A stretch of 63,319 nucleotides of DNA, the filler included, from Vermamoeba vermiformis (taxonomy: Eukaryota), in assembly GCA_045837725.1 (NCBI GenBank). It is 3 parts of 3 records of this genome, joined end to end, with 100 filler letters (N's around TTAATTAATTAA, not from the genome) between each part and the next. Parts side by side here need not be neighbours in the genome. Positions count along the whole stretch, not along the records: positions 1 to 24,527 come from JBEWZL010000046.1; 2 more parts are not named here. The stretch is one strand, 5' to 3'. Positions 1 to 63,319 of the stretch are shown in pieces. The notes under the pieces were generated by a model. It had not been told where the DNA came from. It worked only from the letters and a program-made list of their open reading frames with translations, and made no database searches. The stretch's first letter is position 1; each line of letters begins with the position of its first letter. The position numbers and the translations under genes are program-made.

Positions 1-807
1 GTGCTCGTCATGCCACAGCCGATACAACGCCTGGCTCAACCAAGACCGCGATCTAGCCGTTCTCTATATATTAGTCAGAGCGTCAATAATGCCTAATCAG
101 CATTGGTAAGAATGAACGGGGATCACACTCCGCAATGGTCAAAAAAAATACTTAAATTGCTCCAGGGCTTGGATTCAAATTGACGGAGAGCTATGTTGAC
201 TCGCCGTAAGTAACGATATTGCATATTTATAACTAAAAATTAACACGAAATTAGCAAATGACGCATTGAGACAGCGAAGAACCGAAATCGTGTTTGAATT
301 GTGCAATGTTGCTTATGTGCATCAACATGGAGTGAAAGTGATGAAATAAGACTGTCAGCAATGTGGTGCAAATAGATTCGTGGCTCCATTGATACGAAGG
401 TACGTGATCAAAATTTTCGCTCAGATATTTAGTTGTGTCTATTGTGATATTGAAACAATGAGGTGCAGTTTACTTATTGTTCTGACGCATGCTAGGAATA
501 TCGAAGGTGTCTCGACAGAAGGCTCGACACAGTTCGGAGATGAATTTCCGATATTACGACTTTTGTCGGTATAGTGGTGCGCCAGCACTTGCATGGTTAA
601 GTCCCACAGATAGCTGTTTAAATGATGCCGTCGTTGAGTGTCGAAATGAAGAGAAGAACGTTGCAACGGAATATCTCTTGTCCAAAGTCGTAAATAGTCA
701 ATGCTGGTCATATCTCCTGTTGCGCGTGGTGAATTCTTTTTTGTGCATAGCAGAATAGTAGCGTGACCTCATTATTCTTCGATTTATTCAAACTACCACA
801 ACTACTC

Positions 808-2813
808 ATGTCGGAGGTACGTACTTACGATTATTGGTAATGTTATACTAACCCACTTTCTAGCATTTATTGCAGTGGGTGTCATCAAAACTCGCGTTAA
901 ATATCAAGTCAATCGAACAAGAGCAATTCAATGACGGTGTCATAATATTGCGACTATTGTCGGTACTGACCGGAGAGACGCTAGAACCGCATCAAAGCAC
1001 TCAGAAGGGACTTGCGATGCAAAAAAATGCAGCGAAAATATTGACATTTACGCAACAACGCAATATTAACATTGGAGACGTTGGCGTTGCAGGTAAGTTC
1101 CAGATCTAACAGTCAGGTTGTAGTTCTAACAATACCTCAATGCAGAACTCCTCAGCGGCAAAGAAAAAGACGTGTTGCGAATCATGTTTTATCTTTTTAG
1201 CAGTTTTGCACCAAAACAAGAGATAGGTACGAGCAGCTTGATTTTAAATCGAAAGCGTGGGCTCTAACTTGCGTTCTAGAACAATTCAACAAAATAAATC
1301 AAACCTCCGGAGGCAGCTCTTCGACTTTATTTCCGCTGATTGACATGTACACGAAAATTCCGTCCTCCAAGTCCGAAGTACAACCTGTCAAGCCAACTTC
1401 AGATACCGTTCGAGCCAACCGTCTTTCATTCGCTAGACTGAGTATCTCGGACCAGCAGACTACACCGTCCCCTTCTTCGTCCGCAAGTGTTGGCAGTGCC
1501 GCCAAATCAACCCAACCTGCCTCCATTGCAACGAAACCGTTGGCGAGTCAAACGACGTCAGCCAACAAGCCCCTCAGCTCGGAGAAATCAGCCGCATCAT
1601 CTTCATCTCCCTCCCTTAGTGCTGTCAATGCAAGCAACACTGGCTCACCGTCAACGAAACCGAAAGAAGGGTCGAGCACCTCAGTCACCCCAAGCAAACC
1701 GACGCAGTCTTCAACCTCCGGCGTTAGTACTACCCCACCAGCCAACCCACCTGTTGCTACATCTGCCTTAAACGCTCCTGCACCAGAAGTGGCCAAGTCG
1801 TTCTTGCAAAACTCAATGAAAGAATTGAAAGACAAGTTGGACAAAGTCATTCCAATGAAGCCAAAGTCGTTCATTGACTACTGCGAGGACCACTTTAAAT
1901 CGAGTATCGCTTCGTTCGAAGAAATATTGAAAACGTCCGTTGTTACGGAGAAAGAAGCAAGCCAACTAATTGAACAATTTAAGGTATCAAACGACGGTTC
2001 GTTATCTTTGAGTCAACCATTAATGTTTGTCTGACACAGAAATGGCTGAAAGAGTTCATGGACAAATACAGACAGAAAAACAACGAGGTTTACGTGACGA
2101 AGTCCTTACCGATCGTGAAACAAAACGTTGTGGCACTTGCCGACAAACTTGCTAGCTGCACGACGCCTGAAGAACAACAAAAAGTAATGGAAGAATTCAA
2201 ATCTAACAATGACTTGTTCGACGAGATTCAGATGTACATGCCTGAACTTTCGCCACAAATCTACGGCATCACGAGTCAAATCGCTGAAATCAAAAGCGCA
2301 GCGCAAGATAAATTGATAAAAAAGAACAAAGATAAAGAAAAGGCTCGCATTCGAAAGCAGAAAGAAGACGCCGAGAAAAAAGCGCTTCAGGAAGCACTGG
2401 ACAAAGCAAAACGTGAGAAAGAAGAGGCCGAAGCGAAGAGAATGGCCGCTGAAAGACAGGCTCAAGAAGAGATTGCAAGAGCAAAGCGTGAGAAAGAAGA
2501 AGCTGAGGCGAAGAGAATTGCCGCTGAAAAACAGCGACTTGAAAACGAACAAAAGAGACTCGAAGCAGAAAGAAAAGCCTTCGAGGCAGAGAAGGCCAGA
2601 TTACAGCTCGAAAAGGAACAAGCTGAACTTAAAGCCAAGCAGCAAGTCGTACATCATCACCACTCTTATTATTATGACTCTTCGTCAGACTCGTCTTCAT
2701 CCGATTCATCGAGTTCGGAAGATTTCCTGCTGTGCCATTATTGCCACAAAAGGCCTATTGCACCCGGCCATTACAAGTATTGCTGGAAGCACAGTACGTC
2801 AAAGTACAAATAA
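808..2813 (+). CDS. Calponin-homology (CH) domain protein with S/T/P-rich linker and long coiled coil (multi-exon)
   Basis: ATG at 808, intron 817-863, then LLQWVSSKL...QFNDGVIILRLLSVL...NAAKILTF...NIGDVGV, a CH-domain pattern. ORFs 1345-2034 (S/T/P-rich) and 2058-2813 (EKEEAEAKR coiled coil, C-terminal CxxC) can be joined by short GT-AG introns. Confidence 0.7.
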
Positions 2814-3095
2814 ATTACGCAGCAATGGCTGTCTTTTGATTGTTCGTTAGGAAAATGCATTGACAATAAAATTGCTTGTTTTAGGTTCAGATGTGCACAA
2901 GTGCTCGTCATTCCACGACCAGCACGATGCCTAAATAACACGTCAATATAATCTAGTTGCCGTGTGAATGATAGTGAGAGCGTCGATGTCGCAAAATAAG
3001 CATTGGTAAGAATGCACATTACTTCAAATTATCGCGATCTGCAATCATTTTAACGCAGTTTTTTGTCAAGCCACACTCACAGGCATTTTAACTAT

Positions 3096-6000
3096 TTACA
3101 TTTTGTTATTCTCCATATACTTGTCCAATATGTCGCAAATCTCTTCCATGGTCGGTCTCTGCTCCGGATCGAGACGCCAACACTGCACCATTAATTCTTT
3201 CAAACACGGATCGCAGTCTTCAGGTATGTCAGGAGTGATGCCTTGATCTCTGATTTGCACTCCAATGCTTATTTGATCTGCATCGGCGTGAGGTTCTTTA
3301 CGTGCAACGATTTCGTAAATGACCAAGCCAAAAGTCCACACATCCGATCTGAAAAAGAATTTTGTAAGGAATTTTTCGAGAGTATTATTATAAACGTATT
3401 CGATATTAAAATGCTTACTTTGTACTGTAAGACATGGATTTCAGCGATTCTGGAGACATCCAGCGGATCGGACCAACGTTGGATTTGGTCGTACTTCCTT
3501 TTTTCGCGTCACTCACCAAGCGAGACAAGCCAAAGTCTGATATCTTTGGCTGATTATAGTTCAACAAAATGTTGCGCGCAGAAATGTCACGGTGAATAAT
3601 CTGATTCTTGTGCAGGTGAAACAGACCCTTCGCAATGCCATTCACTGTGCGCAGTTGTTCTGCGACTATCCACGCTTGCTTCGTGTCGAACAGCTTTGTG
3701 TCGAGACTGCCACCGTCACAGTACTCGAGAATCATCACGGGGTAAGGACCATCGGAGGACACTCCAAGCATTTGAACCACGTTTGGATGCGGTCGAAGTT
3801 CACTTCAAAGTAAAGCGTTATTAACCTCTCAAATTAATTGCAACAATGGTGTTGATAATGCTATACTAATGCGACTTACACCATGAGTTTGGCCTCTCGT
3901 TCAAAGTCAGCACCAGTCGCGGAAGTGTTGATCTTCAGTGCTACTTTCACTCGTTGCCACTCTATTCAATAACAAACTATTAGTCTCTTATTCATTTATA
4001 ATATAGTGAGTGGCGAGTAGGATCGATTAATTACCTCCAATGAATACTTTGCCGTACGCACCAGCACCGATCTCCGTTAAGAACTTCAGCTCGGCATAAG
4101 GCACGTTCAGTTTGTCCACTGCTCGCGAACTCTTCAACGCACCACTTGCCCCGCCCTGATTGGTAGATTGAAGCTCTACTTCGTTGGCGGGAATCGATCC
4201 ATAAGCACGCGGGACTGTTGCGTAGTTCGTCTCTCGTGGATTTAGATTCGCATCACTCTTTTCAGCTGTTTGCTTTGCTTCTCGTTCTGCCTTTCGTTTC
4301 TTGCCGAAATAAACAGCCAAAAATATTGCCGCACCGAGGCCGAGCGGACACACCACAAAAATGGCTATGTAATCGTTGGACCAGCCACCCGGTGCTTCTG
4401 CGGTAGGGCCACTAACTTGGTGGTTGGATGGAATATTGGATGGAGCAGCGTCAATAACAATGGTTGTGCATAGCAATTCTATATTAAAACATCGGTTAAA
4501 AATTGTTGAAAACAGGATCTGGTCAGCAAGTAGGTGTCGCGGATCTTTTGCAGGTTTAATAGGCTACACTTCAGTGATAATAGCTCATATAGACGGACAC
4601 CACGATCTTCAGGTTAAAGCGTACCTGTAGAATTCCAAGTTGAGCCTTGAGCGCACGCACAATCCACGCAGTTAACATCCTTTGAATTGTCGCATGTTTC
4701 ATTGCCCGCAACAATATTATCGCCGCAAGCTATAATATTAATACATTAATAACGATGGTAAATGTCTAATAGTTTCCAAAATGTGAACAGAGCCGGATTC
4801 AAATCTGTCGAGAGAGTGTGGACTGAACTTACTAGTCTTGCATGTCTTATAATCTCCCGTGGCGTAATAGCCATCAGTGTTGCTGCACATGCAGTTCACG
4901 CAGCCTGCATTGCCCTGCACACAGTTCTCATTCATCGTTCTTACACCGTCGTCGCAACTTGAAATGATGTAGTAGTTCGTGAACGATGAAGAGCGCTCAC
5001 CAATGCACATTTGAGTGACCGCAAATGATGTCGATGAGAGCGGGGCTATTTGCAGTCGAGCAATGGGAAGTGACGGATCTGCTGCTGGAATCGTGAACTC
5101 GATCGGCGGATTCGTATTGTTATAATCGCTGATTATACCATTAAAGGTACTTGTATTCGAACTACTAGCCCAGGTCGTAATTAATCTTCCGTCAGGCATA
5201 ACATTCGTAGCGATGGCGTAAGTCAAGGCCAGATCTTCGACGGCAGCGAGATCTACCAGTGAAACAGTGCCTTTGTCGACAATATTAACGAATTGTTGTT
5301 TTACTGTTGCGTGCGTCTCATTGATGAGCTGGTACGTTAACGCAATAACGCTGTTACCTAAAAAGGAAACTTAGTATCGAATGTCCATTTTTAGTTCACT
5401 TCAATAGATTAATCATATGCAAGCAGAATATTAATAGCACTACATGTTACTCTATGGTTTGAATAATCGTCATAGTTTTAAAGTATTTGCACGGTCTAGA
5501 AATATTCGCATAAATTAAATTTAAATTTCCTAATTTGGACTCACCAACATAGGTTAATTGAACGTCTATCGGCAAAAACGATGTCGACCACGGAATACTT
5601 GTAATGTTTGTGACCGTCATAATGTCGTCGACTGTTTGAACGAGGATCTCGTACTGGAACTTCGAGATCTTCCAACTATAAGCGAGAATATAGGTATTGA
5701 CTCCTGCATCTGGATATGCCGCAAGTGCTGGGCGAGCAGTAAATACATTGTCTGGAGAGGAGACGATGGAAGTCGATTGGTACCCAAGCGTTGAATCCAC
5801 TAAAAAAAACAAATTAGTACGTTTATATACTCGGACTATTATCGTACCGTCAGCTAATAACATTTTAAATTTTCCTTGAACTGAGTTGGTAAGCATTACT
5901 GCAAGGATTGCCTTCGTACTTGGATGCGCGATTGCGATGGATGTGAGTTCGTTGTTAATTGGGTCATCCGGGAAACTGTTGCCGTTGCTAAGTAGAATAT

Positions 6001-6459
6001 CGGCCCAAAATATCCAATTCCAGGCCATTAGTTTCATTTCGGTCAAGTTATTATCCGGATTTCCCTTAATTAACGGGCCATAATGATAAAAGAACAGATT
6101 TACCAGCCGGTTTGTAAATGTACTGATCTTCGGGCGTTTGCATTAAAGTGACGTTAGGAGCAGCAGGCAAGCCATTTATCGTCTCGGCAAAAATTTGGAA
6201 TGCGATATAACTGTCGTTTGGTGCCGAGTACAAGGTAAAAAAATTGCGAGGGAAATTAACCGCATCTGAAAATGTGAAGGTGCTGTTCCGTTGATAGTAA
6301 GGTGAGTCTGCCGACATAAGATCTGGATACACCGTATAAATAAAGGCTGTAAAAAGGTAAATCAGAGATTTGATCAAATCGAGTATCAGGCTGCTTACCT
6401 CCAGATTCCACCTTAGAAATACAAATAATAATAAATAGCGATAAATATATAGTTCGCAT
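3096..6459 (-). CDS. Single-pass receptor tyrosine-kinase-like kinase (signal peptide, large ectodomain, Cys-rich repeats, TM, kinase)
   Basis: Signal-like MRTIYLSLFIIICISKVES at 6459. Cys-rich repeats SCDDGVRTMNENC and CGDNIVAGNETCD. TM IAIFVVCPLGLGAAIFLAVYF followed by GKKRK. Kinase motifs GAGAYGKV, HRDISARN, DFG, GPIRWMSPE, DVWTFG and CW...RP. Confidence 0.88.
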
Positions 6460-7549
6460 TGAGGTCTTCTTCAAGATGCTCCAAATTAGCTCATAAAACT
6501 GTTCATGAACCGGACTTTAGCGCTAAATTTAGCCAACGGTTGGAACGGCAAAGTTAATCGCGGTGTCTGCAACCATTGGAATTCCACAAATGTTAATGTT
6601 GGCAATCAAAGTACCGCCACAGTAAACACATCAATTGGATAGGTCTTCAACAAATTGTTGGAAGCGGCGCGAGATATGAGCTCACTGTAATCAAAAAGTT
6701 TCGTTAGATATTTAAAAAAATAATTTCTTGAAAATTTCGCCTGAATAATTATCGTTCATTTAGCACAAACGAAACGAGTTCGTGCAGTGAGACTCTGTCT
6801 AGAGAAAAACTTATTTTGAATTATTATTAATAATTAAATCCAAAGTCCTAAATTGAGATTTTAAATATACAATGTTGTATAAATATTTACTAGAATTAAA
6901 TGAAGCAACGTAGTTACCTCCGAGCTCAGCAAACGTCAAGGTCAATCCGAATCCGCACTCTGAAACAAATAGGCTCAGCTGGCTGTCAGCCACAATGTGT
7001 ATTGTATCTATGAATCATCCTCGTACTATCAACACAATACATCGGGGCGGAGTGCTGTTGGGTTGTTCTCGAAGGCCCAAATAATTATTTTAGTTCATTA
7101 TTCACATAAGCACCACTACCACTAAGCGCTACATATTTATTGGCCTATTCTTATAAGACTTAAATAAGTTAATCGAAATTAATGGTAGACTTACTGCAGC
7201 TGTGCACGTAATGCAACTTCAAAATCTAATCTAGATTTTAAAAACATTTAGTTTCTTTAAAAACAGCCTGTTGCCTCAAAATATTTCCAAAATATTCCTG
7301 TTATTACAACGATGTTGTATTATCAAATATTCATAACTGACGTTAGCTGCCTTGCCAGCAGATGTACTAGAAAATTGCAAAGTTGATCGAAAAGGTAACC
7401 TCGTCGATTCTTGTTCTGCAAAACAATCACGCGCAACATCTTTTCGTTGTGCACCATAAAATTAGTCAAAATATGGCTGAAATACCCGAAGAATCCGGAA
7501 AATAGCTTAAAAATATCAATTCAACAAAGAGTTTTTTAATTAAACAAAC

Positions 7550-8643
7550 ATGGGTGCTGTATTTAGAAAGCTCGAGAGCATAAAATTAGGCAAAGAATCC
7601 CTTTACTCTCTGATCAGAAGTCATTTGGCCGAGTTTATCGGAACTGTAAGTAATGCAAGACAATTGAAATTAATTATTAATTATTCTTAGGCGCTACTAG
7701 CTGTTGTAGGTATTGGCGGAGCTGTTATGGGTCATCTAACGGTTGATACGCCAGCTTACGACAAGTATGCCGAACTTAATTCCAGTTAGAAAATATACTG
7801 AGTTGTTCTATGATAGAGTAACCTTGACGGGTCGAGCCCTAGCAAACGGATTAATATTATCGATCATGATTCTTAATTTTGGTGGCATTAGTGGCGCGCA
7901 TTTCAATCCTGCAGGTACTCGTGTAATTTTTTCAAAAATTTCGAGTGAAACTAATCTTTGCGTTAGTATCGTTATCATTCTGCTTGCGGGCAGTGTATCC
8001 ATGGTCGAAATTGCTATCTTATTGGGTTGTTCAACTAGGCGGCGCAATTGCTGGTACGAGTACCTAAATTATTATTCTGATGGTCTAATCGTTGCGATCC
8101 AGGTGCTGCAATTATTCGCGGAATATTTCCTGATAACCCAGGGGTAATCTATTATCGCATTTGACTCGTGATTAAATTTTTTCTTTGCTTGCACAGAATG
8201 ATCATCGCGGTAGACCTCTGGAGCACTACGGATGGACTACAGCCCTCTACGTCGAAATATTACTAACTTTCGTGCACATTTTAAACATTTTGGGCACTGC
8301 TACAAGGTATCAGCTCATTGGCACGGGAACAGCTTTCTCGGTGGGCGGATGGGTCGCCACGTCCTTGTTATTTACCGGTAAGAGAGATATTACAATATAA
8401 TATTATACTAATGGTATAATAGGACCGTTAAGCGGTGCGGTATTGAATCCAGCCATTGCATTCGGAGCCTTCGTAATATCCGGTGAGTGGAATTACGGCT
8501 GGATCTACCCAGTCGGAGAGTTCTCTGGTGCTCTTATTGCCGTAGCAGTGACTTGGATACTGCACCCTGAGAAAGAAGGTGTCGAGAAGAGTGTTGCTGA
8601 GGGATCTGAACCCTACAAGGATCGTCACCATGAAGCTGCTTAA
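7550..8643 (+). CDS. Aquaporin / MIP channel (multi-exon)
   Basis: AEFIGT in exon 1, GGISGAHFNPA (first NPA) and LNPAIAFG (second NPA), with hydrophobic helices and the WIYPVG motif. Confidence 0.9.
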
Positions 8644-9649
8644 AATCCTGGGCTTCTCATGGATCGACAAGAACTTATCAGCACGCCGAAGACGACAGCC
8701 TGGAGCAACGAAGCCTTATTGTCTTCGCTGCACCGCGTAGAAAGTAAAGGCACACGTGCGGTAAAAATCAATTACTATTTGGTATAAATTGACCTCCATT
8801 TGACACTTGACCGGCGGAGTTTCCATTAGAGATCCGCAGAACCTTATTGAAGATTCTTCTTCCGTCGAGACTGTACTATACCAATACCAGATAATGTCGT
8901 AATAATAGTCGTGAAACTCTTATCAATGCGCAAATTGTTTTGTCTAGTTTATTCCAAACGCAACAAGAAAACAAAGGTGCACATGAGTTTTGAAGAACTC
9001 GAAGGGCAGCGCAAGAATATCGATGAAGTTCTTCCTGAAATTCTAATTTCTTTGTTTTAAAACAACCAGATGCAGGTAATTATTTTAAACCAGGATTTAT
9101 TAGTTACTGAAATCGAGAATAATTTAAAAAATAAAATTATATTATCTATATTTGGGAAGCAACGGTTATTCTGATAAATTAAATTTATATAATTAGAGGA
9201 TGTTGCAACTTGCTTAATACCTTATTTGATATAAATAATCAATTTTCACCGCAGTAAATTAGAAAACTCTTGGTTGGTCGTCCGCATGTATTAAAGTGGA
9301 GCATTGAAAAGTTGAACGAATGGCTCACCGAGAACAACTTGCCGGCGGGAGCATCTGGTGAAGATCCTCATCCATGCAAGTAAGTCCAGTAGAAAGCGTA
9401 GGTAATGATCATCCACGTATTAATAGTATGGAGCTATATCGTTTTCTTTTCGTTAAAATGCGCGCCGTAAAATCGGGCAATTCGCCGCAACCCTTAAACA
9501 AAAAGCGAATTGGAGGTTAGTTTGTATCTCCGGAGATGACTGACACTTTCAGAAACGCAAATACACGTGCTAATATTAAATTGTAGGTTTATCAATTCCG
9601 CCATTCATTTTTCAATTCTGAAACAAGCCGCGACATCCACTCCTTTATC

Positions 9650-10540
9650 ATGTCTCAACCAATGTACACTCTTCCTCCTGGCGCCATTAATACTGGCTAC
9701 AACCCTGGCGTCGCTAGTCACGGCGTCTTCCAACAACAAAATTATGTCCAGCAAGTAGTTACTCCTGGTCAACCCGTCCCTGGCAGCGTTATTCCCGAGC
9801 CCATGCACACTCATATGAAATGGATCGTGGAGAAATGCGAAGAATTTAATCGATCAATTTACAGCAATAAGGACATGAACGTCACCCAAATGATCCAAAT
9901 TTTATACGATCTGCTTGCTAAATGGGAAGAATATTTCGTCGAGTACCGAAGTTATGGCGAGATGCTTGCCGCTGAGGCAGAGTTTTTGAACCTTCAGCAA
10001 TCGTGCGCCGAAAAGACTCTGAAGTTGATGTCCACAATGAAGAAAATCAAATCTGGAGCGAAATCCTACAGCGGATCTAGCCGGTTGAAGGAAATGGCCA
10101 AAAAACTCAAGGGCATGATTACAATTAAAGGAGGAAAGAAGTCAATTACACTCAACGTTAGCGACAAGGCCCGCGTTGAGCGAACCAAGACTGTCAATTA
10201 TGTCCAAAACGACGTCGTTAATGTCAAGCGCAAGGAGCCTTCTTCGCCTCAATTACCGATGGCACATTCAAATCCAAGCATGGGTTTCTCAAACCCGAGC
10301 ATGCAGGTACCAACACCGATGCCAAACATGCCGTCAATGATGGCTACGAACCCCGTGATGGCTACAAACAATGCCTGCATCTCGTGTCGCATCCCGCTTG
10401 CTCCCGGCGCAGCATTTTGCTCAGGTTGCGGAACACGTCAAGTTCAACAACAACCAGCTGCACCTGTCGTAAAATTCTGCACCAAATGCGGCACGCAAGG
10501 TGCTGGTAACTTCTGCAGCGGTTGCGGCTCACCCATGTAA
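9650..10540 (+). CDS. Intronless protein: P/Q-rich N-terminus, helical domain, C-terminal double zinc ribbon
   Basis: 296-aa ORF. The C-terminus has four CxxC pairs (CISC, CSGCG, CTKCG, CSGCG), typical of DZR repeats. Confidence 0.8.
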   Translation: MSQPMYTLPPGAINTGYNPGVASHGVFQQQNYVQQVVTPGQPVPGSVIPEPMHTHMKWIVEKCEEFNRSIYSNKDMNVTQMIQILYDLLAKWEEYFVEYRSYGEMLAAEAEFLNLQQSCAEKTLKLMSTMKKIKSGAKSYSGSSRLKEMAKKLKGMITIKGGKKSITLNVSDKARVERTKTVNYVQNDVVNVKRKEPSSPQLPMAHSNPSMGFSNPSMQVPTPMPNMPSMMATNPVMATNNACISCRIPLAPGAAFCSGCGTRQVQQQPAAPVVKFCTKCGTQGAGNFCSGCGSPM

Positions 10541-10677
10541 TTATAATAACCGGACAATACCAATAAACTTGATTCAATTAATTAGTATTAATCCAATTCG
10601 CCTTTCGTTTTGTGATTCCGTTTCAAAAACATCAATTCGCTAACCAATTTATCTCATTCTACAACCAACGACAAAAA

Positions 10678-12124
10678 ATGAGCACCACAGCTAAGATGGA
10701 GAAGGCTCTTAAAGAGTCTCTTGCGGCCGTCGACTTCATCCGCGAGAAATGCGAAGCTGTCACGAAGATCGTCAAAAAATACAAGCTATTTGACGAGAAA
10801 TCAACGGCTGAGGTGTTAGAAGGAATATTTAGCCGCGTTGAAGATATAAAAGAACACTGGGACGAATACAAAGTGCATTTCGAGCGCAACGAAGAGTACC
10901 GCGCAAAATTCAAACCCGCTGCGAAAGCTATTATAAAAATGGCGGAGGTATTACGCAAGTGCAAGTTTGGTGGACAACAATATAGAGGAAGCAAAGAAGT
11001 TGGAAAGCTGGTAGACAAAATTGTTGTAAATTCTACGCCGATCCACTTTGTGCAAGGCAACACAACGGCACTGATTCCGGGCGCATCGGAAATATCTCCT
11101 GACGAGATTCAGATTGACCGCGAGATTGGTCAAGGATCTTTCGGTAATTTGGAAATTGCACGTGATCCCGCAAACTAATTCTTCTTATTTAGGCAAGGTC
11201 TATCTCGGTCTGTATAATGGAGCCACTGTTGCTCTTAAATACGCCACGACAATGCCTCCAGAAGAATTCAAACGAGGTACCGTCGGAGTAATTTGCTAAT
11301 TATTAAAATCCTAACGCACATTTAGAAATCAAAATTATGGCCAAGATCAAGCCGCATCCAAACATTATTCAGGTAATTTAATTTTTCGCCAATTAATTGC
11401 CATTTTCTCACTCATTTATGCAGTTGTACGGTTATTCGCACGATAAGAACACGAAATCACCAATTATTGTCCTCGAATACTGTCCCGACGGCAGTCTCGA
11501 AGAGTATCGCAAAAATCACGGCCCAGTTGACTCTAAAGCAATGAACAGTATGCTTCATGCCATTGCTCTGGGTCTTCATCACTTACACAACGCAAACATC
11601 GTCCATCGAGATCTGGGTGCCCGCAACATTTTGTTGAATAAGGGCGTGTGCAAGATTAGCGACTTTGGAATGTCAGGAAGTCAAAAAAATACCACAGGCA
11701 ATTCTGAAACAGTCGTCAAGGCGATGCCTATTCCCTGGATGGCTCCGGAAGTGCTTTCTGTGAAAAGAAAGGACTCCGGCATTCAAGTAACCGAATTTTC
11801 TACAAAATCAGACGTATGGAGCTTTGGCATGGTTGTTTATGGTAAGTTTGGCGTTAAAGAGTTCTTGTAGCGGTATTAAATTTGAAATTAGAACTCTTGA
11901 CTGGCAAACCTCCTCACCACGATCATGATCGACGCGAAGACCATGCATTGGCAGTGCGCATCATCAACGAAGGATTAACGCCTGAAATTCCAAGCGACTG
12001 CCCCGACCTATTGCGAGAGATCATGCAGAAATGTTGGCGCAAGGATCCGGCCGAGCGTCCCTCAATGAAAGAGATTGGCGCGATGCTCCAGCCCAGCAGT
12101 GCTCCTTCCTCGATGACTTTTTAA
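10678..12124 (+). CDS. Cytoplasmic tyrosine-kinase-like kinase with N-terminal helical domain (multi-exon)
   Basis: Motifs IGQGSFG, VALK, HPNII, HRDLGARN, DFG, PIPWMAPE, SDVWSFG and CW...RP spread over short exons. Confidence 0.9.
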
Positions 12125-12217
12125 CCTATTTATTCCCTTGTACTTCAATTCTTGCTGAATAAACACTCGTTTTCAAACTGTAGTTTTAGTTGTAGCTCTT
12201 TATCAATAATAACAACG

Positions 12218-12675
12218 TTAAGTCCGCGAGAGGAGTTCCATTTCCTTTTTGGCATTCTTTAAGCGAGTTCGTTGCAGTCCTAAACCGAGTCCAACGCCTA
12301 GGCCAATCGCCAAAGCAGCAGCGCCGGCAGCACCAACAGCTGCTCCAACCGTAGTTTGTTGTTGCAAGGTTAAGCCTAATTTAATAAATACTATTATGAG
12401 TAATCATAAAATACAATATTTAATACGCACCGCAAGAGCCCTCAGGCTGAATCACTTCCATTGTTCCATTTGGCGAGCCACACTGCATAAACGTCCAGCC
12501 GGATGCGCACGCACCTCCATTTTCACAAGGAAATACAATATTTGAGCCTCCACAGACCGTAATACCGGCACCTATTCGTTAGTTGTTAGATCGGAATAAA
12601 ATCGTGACAATTAACCGTACAAAATGTGCTAGCCACGCAAGTCAATACGAGCAATATAATTATGTCGGTCTTCAT
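12218..12675 (-). CDS. Small secreted/single-pass membrane protein with Cys-rich ectodomain
   Basis: Signal-like MKTDIIILLVLTCVAS, a Cys-rich exon (PCENGGACASGWTFMQCG), and a TM AVGAAGAAALAIGLGVGLGL followed by basic residues and a stop at 12218. Requires two introns. Confidence 0.55.
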
Positions 12676-12887
12676 TGTAACGCAGTTGTTTGATTGTGGT
12701 AAATAAACCATAATTCGCCTTGGCTATTGACATTTTCAAGTATTGCAGTTTCAAGGCGAATTGGTCACGTGCTGTGCAAAGGAAAAATTAAATAATACGG
12801 CGAAAGATTGCATCTCCAATTCGCTTTTTGAAATCAATCCATTATTGTAAATAAACATACCAACACCGATTGTACCAATATTTCATA

Positions 12888-13356
12888 ATGCCGAGGTGTC
12901 AAGCATGCAGTAAGCTATTCTTTCGTTCGCTTCAAATGATCTGATCGCGTTTGTCATAGAAAGAAAGTTCGATCAGGGGTCATTGCAATCGTCTTATTGT
13001 AAAGAATGTAAAGGAGCTCTTAAGGAAGGAAATTGGAAAGAATACGATCCTAATCGACCAAATCCAACGGTCAGTCTGATTTTGGAGACGAATTTGAGTT
13101 TTTAACGAATTTGAACCAGATCCAGACCGCACCACAACCACAAGTCCCCGTTGCAGCACCGATGACCACTACAGTGACTTACGTTCAAAATCAGCCGCCA
13201 ATGATGAACGCGATCCCAATGGGCATTCCTATTCAAACAATGCCATATCAGCAGCAGTATCAATACCCGCCGCAAAACAACGTCGTTGTTCAGCAAACAA
13301 ATGTTCAGCCGTACAACCCAATGCAATATTCTGGTTACCCACCGACATACCATTAA
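12888..13356 (+). CDS. Small protein with N-terminal CxxC pairs and P/Q/Y-rich tail
   Basis: MPRCQAC, intron, ...YCKECKG..., intron, then the low-complexity PQY-rich ORF 13111-13356. Confidence 0.55.
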
Positions 13357-13934
13357 GCAGCAATTTCCTTTTGCAAGTTCGTATTTAAGACAGTGTAATA
13401 TTAATAAATTGAAACCAAGGTATCAGGATATCTAGGACGTTGAATCAACAATTTCATCTGTAGATCAAATTAATATTACGTAATAATTATCAGATAAATT
13501 CAGAATAATCCAACAATAATTTAAAAAAATCCGTAACTTACAATCACCAACTGAAGTCAATTACAGTCGAAGTAGCGTGAAGGCTCGTCGAAACCAGAAT
13601 TGCTTGCTTACTCCATTGTTGTACTTTGGCGGGTCCCTTACACCTTAATTAGTCTGTTGCATAATTATTTTCATGATTCTTTAGTACAGTTTGTTGTTGA
13701 CTGCAGGAAAGCAAATTAAATTGATCTGGACGAAAAAAGAACTCGAATAATCTCCCTTCCCTCGTGCTTCCTTATTGCTGCCGTGATTTAATTGTTCGTA
13801 ATCTTACTGCCCATGTTTTCCTTCCAGCTAAATATAGTACCAGCACGTGTTCAGATCTGGTGTCAATCTCCAATTCGCTTTTCGCTTTTCACTTTTCACT
13901 TGAAAGCCAGTGAATTAAATCATTTGTCGCACAC

Positions 13935-15094
13935 ATGGAATTAATAAACACACTACGCTTTGGATCCATTGCTGCACTCTTGGTACTAAATGTTATTGTA
14001 AGCCAGATATTTCACGGTCAAATAACATCTGACCAATTTCCATTAGCTGATCGGTGCTCAGCAATGTAGCAACGGTGATTTCATAGTAACCAACGGCCAA
14101 GAGACTCTGCTCAAGATTACTGCGGCAAACGAAGTGTTCACTTGCGATCGAATCAACATCTGCGAAAAAATTAACAACGGTCTTCAAACACTTTCTCTAT
14201 CTTCTGATGGTACTCTATCCGTTAGCAATGGAAATAGCATTTCATTGCCTGATTCAAGTGCAACTAATGAAATCCAGACGTTGTCGATCACGAGCGGCGT
14301 GCTTACAATCTCCGGTGGAAACTCGATTCAACTGCCAGATAATAGCCCAACTAATGAGCTGCAGAATCTAAATTTGGATTCAAATGGCAACTTGGAAATC
14401 AGTGATGGAAACTCTGTTAAACTACCGGATTTCAGTTCAACTAATGAGATCCAGTCTCTCTCTCTCGATGGAACAGGCTTACTATCAATATCTGGCGCAA
14501 ATTCAGTTCAATTGCTTGATACGAGTGCAACAAACGAGCTGCAAACAATTTCTGTATCCAATGGCCAGTTATCGATTTCGAACGGGAACACTGCTGATTT
14601 ATCAGGGCTGAGGACCAACCTGAAGTTCCTTGGATTCTCAGTTAGCATACCTGCAGGTACTCAGAAGACAGGTGGCGAGTCTGTGATTCCCTTCAGTAAT
14701 GTTGAGTGGATTACCTTTCCATCGAATTCGTTTAACACGGCGACAAGTAAGATAACGCGCGTGCTGTTGTGCACAAACTAACTTCCTTTTAGGTACTTTT
14801 TACCCACCTCTTTATGGTTATTATCGTTTTACTGTCCGCCTTTACTCCCCGACCATAAGTGCATCCACTGTCCGAGTGCAACTCTATTGGAAAGTTAATA
14901 CCTCATTGACGATACAGGGACTTTGCGGTAGTCATTTAAGCAACGTTGGAGACTCAGTTTTTCCAAGTTGTAGTCATATCCTTAGCCTGAAAGCAACCGA
15001 TGCTGTTAACGTTATGTTGGGTTCTGACGCTGCCTTTACGTTTGGAAGTACAGTATCAGAATGTCAATGGCAAGCAGAGTTTTTAGGTACTTAA
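13935..15094 (+). CDS. Secreted C1q-domain protein with bacterial-type DxxxTNE(I/L)Q repeats
   Basis: Hydrophobic N-terminus, about 5 tandem ~30-aa repeats (DSSATNEIQTLSITSGVLTISGGNSIQLP), then a gC1q-like domain (IPFSNVE...FNTAT..TFTPPLYGYYRF...LSLKATDAVNV). Confidence 0.75.
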
Positions 15095-15367
15095 AGACAG
15101 TCCAACATGAGCGCAAAACCCAAATAAATTGGATTTTTAACAATTTTATTAGATGATCTCTGTAGCAGGTCTTTTGTTTGATCACTAATTCTCACAAGGG
15201 ACTTTTGGTCAACGATACTGAGTACCGCGTGCAACAGGCGACGTTCAAACAAAAAACAATCGCTACGCAACGAGGCAATTCCGTTGAACTGTATATTCGA
15301 GACAAGCGGAAATGAACTAATTTAACAAAGAAGCTGATCAGCGGAGTTGACTACGTTTATGAACACA

Positions 15368-16621
15368 CTAATCAAGGCCCTCGTCGCCTTTACGCTCGTC
15401 AAATCGTCGCTCGAACTCGTGTTTCTCCTGATTGAGATCATTGTACGATGATAGTGAGATGCTGTAGAGCGTGTCTTTCGTGTTCTCATCGCCTAAATAC
15501 ACATTAGAGCAGGACACTAAGAGTAGGCGATATGAACAGCACGTACCGACTGTGAAGTTGAAATCGAGCTTGATCATGTACAGGATGTCTGAGGCCTCTC
15601 TAACAACCATCTCGAGTGAGGCCGTAAAACACATCTCGCCTTGAAACTCAGTTTTGTGCGGCACTTCGCTGACTTTGTAATTTCCAAACGTCTTTTTGCA
15701 CCACTGTTTGTATTCGTGAAAGGATTTGTCCCAAGTGAGACCTTTCTCTTCCCACTCTCTAAACGTAAAATTAGCCCACGAATAACTCGAGAACGGGTAT
15801 AGTTAAATTATCATGGAAAATATTATTAATTGATTTAGTAAATGTTTTTAAAAGGCGAATGGACGTACGCAGGAATAATGTAGATGCCGCGACAAATGTA
15901 CATTGAAGTAAACATATTGTTATCGCTGTGCACCCAAAAGTTGACCTCGTTAACTTCTACATAGCGCGACGAGCCTGAGGTGCGTGCTTGAGCACCTTTA
16001 GCAGCGCAGAGTTGGGGATGTGAAGTTTTGCCGATGGTAAAGTTAAACAACGGGAAGAGCTTTGTTGCTAGGATTGGTGTTAGTATAGTACACGTTATTT
16101 ATTATGATGGTCGTATTAAATCTTAAAATTTCAAATTGTCGTTGAGTGGAATTCCAAACCCAAGTAAATTAACCGATTAGTTAATTACAAAAATGTAATT
16201 TATCGGGACTTCTAGCCAACAAATATTAACGCGTAAAAATCTTTTATAATAACTCACTGCTGGCCCAATAAAATTTCTTCCACGAGAGATGCTCAGGTTT
16301 TGGTTCGTCTTTGAATTTGAACGCGCATTTACGCTTCCATATATCGCTATCTTCGCTCGTAAAGTGATATAGCAATCTTGACACGCCTGGTACTATTTTT
16401 GCAAGAGTTTTATCTTCCACCAGGAACAAGATCTCGTTCCACAGTTCGAGTGGAAGCATATCCAACTCCTCGCTACTGTCGGGATATGAAATGGGAATTT
16501 TTTCGTACTTATTGGATGCGTTTAAGTTCAATCCTCCCAACGTGTTGCTGATCATGGTTTGAATGTTATCAGCCACACGCCTATCGAGGTCAGCGTTTTT
16601 AGGCTTAATAGAGTTGCCCAT
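15368..16621 (-). CDS. F-box protein with possible N-myristoylation motif (multi-exon)
   Basis: MGNSIK start and F-box LDMLPLELWNEILFLV...VSRLLY...IWKRKC. Downstream exons at about 15835-16050 and 15368-15760; exon boundaries approximate. Confidence 0.65.
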
Positions 16622-17289
16622 ATTAACATAAAAATATCAATTAATATATATTTTGTGGTTGTGGTCGATACAAAACAGACAAAACAATGACTGATCAAAA
16701 AAATCGACGACTTAGCGTCTGGCCTGGGGTCTTTAACCAAGGCGACTCGAAAGTTTCAAACGACTTCCTATCAGTTATCGACGGGTGAAAGCTTGGCGGT
16801 TTTGCACGAGGGAGACAAGAGATGGTCACATTCTTCTTCATTTATCGTGAGAATCTGAGTAGCACAAAAGATACAACAATGATAAATGGGCCAAACATGG
16901 TTCAAAAAATATCTACGATAATTTGGCGCTTTAGGTTGCTTGACTGAGGAGAAGTTAAGATGTGTGCGGAGGTTAGGGCATCCAGCTAAAATCCTGAGGT
17001 AGATTTTAATGATTTTAATTAATTATATTCCAAATTACATTGTAGCCAGTTTATTTTACGGAGATTTGAAGGTTTCGTCCCTAAAATCATTATTTGCTTG
17101 TAATAATTGTTAATTATTAACAGTAATTTACATATGAATTACACATTAGACTTCTTAATCTTATTTAAATCAGCGTAAGGAGAAGTAGATTAAATTTCTT
17201 TAAAATATCTGCCGTCTTCGAAGAGGGTTGTTGCTCGGTGACAATTATTTTAAAAACTAACACTTAGAACAGAAGCACGACGAGCAATA

Positions 17290-19134
17290 ATGGAAAGCGG
17301 TGAGCTTTTCGGACAGCAACATTTCGGCAGTGGAATAAATACCGATCTATTACACTACGTAAGTACAATACTCGTTATTCAGCCAACTCCATTAGTATTT
17401 AAATTATAGTATTTTAAATTCGGTGGAAATTGACAGGCAAAAAATTTCTACGCGACTGCAGTAAAGGCTTTTGCCGAAGGAGATATAGATGCTATTAATA
17501 ATGAAGAAAATATCAGTAAGTAATTATTTCGTATTCAATTACGTTAAACACAAATTTACAACCCGAATCCAGATTCGCAATAAATTTAACTCACTTGTCG
17601 CTCAATTAACCTTAGCGAATTACTAGGCGCCGACGACACGAGCACCAATCAAGGTCAAGATAGCACTGTAATTTCAATCGACTTGTCAAAGCAGCACCAA
17701 ACAATAGAGAATTTTGGCGCATCTGACGCGTGGTCGTGTCAATTCGTTGGTCACTGGCCCGATGCCAAGAGAACAGCCATGGCAGATCTGCTGTTTAGCC
17801 TGGAGACTACTTCCATAGGCCAACCTAGCGGCATCGGCCTCTCATTATGGAGGTTCAATCTTGGAGCTGGAAGTGCGCAGCAAGGCGACAACAGCGGAAT
17901 AACTGACGAGTGGCGCAGAGCCGAGTCATTCATCGGCAAGAACGACGAGTATGAATGGGACCTGCAGGTCGGTCAAATGTGGTTCTTAAAGGCTGCCAAA
18001 GATCGCGGCGTCGAGAAGTTTTTGGCATTTTGCAACAGCCCTCTCGTTAGCTTAACTAAAAATGGAAAAGCGTTTGCAACAGCAGGCCAACCGAATTTGG
18101 CAAAAGAGAACTTCGACGCGTTTGCGGATTACTTGGTGAATGTCGTGAAGGGCGTCAAGAACAAATTTGGGGTGACATTCGATTACCTTAGTCCCGCGAA
18201 TGAGCCGCAATGGGATTGGGGTGGTGGACAAGAAGGCACGCCGTTCACAAACGAAGACATTACGGGCATTGTCACCGCACTCGACGCGGCTATCACACGC
18301 GAGCAGATCGCAACTAAAATCACCATCGTGGAAGCAGGCCAATACAACTTTCTATATTCAGCGCACGGCAAGCCTCGCAGGGGCAACCAAATCGATGCGT
18401 TTTTCACGCCTGGCCCTGTGTTCATTGGAGATTTGCCCTCAGTCGAACAAGTCATCATGGGCCACGGCTATTTCACGACATCACCGTACAATGCAGCAGT
18501 TCAAGTGCGAAGAAAGCTGCATCACAAAGTAAAACAAGTGAATGGCTTGAGACTGTGGCAGTCAGAGTATTGCATTTTAGGCGATAACAATGGCGAAATC
18601 AACGGCAGTCATCGAGATCTTGGCATCAAACCTGCAATCTACCTCGCACGCGTGATTCACAACGATCTCGTCAATGCAAATGCCTCAGCGTGGCATTGGT
18701 GGACAGCGATATCAGCCTATGACTACAAAGACGGGTTGATTTACGTCGACAAGAACAAAACGGATGGCAATTTTGAAGCGAGCAAAATGTTGTGGGCCCT
18801 AGGAAACTTTAGCCGATTCATTCGCCCAGGCGCAGTGCGTGTATCGACAACGATGTCAAATCAATCTGATGTGTTGTCCTCTGCATTCGTGAACAAGACA
18901 GGCGAGTTGGTTGTTGTGCTGATTAATCCGACTTTGAAAACCAAAGAAGTGAAACTCAATTTGACTGGTGCGACATTTCAATCAGCGACTGCGTACGTCA
19001 CATCTAGCAGTACGGATCTGTATCCATTTGCGATTTCAAACTCAGCTGAGCCAATGCATTTAGAGGCCCTTAGCATCACTACAGTTGTGTCAAAATTAAC
19101 ATTGCCGAGCTCATACCGGTGTTGTTTGCTGTAA
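17290..19134 (+). CDS. Glycoside hydrolase family 30 (bacterial-type, Glyco_hydr_30_2-like); 5' start uncertain
   Basis: Uninterrupted ~490-aa exon with QTIENFGASDAW, GIGLSLWRFNLGAGS, WRRAE, acid/base NEP, nucleophile WQSEY, and WALGNFSRFIRPGAVRV. Two short upstream exons can splice in frame. Confidence 0.88.
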
Positions 19135-19505
19135 AAAAAAATAAATCTTTGATAAATGTAGATCAAACAAGAAGACCTCAACTACCGAGGCGTAAGGACT
19201 TATAATTAAGCAAGCCGAACAAGTGCTTAAACTCGCACGTGGCAGCCTGTTGACGTCAATGCTGCGTAAAAAAGAAATCTTAGTGACGTGGCGGTCTTTC
19301 TTTTTTCGCAAACAACAGTATTTATGTTTCGCCCAGCGTCATATTTATAAAAACAGGCTTACTTCCGCACATCTGGTAAGTTATTTTTGATCAAAATTTA
19401 AATTATAATTTTTGAAACGAGATATCCATTAACATTATTGCCCTTGTTGCCTGCTAATATTAATTGACGCTAATAACTTTATTTACGATTTTTTGCGCAG
19501 TGATT

Positions 19506-19744
19506 ATGGCAGCATCCGTTTTTCGAAGTTTGGTAACGAAAATGAGAGCTGTCGTGTATTATCAATATGGCAATTGGGAACAGCTCCAGCTAAAAACTGA
19601 TGTACTCAAGCCACATCCAGTCAATGATGAGGTTCTTATCCGCGTTCGCGCAGTGCCCTCAACCATTCTGACTGGGAATTTCTTACCGGATCTCCCGCTT
19701 ATGTCCGCATGTGGGGCCTCACACGACCAAGTAGACTTTTAGGG
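19506..19744 (+). pseudogene. Truncated, frameshifted MDR-family NAD(P)-dependent dehydrogenase / quinone oxidoreductase
   Basis: MRAVVYYQYG...LKPHPVNDEVLIRVRA, a frameshift near 19654, then ALNHSDWEFLTGSPAYVRMWGLTRPSRLLG. It ends abruptly in TTAGGG repeats where the GroES domain should continue. Confidence 0.8.
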
Positions 19745-19756
19745 TTAGGGTTAGGG
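19739..19756 (+). repeat. Interstitial telomeric repeat (TTAGGG)3
   Basis: ttagggttagggttaggg read directly. Confidence 0.9.
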
Positions 19757-19988
19757 CTTATGCTTCGCTTTTCAGGCCCCTGGATCTCTGACGAAATTTC
19801 ACCGAAATTTCCGGGAGTTGTTCCATGCAGCGAGGGCCGAAGGCCCGAGCGCATAGCACCAAGTCCCATTACATTTGGTGATAGTGATGCAGAGATACAG
19901 GGGCTCGAAGTAGCTGCGGCGCCAGCGTCGTAATGCCGCAATGCCGCAGGCAAATCACCGTTCCCGACACTTTTCGGTTAATTCTCTT

Positions 19989-20022
19989 TTAGGGTTAGGG
20001 TTAGGGTTAGGGTCAGGGTTAG
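19989..20022 (+). repeat. Interstitial telomeric repeat (TTAGGG)4-TCAGGG-TTAG
   Basis: Read directly. Confidence 0.9.
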
Positions 20023-20963
20023 TATACAATGGGATCTTCGGCGCTGTCCGAGGCCGCTAGGCCGAGGGCAGCGCGTCTCAAAATTTGCCCAAATATACTT
20101 CAGAGGAGGCTAATTATGCCCAAATTATGAAAAACAATGAGAAAGTCAAGGTAAATCCGAAATAATTTTGCGAAAATTTGGGTGCCGACGACAAAAACTG
20201 ATGAGAGGGCTGATGACGATGCTGATGACAGGCTTTGGTAAAAAAAGATGATCAGAATAATAAAATAATAGCTTTAATACATGTAAATATGCTGTTACAA
20301 GCTTAAAAATTGATTTTGGAAAGGATTCGGCAAAGTGCGAAAAAAATTAAAATATTCGAATTGCGCAATTGATGTGCTGCTTGTAAAAAAGGTTCAAAAT
20401 ATGAACAAAGAGAATGAAAATGACTGAAAAAGGTGACAAATTTAATAAAATAGCACATCTGCAAATTTGCAGATTTGGTTGCAGAAGGTGCAATTTAGCT
20501 GGTTTCTTTGATACCAGTTACCAGGCAGGCTGTAAGACTGCCTGCAATCAGAGGGAAATGGTATAATTGCATTGATACAATTGTATTTAAAGTGTTTGTG
20601 GAGGCTGTAATAGTTTAGAGGCAGGGATGAAGGCCCTGCCTCCCCTCAAGAAGTGCAAGCAACAGGCACTGACTGGCTCTGCAAATATTTGGCAAAAATT
20701 TAATTGAACAAGATCAAGGCAGGACGTAGTACTGCCTTTAAACAAGGGAAACAAGTGGTAGAACTGAAATAAATGAAGTTTGCAGAGAGTTGGCACTCTT
20801 TTTTAGAAACCTGTTTTGCAAGCAATGGAAATGTATGGGCAACCCTGCTGCGGACCTTCAGAATATGCTCTAATAGGTAGTAGGTGGTGGCTACTAATTA
20901 TTTCAGTTGGTATTTCAAGTTAGCAAGCGTGTTACCCATACTTCACCAATGCTGCCAATGTTA

Positions 20964-22690
20964 GGACTCAAGTTGTTTGATAAACAGCCTCCAAGCAGTA
21001 TTTTTTTTGGCAAACTGAAGTTAAAGTAGATTATTAGACATCCAATGACATCACTATAATAGTGGGTAATCTTAAATCATAGGTGAATATTCAAAATTTG
21101 CAATTCAAATGGTTTTTTTGCTGGATCTGCTAAATTTATTGACCAAACAGGCAATATAAGACATCCCTATAGTATATACTATTAGTATAGGATGTAAATA
21201 TAATAGATAAACTCAAAACATATGAAGAGGAAGCAACCCTGCACTTGGGTAATCAACTGGAGCTGAAATGCAATCGATGCAATCAAATGCAATCAAATGA
21301 AATCGAATGAAATTTTGCAATGTGCAAGACTAGGCAGCTAGGATTTTGGGCACCTAGGATTCCAGGCACCTTGTTTTACCTGTCTGGGCACCTAGAATTC
21401 CATGGGCACCTACTGGGCACCTAGGATTCCGTGAGTGGGCACCTAGAATTCCGGGCACCTAGGATTCCGTGAGTGGGCACCTAGAATTCCGTGAGTGGGC
21501 ACCTAGGATTCCGGGCACCTAGAATTCCGTGACTGGGCACCTAGGATTCCGGGCACCTAGAATTCCGTGACTGGGCACCTAGAATTCCGGGCACCTAGGA
21601 TTCTGTGGCTGGGCACCTAGGATTCCGGGCACCTAGAATTCCTGTGAGTGGGCACCTAGGATTCCGGGCACCTAGAATTCCATGGCTGGGCACCTAGGAT
21701 TCCGGGCACCTAGAATTCCGTGACTGGGCACCTAGAATTCCGGGCACCTAGAATTCCGTGACTGGGCACCTAGAATTCCAGGCACCTAGGATTCCGTGAC
21801 TGGGCACCTAGGATTCCGGGCACCTAGAATTCCTGTGAGTGGGCACCTAGAATTCCATGGCTGGGCACCTAGGATTCCGGGCACCTAAATTTCCGTGGGC
21901 ACCTAAATTTCCGTGGGCACCTAAATTTCCGTGAGTGGGCACCTAGGATTCCGGGCACCTAGGATTCCGTGACTGGGCACCTAGAATTCCGGGCACCTAG
22001 AATTCCGGGCACCTAGGATTCCAGGCACCTAGGATTCCGGGCACCTAGAATTCCGGGCTCCTAGGATTCTGTGGCTGGGCACCTAGGATTCCAGGCACCT
22101 AGGATTCTGTGTCTGGGCACCTAGAATTCCGGGCACCTAGAATTCCGGGCACCTAGGATTCTGTGGCTGGGCACCTAGGATTCCGTGGACTCAAGTTGGT
22201 GGATAAACAGCCTCCAATAAGTATTTTTTTGGCAAACTGAAGTTAAAGTATATTATCAGACATGTAGTAGCATCACTATAATCATTAGATATCTTAAATC
22301 ATAGGTACATATTCAAAACTTGCAATTCATGGAGTTTTTTTACTGGATCTGCTAAAATTTTGATGAAACATGCTATATATGATATCCCTATAGTATCTAC
22401 TATCAGTATAGGATGTAAATATAATGGCCAAACTCAAATGATACAAGAAGGATGCTAGGTGGTGCTTGTGTAGGCCACTGGAGCTGAAATGCAATCGACG
22501 CAATCGAATGCAATCAAATGAAATCGAATGAAATTTTGCATTGAGCAAGACTAGACAGCTATGAGTTTGGGCACTTTGGATTCCAGGCACCTTGTTTTAC
22601 CTGTCTGGGCACCTAGAATTCCTTGGGCACATGCTGGGCACCTAGGATTCCATAAGGAGAGGGGTACCCTGTTGGGCACCTAGGATTCCA
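20964..22690 (+). repeat. Two ~400-bp imperfect direct repeats (starting 20964 and 22187), each followed by satellite units
   Basis: The block ggactcaagtt...taaacagcctcc...caaactgaagttaaagta...aaatcgaatgaaattttgca...caccttgttttacctgtctgggcacctagaattcc is present twice. Confidence 0.9.
21348..22186 (+). repeat. Tandem satellite of the 16-bp unit GGGCACCTAG(G/A)ATTCC with optional ~6-bp spacers (GTGAGT/GTGACT/GTGGCT/ATGGCT)
   Basis: Dozens of near-identical units read directly. Confidence 0.97.
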
Positions 22691-23124
22691 TGACTGGCTG
22701 CCTACTATTTTGGACACCTAGGATTCTGAGGATCTTGAATTCCAATAGCTGAGAGAGTGGTTGGAGAGGGTACCCCTCTCCTTAGGACTTGGGTGAAAAA
22801 AGAATAAAAAATAATTGCATACAGTGGGTTTTGAACCTGCTCCAGGTAAAAAGCATTTTAAACTGCCATATTCAAAAACTTGCAATTGATGAAGCAACCT
22901 TAGTAGTTAACAGAATTGATGGCGGTTTGCTTTGTTAGGCTCCTAATATCATGTATTTTCATTGCCAATCAAAAAAGCTGGAGTTCTGGTTGAAAAGTTT
23001 TCATTCATGAAAAACTAGCTGTTACAAATCACAAAACAATTTTTTTTGTCCAAGTCATTTTGTTGTTTTTTTAAAAACACAGCACCACAAGGGAACCCTT
23101 TTTAAATTTTAAATTGATACTATA

Positions 23125-24527
23125 ATGCAAAATACTTTCAAGGCCTTTGATAAGGATCAAATGACCAGGGAGTTTACTCACTGGCACTCTTTAAATCTTA
23201 GCTGCAAGGAAGTGGACTGCCCTCTATGCTACAAAGAGCTACAGTTCAAGTCAGTGCTGCCTCATATGAAGAACAACTGCTGCTCTGGTATTCTAAGGTA
23301 CTCTCCAGCAACTAGGTACACTATCATTGAATTGTTCTCTGCTACAAATCCCAGGAATAGACCTAAGGTTCATAGCCATAGACCTACTGCTGAGGAGGAG
23401 TTAGGAGGGGAGATTACTAATGTTTTCTCATTCAAATTTGAGGGCACTAAGCTGCTCTACAAAGTAGAAGTCAGGTTCAAAGAGGTCTTTTGGATGGAGA
23501 ATGCTCTGCTCAAGAAGTCAACAGAAGGAAGAAAATGGATTCAAAGAGTCAACAGGTGGAGAAAGAGAGGAGAAATGAAGGAGTCTAAAGAACAGATTGA
23601 AGCAGCAGAAGTAATTAGAACAGACCCAATGAACATGAGAAGAATTCCAAAGCCAATGGCTCAACAGATTGATGAAGAGATTGAAGAATACCACATTCAA
23701 CAAGCTCTTGAGCAACCAGTTGAAGAAGAGAGAGTGAATAAGAAGAAAAAGAAGAAGAACCAAGTGATAAACTGGGCACTGATCAAATCAAAACTGATCA
23801 AGGCTAAGTACTGGGCTGATCTCATAAAAGAGATTGACTCAGAGTCAAATTATAATAATTCAAGGCTATTGTCATCTACTTTAGTCTCAATAATAAGTTT
23901 CTTGATGAATGACTTGAAGGCAAAGTCATTTACTAAATTGACAGACCAATACCCAACTCCTGCAAAGTTCTTTCAATCTCTTGATATTAATAAGCTGTTC
24001 TTTTTAACTTTAGTCAAAAGAAGAACAAGAAAGGGAAAGAAGATGGCTTCAACAGTTTGCTCAAACATTAGCAGTGTCCTTAAGCTACTTAAAATGGTTA
24101 AACTAAATGAAATTGGTTACATTAGGTTAAAACAGTTCAAAGCAGTTAAGAAGTTCTACCTTAATCAAAGGAAGAAAGCAAAAAAGGCAGCCAATGACTT
24201 GAAGAAATACTCAATGAGAATGTCAGTGATGATGGCTGAAGGCAAGTCCAGAAGAGAGCTTTGCAGCTATATCAGAATTCTCAAAGGAAACAATGCAAGA
24301 GATCATCAAGTCAAAAGTTCACTTCAGAAAGAATACCATGGTCACAAAAACAAGTGAGTTAATTTTGAATATAAGTAATCAACTAGAACAAATATCTAAC
24401 TTAACCACTGCTTCAATTAGAGCCACTAAAGCTTCAGAAATGTGAGCAATATCAGCTTTGTTTAATGTGGTCTGTTGGTCTTTCAATTGGCATGCCAAGA
24501 ACTAGCTTCTTTCCCAAGATGGTTCTT
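23125..24527 (+). CDS. Putative tyrosine recombinase (N-terminal Zn finger, chromo-like segment, core-binding helix, first catalytic Arg); truncated by gap
   Basis: 410-aa ORF with CPLC...H....C, a chromo-like EITNVFSFK..TKLLYKVEV...W segment, and ASTVCSNISSVLKLLK. After a frameshift or micro-intron and a GT-AG intron it reads YQLCLMWSVGLSIGMPRTSFFPKMVL, similar to YR box I. Remaining catalytic residues are not visible. Confidence 0.45.
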
Positions 24528-24626
24528 NNNNNNNNNNNNNNNNNNNNNNNNNNNNNNNNNNNNNNNNNNNNTTAATTAATTAANNNNNNNNNNNNNNNNN
24601 NNNNNNNNNNNNNNNNNNNNNNNNNN
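24528..24626. other. Assembly gap with artificial TTAATTAATTAA spacer
   Basis: N runs flanking ttaattaattaa. Confidence 0.98.
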
Positions 24627-25207
24627 NGTAACAATAAAATTACGTTTTTCAACATAGAACGACCACACTTATATCTTAAAGTTATATTTCTGTACAAAGT
24701 GGTCCCTGAATTGACGGCAATTGATGCGAAGTGCCGTAACTTTTGGTTGGTAAGCCAGATGCTGGATTTGTTTTTTCTGATCTTCGCATCACAACAAAAT
24801 TAACGACTAATTCCATCGCGATAAATCATAATATTAATAATAGAGTGCCTCGTAAGCAATTACAAGCACTTTTGAATTATTTTGAATTATTTTTTAAAAT
24901 TAACGCCTCCGATCTGTTCGGCCATTGTGCTGCAACTATTCGGGTCGTACTTTCGATTTGTAACACTCTTATTAATACAATCTTATTGATAGGTGTGCGA
25001 CTTCATATTGAGAAGATTTTGTACAGGCGATTTAGGGGACCCGGACTCTATTGTTTGAGTTTTTTCTGCCATCTTTGTAAACAAATTCCAGTAAATTTCG
25101 CACAATAGTGGTGAGTTATTATCACTTTATACATGGCTAATGATTACTCAGTTTATTTTTGATGTGTTAGATCCGAACCACACGCGACCTCGAAAAGTGC
25201 CTCGGCA

Positions 25208-28145
25208 ATGGCCAAAGTAGTAAACCTTGGTGCCACATGCTACATTAGCAGTTCTTTACAGCTATTATTTAGTATTGAAGCTTTCCGTGAGCTTGTTATA
25301 TCATCAAAACCTACACACAAACTTGCGATTGAATTTCGACAGATTATCACACTTATGAAGAGTAATAAAACAATTCATATCGAACCATTAACAAGGCTAT
25401 TGAAAATATCAAAAGCAAGCTACCAAAAAGAACACCGTGATTTACAAGAGTTTCTGCTCAATTTATTGGACAAGTTAACTGAAGACTCTGAGTTCAAGCG
25501 AATTATAAAGCAAGTTTTTGGTGGTGCCTTACAACGTAATGGTTCAGAATTAATGGAGCCTTTTATAGGTACAAATGACTGCTGCAACTCGACTTAATTT
25601 CAATTGACTTTATAATTTAGATATTTCAATTCCAGTTGCCCCCGGCAATGTTGTGGACAGTTTAGTTCAACTTTTCAGCAGTGTACGTAACATTTGCATA
25701 AGACTTGGATTTTAACTTATTCAATGATAAGGACTGGGGTTCACACAAATTTTTGACATTCCCCACTGCATTAGTCCTCCACCTTAAGCGTTTTGATAAT
25801 CTGGGCAACAAGAATGAAGCGAAGTTTCACTTCAAGTCAACTCTAGTTATTCCAGCAAAGCTCAGTTGTAGTGGTCATGCAGAGACCTACCAACTCAAAT
25901 CAATAATAGTGCACCAAGGAACTGCTAAACAGGGTCACTACGTAACCTACAGCCTTGCGAACAACCAATGGCTTGAACTCAATGATGCAGTCGTCTCAAA
26001 GGTAGTCAAAGTATGCCATTTTGCAGGTTCTAACCTCAATGTAGGCTCCCAAAGACTTCATGCAGAGGTTATTTGAGGGAATTGCAAGTGCTTATATCTT
26101 AGTGTACTGCACACAGCGTATTTCATCCCCAACCAAGTCCAGACCCACACGAATTATTGGAAATGAATCACAGCAATTTAATGATTTTATGGAATGGGAC
26201 TCAACATCATGTCAAAGTGATCCAATAGAGATATCAGATAGTGAATATGAAGCAAACGAAAGTGATGATATGAGTGAATCAATTGAAGAAGATAATGAAG
26301 AGACATCAGAAGTCGCAAGTCCTGCAGCAGTGAAAGAAGGTATTGATTTCTCATTCATTAATCATTTTGATAACCATTACTGGCAGCTAAACTTCAAGCA
26401 AAACTGTCTGGGTGGAAAAACGATGGGAGTAAATTCAAGCCCAAAACTTCTCAACCATTGACAAACCCAGGACCAAAGCACCAGCTCATCTTAACAAAAA
26501 TTAATGCAATACGTCATCAACTGGGAAAGCCAAAACTGTCTTCAACACTACGTGTCACAGAGCTTGACTGTTACTTACTTATGATGAATGACATAATTGA
26601 ACATATTGAAAAAACAACAGATGCAAATCTGCACATCAAAGCAGTCGATTTGCGCGCTTATCTTGGTGTTAGAATTGCACAACAATTATTGCCAGGTCAT
26701 TCTGTTGATGACTCTTGGGCCTCCTTTTTGCATTCACGCGCCATGTGGGGCAACAGGTGGATTGCTAAAACAATGCTAAAAGATGAATTCAAGTTTATAC
26801 ACCGGAACAAAAAGTAAGTTCGTTGTTCACTCACTGTAATGGTTCTTACCTTTGGTCTTAGGTATGATGTGTACTTTGTTTGGGCAGCTCTGAATCAAAC
26901 CTACTCAGAAATATGGGTGCCATTCAGCCACCTTGCTTTAGATGATAAAGCAAATGCTTGGAAAGGAAGGTCAATTTACAAGATTTACAGATTACGCAAG
27001 CCATTCCCTTGGGCAATGTTAGAATATGTCATTATTGATGAAAGTGGATGGATGTCTGGCTTCATTCCTCGATATGGACTGTTTGCTACCATAACAGACA
27101 AGTTCAAGAAATGGCGAGAGTTATATCACGCCTTCAAAACAGGTCAACTTTCGCAAAGACCTCTACCATTTAAAACAATGTTTCCACGAGCATCAAAGAC
27201 AAATTTCGATTTGGAAAAAGCCGTCAGTTTTTTATTGTCAAGACTCCCTGACAAACAAAGGCACGTTTATGACTTTATTAGAGAACCCACAAATTATGAA
27301 GAATGGAACAATCTGACAACTCGAAACTTATCACACTATCATGTATTTTGTGACAGAGAGTTTTCCTCACTATGGCAGCACCTGCAAAAGCACAATATTG
27401 GATACACTGTTGGCATTATTGGAACATCACACCCTAACCTGTTTCAAAACAACCTTGCTCATTGTTTACAGCCAGGACAATGGCGCAGCTTAACAAACGA
27501 CTCAGATATCATCATGTCATTCTATGACCCTCAAGGCAAGACCTGTCACTGGGCTAGTAATCGAGGAACAGCAGCCTCAATTTCTGAAAAAGTAATTGAT
27601 GGAAACAAAAAGAAAAAGCTTGCATACTCTGCTCCCCACTTGGTGCAACAATATCGGACATACTTCAGTTCTGTGGATAAGCATAACTCCAAAGCCAAGA
27701 AGTTTAAGTGGCCCTACCGGATTCGAAAAGTAACAGAGCGCTTAGTATTTGCAGATTGGGAGCGCTCTGCTCAAGTTCAGGCAGAAACACTCTTCAAAAG
27801 ACTCACCAACAGTGATATTCCTGCCAAGAAATTTCTTGCCAATTTAGCGCGCTCCCTGGTAGAGGAATTCCAATCAAAAAGGAAACGAAACTACACAATA
27901 GAAGCGTTAGATCTTGTGCGCGCCAGTGGAAAGCATAATCCATACACCCACACCTGTGCGTACGAATTTGGCAACTCCAAGCGTTGTTTCTTTTGTCAAA
28001 CTCAAAAGATATCTTCTTCTACACTGTAAGTATGTGTAGGTGTACTTTTGTCAAACTAATTAATTGCCTTAGCTACAAGTGCATTCAGTGCAAAGTTGCC
28101 TTACACAAGAAGTGCTGGAAGAAATTCAAAGGTGTAAATCTTTAA
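25208..28145 (+). CDS. USP (peptidase C19) deubiquitinase fused to a piggyBac-like DDD transposase (multi-exon)
   Basis: USP: NLGATCYISSSLQ Cys box, DLQEFL, LVLHLKRF, IIVHQG...GHY...W..LND His box, AYILVY. Intron 26340-26386 joins in frame to a piggyBac core: LALDD...WKGRS..K.Y...KP, HVFCDREFSS, P.LV..Y......VD, and a C-terminal Cys-rich domain (RCFFC...KCIQCKVALHKKC). Confidence 0.82.
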
Positions 28146-28183
28146 GTTTTGTACAAGGAGTTATCAGTTAACTATTGTGTGAA

Positions 28184-28451
28184 TAGCATGTAACACGTTG
28201 TGGTGTAGCATGAGCACGAAAGTGCCTGAGGCGGCTTTGACGCAAAAAACCTCGTGTGTAGGCACTGAGAGTTTGGGGATAGTCAGCTTGCTTCAGATTT
28301 ATTCACATAATCACCTGCTAGGCTAACTGTTAGTAGCATGTAACACGTTGTGGTGTAGCATGAGCACGAAAGTGCCTGAGGCAGCTTTGACGCAAAAAAC
28401 CTCGTGTGTAGGCACTGAGAGTTTGGGGATAGTCAGTTTGCTTCAGATTTA
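28184..28451 (+). repeat. Subterminal direct repeat: two near-identical ~118-bp copies with a 150-bp period
   Basis: tagcatgtaacacgttgtggtgtagcatgagcacgaaagtgcctgag...cttcagattta at 28184 and 28334. Confidence 0.95.
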
Positions 28452-28557
28452 CTCAACAGACGATAGCCTGGGCTACTATTGAGCTTATTTATGAGAAATG
28501 GGAGCAGCCATGTCCAAATTCTGGTACGTCTACCGTGTAGACTTCCAGTTGGTTAAG

Positions 28558-28730
28558 GAATATTGTCATTAATATAATAATCCATCCAGAAGGAGCACGA
28601 GTCGATATTAAGAACAATGAGGGCGAGGCCCCGATCGACATTCTGCCAAATCTGCTCCAACTGGACAGATCTCTTGTGCGATTGGTGAAAGAACGAAGAG
28701 ACAAAAAATTAATGGCAACAGTACCCCAAT
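28558..28730 (+). pseudogene. Orphan 3' end of an F-box/ankyrin gene paralog
   Basis: Near-identical to 33483-33660 (GxRVDIKNNEGEAPIDILPNLLQLDRSLVRLV); upstream part replaced by the piggyBac-like element. Confidence 0.85.
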
Positions 28731-28972
28731 CAACGGAACATTCATCCGTGTCTCAAACAACATTCGCATTCTAATGACGTGCGTGTTTGGATCCTCTACC
28801 AGGTTTAGAAGAATAATGAACACGAACAAACATGTTTCAGGTACTTGAGACTATTTACGTAGTTCATTACTGTAACGAGGGGTATCAATTAAATTTTAAC
28901 GAAAATGGCGCCAAACAAACTTGACGTCAATGTGACACGCCAGAAGTGCCATAGTCCCATTTTTTGACCACT

Positions 28973-31900
28973 ATGGAACCAACAGCAGATGCTACCGTCG
29001 ATTTAATCGATGATTTATGGTGTAGAATATTCAATGGTTTGGACTGCAAGTTGAGGGCTTCACTCTTCCAGGTAATCCGGATGTGATCTGCCAGCAGGGA
29101 ACCCAATTCGCAAATTGATTATTTTCCGTAATATATTTTGGGTTTAAATAATTTTCTATGTTAATCAGAGGGAAATCTTAATTTATTCTTGTTATTAATT
29201 TTGTATTTCAAAAGGTTTGCAAGCGGTGGAAGACGGTCGCATCCAACCTCCGTTGTTGGACAACACTGGATGTCGAATTTCATACTCAATCAGAGCCAAG
29301 ATTAAGCAAAATAGTAGCTTCGTTTTGTCAATTCATAACCAACTACTGCTCGATGGCGACGCACGTGTGCATTGCAAAAAAAGGCGCTGATCATTTTTGG
29401 ACGATTCTAATGACCTTGTTTCCACTTCGGCAACTGCGATATTTAAAGATCTACGTCGACAGCAGAGACTACCGCGCTCGCCAAACCTTTGGATCTGCTA
29501 CGTTTCCAAAGCCTGATTGGTCGAATCTGATTTATCTCAACTTGAATTTACCACCGTACAATATCTCTATCGACGGCCGGCAATGGGAGAGATTAACAGA
29601 GGTACGCTTCATTAATTAGGGTGTTCATTGTTTAATTAATTTAATAAGGGAGCCCCTAATCTTGAAGAGCTATATTTAAGTTGCACAGCAGTGGCAATGG
29701 GGAATCAAACTGCGCTGCTCAAAGGCTTGCAAAACCTTCAAAAACTGAAGATATTGTACGCGGACTGGCACCAGAGTATCGACAACGATACTATTGTAAA
29801 GCATGTGCCTCAGCTACAAATGCTAATTTCTTCCGCGTCTCAAAATGATCAACGAGGCAATTTTTTCAACCAGCCGATGTTTGGAGGTCCAATTCCATTC
29901 GGAGGTCCTCCGCAACCTATTGGCACACAAAACCAATCAAATGGTCCCAAGTACATCGGCAGCACTCTTGCGATTAGTTGCGATATGTTGCGGTCACGTG
30001 ACTTGGAGATTGTGAAGAAGTTTGGGCACGTGCTATCGAAATCAAACTACGCTTTCTACTTCTCCGAGCAATTGGCCACTATTGAACCCCCTGCACCAAT
30101 GAGTGTACCTTTATTGCACTACTTGTTTAATGACCTGAAGCTGGATATCAACTGCTGCACAACTCGAAGATCCGATCCGTTCGCTGTGGATTTGGTCCCA
30201 GCATTATTACCACCCTTGGCGGTAAGAATACCCACCATCGAAACATAATAGTTACTAATTGTTATTGCCAGTGGTATCCGCTAAATACAGTTCTGGATGA
30301 CGTTGAACTGGTTCGAATTCTATTGGACTTCGGAGCAGATCCGAACTACCCAGCTGAAGGAGACTCACCATTAGGATTCCACAAAACTTCCAAAGAAAGT
30401 TGTATTCTTCTACTTGAGTACGGCGCAGATCCCCTGAAGAAAGTTGAAGGGTTGGCCGTAATGCGACGTTGGTTTGACATGTACTCCGATGCGGGTATAT
30501 TGCTCTACTATTTAGTTGCAAATAATCGGTGCTTAATTAATTTGTGCCATTTTCAGAACTTATGGACGTGCTACTCGTTGCGTTAAACAAAGGTTTGGAC
30601 ATCAATCAGATTCTTGACGGATCTGACACAATTCTTGACGTATGTAATCTGGTATAATAATTTCTCTTATTGCAGTGCCTAATGATTCATTCTAGCTCGC
30701 GATCGCACGTAGACATAAGCATACTGCTCAAGAGCTGCTGAAACTTGGAGCTCGTTGGACTCCTCCTTCGATGGACAAACTGATACTTTGGGACTCTAAT
30801 TGGGTGTGTTATTCATAAACCAACGAACTGCTATACCTCATGATAATTAATACCAATTTGTAGTGGTCTGAAGTAATCCAAAGTGGTGGTTTTGATGTTA
30901 GCCAATTACTTCTCAGCACTGCGTTGACAGCCGTCAAGTTGCGTCTTTATCCAATGGTGTAAGTACTCACATACCGCATATCTTTCCGAAGAGTAGCTCT
31001 ATAATACAAAATATCTAATTTTTTTTTACGGCATGAAAGTCGAAAGTTCCTTCAAGATTTTCCGCGCGATCTTGATGAGCAAAATGGCTTCAGTTTAACA
31101 CACTACATTTCATTACTGTTGCAAAGCAATACATACGGTTTAAACAGAAAAGTCAACCAAAAAAAAGAATTCTTTGGATTTGGTGCACGTCCTACGACAG
31201 CCTCTAAAAAATCGTTCGAGGAAGTCAAAATTGAGTCGTCATCAACGGAATGGCAGTTATTGGGCCAAATGATCACCGAACTCAATCTTGACGTCAATAT
31301 GAAGACATCTACTGGCAAGACACCGTTGTTGTTAGTGTGCGAGAGTGAAAACCAAGTAGACGCTACCTTGAAGACATTAATCGAAATGGGTGCAAATGTC
31401 AATGAGCCAGTAAGACCTATCGCCGAGTAAAGGCGCTCAAGTATATACTTTCTGATGTCAAAATCGTAGGATCTTAATGGATGGACGCCACTCCACGCAG
31501 CTTGTTTTGGAGGCCACTACAGTACGATGCAGCTGTTACTGTCGCACGGGGCAAACATCAACGCACAAGATAAGCTTGGCCTCACCCCTATTATGGCAAG
31601 GGTATTATCGTCACAGCATGGAGCCCTATCGGATTTTATTGCCGTTGATTTCGACGTAACGCTCAAAGATAAGGTTGGTTCAGATCTTTCAAAAAGTTCA
31701 TTCTAACGAACTCTCAGTACACTCATCGAGCGATCTTGCACTTTCTCGCTGCTGTTGGGGCATATCAAGAGATTGCAATTCTATTGGATAAGAAGCCTGA
31801 GCTTGATATCAACTGTCGGTAAGTGCCGTACAAACGATTACATTTTCGTGACTTTTACACTTAGTGACGTACACGGGTTTACTCCGCTTCATTATGCAGC

Positions 31901-33638
31901 AAAAGTAGGACACAACGACACGATGAAGTTGCTCGTTGAACGTGGTGCAGATGTGAATGCCATGAGCAACACTTTGGCTTTGACACGTACGCACAAATAC
32001 CTTATGAACTGATTCTGACGGTTAATTTGACAGCTATTGCGGTGTATTTAGCAAAGCACAATCCAAAACATCCATATCATCAGTACATCGAAACGTACAT
32101 GAATATCGAGGCTACTACTGGTCATGTCATTGATGTTTATGTAGGAGCCAAGGAGTAAGTGGATCTTGTGCTACTTACGACACTAACGACAAATTAAAGA
32201 GTTGGATCTCTTTGCAAGCTTACGCTAGCGCCTTGGACCGTAGCTAGTGGTATTAATAACGGGCGAGTGTAAGTTCGGCAAAAGGAAATTCGTGGGTGCT
32301 AACACATTCAGTTTTCGATCGTCTCCGCCCAGTTCTGGCGACAACCATTTTCTGCCATGGCCCACGAATTTATCGCTAAATGATCCGTTTGGAAACAACT
32401 TGTTGCACATAGTACGTTTTTTTTTCTGGTTTTACACGGATCTTGTACATCTAACGGTCGTCACTTTTACAAAGCTTGTTAGAACACATTGCGTAGCGTC
32501 TCTCATCAAGGAAGAACCAGAATTTGCGGAGTTTCACAAACTGTGGTCGAAACCAAACAAGCGCGGAACAACGCCATTCCACTTGTAAGATCCGAACTAA
32601 CCTTTTCGAATCTCGAACTAACGTTATGTTTAGATTTGCCATGGATAATCAGTAAGTATATTTGGGTCATACAGGTTCTCTATTAATGTTTTGTAGGCTG
32701 TCACAGTTTGACAAGAATAATGAAATCGAATTTGTCAACAGTTTTATGATTTCACAACAACGCGAGCTGCTCTATAGCTTTAACAATAAGGATGAGCACG
32801 GCAAGACTGCTCTTGATTATTTTTTTTGCCATTCAAGTGTTCACCAGATCGCGGCAACGCTGGACGAGATCCAAGGTACCAACTGCGATCTGTTGGTTTT
32901 TCAAATTTAGCTGATAAGTACTATTATAGGTATCAATTTCGTGAGTCCTTCGGTCTATTCTCAACCCACTTCGTTGCTTCATTCGGCGGTCAGTGGTGCA
33001 ACTTTGACCAAAACTTTGTTGATGAGAGTCGCCAAGATGGATTCCAATGCGTTGAATATGAAAATCAACGGAAAAACGCCATTTATGATCTTTATCGAAA
33101 AGGTAAGCAGTTTATGGCTAAAATGTTGCGCTTCAGAAAAGTACTCTAACTTTACTATGCAGCTGTTAACCGGCAATTTCAATGAGCAGCAAAGTGCGTT
33201 GTTGGATTGTTTCCTAGAATGCAAAGGTACTCGTGCGTATCGATTTAGCTTGGATATTCGAAACTGACACTTGTTTCTCAGTGGATCTGAACGCTCAAGA
33301 CAACGAAGGAAACACTGCTCTCCATTACGCATGCTACTTCTTCCATCTTGGTGCTTGGGATTATTACATGCAAAGTAATGCACTGGACGAATCATCTGTG
33401 TTCAGTGTGACCTTATTCAAGCTTCTTGAAGGTAAAAACTGAGAGCGAGCAGATCTTCATTTTTTCTTACTACTTGCCCGAATATATTGTTATTAATATC
33501 ATAATCCATCCAGGAGGAGTACGAGTCGATATTAAGAACAATGAGGGCGAGGCACCGATCGACATTCTGCCAAATCTGCTCCAACTCGACAGATCTCTTG
33601 TGCGATTGGTAGAAGAGCAAAAACGAGACAAAACTTAA
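28973..33638 (+). CDS. F-box / LRR-like / ankyrin-repeat protein (many exons)
   Basis: F-box DLIDDLWCRIF..L...VCKRWK, LRR-like LEELYL and LQKLKILY, and multiple ankyrins (GKTPLLL, GWTPLHAA, GFTPLHYAA...LLVERGADVN, GNTALHYAC). Confidence 0.8.
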
Positions 33639-34061
33639 TGCGACAATATTATCCAATCGCTGAATCGGAACGTAATAAAAACTGGATTAGCACGTTGGTA
33701 AAATACTTGCAGTCGTAAAACGAAAATTGGCAATTCGATTCTGAAGTCGAAACAATAGAATACCGACTGGCTATTTTAAGCTGCATGTTGTCAATATAGT
33801 TATCGCGAGGTCGACTTGATATATGTAAGTTAATACTATAACGTTATAGTCACGTGTTTTCTATAGTCACGTGTTTTCTATAGTCACGTGCTTCACAAGA
33901 AACAACAAATTTTTTGATTAGTTTATTTTTAAAGCTGATGGAGAACAATAACGACGACGAAGAAATATTTGAAATATTATTCAGAGTGTGGGAAAACGGC
34001 AAACCAACGTATTTAACTGATAGATGCTTGTTGCGGCTTTTTGGTGTACGAACAATTAGTG

Positions 34062-35419
34062 TGTAATAAATAAGCGTGTATATTTATTGTAGGAAGGTCA
34101 CCAAATAATGACGACTTGTAACGTAACTAAATACTGACAATCACGTGACAAGTGTCACCTATTTTCATTACATTTCCCTCTCCCCAGAGTAAACCAAGGC
34201 TTGAACATAGCTCCACCAGGGTCGAAGGGCTGCAGTGGTACGTAATTTCTTTCGCACCCGAACTTCACTAGAAATCTCCTTATCTCCGTGTCTCGTTCTT
34301 CTCGATCTTCTCTATAGATTCTAATAATATCTCTTTTCTCTGCATCTCTCTCCGCTCTTCTCTTTGAAGCGTTGGGCCAATCTTCGCTCGGATCTAATCT
34401 CTCCTCGCACTCTTTTCTATATTTAAAAATATTTCTCCCGCCCCCGTAGGCCCGGGCCTGTTTCCTCTGTGTCGGGGCAGTCTCTGACTTCAAGTCCTGC
34501 GGTCCAGTTGCAGCGCTAATCTCTCGATGACGTGTAATCTCAGATTCTGTACACAAAATCTCCGTCACACCTGCTGACGTGTCAATACTATCGACTAACG
34601 GTTCTCCAATAAGCATATCTTCACTCATAATACTATTTTCTTTGCTTCTCTCTTCTTCGCCGTCCATTTTCTCCGCGTTCTGCAGCGCATCCGCAACTCG
34701 ATCGGATATAATTTCTTCTAACGTACTTGACTCGCGTTCTCTCTTCTCTAACGGGGCTTCTACCTTGCTAAACTCTTCATTAATAACTCTCGCCACAATA
34801 CGCATGAACTTCTCCGACGATAAAAAAGTGATGACGTCACTCGCGCGATCCAGTCGCTCCAGAATCTTCTCGAACTTCCTTCTCAACTTGCCTAGCTTCT
34901 TCTCCTCTTCGCATAGGCGGGTAACCTTCCTCTCTGTCTTCTCCAACTTCTTAACGAATTTTCCAAGATCCCAAAGTTCGCATCCACTCAGGATCTCCTT
35001 TCTATACTTCTTAATTCTCTTCTTATAATTTTCCTTACTCGCATTAATGCTCTTCTGAATTATGGCAAGCTTCTCCTTAATTTTCTCCGCTTCCAACTTC
35101 AGATTCGACGCTCGCAAACTTTTCGGCAAACTTCCCTGAGCCCAGCCAGAGAATACCTCTATCTCCTTCTTCAATTCTCGTCGTGCCGCTCGCACTTCCT
35201 CTAGCGACGGCAAAACCAACTTCTCCATCCGCGTTCCAAACGCGCGATCCACTCAATCCAACTCGATCTCACCTCCCACCCAGTGAGAGGGCCTGCTTCG
35301 CTACCAAATGTAATAAATAAGCGTGTATATTTATTGTAGGAAGGTCACCAAATAATGACGACTTGTAACGTAACTAAATACTGACAATCACGTGACAAGT
35401 GTCACCTATTTTCATTACA
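34062..35419 (-). mobile_element. Non-autonomous LTR retroelement (1358 bp, TRIM/TR-GAG-like)
   Basis: Identical 111-bp LTRs at 34062-34172 and 35309-35419 (TGTAAT...ATTACA). 4-bp TSD AGTG. PBS TGGTAGCG next to the 5' LTR on the minus strand, polypurine tract GGGGGAGAGGGAAA next to the 3' LTR. No pol. Confidence 0.95.
34155..35228 (-). CDS. Internal ORF of LTR element: coiled-coil, possibly Gag-like protein
   Basis: Open ~357 aa from ATG 35228, E/K/R-rich coiled coil, C-terminal FDPGG; stop lies inside the 3' LTR. Confidence 0.7.
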   Translation of the reverse strand: MEKLVLPSLEEVRAARRELKKEIEVFSGWAQGSLPKSLRASNLKLEAEKIKEKLAIIQKSINASKENYKKRIKKYRKEILSGCELWDLGKFVKKLEKTERKVTRLCEEEKKLGKLRRKFEKILERLDRASDVITFLSSEKFMRIVARVINEEFSKVEAPLEKRERESSTLEEIISDRVADALQNAEKMDGEEERSKENSIMSEDMLIGEPLVDSIDTSAGVTEILCTESEITRHREISAATGPQDLKSETAPTQRKQARAYGGGRNIFKYRKECEERLDPSEDWPNASKRRAERDAEKRDIIRIYREDREERDTEIRRFLVKFGCERNYVPLQPFDPGGAMFKPWFTLGRGKCNENR

Positions 35420-36177
35420 AGTGACGGCGATATCTTGCGGATTCCTGCTTCGAAGACTCTGCAGTGGAAAATAGCAAAGAGGGAAGCATTGTTTGAAGCG
35501 CGGATTGCCGATCTCAAAGACATCCGAAGCAGAAGAAACATGACGACAAGTTTCCTGATCACAGGAGGAGACTGTGATACTACTATTGAGTGCTGGTTGG
35601 TAAATATACGAAACACTAAAAGAGAATGTAAAAAAACAGTGTAAATACTCATGCTAAATGTAAATCCTCGCAGTAAAGACTCTCTAACCTGCACAATTTT
35701 TTTGAGATCGGCGCGGATGAAAGTGGTTTGTATCAAATCCTCATCGTGCAAATTAATTCGTGATCCGTAGATCAGCAATACAGATAGAATTCTATATCAT
35801 GCTATGGTTTTGAGGATAATCGCACGAGGGAGAGCTTCAATTCGAAAGTCCGCATCCAGTCGTTTTCACAAACTTCGTATTCAGCACCGCAACCGTCACT
35901 CATGGCCCGTTTGAGGAATGTTAAATATGCGTACAATTCGGGTTTGCAGCCTGTATGCATAGCAGTTGCTAAGATCAAAGGAGATTGGTGATTCGATTCT
36001 GAAGTTGAAACAATAGAATACCGATTGCTTTTTAAAGCTGCATGTTGTCAATAGTTATCGCGAGGTGCGGCTTGATAAATGTAAGTTATTGCTATTAAAA
36101 TATACGGCCACGTGTTTTCTATAGTCACGTGCTGCAAAAGAAACAACAAAATTTTTGGTGAGCTTATTTTAAAGCTG

Positions 36178-36519
36178 ATGGAGAACAAGAACGACGACGA
36201 AGAAATATTTGAGATATTATTCAGAGTGTGGGAAAACGGCAAACCAACGTATTTAACTGATAGATGCTTGTTGCGTCTTTTTGGTGTGCGAACAATTAGC
36301 GATGGCGATATCCTGCGGATTCCTGCATCCAAGGCTCTGCAGTGGAAAGCAGAAAAGAGGGAAGCATTGTTTAAAGCACGGATAGCTGATCTCAAAGACA
36401 TCCGAAGCAGAAGAAACATGACGACAAGTTTTTTGATCAGAGGAGACTACAATATGATTATTGAGTGCTGGTTAGTAAATCTACGAAACACTAAAAGAGA
36501 ATGTAAAAAAACCGTGTAA
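36178..36519 (+). CDS. Small hypothetical protein (113 aa, intact copy 2 of a tandem duplication)
   Basis: Open ORF. The paralog at 33938-35644 keeps the same frame, and upstream flanks (from about 33735 and 35991) are also duplicated. Confidence 0.6.
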   Translation: MENKNDDEEIFEILFRVWENGKPTYLTDRCLLRLFGVRTISDGDILRIPASKALQWKAEKREALFKARIADLKDIRSRRNMTTSFLIRGDYNMIIECWLVNLRNTKRECKKTV

Positions 36520-36948
36520 ATACTCTCGATAAAGACAAATTCTGCAAAGTAACGAATCCGCTCGTCTTGTACTACTAAATTATCATTTCAAATTTAGGTT
36601 TTTACAACGTCGAACTGCATTTTACTAGCTAAGATCTGCAAAAAGCCAGATCCGCGGCTAAAATTTTCCTAACGGTTCGCGGGACAATTGAGGCCAACAA
36701 TACTTTTAGTATCACGCAACGAAGCATTTGGAAGCTTTGAACAGGCAAATAGAATCAAAACCTAATTATGATTTGTCACCAACGCGAAGTAAAATTCTCG
36801 CAATTTCCAAATTTAGACTTAGTTAGTTCGTTATTGAAACTGGATGTTTATCCGCCAAATTCAGAACTTACTCGTTAATGAACTGAGCAACACAAAATAA
36901 TAATAATCACGCACGTATTTTTCAAATCTTCGCTGTGCGCTATTCACG

Positions 36949-39929
36949 ATGATGGCACAAGAGGTAAGAACGGACAATTTTCAATCCAGATCTATTTTGA
37001 ATTTATATTTAATAATTCCATTATACTAGAAGAAAAAAATTGTGGCTATCATAGGCGGAGGATTTGCAGGCGTGCATATTGCGAAATATTTGGACAAAGA
37101 CGATGATTTCAAAGTGATCCTGATTGACAATAAGGAATATTTTGAATACTCACCGACTATGTTAAGAGCATTATTCACACCAGAAGAGGCTTCGTCGTTA
37201 ATAGTTCATCACAGCAATTATTTAATTAATGGCGAGTTCGTACTCGGAGTTGCAGAGGAGTTACAAACCAAAAAGGTACCCAAAAACTGTTATAATCATT
37301 AATTATAGGATTATTTAAATTATATTGAAGTGTTCCGGGTAAATTTGACGATGATTATGCCGTTGATTGCAAGATCAACATTTTTTACGCTTCTCACTAA
37401 AACTCCGAAATTACCACAACAATATACGAGCTATCAATATAGTTATTATGTTATTTCTTCTTGATTTGCTTTATTTTTCAGCATCCGATGAAATCAATCT
37501 CCCTTTTAATCTCCCGATTATCTCATGAAACAAACGTCTATTTTGATACACATAATTTAAAAAAGATTCGCTGAAATTTTAAAATAGCTAATTAGAGTAC
37601 ATTCATAGGTTAAAGTGAGCGGCCGATGGATTGACTTCGATTACTGCGTGGTTTGTACTGGATGTCGCTTTGATAGCCTTTCACTGAAAGAAGAAAGTCT
37701 GAACAAAGGCTTATTTAATGACGAGCAGTCATTAATGCAAAATAAGCGGTATGTTAGCATTTTAAATGTCGTTGTGAATTATCCTGATTTGTTTTTTCCC
37801 CTGATCGCAGATCTTCCGTACAGCGCAGCCGTCGCTTGTCATCTCCGAATCCTAAAAGAGCTTCAGTTAATTTATCATCACCTGCTCAATCACCATCGAC
37901 TCAACGGTCACTTAGTCCAACAAAAGCTCGCGGCAGATCGCCCTCGACCGAGCCAAGTCTGACCAATAGCATTACTCCTCGTCGCAGTATCTCGCCGCGA
38001 GATATCGAAAGTATGTCTAATTCGTCTCGCGAGGATAGTCACGGGTCACGGGATTCATCTCCGAGACCAGATCTAGCAGACACGATTTCAATGCTGTCGT
38101 CACCCCGTGGCAGCGATGGCCAAGTTAATTCGAAGAGGCTTAGTGTCGAGGCTAGAGTAAGAGCTGATACAATCACTTTGCAAGATCCAAAACGAAGATT
38201 CAGCATGTTCGACGTGGTTTATGAAGACGTGATTGAATATCGATTCTTCAAAAATTATTGCAAAGAAAGGCTGTGCATGGAGAATTTGTTGTTCATAGAG
38301 GCAGTTGATGAATATCATCGATTATTCTATACTTGCACGAAGCGAGTAAGTTTTTGAATCAAATTTATTTGCTGATCTAAATTTTATCTAAATTTTGCCT
38401 TTTTAGGAAATGCGACAGTTAATCAATTTTGTCAAAATATCGTATTTAAACGAAGGCGCTAAGTTCGAGGTTAATATGAGCTCAATCTACCGCGAAAATT
38501 TATTGAAACAGATCACCGAGATCGAGAAGACTCCCGACGAACAATTGGTCTTAGACGAAAAGTTGTTCGATCAAGCACGTGCTCATGTCGTAGCCAATCT
38601 CAACGACGTGGTGTCAAGTTTCACTGAAGATATTGAACGATCCAGCAAGACCGTGCACGTGGACTACAGAATGCCGTCCATGCTCACTTCGTGCGAGTCC
38701 GTGAAAAGCGCCAAATCGATCGTGATTATCGGCGGTGGTCCCCTCGGTGTCGACGTGGCGGGCAGGATAGTCTCGCAATATCCCGATAAGGCAAGTACTT
38801 CTGTCAAGTCTTGAAAATCAATCGTTAATCGACCCTTGACAGCGTGTCACAATTATTCACGGCAAACCCTCTCTCATTCATTACTTGGGCAAGAAAGCCT
38901 CAAAAGTGGTCACAAAGTACGTACCTAATCAATATATATATAGTGGTACTTATATTTAGCCATGCATATGAAATAACGATCGTGAGAGGATCTAACATAT
39001 TTTTTCACGATTAGTTTTTTGGTGGAAAGAGGCGTGCAATTACGACTGAATGAACGAGCGGCAAAAGTCATCGCGCTGAATGCCAAACAATCAGTGCTGA
39101 CTGACCGCGATGAGCTCTTGGAGGCAGATCAAGTGTTCATTTGTGGAGGATCCGTCGGCAACACTGACTTTATGCACAAGTACTTTGGTCACGTGCTCAC
39201 TGAACACGGAAAAATTCAAGTGAATCAGCACTTGCAAGTCAAAGGTCACACGCATTTGTTCGCTGTGGGAGATGTGACCGACATCCACGAAGAGAGATCG
39301 CACGAACGAGCGATTAGACACGCCGATCTATTTTTGGCTAATATTATGAGACTAGAAGCAAAGCGAAATCTTAAGGCTCATTCACTGGTAAGAATAACTG
39401 AATCAGATCTCGCAAAAATTCAAAATTTCAGAAACTGATTTTTTATTTTTATTTTTAGGAGTTATTTAAGCATAAATATATTATTTCGCTTGGAAGTAAT
39501 GGTGCAATGATGGTTGCAAAGGATAAGACTGTGACTGTTGGCGGTCACATTGCAAAACTTCATGTGAACACGGAAAAGAAATTTTTGTCGGATCTGAAGG
39601 CAGCAGCGCACAAAAAGAAAAGAAAACGAAGAGTTTCTGCGCTAAGTAGTGGCAGCGACCGAAGTAATTCACCAGTGCGGATCACATCCAACACGAATCT
39701 AGTGCACCGAAACAGTTTTGACGAGTTAGAACTCTCTACGAGCGTTCAAAGTCCACGTGATCGTGCTCAAGATATTTTAATATTAAAAGAAAGCACTAGT
39801 CCCATACAATCTCCGAAGAAAAAGAAATTGACTACGAGTACGAGCAAATCCACGGATGGGCCTGGCAGCCACGAAAAAGTGATGCAAGCGCCGAGTATTG
39901 CTAGTATTCCTGAAGAAGTAATGCAGTAA
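36949..39929 (+). CDS. AIFM2/FSP1-like FAD/NAD(P)H oxidoreductase with internal RGS domain
   Basis: IIGGGFAG...ILID, FDYCVVCTG, second Rossmann IVIIGGGPLGVDVAG, and VNQHLQV....FAVGD. Inserted RGS: FKNYCKERLCMENLLFIEAVDEY...YLNEGAKFEVNMS...LFDQARAHV. Confidence 0.88.
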
Positions 39930-40320
39930 TATATTGGCATTGTTTTGTTGTAATATAGAAATGTAAATAGTGGACCATATGCGTTTTAATCAAACTTCGC
40001 ACTTGTTTATTTCGTTTGAAGTTAGTAAATCTAATCAACAGCTATAAATATTCTACAACTAGATAGACTCGGCATATTCGAGCATCGTTCTGTTAGAGAA
40101 GGCTGTAGTACACCCGCTGACACTTTGCACGTGTCAATTCTGTTCTATAACAGCACTAACTTGTCAAATTGTGCAGTCCTGTGAGCATTCCTATCATATG
40201 ATCTGATACTTAGTAGGTAGCCGCAAACTTTATAGTTCTTGTTTTGTCATCTTTAAGTGTGGATCTTAGCTGTAACATCCGAATTGTTTTGCTCGTGGTG
40301 CTTTTCCTAGCAAAATTTAT

Positions 40321-43300
40321 TTATTTACAAACGGCGCCAGTACACAGTCGCAGCCATTGTGGCAAAGGACACGCAAAACTATTTCCAGAGATATTACACT
40401 CTGAAGGCGGATCTGTATAATCAACAGCCGAGGTGAAGTTATTATAAGCTATATTAAGGCTGAATAGGACCGTCAAAGTTGGAGCTGGCAGCACAAATTT
40501 TCCGCTAAAATTATTGAACTGCAGCTCCACCGAATCGCCTTCCCACGCACTCGGCAGCTTATCAAGGCCACCAGTCAGATTATTATACGCGAGTTTCAAT
40601 TGTTTTAGGCTCAGCGGAATTTCCGGAATTTCTCCGGAGAGCGATGTATTGTAGAACACCATAATCGAGAGTTGCGAGGCGGATGCGAAGCTCGGCAAAG
40701 TTCCTTCTAACATGTTGTGCAATATTCTTATTGTTTTAAGAGTTGCTATCGTTCCTAACTCCGGAGGCACAGGTCCCACGAGATTGCAATCAAACAGGTA
40801 TAAATTCGCCAAATTTGTCGCGTTGATCCAAGCCGGCAACGTCCACGGATCGAAGAAATTTCCACTTATGGTAACTTCTTCCAGTTCTGTCAAATTGAAG
40901 ACTTCCGTGGGAAACTGTCCTTGGAACTTATTATCGCGCAATATAAAGCTCTTCAAATGCACCAATCCTCGGAATATTTTTGGAATTGTTCCGCCTACTT
41001 CAGTTTGAGTAAGTTGTAGATCCGTCAACATCGTCAATTCTCCGAGTGATTCGGGCAATGTTCCGGTCATGTTATTCGGTTCAGTGAATTGCAATGACAC
41101 GACGCGATTGTTTGAGTCGCAGTTGACGCCTTGCCAGCTACACACTGAAACATTTGTCAGCCAATTGCCACTCGTTATCCAACTAGGCCCGCCAGTGGCA
41201 TAATAAAACTCTTCTAGTATCGTTCTTTCTCTTGCTAAGACATCGATTGGAGGACCCGGATCTGCGATCGGCACCGCGATCGGGATCTGGATCGGGATCG
41301 GCACTTCAACAGGGACAGGTGCTTCGGGGGTGAATATAGGACTAATAGGGTTGATTTGAGGTTCATTAGGGCTGTTAACTTGTTGTTGCAATGACGACCA
41401 AATGAAATACGCTCCGACAGCCACACTGACCGCTAACACCAAAATAGCTCCACCAATCATAAGCCAGCGAAATTTGTTCCGCTTCACGAACGGTTTTTTC
41501 CGCTCTTTGACTGAAAACGAATTACTCTGTGATTGCTTCTTGTATCTTTGCTGTTGTTCTTTGACGGTGAATTCTTTGTACAACATGTCCATGAGTTGCG
41601 TGACTTGACTGACACTCGATTTGAGCTCGTTAATGTCTTTGAAATTTTGTTTGATTGATTCGCTCAAGTACGGCAGCAATGATTCGTAGTCGACGTGAAG
41701 AATTCCTATTCGAAAAAAACATTAAATTTGTGGTCAGATCCAATCGATCCGACTGCATTTCTTGCAATATCAGACTTTCCAAATTTGGTAATAAAATGTG
41801 CGGATTGGTTGTCTGCTACGCCAATTTAAATGCTTCAACGTGTCAAAGTGTCAATTTCAGTCTAGGAAATGAATACATTCCAAAAATATTTTAATCGTAC
41901 CAATATGTAATAAATCGTTATTTGCGTATTAAATTTTAAAATTTGAATTAAATCTGGGTCGTACCGTTAATTAATTGGACAGCTTGCGGCACGACTTTTT
42001 CTATCTGTTGCGCGATATATCCAACGAATCTTTTCTTCGAATTATTGTTGCCTTTAACTCCGTCTTTGAACTTGTACTCGACACCATCGATTCGCAGAAG
42101 CGCTTCTCGAGGATCCACATCTGGAAAAAATAAAAAAACACAATTAACGTTAACGTGATATTGCACTAACAGTATGTGAAGCTTACTATCGCTTATATAT
42201 CTAATTTGTTCTTTCAAATTGATGTCCGATGCTTTGTAAAAGTTCAATGCTCGGAAGTTTCCGATCACTTCTGCGTTGCCGTTGTACAGCACCATGTATT
42301 GCTCGTTGTCTTCATAATTGCTATAAATATGCTAATAAATAACTTGTTTGATAATAGAGTATCATTACGTACGTCGGTGGCTCTAACTCGGCGACTGAAT
42401 CCGATCCAGAACCGAGGAAATTTAGATCGTAGGTACTGCACGAAGTTAGCGATGCAAAAACTTAATATTTGAACTTACGTCATAGGCACTATCATGCTAT
42501 CATCAGAGTCTATATGTTCGGCACTATAAGGGCTTCGTTCGTTCGCAGTGCTAAGGTTTTGGTTGGATGGCGAGTCGTCGCCGTGTGGATCTAACGAAAC
42601 AAAGGATCTTTGGGCATATAACTCTTCATATTGTAGAGGCTCGTTTGTATTGGATTCAGCAATTAATAATTCAGGCGTGGATGTCCAAGCAACGGGGATA
42701 ATCGGAACTGATTTTATGAATTTGTTAGAACGTTTATTAGCTAATAAATGACAGAGTTGAATAGGCTATTAATATGACATATGAAAGCTTATAGATTCGT
42801 AGCGGATCTATTATTTGAAATTTTTTATTTTCGAAATCTGTCGTTAATCTTACCGTCGTCGACTTCGCTTTCTTTCTCACTAGCGTATCTTTTTTTGGCT
42901 AATAATTGAACCAATCCGGATGTGCCTTGGTTCAGCAACCTCCCGCCATTGAAACATTTTACTTCGAATCTGATCAACCGCTCTTTGATACTCCGAAAAT
43001 CAAATAATCCAGCGTTGACTTTAATTTGTATCACGAGGCCTTCTATTATTTTAGTATTTGCATTGGTTTGTAGTTTATAAGGCAATCTTTTTGCCCAAAT
43101 TAACGCTCGATTAATTTTTATCTCTTTAGATCCTTCACAATTAATAAGTTCCACTTGGTATTGCCATGCTTCGTTAGTATTGTCTTTCGAAAGGGTTACT
43201 CCGAGTGTCGGATTTGACGTTTGGTCGACATGGAAATGATTATCATCCTCCCCGCTGACAGGAATAAATAACTTGAAGTTGGTTAGCACATATATTTGTT

Positions 43301-43481
43301 GCATTGCATTGCATACTACTGTCATAAAATTTTGACAACACAAATCGCAGCAAACTCCGGTTCGAGAAGTAACCGCTGATTGACAACAAAAGAAATCTCC
43401 GAGTAGTTTTTCGGGTTCATTGTTCGTGAAAAGAAAGTACCACAAGTATTTGTTATCAACTGTCCTATTACATTGTAACAT
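40321..43481 (-). CDS. MYRF-like type II membrane protein: unknown N-terminal domain, peptidase S74/ICA autocleavage domain, coiled coil, TM, LRR ectodomain
   Basis: ASDINLK (Ser-Lys dyad), GYIAQQIEKVVPQAV, VDYESLLPYLSESIK, TM WLMIGGAILVLAVSVAVGAYFIW, LRRNT (FYYATGGPSW...NW...CSWQGVNC) and plant-type LxxNxLxGxLP repeats. Confidence 0.85.
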
Positions 43482-43523
43482 CAGAGGTCTTCACGTTATC
43501 AAGCAGTAACAAATATTTTCGAG

Positions 43524-44749
43524 ATGGGGCTTTGTTCTTCACGGATCGAAGAGCAGACAAACAGCGTCGATTTAAAAGTAAGTCGTTTAATTACTTGTTT
43601 ATAATTGTATGAATTAAATGATGCATCGAGAATTGATAAACTCGGCGATAACGCCACGATCTCTTGAAAAAATACTAATTAAATATTCAAAAAAATCAGG
43701 TAAATTCTCCAACCTCATTAGACCACTTAACACGCAATGGTATGCCATTAGTAATCAAAACACTATTATTAGGAAGTCCTGGGTAAGTTTTTTAATTGAC
43801 GAAAGAATCTTCGATTGAAAAATTCAAAGTGGGGAAGATATTTTATTAATTCTTATAATTAAAGGTGTGGTAAAACTGCATTAATGACGAGGTAAATTTA
43901 ACGTTCTTAAATGATCAATAACCTTAGAAAAATAGCCTCCGAAACAGATCTAATCAAATCCATTTAGATACGTTAAACAAGAGTATATGGACTCTTATAA
44001 AGCTACAATAGGCGCAGATTTCTTATCAAAACAAATTATTGTCGGAAAATCAGCCGCGTCCATTCAAGTAAGTTAAAAGCTTCAATTAGATCCGCCTTTA
44101 AAACTTCGTTTACTATACTCCATATTTTGCTAATAAGAAAATAATATAGATTTGGGATACAGCTGGGCAAGAGCGATTCAATTCACTTATTAGCGCTTTT
44201 TACAGAGGAGCCGATTGCGTAGTACTAGTAAGCGGTCAATTTAATCGATTAAAATTGCGTATATGAATATTGATTTGCTATTATATTTAGGTGTTTGACT
44301 TGACTGAAAGAAAAACATTATTTGATTTAGAAACAGTCATCGAGACATACCAAAAATTCAGCTCAAATCCAAAGACGATATTTTTTATTGCCGGAAACAA
44401 GTCAGATCTCGTTGATCGTTGCGTGGTACGTTTATAATATTAATGTATTATATTCTTACTTACATTGCTTCGGTTAGGTCACAGAATCAGAGGTTCAAAA
44501 TTGGATCAAAGCAAAAAGTTTAACGAACACGCATTATTATGAAACTAGTGCTAGGTCTGGTAAGTATAATTGATATAATTGGCGTTTTAACAGATAAATA
44601 ATACGGGCATTCGATTATAGGAGAAGGAGTTGAAGCACTATTTTCGCATTTAGCCCAATTAGCGTTGCAAAACATGTAAGTAGCCTTTCCTTGCACTTTA
44701 GAGCGTATTAATCTAATACATTATATATAGAAACCATGATTCGAGTTAG
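43524..44749 (+). CDS. Rab-family small GTPase (Rab7-like) with N-terminal MGLCSS and no C-terminal cysteines
   Basis: Spliced from small exons: [50 protein letters not shown]. Ends ...LALQNINHDSS*. Confidence 0.85.
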
Positions 44750-45144
44750 TTTGGCGACAGTTGGGTTTGTACATAAGTGTAAATAATAAATTATTTATTT
44801 ATGATGTTAAATGAAGTGACACGGAGCGGTCTCCTCTCAAACTACAATTTATTAAAATAATAAGAAGCCCGACGAATAATAAAGCAAACAGCAGCTGGCG
44901 CCGGGTTGACAGTGGATGGATCTGCCGAACACGCATTATTATGAGAATTGAACTGACACTGCGGGATTTCAAATTAGCTTCTAATAAGGAGGAACAACTA
45001 TGTAACGTCTAAATTTGAGAAAAAAAGAACAGCAACGTGTTTATGAAAGTATTAGTACAGGAGATGAAGAATAAAATTGCAGCAACTAGGCTTGTAACGG
45101 CCAAGTGCCGGTCATCAAATTAACAAAAAGGTAAATAAGTGTGC

Positions 45145-46810
45145 TTATTTATCCTTCTTGGCTTTGGCTTTGCTAGCGCTAGTTCCTTGAACTCCTTTAG
45201 CGCTCTTGCCGTTCGCTTCAGATCCCTTCTTCGGATCTTCAGTCTTTCCACCAAAGAGTACTCCAGTAGCTACAAATGGTAATTAATAGGGCAAATTATT
45301 ATTATTAATAAAAGTCGTCAAATAAGCAACAGAAATAATGCGAAATAATTGATCGAATTTTGGATCCGTAATAGAGGGCAATTGAAAGGTATTTGTTATG
45401 TATATATGACGTACCTTGCTTGACAATTTCGGCGAACCAATAAGTATTCAACAAGCTGCTAATAACACCCATGGTAAAGAAGATCTTCCACATGATCTGA
45501 TGGTACTCAGTCATTTCGCTCAATCGAGAGCTAGGAATCTCCCAAAGGAGATACAAGTAGTAATTTCCACCAATCATACGAATCACCAAGAACAATAGAG
45601 CAAAGCAGACGGAAATGTAGAATTGGATCTTGTGGAAAGTATCGCCTTTGGAAAAAGCAAATATTAGCAATCATATATTGATATAACGTATAATGTAATG
45701 CTATTATGTACCTCTCTTCTTAGTAGGATGAGATTTGAGCATTTCCATCATGACGAACGGATTCATAAACACAGTGGTAGCTTCGTACAACAAATAAGTC
45801 AAAGCGAAGTAGTGCAACATAGGAGGGAACTACATATAAACAATTAATACATGCTCTGCATAATAGCGTAGTTATTTCAGACGGGTGCATCCAAAACGAA
45901 TCCGAGTATTTTTCTTGGGTTGCGTTTCGTCTTAATACTCCTTAGAGTGCTCTAATTGACTTACCTGAACACCAAGAAACACGATTCCGCAATAAACTGC
46001 GTGCACTAAGAAGCCGTAACCAATAATGGACAAGTGCTTAATGCAGATCAACAGATCCCAAACAAAATAACCACCAGAAATCGCCGTTACGAGGTTGGAT
46101 ACATATGAAGTTTGGAAAATAACGTCCTATATAAGAAAACGTTATTAGATTGCATCGAAAAAAACTAAGTCCGATCCCGCATATTTTATGACTTTAGGAC
46201 CTGGCCCTAGCGCGATGTTATTATTGTCGTTGTATGAATTGATAATTATAGTGCGTATATTAATCGCTATAAGCTTAAATAGTGACGTGTAGTGGTAAAC
46301 GCAAGTGATTATGGAAATTACGGTAAATTACTCGAGTATGACAGTTGACTTACCTTGGGTAATACGCCTTCAAAATAGAGACCATAAATAGACAATGGAA
46401 GGACTATGCAAGCGTGTACCATCGAAGCAACTCTACAAATAGACAGATGGCGGTCAGATATTTTCTTTGCATTCCAAAAATTGATAATTTTACGTATTTA
46501 ACGAGGATATTATCATGATTATCGGTACATAATATTAAAAATAATTAATCGGCAATTTGATTATTCAGATCGACCGTCATCTGCATTAATTTTCTAACCG
46601 CCGGTGGTGACTCTTCCTCCAGTTATTAACATACCTTGTAGACCAATCAATTTGACTTGTTCTAGGCAAGTGCGCATATGTAGATGATAGGCGTTTGCTC
46701 AAGGACTCTCCAACCACGTAGACGATCGTGAAGAACAAAGCGCTGGCAGCGATGCGAGGCAGAGTCGTAGATAAGTACTCCGCGTAATATTTATCGTGCA
46801 CGCTGGCCAT
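45145..46810 (-). CDS. TLC (TRAM/LAG1/CLN8) domain membrane protein, TMEM56-like
   Basis: IDWSTR.., VASMVHA, GGYFVWDL, LLYEATTVFMN, FALLFLVIRM, LNTYWFAEIVK, and a C-terminal KKDK ER-retrieval-like motif. Confidence 0.85.
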
Positions 46811-47239
46811 GGTGTTATGTTTAATCAATCAATTAAGAATGATTTTGTTGTGCTGTGTTCTTCACTGCAAGAGATCTGCTGAAAAATTAGTTTGTGTGCA
46901 GTCTTGCGAGTCGTTGCCACTATTGATATTGAAATAGAAATCAAATATTGCTAACGTCAGCGAAGTATTGCTCGGTACTAATATCCGCAGTTCTTAGGTC
47001 GATTTTGGATCGAGTTTTCCAAATCAGCTCGCATCCGTTCTTTCTCCGTCTGATTTCCGCACTACTAGCAAGTACTTCCTTACAGTGATGTACTTTCTCC
47101 CTTTTAGTCGTTAAATTTCGCTAGCCCAGAGCTCAAAAAGAATGGCGCAAAAAAATTCGTCATAACTTTTTAATTGAACACTTAAGCTCCATAAAGGATT
47201 GTAAAAATAGTATATTTGTAAATAATATAACCTTCAAAA

Positions 47240-49379
47240 ATGGTGCTTGAAGCTACTATGATTTGGTGAGTAAAAATTAATTTTCGGAGTGCTTCATCCG
47301 AATCAACTATTTGCGAGTGCCTGTATTAATCACAGCCTATTAGTATCGATAATTCCGAATGGATGAGAAACGGAGATTTTGCTCCCAATAGATTTGACGC
47401 ACAAAAAGAAGCTGTACATTTGGTTGCAGGAAGCAAGACTCAGTCAAATCCAGAAAGCAATGTTGGTCTAATTTCAATGGCTGGCCGCAAGTAAGCATAA
47501 ATATCATTATTATAATTTTTTAGGAATTATAGGAAGCTCAGGCAATTTAGAATTTTATTCACAATATTTTTCAAAAATTAGAAAAACTTTTCGTCATCAA
47601 GCAAAACTATTTTTGTCGTGTAATTTCGTTCGTATGTAATTATATATGCTAATATTTATTTTTTCTTCGTTAGCGTCGATGTATTAGTCACTTTGACTCA
47701 AGATCTTGGTAAAATTATGGCCGCCATTCAAAGCGTCAAGGTTGGTGGCGACTCAGACTTTGTTTCAGCTCTTCAGATCGCTCAGGTAAATAATTAAGGC
47801 TTATTTATTGAATTACCGATTATTACGATTTTATTCAATTTTGGTTGGTAAATTCAATTTAAATTCAGAAATTACTTCCAACCACTATACTTATTTCGTA
47901 TCAATTCAATTATTAGCATCCAATTTATCGCCCTAACCGTTTTTCCAATTCGACGCTGGATGCGCAAAGTTTTTTGTAACGAGCATAACTTAATACCATC
48001 AACGATTGTGGATTGAAATATGCATCGCAAGTATCATATATACTAATATATTGCATTTATAGCTCGCTTTGAAGCACCGTCAGAACAAGAGACAAGAACA
48101 ACGAATCGTCATGTTCGTGGGCAGTCCAGTCAAAGCCACCGAACAAGAACTCGTCAGACTTGGTGCTCGTATGAAGAAGAACCAAGTCGCCGTCGACATT
48201 GTCAACTTTGGTGAAGAAGTGTCGAACAAACAGAAATTAGAAGCCTTCATCAATGCTGTAAATAGCTCTGAGAACAGGTACGTGTCTTGTGTTTTGGGTG
48301 CCGGAAAATTTGTCGAATTTATTTTATTCGTACGTGCATCGCTACGTTTTATCATCCCATAATAGTATTGTGAGTGATTCGCAGCGCGTTTGACATTTAA
48401 AGAATTGAAATTCCTTTTTTGGAAGTAGATCTTTTGAGGGAGTCTTGAGAGACGAGTGTGTTAATTAATACGCATGCAGTTAGCATTAGGACTCCTATAA
48501 ACACATCTTGATAATACTCTTTATTATTTGTTAGATCTTGACCTAATTTTTTTGTTACATCCAGTCACTACATTGAAGTCCCTGCTGGTCCTCATTTGTT
48601 GTCAGACGTTTTGCTCACGTCTGCCCTCGTTGCTGGCGAAGCAGGTCTCAGCGGTGCCTTGCAAGGCATGGGTGGTGCCGGTGGCGGTGGTTTTGAGTTC
48701 GGATTTGATCCCGCCATGGATCCCGAACTTGCCTTGGCCATGCGTTTGTCTTTGGAAGAATCACAGCGTGGTGCTCAACCTCAAGGAGGAGATCAGCCTG
48801 CTGCTGAGGCTAAGCCCGCTGAATCAGCTCAACCTAAGCGTAAGTACCTGTCTATGGCACGATCCCAGTTCAGATCTGCAAATGTTTTCTTGCTTAGCTT
48901 ATGTAGAATAACGTACTAATGGCAATATTTCTGTTATAGCCGCTGAGGCCATGGAGACAGATGATGACGATGAGTTGTTGCAGCAAGCCTTGGCCATGTC
49001 ACGTCAAGAAAACAAACCACAGCCACAAGAAACCAAGCCACAAGCACAACCCGTTGATGCTATGGAGGACGATGACGACGAAGAATTGAGATTGGCTATG
49101 CAAATGTCACAACAATCAAGTCAGCAGGTAAGCAAACGAGATAGCAAAAGTGCACGCGCGATCGGCATCTCATCCGGATCTTTTTTCTACCCACCGCGTT
49201 CGAGGTTTACTAACAATTTGCAAATATAGACTTCGAGCCAAACTCAACCACCACAACAGAGCGGAGACTTTATGGCTAGTGTGTTGTCTTCATTGCCGGG
49301 CGTCGATCCAAACGATCCTAACATTAAAGGCATTTTGGAGGCTATGAAGAAGGACGAGAAGAAAGAAGATAAGAAATAA
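47240..49379 (+). CDS. RPN10: 26S proteasome non-ATPase regulatory subunit 4 (Rpn10/S5a)
   Basis: [66 protein letters not shown], UIMs and LPGVDPND. Confidence 0.97.
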
Positions 49380-49856
49380 GCTTACCAGTTCAATTGCAAT
49401 TTACATGTAGATCTCATTAAACAATTTAAACCTTTTTTTGATTGCAATCGCTATTTTTGTTTGATTCGTAAACGAGCCCAATGTTTGACAAATTATGGCG
49501 TAAATAGCCTAGCACACGGCACTAATTAAAATAAGGTATGTTATCACCGGCCTATCCGTAGGTTTTTCTCCGACCGCATCCACCCGCCAAGATATCCATT
49601 GGCCAAAAAATGTCAAATAAATCGGTGAAATTAGCGGAAATTATTTAGTATTAATAAGCGAACTAAGTACTTGTTGCAGTAAATTTCCGATCAATTTTAT
49701 CAGACCTTTAGCGTTATCGGCTAAATAAGTAACAGTACGTACTGGTTCATTGGGCTTTTCGTTCTTTGTTGTCGCCATAGCTACTGGTAAATTGATATTT
49801 GCAATAACTTCAACACGATTAAATTAAATATAGCGCATGAACTTCCTGGAATTTAG

Positions 49857-52472
49857 GATCAGCTGCAGTTTTTATTCGACACATCAATTCGTCACCATTC
49901 AACTCGTTTTGGTGTCGGACAACTTCCTGAAGGCATCGAAGCAACGGTGAAGCTGATTGGTGGTCATTCGTCCCCGCTCATGGCAGGATTTGTCCTCAAC
50001 CCGTCATTTTCTCCGCTCAACATCAAGCCTGTCTTGCTCACTATGCTTATCAAGAATGGATTCGAAGAGAGCTCGCGAGAATTTGTTCTGAAAGCGTTGG
50101 ATCCGCTCTTTAGTGCTGCAGCGAAAAATCAAGAAGTTCGAACTTGCGCGGCGTTTCGCAATGAAAATGATATCCAACTCACTGTAATCTCGGCCTCAGA
50201 TTCGGCTATCGCTTCAATTCTCACTTCCGCCAACTTGGATCCGCTTCGCAACCAGTTTCAGCTTGCTACAGAGCTCTGTGGTAACATCAGTGTGGAGTCT
50301 CACCAGCAGATCTTGGCAACAGGTCTCGCCCTTGATACGAAGAAAGAACTAGATGCCGGATACATCCTTCACCCTGCTTGTTTTATTGCCGCGAAACATG
50401 AGTCGAACACGTCCTTGCTGCCATCGTCCCTCTCAGAGCCACCAACAACGGAGTTATTTACGCTGGTCATAGACCCTTATACGAAGGAGGCTACAGCTAT
50501 TCGATTTGCTCAGAGTGCCCCGGGTCGTTCACCACATCAATACAAAGCAGGCACGCCTAGTCAAGTTGTGACGACTGAAGGAACCCTTGAAGTGCCCTTA
50601 CTCCACATTGTGCGCAAACTTTCAGGCTCCGGAGGAACCGACCTTGAAATAGCCATACCGAAGCTCTTCGGCCTATTGGAACGATTGCGCTCGTGGCAAC
50701 GAAGTGTTCTTCTATTCAACCGTTTGTTTGACCATGGCGAGCAATTGACTGAAGAAGAACAGTACTTTGTCGAGACGTTTGTCGAGAATTTGAACAATGT
50801 TGGATATCCTCAACGAGCCAAAGACAAGCGCGTGAACATTGACGGCTTGAACGAGTTCATTCAGACGATTGAATGGGCCATGCGCGAGATCATTGAACCT
50901 GCACGTGCCTCACTCGCAACAGCACACCAAGTCACTTACAAAGGCTTAATGGAAGCGTTCCCGATTGGCTCAATTGTCGTTGGACAAGCTGCTGGTCTTG
51001 GCGGGGCTCTGGTGGCATATCGTGTCTTCGATTGCTACATGAGCACGCAGCGTTCAATGTTCGGCACGAGCAAGTACATCTTCACTCTTGGCCTCGAGTT
51101 TGTGGTCAACTTGGGCGCTCATTTCTGCGTGTGCAACTTTGAAGACAAGATTGAAGAGTTTGAAGGCGAACGTGACTTGGCGAGTCTGCCTTACGTGCCC
51201 TTGACCTCACGTGCTAATGAACGATCAATGTTGGTTTCTCGTGGCAAAGCTGTGGCCGAGCTTGGCGTCAAACCAGTGTACCGATCGTACGCTTCTGGTG
51301 CTTTTTTCGCTCATCTTGCAGGCAGCTCTAGCGGCGCAGCAGCTACTACTGGCGTGCATCAAGCAGGCTCTGGACGATGTATGGTCGATAACGAACGAGG
51401 TCTGTTGCTCGGACACGCCCCTGGCGTTTCATACGATGGTGCAGGCATTGCCATTCAATCTACGATTAAAGTCTATCGTGTCGCTGTTCGTGCATCACAT
51501 GAAAACGAATCTGAAGCTGCCAAACAAGAACGCATTAAGAACGCACGACTGCGATTGTTCAAACACTTGCCAAGCCACTTTGAAGTCATAACTTGGCCCG
51601 CTGTCGTGGCCTACAGCTTCACATGGAAGACTTGGGGTCACGTGCTCACGAGCGGTCTCAGCGAAGTTCAATTCAGCGACGAGCCGTGGAACCAACTCGT
51701 GCTTCCGAAACGAACCAAAGAACTTCTGTTTGCGTCAGCTCTCTTCAATCTGAGCGGAGCTCCTGGCGTCGGTGATTTGATCAAAGGCAAATCTCAAGGC
51801 GCTTTGTATCTCTTGTACGGACCACCAGGCACCGGAAAAACTCTTACAGGTACGGATCCAAATTTCAATTTTATCAGGCAGGGGTCTTATAGATTATTTG
51901 CAGTTGAAGCTATTTCCGAGAAGTTTAAATTGCCACTTTACACGGTGTCTCTTGGTGAACTCGGTACTGGTGCGCAAGAAGTTGATGCAGCGATCAACAA
52001 CATCCTGGCACTTTGTGCACAATGGAAAGCAATCGTGCTGCTCGATGAAGGTGACGCATTGTTGGAACAACGAGAGAAAGGCAAGCTGCAAATGAACTCC
52101 TTGACTGGCGTGTTGCTGCGATCGTTGGAGAACTTCGACGGACAGCTGTTTATCACCTCGAACAGACTTCAACACATTGACCGTGCTGTGCTGTCACGGG
52201 TCACTTTAGCTATCAAATACGATGAATTAGACGCAGCTGCACGTGCTTGCATTTGGCGCAACACGCTCACTCGTGCAGGAGTCGATTTATCAAATTTAGA
52301 TATCGATGCATTGGCTCAGTACGAGATCAGTGGCCGAGAGCTGTTGCATATTGTCAAGCTCGGATTGGCACTGGCATTCTATCACAAGTCCCCATTGACG
52401 CAAGAGCTCATCGTTGCTGCGTTAGAAGAGAGTCTCGAATTCAGATCTCACTTTCCAACGACGAGTTATTAA
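49857..52472 (+). CDS. AAA+ ATPase with long N-terminal region; start uncertain
   Basis: DLIKGK.QG...LLYGPPGTGKTLT (Walker A), LLDEGD (Walker B), FITSNR, AVLSRV. In-frame 54-nt intron at about 51850-51903. Confidence 0.88.
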   Translation, partial: DQLQFLFDTSIRHHSTRFGVGQLPEGIEATVKLIGGHSSPLMAGFVLNPSFSPLNIKPVLLTMLIKNGFEESSREFVLKALDPLFSAAAKNQEVRTCAAFRNENDIQLTVISASDSAIASILTSANLDPLRNQFQLATELCGNISVESHQQILATGLALDTKKELDAGYILHPACFIAAKHESNTSLLPSSLSEPPTTELFTLVIDPYTKEATAIRFAQSAPGRSPHQYKAGTPSQVVTTEGTLEVPLLHIVRKLSGSGGTDLEIAIPKLFGLLERLRSWQRSVLLFNRLFDHGEQLTEEEQYFVETFVENLNNVGYPQRAKDKRVNIDGLNEFIQTIEWAMREIIEPARASLATAHQVTYKGLMEAFPIGSIVVGQAAGLGGALVAYRVFDCYMSTQRSMFGTSKYIFTLGLEFVVNLGAHFCVCNFEDKIEEFEGERDLASLPYVPLTSRANERSMLVSRGKAVAELGVKPVYRSYASGAFFAHLAGSSSGAAATTGVHQAGSGRCMVDNERGLLLGHAPGVSYDGAGIAIQSTIKVYRVAVRASHENESEAAKQERIKNARLRLFKHLPSHFEVITWPAVVAYSFTWKTWGHVLTSGLSEVQFSDEPWNQLVLPKRTKELLFASALFNLSGAPGVGDLIKGKSQGALYLLYGPPGTGKTLTGTDPNFNFIRQGSYRLFAVEAISEKFKLPLYTVSLGELGTGAQEVDAAINNILALCAQWKAIVLLDEGDALLEQREKGKLQMNSLTGVLLRSLENFDGQLFITSNRLQHIDRAVLSRVTLAIKYDELDAAARACIWRNTLTRAGVDLSNLDIDALAQYEISGRELLHIVKLGLALAFYHKSPLTQELIVAALEESLEFRSHFPTTSY

Positions 52473-52683
52473 TTCTGGAGTTGTAAATGATTATTTATGT
52501 ATGTTATCAAGATCCTACGGTGCTTTTTAATTTTCGCATTTAGCAAAGTGGAGCGTTTTGAAGGAGTTTAACTTTGGAGCGTTCGATAAAAAACTATTTA
52601 TTTCTTTCGGTCGTGTGCGTTTATCTTAAAAATCTTGTTGGTGTTACAGGATTGGTCCAAAAATCGAATTTTTACTATTTTTG

Positions 52684-54482
52684 CTAATTAGATGGAGCTT
52701 GGGTTTGTTCTGACGCTGGCTTTGCTAAGTGCTCGTCTCTTACCCGAGCGACCATGTCAAACTCCGACACTTTTGTGCACTTTCTAAAGAACCAAGAACC
52801 TTGTTTGAGCGCTTTTTTGAGCATTTTTTCATCGACTTTTTTAGCGCTCCAATTCTTGTAATGAGCGTAGTGATAAATGAACGGTTCCTGTGGCAAAATT
52901 CGCTTGACTGCGTTGATCATCACGTGTTCGTCGGGCACTAAGCTATTTCTATATGAAAATAAGATGTCCCAGAAGTCTTGTGACGACACGAGTTTCTCAA
53001 TGACAGATCTGCTGAAGACTTTCCACTGCGATGCTTTGATCATCGGATTAACATACTCTGGATAAATTGGCTTAAACTTAGGGTGCTGAGCTGCTCTATT
53101 AATAAGAACATTATTAGAATCCGTTAACGGATCTGTGAAAAAATTGAGATCTGTACTGACCTTATTGAGGAACCACAATCAACCCAAACATCATTATATC
53201 GATATCTAGAGTCAACTATTGTACGTGAATCATTTTGACTTTGCGAATAAGCCATTGTTTCCCGACATTCAATGACCGATTTGCCGTTCAACTCTTTGAC
53301 ACGTTGTTCAATGACATCTGCTGGCACAATGAAGCCATCAGTGTCGCTTAAATTGATCATGTAGTCCCAGCCCTCCATCTTGAGCAGTTCTAGCCATGCG
53401 TTAACTTCGAAGTATACCAACGAAATGCCTCCCCAATTGCCCAACCAACGAGTCGGCAGCACTTTGACATCGGGATTGTTCTTCATCACTTGCTCGTATT
53501 CGTTTGCTTTCGGTGCGTTGTAATCGTATGTAGAGTATATAATAGTGTCCGGATGTGATTTATTCTAATATAGAAAGTCAACATGGATCAGCTGTTTACG
53601 TAGACTTACGTGGATGTGGTCAAGAGAGAACTTTAGAAATGAAGGCGAGTGAGCGCTCATGAGTAGATATGCTATTTTTGGATTATCATAGTTCGGTCTG
53701 TACGCCACTCTCGCTTGATTCTTGAACTCAAGTGCCAAACTCGCCATCCGCAAGTCGTTTTCGGTTAACACGTTGTACGTTAAAAACGACGAACTTTTTT
53801 GCATTAGTAACAATAAGATATTATAATAATTAGTATTGTGTTACTTACATGTTACTCAGGATGGATTTGAGTCTTAGATCCTCGAGATAAGTGTGACCAG
53901 GGCACAGACTCCTTCGAAAAGTCTCAATGCACGTCAATGGAGCGCGGTATTTTCCTCCCTGCTGAATTCGTACGGAATTGTAGTATGACTTGATCTGCTC
54001 CGTACTGTTGTCGCACGCTAAAAAAAAAGACAAAACGTTAGATTGATCAATTATATCTTGACCTAAAATAACTACTACGGGCTTATTGGTTTTTGAATCG
54101 TTATTAAATGTACCAAAATTGTGTTGCAGCTCCGTTGAAGTGTCAAAATGTCAATGACTTACTTATCGTGAGGTTTATAGGCTGGTGCTCCTCTTTTTCA
54201 ACAAAGACTTCTGGGCTTAAATATGCGCGTATATAAGCTACATCGTCAAGGTCTTCATCGCTTCCGATCAGATCTGGCACCTGGATCTCTGGTCCTCTGA
54301 CCGGGACATGAGAAGGTAAAGGTACTTCTATCGTTGTGGGCAGCTTCATTTCTTCAGAAGCTAATTCTTCTTCTTCGTGCGCTATTCTGAAGAACTTGCT
54401 GTTTAATACGAGACCCAGCAACACCAATGCCAGCATGAACACAAATAACCACTTCGTTACTATTTTATCGAAAGAAACACGC
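52684..54482 (-). CDS. Glycosyltransferase family 14 (core-2/I-branching / xylosyltransferase-like), type II membrane; start uncertain
   Basis: N-terminal TM, PKIAYLLMSAH, WGGISLV...WDYMINLS, ASQWKVFSR, VPDEH, FFRK. Confidence 0.85.
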
Positions 54483-55420
54483 CTAAATAGCGCACGATTA
54501 GTGCCTTAAAAAATCGAAATTTGCTTTACGAAAATTTTCGTGTACGGAGTCAATTGTGATCGCTAGCCTGAAAATAACTGGATTTGCAATTGGTCAAGCT
54601 AGTATCGATGTCTCTAATTATTATAGGTTCGTCTGACATCTTTGTATGTTGTTGCTTGGTAGCTGTTTAGGCAATAACGTACAATACTTACGTTGATATA
54701 CGAGCCTTCATGGATGCAATCTCCTGAATCACGGGTCTGAAGTGTAAGTCGTGATATAGTGCAGCACTGTAAGCCAAAAAATGATTGCTTGACTTACAAG
54801 ATTCATTGAACAAACGGTTCAATGAATATAGCTTATTTCGGGAATTAAATATGGTCACCGCACGTTCAGATCCAAACGACGAATCCATGAAATGACCCAA
54901 CGCTGCATTTGCTAACTGAGGATGATAGCGTAATTGCTAAAATAGGATCATGAATAATACAATTCTTACTCACTTGTCCTCTCGTACAAGAATTTTGTAG
55001 ACGAGAGACTGAAATTTCTTAATTTACCTTTATCAAGGCGAAACTCGCATTCGACTTTCCAATCCATAGTAATGTCAATGGGGTGAATTCCTTAATAATC
55101 AAATCGCTAACCGCAAGCCGGACGCTTCGAATATTTTTTTCGATCGCGGGTATTCTTCAGGGCCCAACAAAAAAATCTGAAATAAATCTGCGAATATTTT
55201 TCTACATCTGGTAGTTCAGTTACGAAGGCTTTGGGATTTTTCGGTGCCTAACTTTCATAACGGCGGAATTTCTATCCTTAAGTTCGATCAACATCACCAT
55301 AGTATCCGTTAGACTAAAGAAGCTTATTGTTAGTAAACTAATCAGGCCTAATTTTGAGTAAGTATTTCAGTAACAATTAATGGGGTGTATAATTCTAAAC
55401 TTTTACTATTATTGCCTAAT

Positions 55421-55520
55421 NNNNNNNNNNNNNNNNNNNNNNNNNNNNNNNNNNNNNNNNNNNNTTAATTAATTAANNNNNNNNNNNNNNNNNNNNNNNN
55501 NNNNNNNNNNNNNNNNNNNN
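55421..55520. other. Assembly gap with artificial TTAATTAATTAA spacer
   Basis: N runs flanking ttaattaattaa. Confidence 0.98.
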
Positions 55521-55883
55521 CTCGATGATTTTAGATTCAATGTTTTTTGGGCTTGGTGGATGCGAATTAATGTCATCTTCTTTTAATCTTTTTTTAATAA
55601 TTTTCTTTTTTGATTTTAACATTTTATATATGTCATATATTGATTTGTTATCGCTAATCGGGGATTCCGTAAGTTCTGCATCCATGCACAAGCCCAATAC
55701 AGAAAATAAAAAAATGATTTTAACTCTTTCATTATCGTAAAATAATTGCAAAATAGGAACTATTGTTGAATTAAATACTAAATCAAACTTTTTGCTTACC
55801 TCAGAACTGTCATCCAGATCCAAGCTGCTTGAGTACGACACGTGTTCAGAAACACTGATATCTTCGCTGCTAGGTGATGCCAT
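55521..55883 (-). CDS. 5' part of a hypothetical gene running into the gap
   Basis: MASPSSEDISVSEH... acidic start then a K-rich segment; frame open up to the Ns. Confidence 0.4.
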
Positions 55884-56002
55884 ATTGATGTTGATGATGA
55901 TGAGTGAGTTTACAGTGATGTATATAATATAAACAACAAGGTAATAATGGACAGGATAAGATTCAAACAAAAACCAATATTTTTGGCGGTTGGGCAGGAT
56001 AG

Positions 56003-59000
56003 AATAAAATTAATAAAATGCTCCCTGGGGAGGAGTTTATCAACCTTATTAACGAACGGAAATTTCGGTGCCTTTCGGTGACATTTCCTTTGCCTTTTCG
56101 CTCTTCTTGGGGAGCATTTTATTAATTTTATTTTTCGGTTGACATTGTTGTTGTACATTGAGAAGTCAGAATAACAAAAAATAAGGTTTATTCTACACTA
56201 CAAGCAAAAACAAGCTACAGCAAAAAGTACCTAATTTTCTTTTGCCTTTTTAGCAGGAGGCTCGTCCTCGGCATCGGGCGGAGGGTTGATCGGCTTTGTT
56301 TTTGGGGCCACATATTGGCGCAAAAGGCCGAGCACTGGAGCAGGCAGTTGGGCTGGTTCGTCTTGTCCTTCATCAACCTCGATTTCCGCGACGACCTGTG
56401 CCAGCAACTTGTTTGTTTTGTTGCTCCTTGCCAAAATCTTCAGCAGTTTTCTAAATAATAAGCAAATTTAAAATACCATAGTTTAAAGGCAATGGTTTTA
56501 ACTTACGTAGCCTCGAACTTCCGAGCACCCAAATCTACCAGCGACCTCGAAGCAACATTTGCTGCTGTTTCACTGTCAAACTCTGCAGCTGCGGTGAAAC
56601 ACTCCAAGCACATGGGTACGGGATCCTTCTGCAGGCTAACCACAGGGCATGTAACACCACACTTCACGCAGTCAAACGAAAGCGACATGCTGTTAACAAT
56701 CATTGTCAAGGGCTCGGTATGCCGGAAAGATTGGATCCATTTGCCAAGGGCTTCACCGATAGGAATTTCTTGAGCATCAGCAGAGGGAAGCTTGTCATCC
56801 TCCCTGACACGAAGGTGCGCGACCCATGTGGCAAGATCAACAATGGGAGAGGCAGTCGGCTGTTGCAAAAAGGAGGACCAGCTGATGAAATTATATCCAA
56901 TTACTGTCAGTTGCTTCTTGAAGCTCTCCTATCATAAAGTTTAGTATGCTTTATTTAAATTTTTTTTTTCATACCGTGCAATCTGGAAAATAGGCCAACC
57001 AAAATGGAGACGAGCCTGCTGGAATGTGCAACACTTCCTGATTTTTAACTCCAAGCACGTGGAGGTGCTCTCCAGGCGCAAGAATATCATTTACATCTGA
57101 AGTTTAGAAAATTAGTACAAATACTGCTAATAACAGTAATACATACCCCACTTGTTTGAATCCTTTGCTTGCGCAAATAAAAGCATGCCATGAGCACTGC
57201 CAGTGTGCACCAGCAGCAGGGAGGTTTTTGGCGGTTCAAACAAAACGCATGAGAAGGCAGAGAACTCGAGCCAAAAAAATTCATTTGTGCTGCCACTCAC
57301 AGCATTGGAGGCTGCACTCATCTCTGGTGGAGTAACTGCAACGCAAAACGGAGAGGAATGAAACAAGGACTTTGCAATTTCCTCCACCTGGCCGCTAACC
57401 TTGTGCACTAAATCATGCCAAAAATTAGCTCTGGTCAAATTTACCTAAGGCCATTACCTGTCAGCGCTCCAATTGCAGCATGCATCTCCCCTCGACAGTA
57501 GAGTTTTGTTTGGCCAATGGGAAGCAAGCAGCTCCGGTAGTACGTGGTGGGTTCATCTCCCCGATCCCACCCAGAATAGAGAACCTGAGGAAAACGAGTG
57601 ATAATTTTGCACGCCTGTGCACTTTCCATCGCCTAAAAGCTGTAGTCAATAACAAATCATTAACTATACTAACTTACTTGTTCCCAAGAACTGCCTTCAG
57701 TGCTAGCAGCAGCGTGCAGAAGCGAACACAAGCACTCTATGTTCTCCGGCAGTCCATCATCCCCTTGCACTGTATATAAGGCGAAATCAATTTCTTCTGG
57801 CTGCTCTACACTCTCTTTGTAGAGGGTTGCTTTAGCGTTCTCCAACAGACGAAGGCTGTCTAGGCCAACCAAACCAACAGAAAAAGTTAACGCTGCTGTG
57901 CATTGTTAACTATGGTTCGAGATCAGATTAAAAAAACTTACGCCAATGCAGCAGCAAGCACAAGCAATAAAGCACAGAGGATATTCCTTGGTAACCACAG
58001 AAAAAGTTCTGCATGGTGCGGTTAGTAAGAGAAAACCCGTGCAAAAATAAAATTGATAAACTCCTCCCCGGGGAGGAGCGAAAAGGCAAAAGAACTTTCT
58101 CGCTTCGAAATTTCTCAAAATAAAATTGCTAAACTCCTCCCCGGGGAGGAGCGAATCACAAAAAAACATAAATTACCTCGATCATAAGGGTTACTCGTTC
58201 GTACAGCCCTGCAAGAACTTCATCGTCGAATTCAAATGTGCCAGCCAAGTAGTATGACACATTTGTTCTGCAGTAAACCAAATGAACTGCAGGGAAATTC
58301 TTTGGCCACTCAATTTCACCCATTGGTGCTTCAACTACGTTCAAATATTAGAAAATATCCTAATTATAACGATCAACTTACTTAGCAGCACATTCTGTGC
58401 CAAAGTTGACCAAAATTCCATGCTCCAAGTTTTCGTGACGCAAGAAAGAACTACAACATCATGCTCTGCTTCTGCCAAGTTTTTTAAAGGTAGAACTTGA
58501 GCTTTGTTGGCAGTGCCACTCTCAGCAAAATGTATTCGTGGCACAGCTTGCTCCTCTTCGTTAGAAAAAAGATCTCCGGATCGGTCAAGCTGTTGCTGCG
58601 AACTAGCACCAGGTGTTCCCTGGTCCATGCTCTCCTCTTGCTTCTCTTGATTATCTTGGTTATCTTGATCCCCAATCTCGTCGCCGAAATCCAGATCAAC
58701 GACCTGTTTCTCCACAGCACTGCTTTCTTCAGTGTTGGAATTGCCAAGAGACTGTCGGTTCGAGCCACCAGAGGCATTACTATTCTTTTTTCGTGACCGT
58801 TTTTGTGCGGACACAGACCATGCTGCCAATGGGACCTTCAAAGGAGATGCAGGCGGAGTTTGAAGGCGAGGGGAAGAACGAGGAGTACCCTGTTGACTAC
58901 TAGCAGTTGTCACTGCACGTGGTGTCACAGCCTTTGGTGTCGCTGGTGAGGCTTGAAGTTGCGGCGAGCCCTGGTGTACTCGAGGAGGAGTTGCTGTGGG

Positions 59001-61510
59001 AGCATTAGGCTTTGGAGATCCAGGCAGCAATGCCGGTTGCTTGGGTGCCCCTGTAGTAGTGGTTGTTCCTGCAGCAGTGCGAGTTGGGTCCAGGGCTGCA
59101 CTAAGTGCCAGGGCTGCAGCAGCCACATTCGCATTGGGCTCAGAAGCAGAAGAAGGCGCTGGCAAACTTGCACCACCTTGGTTGGTATTTGAAGGGGATG
59201 CCCCAAAGAGGAGCTGGTCCATTTCTTCAAGTTCTTCACGGTTGAAGAGATAATTCTTCACTTTACCCATCCAAGTGATAAATGACAGCTTTTTCACCTC
59301 CCGAAGCTTGAGAATTTTTTGCTCCAAGCAGGTTCGCATTGGCCCTGGGGTCTTGAATAAAATCAAAGTTAGAATACAGCAAAGAAAGAATACAGCACTT
59401 ACACGAAGTGGTGGTTTGTAGGCGTCGTTAGTCTCAAATTCGTGCGTCAAGAACAACTGCGCAATCAGCTCCATATTTTTTGTTGGCTCTTGCTTGGCAC
59501 CTGCGAGCAAGGGTTAAACAAACAATATAAATTGATTAGGTAATACTTACGTTTGAATTGAATGGCCTTCCACGTCTCACGCACCAGATCCATGAACTTT
59601 CGCTGCTCTGTGTGTGGCAAGTGCACCAATGCAGCAAGATCCTCTCTGGTAAAGGGCCTGTACTATGTTAGTACGAGTTTACATTCGTGGTCTAAATGTA
59701 CTTACGTGGGGATGCCCAGCTTCTTGTCGAAGTCTGCATTGCCTTGAATTTCTGCCAACTCACACAGGACCTCATGGTCCATGAATCGCAAGGCGTAGTG
59801 GTTTCCTATCATGAGAAATGAATTAGTTGAAGCAATGCCAGCAAATTTATCTTGCACTTACCGCTAAACTTGTAGCCAGTTTGGCTCTCCCAGTATGGCT
59901 GCTTTCTTTCCCCAGTGAACCAGTCTTTAAGAGGGAGTTTCATCTGTATTGCAATATAGTGCATTTGCAATACTTTTTCGATGTACGACATCTCCCGCAC
60001 TGTCTCTTCGGTTTTCTGCGTGTCGAAACCGTTTTTTCGCAGATCCGCTTCCGAGGAGAAGCCATGCAGAACCACCTGATACTCGGGGACAGGATGCTTG
60101 TGCGAGAACAAGTAGATTAAGGCCTCAAACCGGTGTTGCCCTAAAAACAATAGTCAGGCAATTGAATTAAAAATAGCTTTGCTTACCTGCGTACACGGCA
60201 ACTTTTGTAGTTTTGCCGTCCGTAACAAAAGTTCCATGTAAAACTCCTAGATCCCGCCTGTATCCAGTCTTCAACGCGTTGTGAATGATGTTGTTGAGGC
60301 TCAGGCGATTCAAGGGCCTAATGTTGAATCTGCACGGAAATTAGCAAAGTGAATAAAATTGATAAACTCCTCCCCGGGGAGGAGCGAAAAGGCAAAATAA
60401 CTTTCTCGGGTTGAAATTTCGCAAAATAAACTTGATAAATTCCTCCCCGGGGAGGAGCGAATCACAGAAAAACATGCGCTGATGTATTCACTTACCCGCG
60501 TCCTACAATGACAGACTTGGCGTTAAGAGGGGCAACGTCTTGTACAACAGTGTAGCCCTGGAAATGGCTCGCGCACACAGGGGTGTCCTCGTCGACGACA
60601 CTCTTTGGCAGACTGAAATAAATGATTAAAAACTTCCACTATTACTAGCAACTACTTACATATAGGCTACATTTTCTTTGCAGCCAGGAGTGGAGCATTT
60701 TTTCTTTTTTTCTTTCGCATCCGCAGCGAAAGCGTTTAAAGTAGCCAAACTCCATTTCTGAGCCAGGCGGTGCTTCTAAAAAATAAAAAGCATTAGTAAA
60801 ACGGGTTTGCTTGTAAAATGAACTATATAAAGTAAAGATCTCGTGCAAATCTGAAAAATAAAAATTTAATGTTATCTTTATGAAAATAAATATCAAAATA
60901 TTATTTTAAAAATTATTTGCTATGCAAGTAAATTATTTACGAACCGGGATGGCTGTGCTCCAGTAGTCATCCGTGATTCGCTGCAACTTCTCCAGCGTTG
61001 GGGCCTCTTCCTCCGTAGTATTTAAATTCGTATTATTTTCAGCCATTTTTTTGTTATGGCTGCACTGTGGTGATTAATTTAAATAGTAGACTGGAATCCG
61101 GTATTAAAGATTTTGTGATTTGTCCTCCCCGGGGAGGAGTTTATCAATTTTATTAGCCACACGAAATTTCTTCCTTCAGAAACTTCCCCTGCCTTTTCGC
61201 TCCTCCCCGGGGAGGAGTTTATCAATTTTATTAGACGCGCGCACGTCATTTTTTGCGCTGCTTTTTATTTTGCTTCAAAATAGTTAAATTCTTACTATGT
61301 TCGATTCTATTTATTTTTTTATCGTGCATTCAATGGATACACGAGTGCGGATCCGAATTACCTGGAATGAAAGTACTTAGAGCAACGCGCCTCGTGCTCC
61401 AGTAGACTTGACGTAGTAGTGCTCGAGATGACATGATTAAATCCAAAAAATAGTAAAAAAAATTAAATCACTTTTGTGATTCGGTCCTCCCCGGGGAGGA
61501 ATTTAACAAT
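56003..61510. repeat. Dispersed 18-bp palindrome CTCCTCCCCGGGGAGGAG with conserved flanks, mostly in pairs
   Basis: Copies at 58061, 58134, 60367, 60440, 61122, 61200 and 61484; degenerate copies at about 56021 and 56100. Flanks AATAAAATTGATAAA and CGAAAAGGCA or CGAATCACA. Confidence 0.95.
56231..61046 (-). CDS. Large multi-exon protein with ParB/sulfiredoxin-like N-terminal domain, low-complexity linker, possible degenerate methyltransferase fold and C-terminal CxxC..CxxC
   Basis: Exons 60496-60612, 60187-60329 and up to 60140 splice in frame to APLNAKSVIVGRGFNIRPLNRLSLNNIIHNALKTGY...KVAVYAGQHRFEALIYL. Further exon-sized ORFs continue to a stop at 56231; a single-gene model is inferred. Confidence 0.6.
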
Positions 61511-62210
61511 TTTATTGTAACATGCTTCACCGTGTACGTACTTAGTCCCCACTGCCTTCAATGCTATTTCAATGGGTAAGTGGTGATACCCAACAGGAAT
61601 TGATTCTTTTTTTTTTGAAATTCAGCACTTTGCCTCCAACGACATGTTGGTTCGCAGGATTGCATGCTCGCAGTTGCAGAGTGCTGCTATTACTTTGGAG
61701 CACGATGTCACCATTGATTAATTTATCGTATGAAATTCCCTGAAGGACCCTGTTAATTGGTCAAAACCGTTTTTTGTGTTTCACCGTGACACAACAAAAA
61801 AATTTATGGCACGAGTGCATTGCCTGTCACAACTCGCCAGCAACACCACAATGCAGCGCAGAAGAGCCGAGTGCAGTGCCAGTTGTTGCTTGCTGTTGCG
61901 CCTCCAATTGGCACTACTCCCTGCTTGTCTGCGCTCTGCTTTCCCTTGTTTGCCCTAGATGGCCGTAGTTGTTGTAAGTCGAGTTTTGATTTTTTACGGA
62001 GTCCAGCTAGAAGCACGTCAAATTTAGCTTAGTTGCCTTTATTAATGGTGCTAGTTTGGAATTTTTCTGACACCAAGGCTATTTTTCGGATGCAATATTT
62101 TTTTTTCAGATGCAAGCTAAATTTTATTTTCTGTTGATTTTTTACACGTGCAAGCACCAAACTTGCTTGTTTTTTCACAACAGGCAGGTGCTGCTTGGAA
62201 CTGACCACTC

Positions 62211-62715
62211 TTGGACTTGGGTTTTGCAAGGGTCGGTTCCACGCGGTACCGGCTCTTCTTGGACTTTGTGTTTTTCCAAGGGTCGGTTCCACGTGGCACC
62301 GGGCCTTCTTGGACTTAGTATTTTCCAAGGGTCGGTTCCACGTGGTACCAGCCCTTGTTTGGACTTAGTTTTTTTCAAGGGTCGGTTCCACGTGGCACCG
62401 GGCCTTCTTGGACTTAGTATTTTCCAAGGGTCGGTTCCACGTGGCACCAGCCTTTGTTTGGACTTAGTTTTTTTCAAGGGTCGGTTCCACGTGGCACCAG
62501 CCTTTGTTTGGACTTAGTTTTTTTCAAGGGTCGGTTCCACGTGGCACCGGGCCTCTTGGACTTAGTATTTTCCAAGGGTCGGTTCCACATAGTACCAGCC
62601 CTTGATTGGACTTAGTATTTTTCAAGGGTCGGTTCCACGTGGCACCAGCCCTTGTTTGGACTTAGATATTTTCAAGGGTCGGTTCCACATGATACCAGGC
62701 CTTGTTGGACTTTGT
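62211..62715 (+). repeat. Tandem array of 10 x ~50-bp units, each containing the near-palindrome GGTTCCACGTGGCACC
   Basis: caagggtcggttccac at 62227, 62277, 62326, 62376, 62425, 62475, 62525, 62573, 62623 and 62673. Confidence 0.97.
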
Positions 62716-63319
62716 TTTTTTAACCTTTCCTGTAGGACTTTGTCTTTCCCAAGCCTTCACCTTGCCTTTGTCCAGTCTTGCCCTCTGATTCCTTTGTACT
62801 CAATTGTAAATTTGTAAATAAACATTATATTAACTCCAGCTTTTGCTTGTGCTACCCAGTATTTTACTATGTTGTTTGCAAATAAAAATTATGCATTTTT
62901 AAAAGCTTTATTTTTTTACATGACCACACCATTTTGATTACAAGTCCCAAATATAAAATGTATTTTGGTTGGAAAAAGTTTGACAAAAAAGGAGTTTGAA
63001 GGCTCTTTAAACTCTATAACCTGTGGGTTTTTATAACCCAGAAGCCCACTATAGTATTAAGCACTAAATACAAATAAATGCTAATAATTCAATGTACTTA
63101 CATTTAGTGTTGTGAGAAAACCGTACTTTTTGGGGCGTGATCCAAGAGAGCGCCAGGTCCAAGACCAATGCGTATCAGGCCGGCTATATTACAAGTTAGT
63201 ACTAAGTTAGTACTTGCGTTATAGAGTGTAATTTACATACTTATAAAGTTTCATGGCCGTGCCAAGTAAAATTTAGCGGATCTGTTACTTCTCGCGCAGC
63301 TTCATCGGGCTCAATGGTT

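Follow-up and report, generated by a model that had tools for sequence, protein, structure and literature searches.

How did an oxidoreductase gene of Vermamoeba vermiformis come to end, in the middle of its reading frame, at a short run of telomere repeats? A sequence-only reading of this locus had offered two answers: a tyrosine recombinase element that uses TTAGGG as its recombination core (inference A), or a chromosome break healed by telomerase and later extended by subtelomeric DNA (inference B). We analyzed the whole stretch of 63,319 nucleotides that holds the locus, here called the window, and all of the features which that reading had listed within 19506-24527 were found in their places. 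The N run at 24528-24627 is an artificial contig linker with no known gap size behind it, made of 44 N, TTAATTAATTAA, and 44 N (100 nt), and an identical linker is present at 55421-55520. Since these two 100-nt linkers are identical, the window consists of three contigs; the junction and the repeat stack form the end of contig 1, and the sequence after 24628 possibly comes from elsewhere. Copy number was judged from the k-mer depth and the contigs of the public runs X1, X3, and X5, in which contigs show presence, not absence.

The oxidoreductase gene is truncated

The remnant of an MDR/quinone-oxidoreductase gene lies at 19506-19738 on the + strand and comprises approximately 78 of approximately 339 codons, the final native one being CTT (Leu) at 19736-19738. 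In a PDB sequence search, its first 49 codons matched quinone oxidoreductase 1yb5_A (E 0.0066). Two frames are needed to read the remnant, which past approximately 19653 continues in another frame; one more base is found there in P0040, an intact relative, and in an X1 contig (a T behind 19653), which points to a one-base loss in the window. The second frame agrees with P0040 at 28 of 29 positions and with P0041 at 25 of 27, and the Pfam domains of both relatives are ADH_N and ADH_zinc_N. P0040 is an intact copy, identical over the N-terminus, that continues Arg-Leu-Ile-Leu-Gly-Thr-Asp, and the window turns to TTAGGG right behind the Leu codon. The truncation of a host gene was confirmed, and this intact copy of it exists. 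The sequence-only reading also had the codons CTT TTA GGG run into (TTAGGG)3, and it placed the break at a TTAGGG microhomology. The adjacency was confirmed, but TTA GGG are no additional unit; they are the first of the three. Because P0040 reads Arg-Leu-Ile-Leu-Gly after the break codon, the native sequence ends at CTT and TTA GGG are added letters, and the proposed microhomology was not upheld. The remainder of the gene is absent from the window, with no ADH domain found by Pfam in 74 of the 111 stop-free frames of at least 90 amino acids.

The host-flank contig of X1 terminates exactly at 19737, as a branch between two continuations would make it do. The host-tract junction itself was spanned by no read or contig among those examined. 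An assembly chimera, in which unrelated reads were joined via telomere or other repeats and the distal DNA does not adjoin the gene, would fit the position of the locus in repeat-rich surroundings at the end of a contig, the finding that on the window's flank none of the public contigs listed reaches from 19737 to 19745, and the absence of the window allele of 19450-19737 among the X1 contigs, which differ from it at 5 positions and by one inserted base. We nevertheless regard a chimera as very unlikely. Long-read or paired assemblies would not be misled by tracts as short as 18 and 34 nt, the halt of the X1 flank contig falls where a real branch predicts it, and the tract-module arrangement recurs in X3; the missing allele is no evidence, because Logan contigs omit minor variants (tool description).

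Both telomere-repeat tracts point away from the host genes

Tract 1 (19739-19756, + strand, 18 nt) consists of exactly three TTAGGG units, and tract 2 (19989-20022, 34 nt), which has the same orientation, consists of four perfect units followed by TCAGGG and then TTAG. The order of a tract, 232 bp, and a second telomeric tract, as proposed from the sequence alone, was confirmed at 19739-20022. With at most 1 mismatch, the 12-mer TTAGGGTTAGGG occurs 6 times in the window, always at these tracts and always on the + strand; the mean in shuffled sequences was 0.05, and 0 of 100 shuffles reached 6. Ordinary host genes occupy 19.7 kb, and the strand on which both tracts read TTAGGG leads away from them. 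TTAGGG is probably the telomere repeat of the host, and the site probably lies near a chromosome end. No long terminal TTAGGG array is visible in the contig up to 24527, and public contigs run on past this position, by 323 letters in X5 and by 144 letters in X3. Neither tract has symmetric or inverted arms beside it.

The shortness of the two tracts and the extension of public contigs past 24527 would also suit an internal event: telomerase would have added a few repeats at a double-strand break in the gene, with filler DNA captured in the repair, or the gene would have taken up a repeat block by insertion, and in either case the rest of it would lie beyond the contig end. That breaks can acquire short internal telomere tracts is on record, to judge from a title cited in PMC9498494, and the letters ACTT at the junction are common to another flank (see below). 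Such an event is distinctly unlikely, given that both tracts point outward, that the tract-plus-module unit occurs at other flanks with approximately 19 times the host depth, and that the second half of the gene was not found in the window.

The distal DNA is a stack of repeated modules

Tracts 1 and 2 bracket a 232-nt high-copy module (19757-19988) that forms an imperfect long palindrome, with RNA fold z values of -4.49 (+ strand) and -4.21 (- strand). No second copy of it is present in the window. Its X1 depth was 9055, approximately 19 times that of the host flank (401 to 579 in five of six bins, one bin being empty). Beyond tract 2 come 4.5 kb of repeat-rich DNA, beginning with the noncoding module M1 (20023-20963, + strand), which matched no Rfam family at E values up to 1 and whose + strand has a purine share of 0.578. 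The unique parts are purine-rich on the + strand (0.58 to 0.59), a bias common to M1 and the gene farther along. The 232-nt module and M1 have no sequence in common at their ends, and GC-rich hairpins are found at the starts of both. From 19907 to 20911, the X1 depth fell from 5683 through 3918, 3228, and 2053 to 734; being high at the module and dropping along M1, it indicates copies with a fixed anchor at the proximal tract and losses toward the distal side. The X5 depth along M1 was flat, at 43.3.

M1 is followed by a unit of approximately 470 nt, present on the + strand at 20964-21435 and again at 22187-22656, where it is followed by a short satellite remnant; the two copies match at 84 to 91% identity (direct repeat families D3 to D5). 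The satellite claimed in the sequence-only reading was recovered at approximately 21340-22186 by TRF and as repeat families D1 and D2, with the core GGGCACCTAGRATTCC and units of 16 and 22 nt that give a period of 38 nt. Its depth maxima were 165,920 in X1, 376 in X3, and 4758 in X5. The region upstream of the gene (22657-23124, + strand) includes a bin at 22721-22921 with an X1 depth of 18,977. The same reading had called this DNA foreign in composition, which proved weak: the GC content of the unique parts (0.33 to 0.39) is lower than that of the host flank (0.42), but it falls within the window's own range of 0.30 to 0.50.

Other copies and their flanks, which the sequence-only reading had proposed to map, were found: the distal DNA is repeated, and the 232-nt module has other left flanks in X1 and X3. 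A 251-nt contig of X3, an independent metagenome, has 47 different letters followed by 19735-19938 with 0 differences over 204 nt, and this second flank carries ACTT and exactly three repeats, as the window does. In X1, 2 further records have different letters before 19745. A 1458-nt contig of X5 begins 6 letters before 20028 and reaches 21477 with 129 differences; the distal DNA is present at approximately 91% identity in a second organism, where the host flank was not found, and the left edge of M1 beside a tract is at the same position in both. X5 has M1, the unit, and the satellite in one contiguous piece. The joint between M1 and the unit recurs in X3, in which another contig joins 20793 straight to 22192 and so has one unit-plus-satellite fewer.

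Telomere-targeted retroelements of the Athena, Coprina, or MoTeR type could in principle build such a stack, their RNA being annealed to the G-overhang, copied, 5' truncated, and recapped by telomerase. Short tracts separating successive modules, a depth that drops away from the proximal tract as for 5'-truncated copies with a common 3' end, and the hairpins at both module starts would agree with this. Accounts of Athena in bdelloid rotifers (PMC7943196, PMC3846280) and of MoTeR in Magnaporthe (10.1101/845669) likewise describe repeated elements beside or between telomere tracts at chromosome ends and a gradient of truncated copies, although the bdelloid telomere repeat is given as TGTGGG, not TTAGGG (PMC7943196). 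Unlike these elements, the stack has neither reverse transcriptase nor ribozyme: no reverse transcriptase ORF was found on either strand of 19757-24527, nor an ORF for that or any other enzyme in 19757-23124, and neither hammerhead nor any other Rfam family matched at E values up to 1. In addition, the sole gene lies on the strand opposite to expectation, M1 shares the purine-rich strand of this gene, and the X5 depth is flat. We consider this the least probable of the explanations weighed here.

The stack contains a recombinase-like gene

The ORF at 23125-24357 (410 amino acids), which ends near the contig end, represents the 5' portion of a gene with an intron, whose product belongs to a new, previously undescribed protein family. 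Exon 1 (23125-24353, + strand) would be followed by a 67-nt GT-AG intron (24354-24420), the only one of 7 stop-free GT-AG solutions with the consensus donor GTGAGT, and by the start of exon 2 (24421-24527), which carries a box-I-like Arg (Pro-Arg-Thr) and is cut by the contig end; introns in the relatives are approximately 38 nt long. The W-P-R regions of L002 (E 8e-4) and P0027 (E 5e-4) both align with a stop-free stretch of 41 amino acids at 24405-24527. The protein has a C2HC finger (residues 32 to 53), a chromo-like domain (residues ~87 to 150), and, from fold matches, a helical recombinase-type N-terminal domain (residues ~223 to 355). The mean AF2 pLDDT was 75.1, with values of 93 to 98 over residues 10 to 150. 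Among 1.84 billion representatives, 17 relatives were found (alignment A1). There was no Pfam or PDB sequence match, and neither Phage_integrase nor the Crypton-derived DUF3504 matched at E values up to 1. The claim of a tyrosine recombinase-like ORF was borne out in that the relatives' alignment, the exon 2 matches, and the fold matches place it in a recombinase-like family. The suggested search for H-x-x-R and Tyr was answered in part: exon 2 and the metagenome relatives supply the motifs R..K..RxxR..H..Y, but 9 of 9 relatives in the alignment have Arg at the opening position of the HxxR box. This gene copy is frameshifted near 24239-24267, where the tblastn matches of P0002 and P0003 pass from frame 1 into frame 2, and it is therefore unlikely to have acted here recently. 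The X1 depth over the ORF was 417 to 946, approximately 1.5 times that of the host flank.

These features raise the possibility of a Crypton-like DNA element with its own tyrosine recombinase and the 6-nt telomere repeat as its crossover site, a circular form of which would recombine with a telomere array and leave TTAGGG tracts on both sides. Telomerase would first heal the gene break, elements would enter the new array afterwards, and the 232-nt module would be a small nonautonomous relative. As described in PMC3212892, Cryptons have no terminal inverted repeats and have 4- to 6-bp terminal direct repeats presumed to be the recombination substrate. The locus resembles them in its stand-alone, intron-bearing gene for a tyrosine recombinase-like protein with extra DNA- or chromatin-binding domains and in its lack of terminal inverted repeats; no reverse transcriptase ORF was seen in the stretches that precede the gene in the window, in L001, and in L002, and a 6-nt repeat at an element edge could be a crossover site. 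Tracts in the same orientation bracket the 232-nt module, the left edge of M1 is the same in two organisms, M1 shares its purine-rich strand with the gene and its joints recur in X5 and X3, and the protein is predicted to be recombinase-like.

We still consider such an element unlikely as the cause. Its right end is nowhere visible in the data examined, neither tract has inverted arms, the two modules share no end sequence, and the ORF-bearing part has other upstream contexts, with loose ends at 23004 (X3) and 23055 (X1). Six metagenome loci with relatives, each just 1.0 to 4.0 kb long, have no run of at least 2 telomere repeats. Unlike Cryptons, the protein lacks the two Pfam matches named above and has Arg for His in its HxxR box, its catalysis is putative, and our literature search found no description of a zinc-finger and chromo-like N-terminus for Cryptons. 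The use of TTAGGG as a crossover core is unproven, because only one element end is visible, the tracts have no symmetric arms, and the copy is frameshifted.

Two other groups of elements share single traits with the locus. Chromoviruses have a chromodomain attached to their DDE integrase, and a chromo-type domain on a DNA-integrating enzyme is thus common to both; the putative tethering of such a domain to heterochromatin such as subtelomeres is suggested by analogy. Here, however, the enzyme is recombinase-like, the domain is N-terminal, and histone binding is putative. Ciliate telomere-bearing elements have telomere repeats at their ends, and the ciliate Tec elements are mobile DNA encoding a tyrosine recombinase, but the DDE transposase, inverted ends, and ciliate repeat types of these elements were not seen here. 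Tec1 and Tec2 are mentioned in PMC3212892.

End repair is the most probable explanation

Taken together, a break followed by a telomere tract and then by subtelomeric DNA (inference B) fits more of the evidence than does inference A, and the locus looks more like chromosome-end repair than transposon insertion. Yeast X/Y' ends and human subtelomeres are known examples of chromosome healing and of subtelomeric blocks with internal telomere tracts between them. As in those systems, a truncated gene is joined to an outward telomere tract, repeated modules are split by short internal tracts, modules are common to several flanks, and a DNA enzyme is encoded in one of the modules. The differences are that the enzyme is recombinase-like and not a helicase and that a module edge recurs in a second organism; the latter would be expected of a mobile element with a defined end more than of passive subtelomeric DNA and so counts against end repair. 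In ordinary subtelomeres, sharing among ends usually increases toward the end, and the opposite fall in depth toward the end, whose position is presumed, also counts against it.

The best reading, to which we give a probability of roughly 0.55, is nevertheless that a chromosome end was truncated and then repaired with subtelomeric modules that telomere tracts delimit. A chromosome break would have removed one copy of the oxidoreductase gene past codon ~78, and the broken end would have acquired a short, outward-pointing telomere-repeat tract. All of the DNA distal to the break (19739-24527 and beyond) is repeated and would be telomere-associated, stacked in modules with short TTAGGG tracts at the first two junctions, in the order of the 232-nt palindromic module, M1, the ~470-nt units with the satellite, and the decayed recombinase-like gene. 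End repair is the most likely origin of the stack, either through healing by telomerase and then recombination between the short new tract and internal tracts at other chromosome ends or through direct copying from another chromosome end, begun at the 4-nt match ACTT; the latter route also fits, and the second flank in X3 shares ACTT and exactly three repeats. The recombinase-like gene was probably carried along in this event as a passenger and did not cause it.

Genomic context of the truncated gene

Two identical 100-nt linkers occupy 24528-24627 and 55421-55520. Each is made of 44 N, TTAATTAATTAA, and 44 N, and their center TTAATTAATTAA is a 12-nt word with stops in all six frames. Because the same artificial linker occurs twice, the window consists of three contigs, and the order and adjacency of these contigs are not given by the window. 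The genes it holds are eukaryotic: split kinase, UCH, ankyrin, Branch, and TLC exons, an F-box-like frame, and a piggyBac-type transposase remnant. On contig 2, a stretch at 25163-28026 (+ strand) holds ubiquitin C-terminal hydrolase (UCH) exons (E values of 1e-15 and 9e-18) and, after them in the same orientation, a 403-aa frame that carries a piggyBac-type DDE_Tnp_1_7 domain (E value of 3.8e-11). This could reflect a fusion derived from a transposase or a neighboring remnant. An intronless 841- to 871-aa frame at 49857-52469 (+ strand) carries DUF7025 and AAA ATPase domains (E values of 1e-7 and 1e-11), and a frame with a Peptidase_S74 (endosialidase chaperone) domain at 41951-42331 (- strand) adjoins a leucine-rich-repeat protein frame at 40324-41721 (- strand).

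Toward the right end of contig 1, an intronless, bacterial-type GH30 hydrolase frame of 483 to 514 aa (17590-19131, + strand; Pfam Glyco_hydr_30_2, E value of 9.9e-149) lies directly upstream of the remnant of a bacterial-type oxidoreductase gene, and the two may be a horizontally acquired gene pair near a chromosome end. An origin from bdelloid rotifers was considered because these bacterial-type genes are intronless. It was set aside, as the bdelloid telomere repeat is given as TGTGGG in PMC7943196 and the window holds no TGTGGG run.

The oxidoreductase gene ends at a telomere tract

The first 49 codons of the oxidoreductase gene, from 19506, match the N terminus of a quinone oxidoreductase (1yb5_A, E value of 0.0066), and from approximately 19653 the gene runs on in another frame. 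A word-based search with this N terminus returned two longer proteins, P0040 and P0041, both of which contain ADH_N and ADH_zinc_N domains. P0040 is 236 aa long, ends with its 977-nt contig, and is 100% identical to the window gene over the aligned part, and the 339-aa P0041 is 72% identical. The second frame agrees with P0040 at 28 of 29 residues and with P0041 at 25 of 27. Across the frame break, the sequence of P0040 is Ala-Val-Ala-Leu-Asn, and an additional T follows 19653 in a contig from the public sequencing run of organism A (X1). These two results indicate that the window copy is one base short near 19653, through either a true mutation or a homopolymer error.

After Arg-Leu, P0040 continues with Ile-Leu-Gly-Thr-Asp and the window continues with TTAGGG units, indicating that the native sequence stops at CTT, 19738, and that the TTA GGG behind it does not represent codons of the gene. 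The sequence-only reading had proposed a TTAGGG microhomology at the break, and this comparison with P0040 refutes it. Approximately 78 of the roughly 339 oxidoreductase codons are left in the window. The remainder of the gene is absent from it, as no ADH domain was found by Pfam in 74 of the 111 stop-free frames of at least 90 aa, the other 37 being overlapping, antisense, or already scanned. Thus, the gene is cut at the junction while P0040 and P0041 continue past the break, as is expected of a healed end. TTAGGG, the presumed telomere repeat of the host, is joined directly to the break with its G strand outward. This first tract is not terminal, since at least 4.77 kb follow it and public contigs continue past 24527.

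Organization of the DNA beyond the break

The sequence-only reading had listed telomere tracts, a 232-nt piece, a satellite, and an ORF beyond the break, and all of these are present in the sequence. Tract 1 is (TTAGGG)3 (19739-19756, + strand) and is followed by a palindromic 232-nt module (19757-19988) and then by tract 2, which reads (TTAGGG)4 TCAGGG TTAG (19989-20022, + strand). A double-unit telomere pattern with at most one mismatch occurs six times in the window, every time in this region and on the + strand; the mean in shuffled sequence was 0.05, and none of 100 shuffles reached six. Both tracts are oriented away from the 19.7 kb of host genes. A stretch of 940 nt of unique DNA, M1, starts after 20022, and beyond it lies a unit of approximately 470 nt in two copies that are 84 to 91% identical (20964-21435 and 22187-22656). 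The main block of the satellite lies between these copies (21340-22186, with more at 22560-22740) and has the core GGGCACCTAGRATTCC; it is built of alternating 16- and 22-nt units that contain the palindromes CCTAGG and GAATTC. Three small GGCAGG...CCTGCC hairpins, approximately 100 nt apart, are located in M1 at 20520-20740. The purine share is 0.578 in M1, 0.589 in the recombinase-like gene at the end of the contig, and 0.517 in the host DNA, and M1 and the gene have the same purine-rich strand.

Comparison of the 232-nt module with the rest of the stack gave only chance-level sequence matches, and no symmetric recombinase-type arms were found around the tracts. Searches of the window with blastn and tblastn detected no further copies, and none were detected in GTDB genome contigs by a protein search or by a 31-nt exact pattern. 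ARAGORN found no tRNA. Between 19757 and 24527, neither strand holds an ORF of more than 89 aa besides the recombinase-like gene. This bears on whether the stack was added by telomere-targeted retroelements of the Athena or MoTeR type, which we disfavor: no reverse transcriptase-like ORF was found, no Rfam family, and hence no ribozyme, was detected in 19000-24527 at E values up to 1, and the sole gene points outward instead of in the expected centromere-ward sense.

Copies of the modules in public sequencing runs

Assembled contigs from four public runs were used, and these demonstrate presence, not absence. In X1, the k-mer depth in six bins of the host flank (18500-19705) was 420, 556, 0, 440, 579, and 401, and it leaped to 9055 at the 232-nt module before declining along M1 (5683, 3918, 3228, 2053, and 734). 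It was 417 to 946 over the ORF. The depth of the satellite was huge in three unrelated runs, reaching 165,920 in X1, 376 in an aquifer metagenome (X3), and 4758 in a run from organism B (X5). A second peak in X1, at 22721-22921 (18,977, approximately 40 times the host-flank depth), contains an inverted GAGAGGGGTACCC motif, common in loose ends, and appears to be a small repeat family of its own.

The modules were also found next to other flanks. Two X1 records have differing letters before 19745 and thus represent other left flanks. After an initial 47 unrelated letters, a 251-nt X3 contig is identical to 19735-19938 (0 differences), so that a different flank is joined to an identical ACTT, three repeats, and 232-nt module. 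No public contig that we saw bridges the junction of host sequence and tract, and a 289-nt X1 contig over 19450-19737 stops exactly there, as expected where two continuations branch. The unbridged junction would be consistent with a false join in the assembly, but such a chimera is unlikely, given that the tracts are only 18 and 34 nt long and that X3 provides an exact, independent match.

In X5, the 232-nt module was present in three records, two of them at approximately 90 to 93% identity, with one stretch identical. A 1458-nt X5 contig with 129 differences covers M1 through the first unit and begins 6 letters before 20028. The X5 contig that carries the gene is 1998 nt long with 130 differences, has 175 other letters in place of 24246-24418, and extends 323 letters past 24526; overall, public contigs run 144 to 323 nt past the end of the window's contig. 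Nothing from 18701-19705 was seen in the X5 contigs, which again show presence and not absence. An X3 contig joins 20793 to 22192, indicating that X3 has one unit-plus-satellite fewer, and loose ends at 23004 (X3) and 23055 (X1) indicate that the part with the gene is found in further contexts as well. In the approximately 46% of RNA run X20 that was read, 8 reads were found, nearly all on the satellite and none on the GH30 gene or the oxidoreductase remnant.

A new family of recombinase-like proteins

The last feature of contig 1 is a 410-aa ORF (23125-24357) that has no Pfam match even at an E value of 10. When 1.84 billion representatives were searched exhaustively with HMMER, 17 relatives were found at E values up to 0.001, with identities to the ORF of 83% for P0002, 63% for one fragment, and 25 to 34% over the N-terminal 150 residues for the others. 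Their alignment contains a nearly invariant Cys-x2-Cys...His...Cys and a conserved block with a basic motif at its end, and 3 of the 17 have an additional Pfam Chromo domain further on. The AF2 model of the ORF, made with the alignment of the relatives, has a mean pLDDT of 75.1 and values of 93 to 98 over residues 10-150. Within it, residues 87-150 (pLDDT of 93 to 96) are modeled as a three-stranded sheet against a helix, the chromodomain-type fold of approximately 55 to 60 residues. In a fold search of 48,161 chains, this part matched the Chp2 chromoshadow domain (Z of 7.1, rmsd of 2.5, 60 of 66 residues) and the Oxpecker chromodomain (Z of 7.1, 56 of 61 residues), as well as Chp1, HP1, and CHD4, and Foldseek listed MPP8 chromodomains at probabilities of 0.82 to 0.90. 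Foldseek found nothing for the whole ORF model at E values up to 0.001, and a protein atlas search with the window ORF gave no usable match.

Among the 50 matches listed, 6 align residues from approximately 223 to 355 to N-terminal helical domains of proteins that are tyrosine recombinases or have a recombinase fold: Ndc10 (Z of 7.0), pi2 integrase (6.4), Brujita integrase (6.3), XerH (6.3), an archaeal Xer (6.0), and SroF (6.0), Z values below approximately 13 not being decisive for helical domains. Ndc10 has a recombinase-like fold, and SroF is counted as a member of the recombinase family by assumption. The recurrence of these matches and the place of the region directly before the catalytic part suggest that the modeled helical domain is of the recombinase type.

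Six metagenome loci encode relatives of the gene. In two of these, L001 and L002, it continues over introns of approximately 38 nt with GTAAGT/GTAATG donors (L001, 2633-2670; L002, 2738-2775) into a frame with the conserved blocks Trp-Pro-Arg, Ile-Lys-Asn, Arg-Leu-Leu-Arg-Leu-Asn, Met-Asp/Asn-His, and Tyr-Arg-(Val/Leu/Ile)-Trp. The introns of these metagenome relatives are very short, and their positions differ between members. In an alignment of the catalytic part of nine relatives (A3), K96, R171-x-x-R174, and H201 are invariant, with Arg where His is usual, and the Tyr of YR(V/L/I)W is found in each of the 8 sequences that extend to it. The order and spacing of these blocks would fit the R, K, HxxR, H, and Y of tyrosine recombinases, with the first His replaced by Arg. 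The tyrosine recombinase-like ORF proposed by the sequence-only reading is supported in its recombinase-like nature, but the expected H-x-x-R reads RxxR in the relatives and the catalytic residues are putative.

Pfam searches with the C-terminal frames of L001 and L002 found no family at E values up to 1, including PF00589 and DUF3504, PDB sequence searches with phmmer and hmmsearch gave 0 matches at E values up to 10, and alignment with Cre and lambda Int by hhalign yielded probabilities of 0.1 to 0.3%. A profile search with A3 recovered no more than 12 proteins, all of them close family members that lack Pfam domains, and the AF2 model of the catalytic domain from the nine sequences has a pLDDT of 45.7. 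A language-model look-up placed Phage_integrase in 18 of the 30 nearest named clusters, with a top score of 0.95, and this supports the recombinase reading independently of the motifs. Two of the 30 clusters are protelomerases (telomere resolvases of the ResT/TelK family; score of 0.93, query L002 2727-3458), which is a lead only.

In the window, the stop-free stretch 24405-24527 contains Pro-Arg-Thr, which aligns to the Trp-Pro-Arg of L002 (E value of 8e-4) and of the relative P0027 (E value of 5e-4). The alignment is colinear with the rest of the protein and places an Arg at box I, and this Arg may be catalytic. The window thus includes the very start of the catalytic domain, and the part with the Lys, HxxR, His/Trp, and Tyr falls beyond the end of the contig. 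A putative 67-nt GT-AG intron (24354-24420) would join the frames and is the only one of seven stop-free solutions with a consensus GTGAGT donor. The window copy shifts frame near 24239-24267 compared to P0002 and another relative, P0003, so this copy is probably a pseudogene. As judged from sequence, the protein is new as a family, being recombinase-like with predicted C2HC finger and chromo-type domains and no curated-family match. Like Cryptons, the family has a recombinase-like gene with introns and without reverse transcriptase, and only short frames lie upstream of it in L001 and L002. The family is closest in kind to Crypton recombinases yet fails their sequence-profile test.

Origin of the stack

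The outward tracts, the intact copy of the broken gene, the presence of the tract-plus-module unit on several flanks, a depth that peaks at the proximal tract and declines distally, and the lack of any enzyme gene besides the decayed recombinase-like one fit end repair, in which a broken end would have acquired telomere-associated modules. The repair would have copied an existing unit from another end or proceeded by recombination between tracts. Either route is favored over fresh telomerase synthesis at the break because the different flank in X3 has the same ACTT and exactly three repeats, and both routes would belong to one kind of event. Terminal truncations and internal telomere tracts between subtelomeric modules are found in yeast X/Y' and in human subtelomeres. 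Rotifer (PMC7943196) and Magnaporthe (10.1101/845669) chromosome ends are further examples of this known pattern. Chromosome-end repair is known to leave truncated genes capped by telomere repeats, with subtelomeric modules in stacks, so the end-repair event itself is ordinary.

The sequence-only reading had also considered insertion by a recombinase that is linked to the telomere repeat, and this is a less probable alternative. Cryptons, as described in PMC3212892, have terminal direct repeats of 4 to 6 bp as recombination substrate and no inverted ends. Here, tracts bracket the 232-nt module, the left edge of M1 coincides between two organisms, and M1 and the gene share their purine-rich strand. 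However, only the left edge, at tract 2, is visible and the distal end was never seen, the tracts lack symmetric arms, the two modules have no common end sequence, and the six related metagenome loci, though short, have no telomere runs. We consider it unlikely that the stack represents a family of DNA elements living in telomere arrays, in which a Crypton-like recombinase guided by its zinc finger and chromo-type domains would recombine a circle with the 6-nt repeat and the 232-nt module would be a nonautonomous rider. End repair is the reading that we prefer.

The setting of the gene is nonetheless new, as its module has an edge on a telomere tract in two organisms, and no telomere-targeting recombinase transposon was found in the full texts searched. 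The recombinase and the telomere repeat may be linked. If the enzyme acts on telomere repeats, this would, as far as the searches show, be the first telomere-specific mobile element driven by a recombinase at the DNA level and would provide a direct handle on the exchange of material between subtelomeres. If a telomere-array element family does exist, it would be a DNA-transposon counterpart of telomere-specific retroelements, with approximately 91% identity across two organisms.

What the first reader, a model, noticed from the sequence alone, without database searches (positions are those of the whole stretch)
25208..28145. piggyBac transposase fused to a USP deubiquitinase
Seen: a compact USP with Cys, His and Asp/Asn catalytic motifs intact is joined by a 47-nt phase-1 intron (26340-26386) in frame, through an acidic linker, to a piggyBac core with all three Asp positions (LALDD, VFCDR, SSVDK) and the Cys-rich tail. 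Established: Ulp1 and OTU proteases occur in several DNA transposon groups; a C19 USP on piggyBac is not an architecture I recognise. Inference: the transposase may protect itself from proteasomal turnover or deubiquitinate chromatin at target sites.
Basis: partly seen in the sequence, partly recalled or inferred. Interest (0 to 1): 0.8.

Follow-up and report, generated by a model that had tools for sequence, protein, structure and literature searches.

The report
Deubiquitinase fused to piggyBac transposase
One intron-containing eukaryotic gene encodes a small ubiquitin-removing protease joined to a complete piggyBac-type DNA-cutting enzyme, and a distantly related organism carries the same arrangement, so the pairing looks old and functional and was not found in print.

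Summary
Window 25208-28145 (+) is a 7-exon, 883-aa open frame with six GT..AG introns of 43-52 nt. Exons 1 and 3 match Pfam UCH (7e-16, 3e-17). Exon 6 matches piggyBac DDE_Tnp_1_7 (3.5e-11).

Its predicted fold (pLDDT 83) matches the solved piggyBac and piggyBat transposases best. USP residues C11, H210 and N225/D226 and piggyBac residues D499, D636 and D744 are present.

A metagenome contig, L001, carries the same 7-exon gene with all six intron positions kept. It is 58% identical in protein, with synonymous sites saturated and both domains constrained.

RNA-like contigs show 3 of the 6 coding introns and two 5'UTR introns spliced. The linking intron (26340-26386) was not covered. Support for it is comparative: the join is in frame in both species although intron lengths differ (47 and 43 nt), and no Met precedes the conserved piggyBac N-terminus.

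None of 37 piggyBac relatives found among 1.84 billion proteins carries UCH. Six literature searches found no such fusion.

Whether it is a stationary piggyBac-derived gene (favoured) or a low-copy transposon is open: no terminal repeats were found, but the 5' flank is cut by a contig end. A conserved structured tandem element lies just downstream.

The parts
24663..24749 (+). 5'UTR exon; the transcript start lies at or before 24663, and the contig begins at 24628
   Evidence: An X8 RNA-like contig joins 24748/9 to 24992/3, skipping 243 nt with GT..AG ends.
24993..25110 (+). Second 5'UTR exon, followed by a 60-nt GT..AG intron at 25111-25170
   Evidence: X8 record 1 ends at 25110. Its 14 loose letters equal 25171-25184.
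25171..25568 (+). Exon 1: 37 nt of 5'UTR, then the start codon at 25208 and the USP Cys box (C11 codon at 25238-25240)
   Evidence: Pfam UCH 7.2e-16. USP34 catalytic domain 7.3e-10. In-frame stops upstream of the ATG.
25621..25682 (+). Exon 2, 62 nt, the short middle part of the USP domain
   Evidence: The joint 25682>25732 is seen in X8. The exon is conserved in L001.
25732..26001 (+). Exon 3: USP His box (H210 codon at 25936-25938; N225/D226 at 25981-25986)
   Evidence: Pfam UCH 2.7e-17. Ubp8 and other USPs down to 3.7e-07. The joint 26001>26045 is seen in X8.
26045..26339 (+). Exon 4: the last USP strand (to about 26116), then the acidic linker
   Evidence: The 79-residue stretch 257-335, which runs 5 residues into exon 5, has 20 D/E against 6 K/R. 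It evolves almost neutrally, pN 0.46 against pS 0.55.
26340..26386 (+). Linking intron 4: 47 nt, GT..AG, phase 1
   Evidence: The homologous intron in L001 is 43 nt and also restores the frame. It is not covered by RNA-like contigs.
26387..26813 (+). Exon 5: the piggyBac N-terminal region, starting with the GWKNDG motif shared with stand-alone relatives
   Evidence: The first Met in this frame is residue 66 of the exon. It aligns with the N-terminal region of P0004, P0006 and P0008. 59% identical to L001.
26862..28025 (+). Exon 6: piggyBac RNase H-like core (D499 at 26941-26943, D636 at 27352-27354, D744 at 27676-27678) and the first half of the Cys-rich domain
   Evidence: Pfam DDE_Tnp_1_7 3.5e-11. 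AlphaFold2 pLDDT 83. Foldseek best hits are 6x67_C at 1.8e-12 and 9c0f at 2e-11. The joint 26813>26862 is seen in X8.
28073..28145 (+). Exon 7: the end of the Cys-rich domain and the TAA stop
   Evidence: The tail is 83% identical to L001.
28178..28477 (+). Two tandem units of about 150 nt, a conserved and apparently structured element downstream of the stop codon
   Evidence: It is present as two units of 150 nt in L001 as well.
28525..28563 (+). Last conserved block, containing a short hairpin. Similarity to L001 ends here.
   Evidence: The X8 contig leaves the window at 28564.

Best explanation
This is one real, expressed, intron-containing gene for an 883-aa bifunctional protein. It has four parts:
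- a minimal USP-type (C19) deubiquitinase, residues 1 to about 255, with C11, H210 and N225/D226;
- a fast-evolving acidic linker, about residues 256-335;
- a complete but very divergent piggyBac transposase, with its N-terminal region and an RNase H-like core carrying D499, D636 and D744;
- a His/Cys-rich zinc-finger tail, residues 830-874.

The fusion is old and kept by selection. I read it as most likely a low-copy, stationary piggyBac-derived gene, in the manner of PGBD5, PiggyMac or CSB-PGBD3. On this reading the piggyBac part binds and probably still cuts DNA, while the tethered USP removes ubiquitin, or a ubiquitin-like modifier, from the enzyme itself, from chromatin or from repair factors at the site of action.

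Shown here: the gene structure, the domain identities, the catalytic residues, the piggyBac fold, conservation, and splicing of 5 of 8 introns. Inferred: splicing of the linking intron, both enzymatic activities, the substrate, and the stationary (domesticated) status.
For: Gene model: seven exons, six GT..AG introns, 883 codons. UCH is found in exons 1 and 3, and DDE_Tnp_1_7 in exon 6.

piggyBac fold: the exon 6 model has pLDDT 83 and pTM 0.82. Its best three Foldseek hits are piggyBac and piggyBat chains with E from 1.8e-12 to 5.8e-11. The next five of the 8 hits at E<=0.001 are Tn5.

Catalytic residues: the three Asp columns hold D in 29, 29 and 30 of 30 aligned piggyBac relatives, and the window has all three.

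Second organism: L001 has the same seven exons with all six intron positions and phases kept but different intron lengths (44/54/39/43/46/48 nt). It encodes 887 aa, and every USP and piggyBac motif is retained.

Selection: pS is about 0.8, which is saturated. pN is 0.345 for the USP, 0.289 for the piggyBac N-terminal region and 0.226 for the core. The linker is near neutral at 0.46 against 0.55.

The linking intron:
- In both species no Met precedes the conserved piggyBac N-terminal motif in exon 5.
- A retained intron would end the frame: after 41 more codons in the window, and at a TAA inside the intron in L001.

Expression: X8 contigs are 99% or more identical to the window. They show the joints 24748>24992, 25682>25732, 26001>26045 and 26813>26862, and a loose end that matches the next exon at 25171.

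Low copy and rarity:
- There is one copy in the 63-kb window.
- Only 2 clusters are found among 5.8 billion in the near-length search, and none among longer proteins.
- 37 hits at E<=1e-3 are found among 1.84 billion representatives.

Relatives: those at 24-31% identity (P0004, P0006, P0008) are uninterrupted 588-648-aa frames with no UCH. The fused clade therefore gained both introns and a USP.
Against: The linking intron was not seen spliced. X8 gives no depth over 26172-26528, and introns 1 and 6 were not covered either.

Domestication is not demonstrated. The flanks of the window and L001 are unrelated on both sides, so no synteny could be shown.

All catalytic Asp residues and the Cys-rich tail are intact, as in active elements.

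The conserved unit ends sharply at 28563/4, and three sources have three different right flanks. That pattern would also fit the end of a mobile element.

Only 580 nt of upstream sequence is available in the window and 522 nt in L001, so a 5' terminal repeat could lie outside the data.

Purifying selection between species is also seen in active transposon lineages.

The USP fold could not be modelled here, and no enzymatic activity has been tested.
Confidence: 0.6

Rival explanations
1. It is the transposase gene of an autonomous, low-copy piggyBac-like transposon that carries a USP as an accessory domain. The conserved 3' region up to 28563 would then be the element's right end.
For: The DDD triad and the Cys-rich tail are intact and conserved.

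Similarity between the window and L001 stops abruptly at 28563 / L001 3851, and both flanks are unrelated.

A 99%-identical X8 contig leaves the window sequence at 28564. Its next 30 letters occur nowhere in the window.

In the window the sequence from 28560 onwards is a 90% copy of 33484-33640, as if the unit sits inside a duplicated gene fragment.
Against: No TTAA-flanked inverted-repeat pair at 10 or more of 13 matches was found. The search covered 6 x 25 TTAA sites in the window and 5 x 9 in L001.

No inverted copy of the right-end 20-mer exists in the window at up to 3 mismatches, and L001 has no convincing inverted repeats.

The seven letters after the only TTAA near the end are identical in both species, so that TTAA is not a junction.

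The gene has six conserved coding introns and two 5'UTR introns, and only two related clusters were found in 5.8 billion.

The X8 break coincides with a GT at 28565-28566, so it could instead be a splice.
Confidence: 0.3
2. These are two neighbouring genes, a small USP and a piggyBac transposase, wrongly joined by a hypothetical intron.
For: The linking intron is not covered by any RNA-like contig. With the intron retained, the USP frame would simply end 41 codons later.
Against: The piggyBac part has no start codon before residue 66 of exon 5. Residues 9-65 of that exon are conserved and align with the N-terminal region of stand-alone relatives.

The join restores the frame in two species whose introns differ in length by a number that is not a multiple of three, 47 against 43 nt.

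RNA-like depth is similar over both halves, 2.0-2.9 against 2.9-7.
Confidence: 0.05
3. It is a decaying relic of a transposon with no present function.
For: None beyond its rarity in public data.
Against: The 883- and 887-codon frames are intact in two lineages with saturated synonymous sites, and pN is well below pS in both domains. It is also expressed and spliced.
Confidence: 0.03

Closest known systems
piggyBac-derived host genes with an added N-terminal partner (PGBD1 with SCAN, CSB-PGBD3), and intron-containing, catalytically intact domesticated piggyBacs (PGBD5, PiggyMac, Tpb2)
   Same: A piggyBac transposase body is joined downstream of a non-transposon domain by splicing. There are introns inside the transposase-derived part, purifying selection, and a retained DDD triad and Cys-rich tail, as in PiggyMac, Tpb2 and Kobuta. 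The comparison rests on passages of PMC5381638 seen.
   Different: The partner is a USP deubiquitinase. In the passages I saw, Table 1 of PMC5381638 lists only SCAN and CSB as added domains. Orthology and synteny across species, which define those domesticated genes, could not be shown here. The piggyBac part is also far from the solved ones: phmmer gives E 0.12 to piggyBat and 13-15% identity in the fold alignment.
piggyBac-like transposable elements (T. ni piggyBac, PDB 6x67; piggyBat, PDB 9c0f)
   Same: The fold matches, as do the Pfam family, the three catalytic Asp, the acidic N-terminal stretch and the C-terminal Cys-rich domain.
   Different: No terminal inverted repeats or TTAA duplication were found. 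About 137 residues separate the first and second Asp, against about 78 in the piggyBat alignment. The gene has six introns and an N-terminal USP.
DNA transposons that encode ubiquitin-like-modifier proteases (Ulp1/C48 in Mutator-like and other elements, OTU in others). This is recalled, not checked in any call.
   Same: A cysteine isopeptidase of the ubiquitin system travels with a transposase.
   Different: Here the protease is of the USP/C19 type and sits in the same polypeptide as a piggyBac core. I found no report of that combination.
USP catalytic domains (USP34, USP25/28, USP12/46, Ubp8, USP7)
   Same: The Cys-box half matches USP34 at 7.3e-10. The His-box half matches Ubp8 at 3.7e-07 and 63 further distinct PDB sequences (64 in all, 60 listed) at E<=0.01. 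The Pfam UCH model is covered from position 3 to 236 of 254.
   Different: It is very short, about 255 residues, with no insertions and no cysteines where many USPs have a zinc ribbon. It cannot be assigned to any USP subfamily. A word-based search with exon 1 found no longer relative.

Membership tests
piggyBac superfamily transposase (Pfam DDE_Tnp_1_7) | Profile match above the curated threshold | tested here: met
   Exon 6 scores 43.4 bits against a cut-off of 22.4, E 3.5e-11. Exon 5 alone scores 15.2 bits, below the cut-off.
piggyBac superfamily transposase (Pfam DDE_Tnp_1_7) | Three catalytic aspartates, equivalent to D268, D346 and D447 of the T. ni enzyme (numbering from PMC5381638) | tested here: met
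   D499, D636 and D744 lie in columns that hold D in 29/30, 29/30 and 30/30 relatives. They align with the piggyBat motifs. The fourth position is N747. Among the 30 relatives that column holds N in 10, D in 19 and G in 1, so it is not diagnostic.
piggyBac superfamily transposase (Pfam DDE_Tnp_1_7) | RNase H-like fold with the piggyBac insertion domain | tested here: met
   The AF2 model has pLDDT 83. The Foldseek top 3 are 6x67_C and 9c0f_C/D with prob 1.00 and TMq 0.47-0.55. A first model from 8 sequences was poor (pLDDT 54.7) and was not used.
piggyBac superfamily transposase (Pfam DDE_Tnp_1_7) | C-terminal Cys-rich zinc-finger domain | tested here: inconclusive
   His/Cys spacing is present at residues 830-874 and is 83% conserved. 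Pfam zf-Tnp_2 was not matched. There are only weak C1/PHD/RING-type hits of about 1e-3 on exon 7.
Mobile piggyBac-like element | Terminal inverted repeats flanked by a TTAA target duplication | tested here: inconclusive
   None found. Only 580 nt (window) and 522 nt (L001) of 5' flank exist, and the 5'UTR already fills the window's share.
Mobile piggyBac-like element | Several copies or insertion polymorphism | not testable with these tools
   There is one copy in the window. No whole genome is held, and the single read-laying run was used on RNA.
Domesticated piggyBac-derived gene | Orthologues at the same chromosomal position in different species | tested here: not met
   The flanks of the window and L001 share nothing beyond 28563 or upstream of the ATG. 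With contigs this short and divergence this deep, the result is weak.
Domesticated piggyBac-derived gene | Purifying selection on an intact frame, with introns inside the gene | tested here: met
   pN is 0.23-0.35 against pS of about 0.8. All six intron positions are conserved.
USP / UCH (peptidase C19) | Profile match above threshold over both the Cys-box and His-box halves | tested here: met
   59 bits and 63.6 bits against a cut-off of 23.9. There are also PDB USP hits.
USP / UCH (peptidase C19) | Catalytic Cys, His and Asp/Asn present and conserved | tested here: met
   C11, H210 and N225/D226 are in the window, and the same motifs are in L001 although the domain is only 50% identical.
USP / UCH (peptidase C19) | USP fold and isopeptidase activity | not testable with these tools
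   The domain is spread over four exons, and only unbroken translations can be sent to the structure tool. No assay was possible.

The most novel reading that the evidence does not exclude
The gene and its conserved 3' end form one functional unit in a scarcely sampled eukaryotic lineage. That end consists of two tandem plus-strand structured RNA elements and a terminal hairpin block, and it stops sharply at 28563. On this reading a catalytically active piggyBac nuclease works together with a built-in deubiquitinase and its own right-end RNA. The unit would be either a new kind of mobile element or a programmed DNA-rearrangement machine that couples ubiquitin removal, and possibly an RNA cofactor, to DNA cleavage.
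Probability: 0.1. Interest if true: 0.9.

Novelty: new variant of a known kind. Interest (0 to 1): 0.62.

Why it matters
Fusions between transposases and host domains are a known route to new genes. Transposons are also known to carry proteases of the ubiquitin-like modifier system.

A USP-type deubiquitinase built into a complete, catalytically intact piggyBac enzyme was not found in any of my searches. It is kept under selection across a divergence deep enough to saturate synonymous sites.

If both halves are active, the protein would link ubiquitin signalling to DNA cleavage or transposition in a single polypeptide. That link could be tested directly with a Cys11 mutant against Asp mutants. 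It bears on how piggyBac-type enzymes are controlled, and on how they deal with ubiquitinated chromatin or repair factors.

The very small USP core, about 255 residues, is also of interest as a minimal deubiquitinase.

Tried and rejected
**RNA evidence.** No RNA holder was listed for the stretch. Three raw RNA runs carrying the same species label (X20-X22) laid 0 reads over 4561 bases. By the tool's own note that is no test.

**Whole genome.** None is held.

**Relatives.**
- Word-based searches among longer proteins found nothing, either with exon 6 or with USP exon 1.
- Scans of genome contigs and viral contigs found nothing.
- The metagenome scan gave 3 loci from 166 pattern matches. Only L001 was close. 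L002 and L003 are distant or short, and I did not analyse them further.

**Structure.** The first structure model, built from 8 sequences, was poor (pLDDT 54.7). I set it aside for a 30-sequence model.

**Synteny.** I first took the 90% match of L001 3813-3851 to window 28525-28563 as the first exon of a shared neighbouring gene. I withdrew that reading for two reasons. L001 has neither the ATG nor the GT there, and nothing beyond the block is similar.

**Fourth acidic position.** I considered Asn at this position as a mark of domestication. I rejected that because 10 of 30 relatives also have Asn there.

**Terminal repeats.** Searches in the window and L001 found none.

**X8 loose end.** It was not found in the window, either whole or in two parts.

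**Rfam.** No family at E<=1 over 24628-30000.

**Earlier notes of this scan.** Nothing relevant. The only note returned concerned an unrelated HD-USP fusion in a giant virus.

**ESM Atlas.** It returned only ordinary piggyBac clusters, all of them Eukaryota and none with UCH.

**Literature.**
- Six searches found no USP-piggyBac fusion.
- A seventh search led me to the piggyBac review.
- For PMC12062965, bioRxiv 10.1101/2020.05.07.082677, bioRxiv 10.1101/2021.09.26.461848 and PMC5381638 I saw only passages.
- For all other papers I saw only the search listing.
These include the domain co-occurrence table of PMC12062965 and the alignments of PMC5381638, and either could hold such an architecture.
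Full report
**What is at the coordinates.**

The window is eukaryotic DNA, and it is a chain of contigs. Two linkers, each made of 44 N, 12 bases and 44 N, lie at 24528-24627 and 55421-55520. The gene therefore sits on a contig that spans 24628-55420, only 580 nt from that contig's start.

From the ATG at 25208 to the TAA at 28143-28145 there are seven exons: 25208-25568, 25621-25682, 25732-26001, 26045-26339, 26387-26813, 26862-28025 and 28073-28145. They are separated by six GT..AG introns of 52, 49, 43, 47, 48 and 47 nt. Together they give 883 codons with no internal stop. The spliced 5'UTR carries in-frame stops just upstream of the ATG.

**Domain identities.**

I scanned six exon translations against Pfam.
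- Exon 1 matches UCH at 7.2e-16, covering model positions 3-129 of 254.
- Exon 3 matches UCH at 2.7e-17, covering positions 142-236.
- Exon 6 matches the piggyBac family DDE_Tnp_1_7 at 3.5e-11, or 43.4 bits against a cut-off of 22.4.
- Exon 5 matches DDE_Tnp_1_7 only weakly, at 15.2 bits, below the cut-off.

Against solved structures by sequence, exon 1 is closest to the USP34 catalytic domain at 7.3e-10. Exon 3 is closest to Ubp8 at 3.7e-07 and to many other USPs. No USP subfamily can be assigned.

The piggyBac part is very divergent. phmmer reaches piggyBat only at E 0.12, although the alignment puts the three Asp motifs opposite each other.

An AlphaFold2 model of exon 6 built from 30 aligned relatives reached pLDDT 83 and pTM 0.82. 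Foldseek against the PDB ranked the piggyBac strand-transfer complex 6x67_C first at 1.8e-12. Two piggyBat chains came next, followed by five Tn5 chains. These eight were the only hits at E<=0.001. An earlier model built from 8 sequences was poor and I discarded it.

**Catalytic residues.**

The USP residues are C11 in NLGATC, H210 in GHY, and N225/D226 in ELND.

The piggyBac residues are D499, D636 and D744. In an alignment of 30 piggyBac relatives those columns hold Asp in 29, 29 and 30 sequences. The numbering of the reference enzyme (D268, D346, D447, D450) is taken from passages of PMC5381638.

The fourth acidic position is Asn here. Asn also occurs in 10 of the 30 relatives, so I draw nothing from it.

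The tail at residues 830-874 has a regular His/Cys spacing and is the best conserved part of the protein. It did not match Pfam zf-Tnp_2.

**Is the fusion real?**

*Direct RNA evidence is partial.* Three raw RNA runs with the same species label gave no reads at all, which is no test. One run guessed to be RNA (X8) is kept as contigs and is 99% or more identical to the window. It shows spliced joints at coding introns 2, 3 and 5 and at a 243-nt 5'UTR intron. It also has a loose end that matches the exon after a 60-nt 5'UTR intron.

Both halves of the gene are covered at similar depth. Nothing covers 26172-26528, however, so the linking intron was not observed. Introns 1 and 6 were not observed either.

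*The stronger evidence is comparative.* A metagenome contig, L001 (4379 nt), carries the same gene. It has seven exons with all six introns at the same positions and phases. Its intron lengths differ (44, 54, 39, 43, 46 and 48 nt), and it encodes 887 aa.

The two proteins are 58% identical overall. By region the figures are 50% for the USP, 39% for the linker, 59% for the piggyBac N-terminal part, 65% for the core and 83% for the tail. Synonymous differences are saturated, with pS about 0.8 and third positions 42% identical. pN is 0.345, 0.289 and 0.226 in the three structured parts, while the linker is close to neutral.

Three observations bear on the linking intron itself.
- It measures 47 nt in the window and 43 nt in L001, and removing it restores the frame in both.
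- If it is retained, the frame ends in both species.
- In both species no Met codon lies between the intron and the conserved N-terminal piggyBac motif. The first Met in the window is residue 66 of exon 5. That motif aligns with the N-terminal region of stand-alone relatives.

I therefore put the chance of two separate genes at about 5%.

One nuance concerns where the domains actually meet. The end of the USP and the acidic stretch lie together on exon 4. Stand-alone relatives also have a charged, low-complexity stretch before the same motif. The true domain seam may therefore lie inside exon 4 rather than at the intron. This is inference.

**How common is it?**

An exhaustive HMMER search with exon 6 against 1.84 billion representatives gave 37 proteins at E<=1e-3, of which 6 were at E<=1e-30.
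- 33 of the 37 match DDE_Tnp_1_7 at E<=0.01, and 0 of 37 match UCH.
- Many of them are single open frames called on metagenome contigs, so upstream exons would not be seen.
- P0004, P0006 and P0008, at 24-31% identity, are complete 588-648-aa frames that start with Met and have no USP.

The word-based search found only two near-length clusters in 5.8 billion. One is P0001, which is the exon 6 frame of L001. The other is P0002, at 53% identity. No longer protein was found.

Six literature searches combining piggyBac with deubiquitinase, UCH, USP or protease terms returned no report of such a fusion. In the passages of the piggyBac review PMC5381638 that I saw, the added domains listed are SCAN (PGBD1) and CSB (PGBD3).

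**Transposon or stationary gene?**

This remains open.

Against a typical mobile piggyBac:
- No TTAA-flanked inverted repeats were found in the window or in L001.
- The right-end sequence has no inverted copy in the window.
- The gene has six conserved coding introns and two UTR introns.
- There is a single copy in 63 kb.
- The family is extremely rare in public data.

For mobility, or at least against any proof of domestication:
- All catalytic residues are intact.
- The flanks of the window and L001 are unrelated on both sides.
- The conserved unit stops sharply at 28563.

At that same point three things coincide.
- Similarity to L001 ends.
- The X8 contig continues with letters found nowhere in the window.
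- The window continues with a 90% copy of 33484-33640, which is the end of an ankyrin-repeat gene.

A GT at 28565-28566 means the X8 break could simply be a splice. The 5' flank is too short to exclude a left end lying outside the contig.

I weigh a stationary, piggyBac-derived gene at about 0.6 and a low-copy autonomous element at about 0.3.

**Likely mechanism.**

*Shown:* a spliced, expressed gene, two recognisable enzymatic modules with their catalytic residues, the piggyBac fold, and long-term constraint on both modules.

*Inferred:*
- The piggyBac module, made up of the N-terminal region, the RNase H-like core and the zinc-finger tail, binds and probably cleaves DNA.
- The acidic linker is a flexible tether.
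- The USP hydrolyses ubiquitin, or a ubiquitin-like modifier, in cis or nearby. Its target could be the enzyme itself, ubiquitinated histones, or repair factors recruited to the break.

The USP core is unusually short, about 255 residues with no insertions, so its substrate preference is uncertain.

**Downstream element, noticed in passing.**

Between the stop codon and 28477 lie two tandem units of about 150 nt that are 96% alike. L001 has the same pair. The region aligns between the two species even though coding synonymous sites are saturated.

RNAalifold on the four copies predicts 36 pairs. By my count, 98.6% of cells are paired. Twelve pairs have changes on both sides, against 1-4 in six slid controls. 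No shuffle out of 500 reached the observed value for four of five measures, and 80 of 500 did for the fifth.

Two caveats apply. There are only four sequences from two species, and the structure was derived from those same sequences.

The many G-U pairs point to the plus strand, the same strand as the gene. A covariance model found no further copy in the window or in the loci. Rfam has no match. X8 shows no depth over this region.

**Verdict.**

The fusion is real with high probability and is conserved. The functional reading is plausible but untested, and the mobile status is unresolved. It is a new variant of a known kind, namely transposase-host domain fusions and piggyBac-derived genes.

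Noticed in passing
window 28178-28477 (+); L001 3491-3790: Two tandem units of about 150 nt lie downstream of the stop codon and are conserved in the second species. The predicted 36-pair structure has 12 pairs changed on both sides, and its G-U pairs point to the plus strand. There is no Rfam match and no other copy in the window. It is a candidate structured 3'UTR element or non-coding RNA.
   Followed up: partly
window 28525-28564; L001 3813-3851: This is the last conserved block. It holds a short hairpin, GTCTAC..GTAGAC in the window and a 7-bp version in L001. After it, the window, L001 and a 99%-identical X8 contig each continue differently. The cause could be a splice at the GT at 28565, a rearrangement, or the end of a mobile element.
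   Followed up: partly
window 28560-28714 and 33484-33640: A 155-nt segment, covering an intron end plus the last coding exon of an ankyrin-repeat gene, is duplicated at 90% identity. The copy begins exactly where the conserved gene unit ends.
   Followed up: partly
window 24528-24627 and 55421-55520: Two linkers made of 44 N, TTAATTAATTAA and 44 N show that the window is a chain of three contigs. Features to the left of 24528 and to the right of 55520 need not be neighbours of the gene.
   Followed up: yes
window 17590-19131 (+), on another contig of the chain: An uninterrupted 514-aa frame is a full glycoside hydrolase family 30 enzyme (Glyco_hydr_30_2, 4.7e-151). This is striking in an intron-rich genome. 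It could be a transferred gene or a foreign contig.
   Followed up: no
window 22001-22215 and 22554-22742: Arrays of a roughly 16-nt unit (GGCACCTAGGATTCC-like) with irregular spacing.
   Followed up: no
window 23113-24357 (+): A 414-aa open frame rich in Lys and Glu, with no Pfam match at 1e-5, just before the contig end.
   Followed up: no
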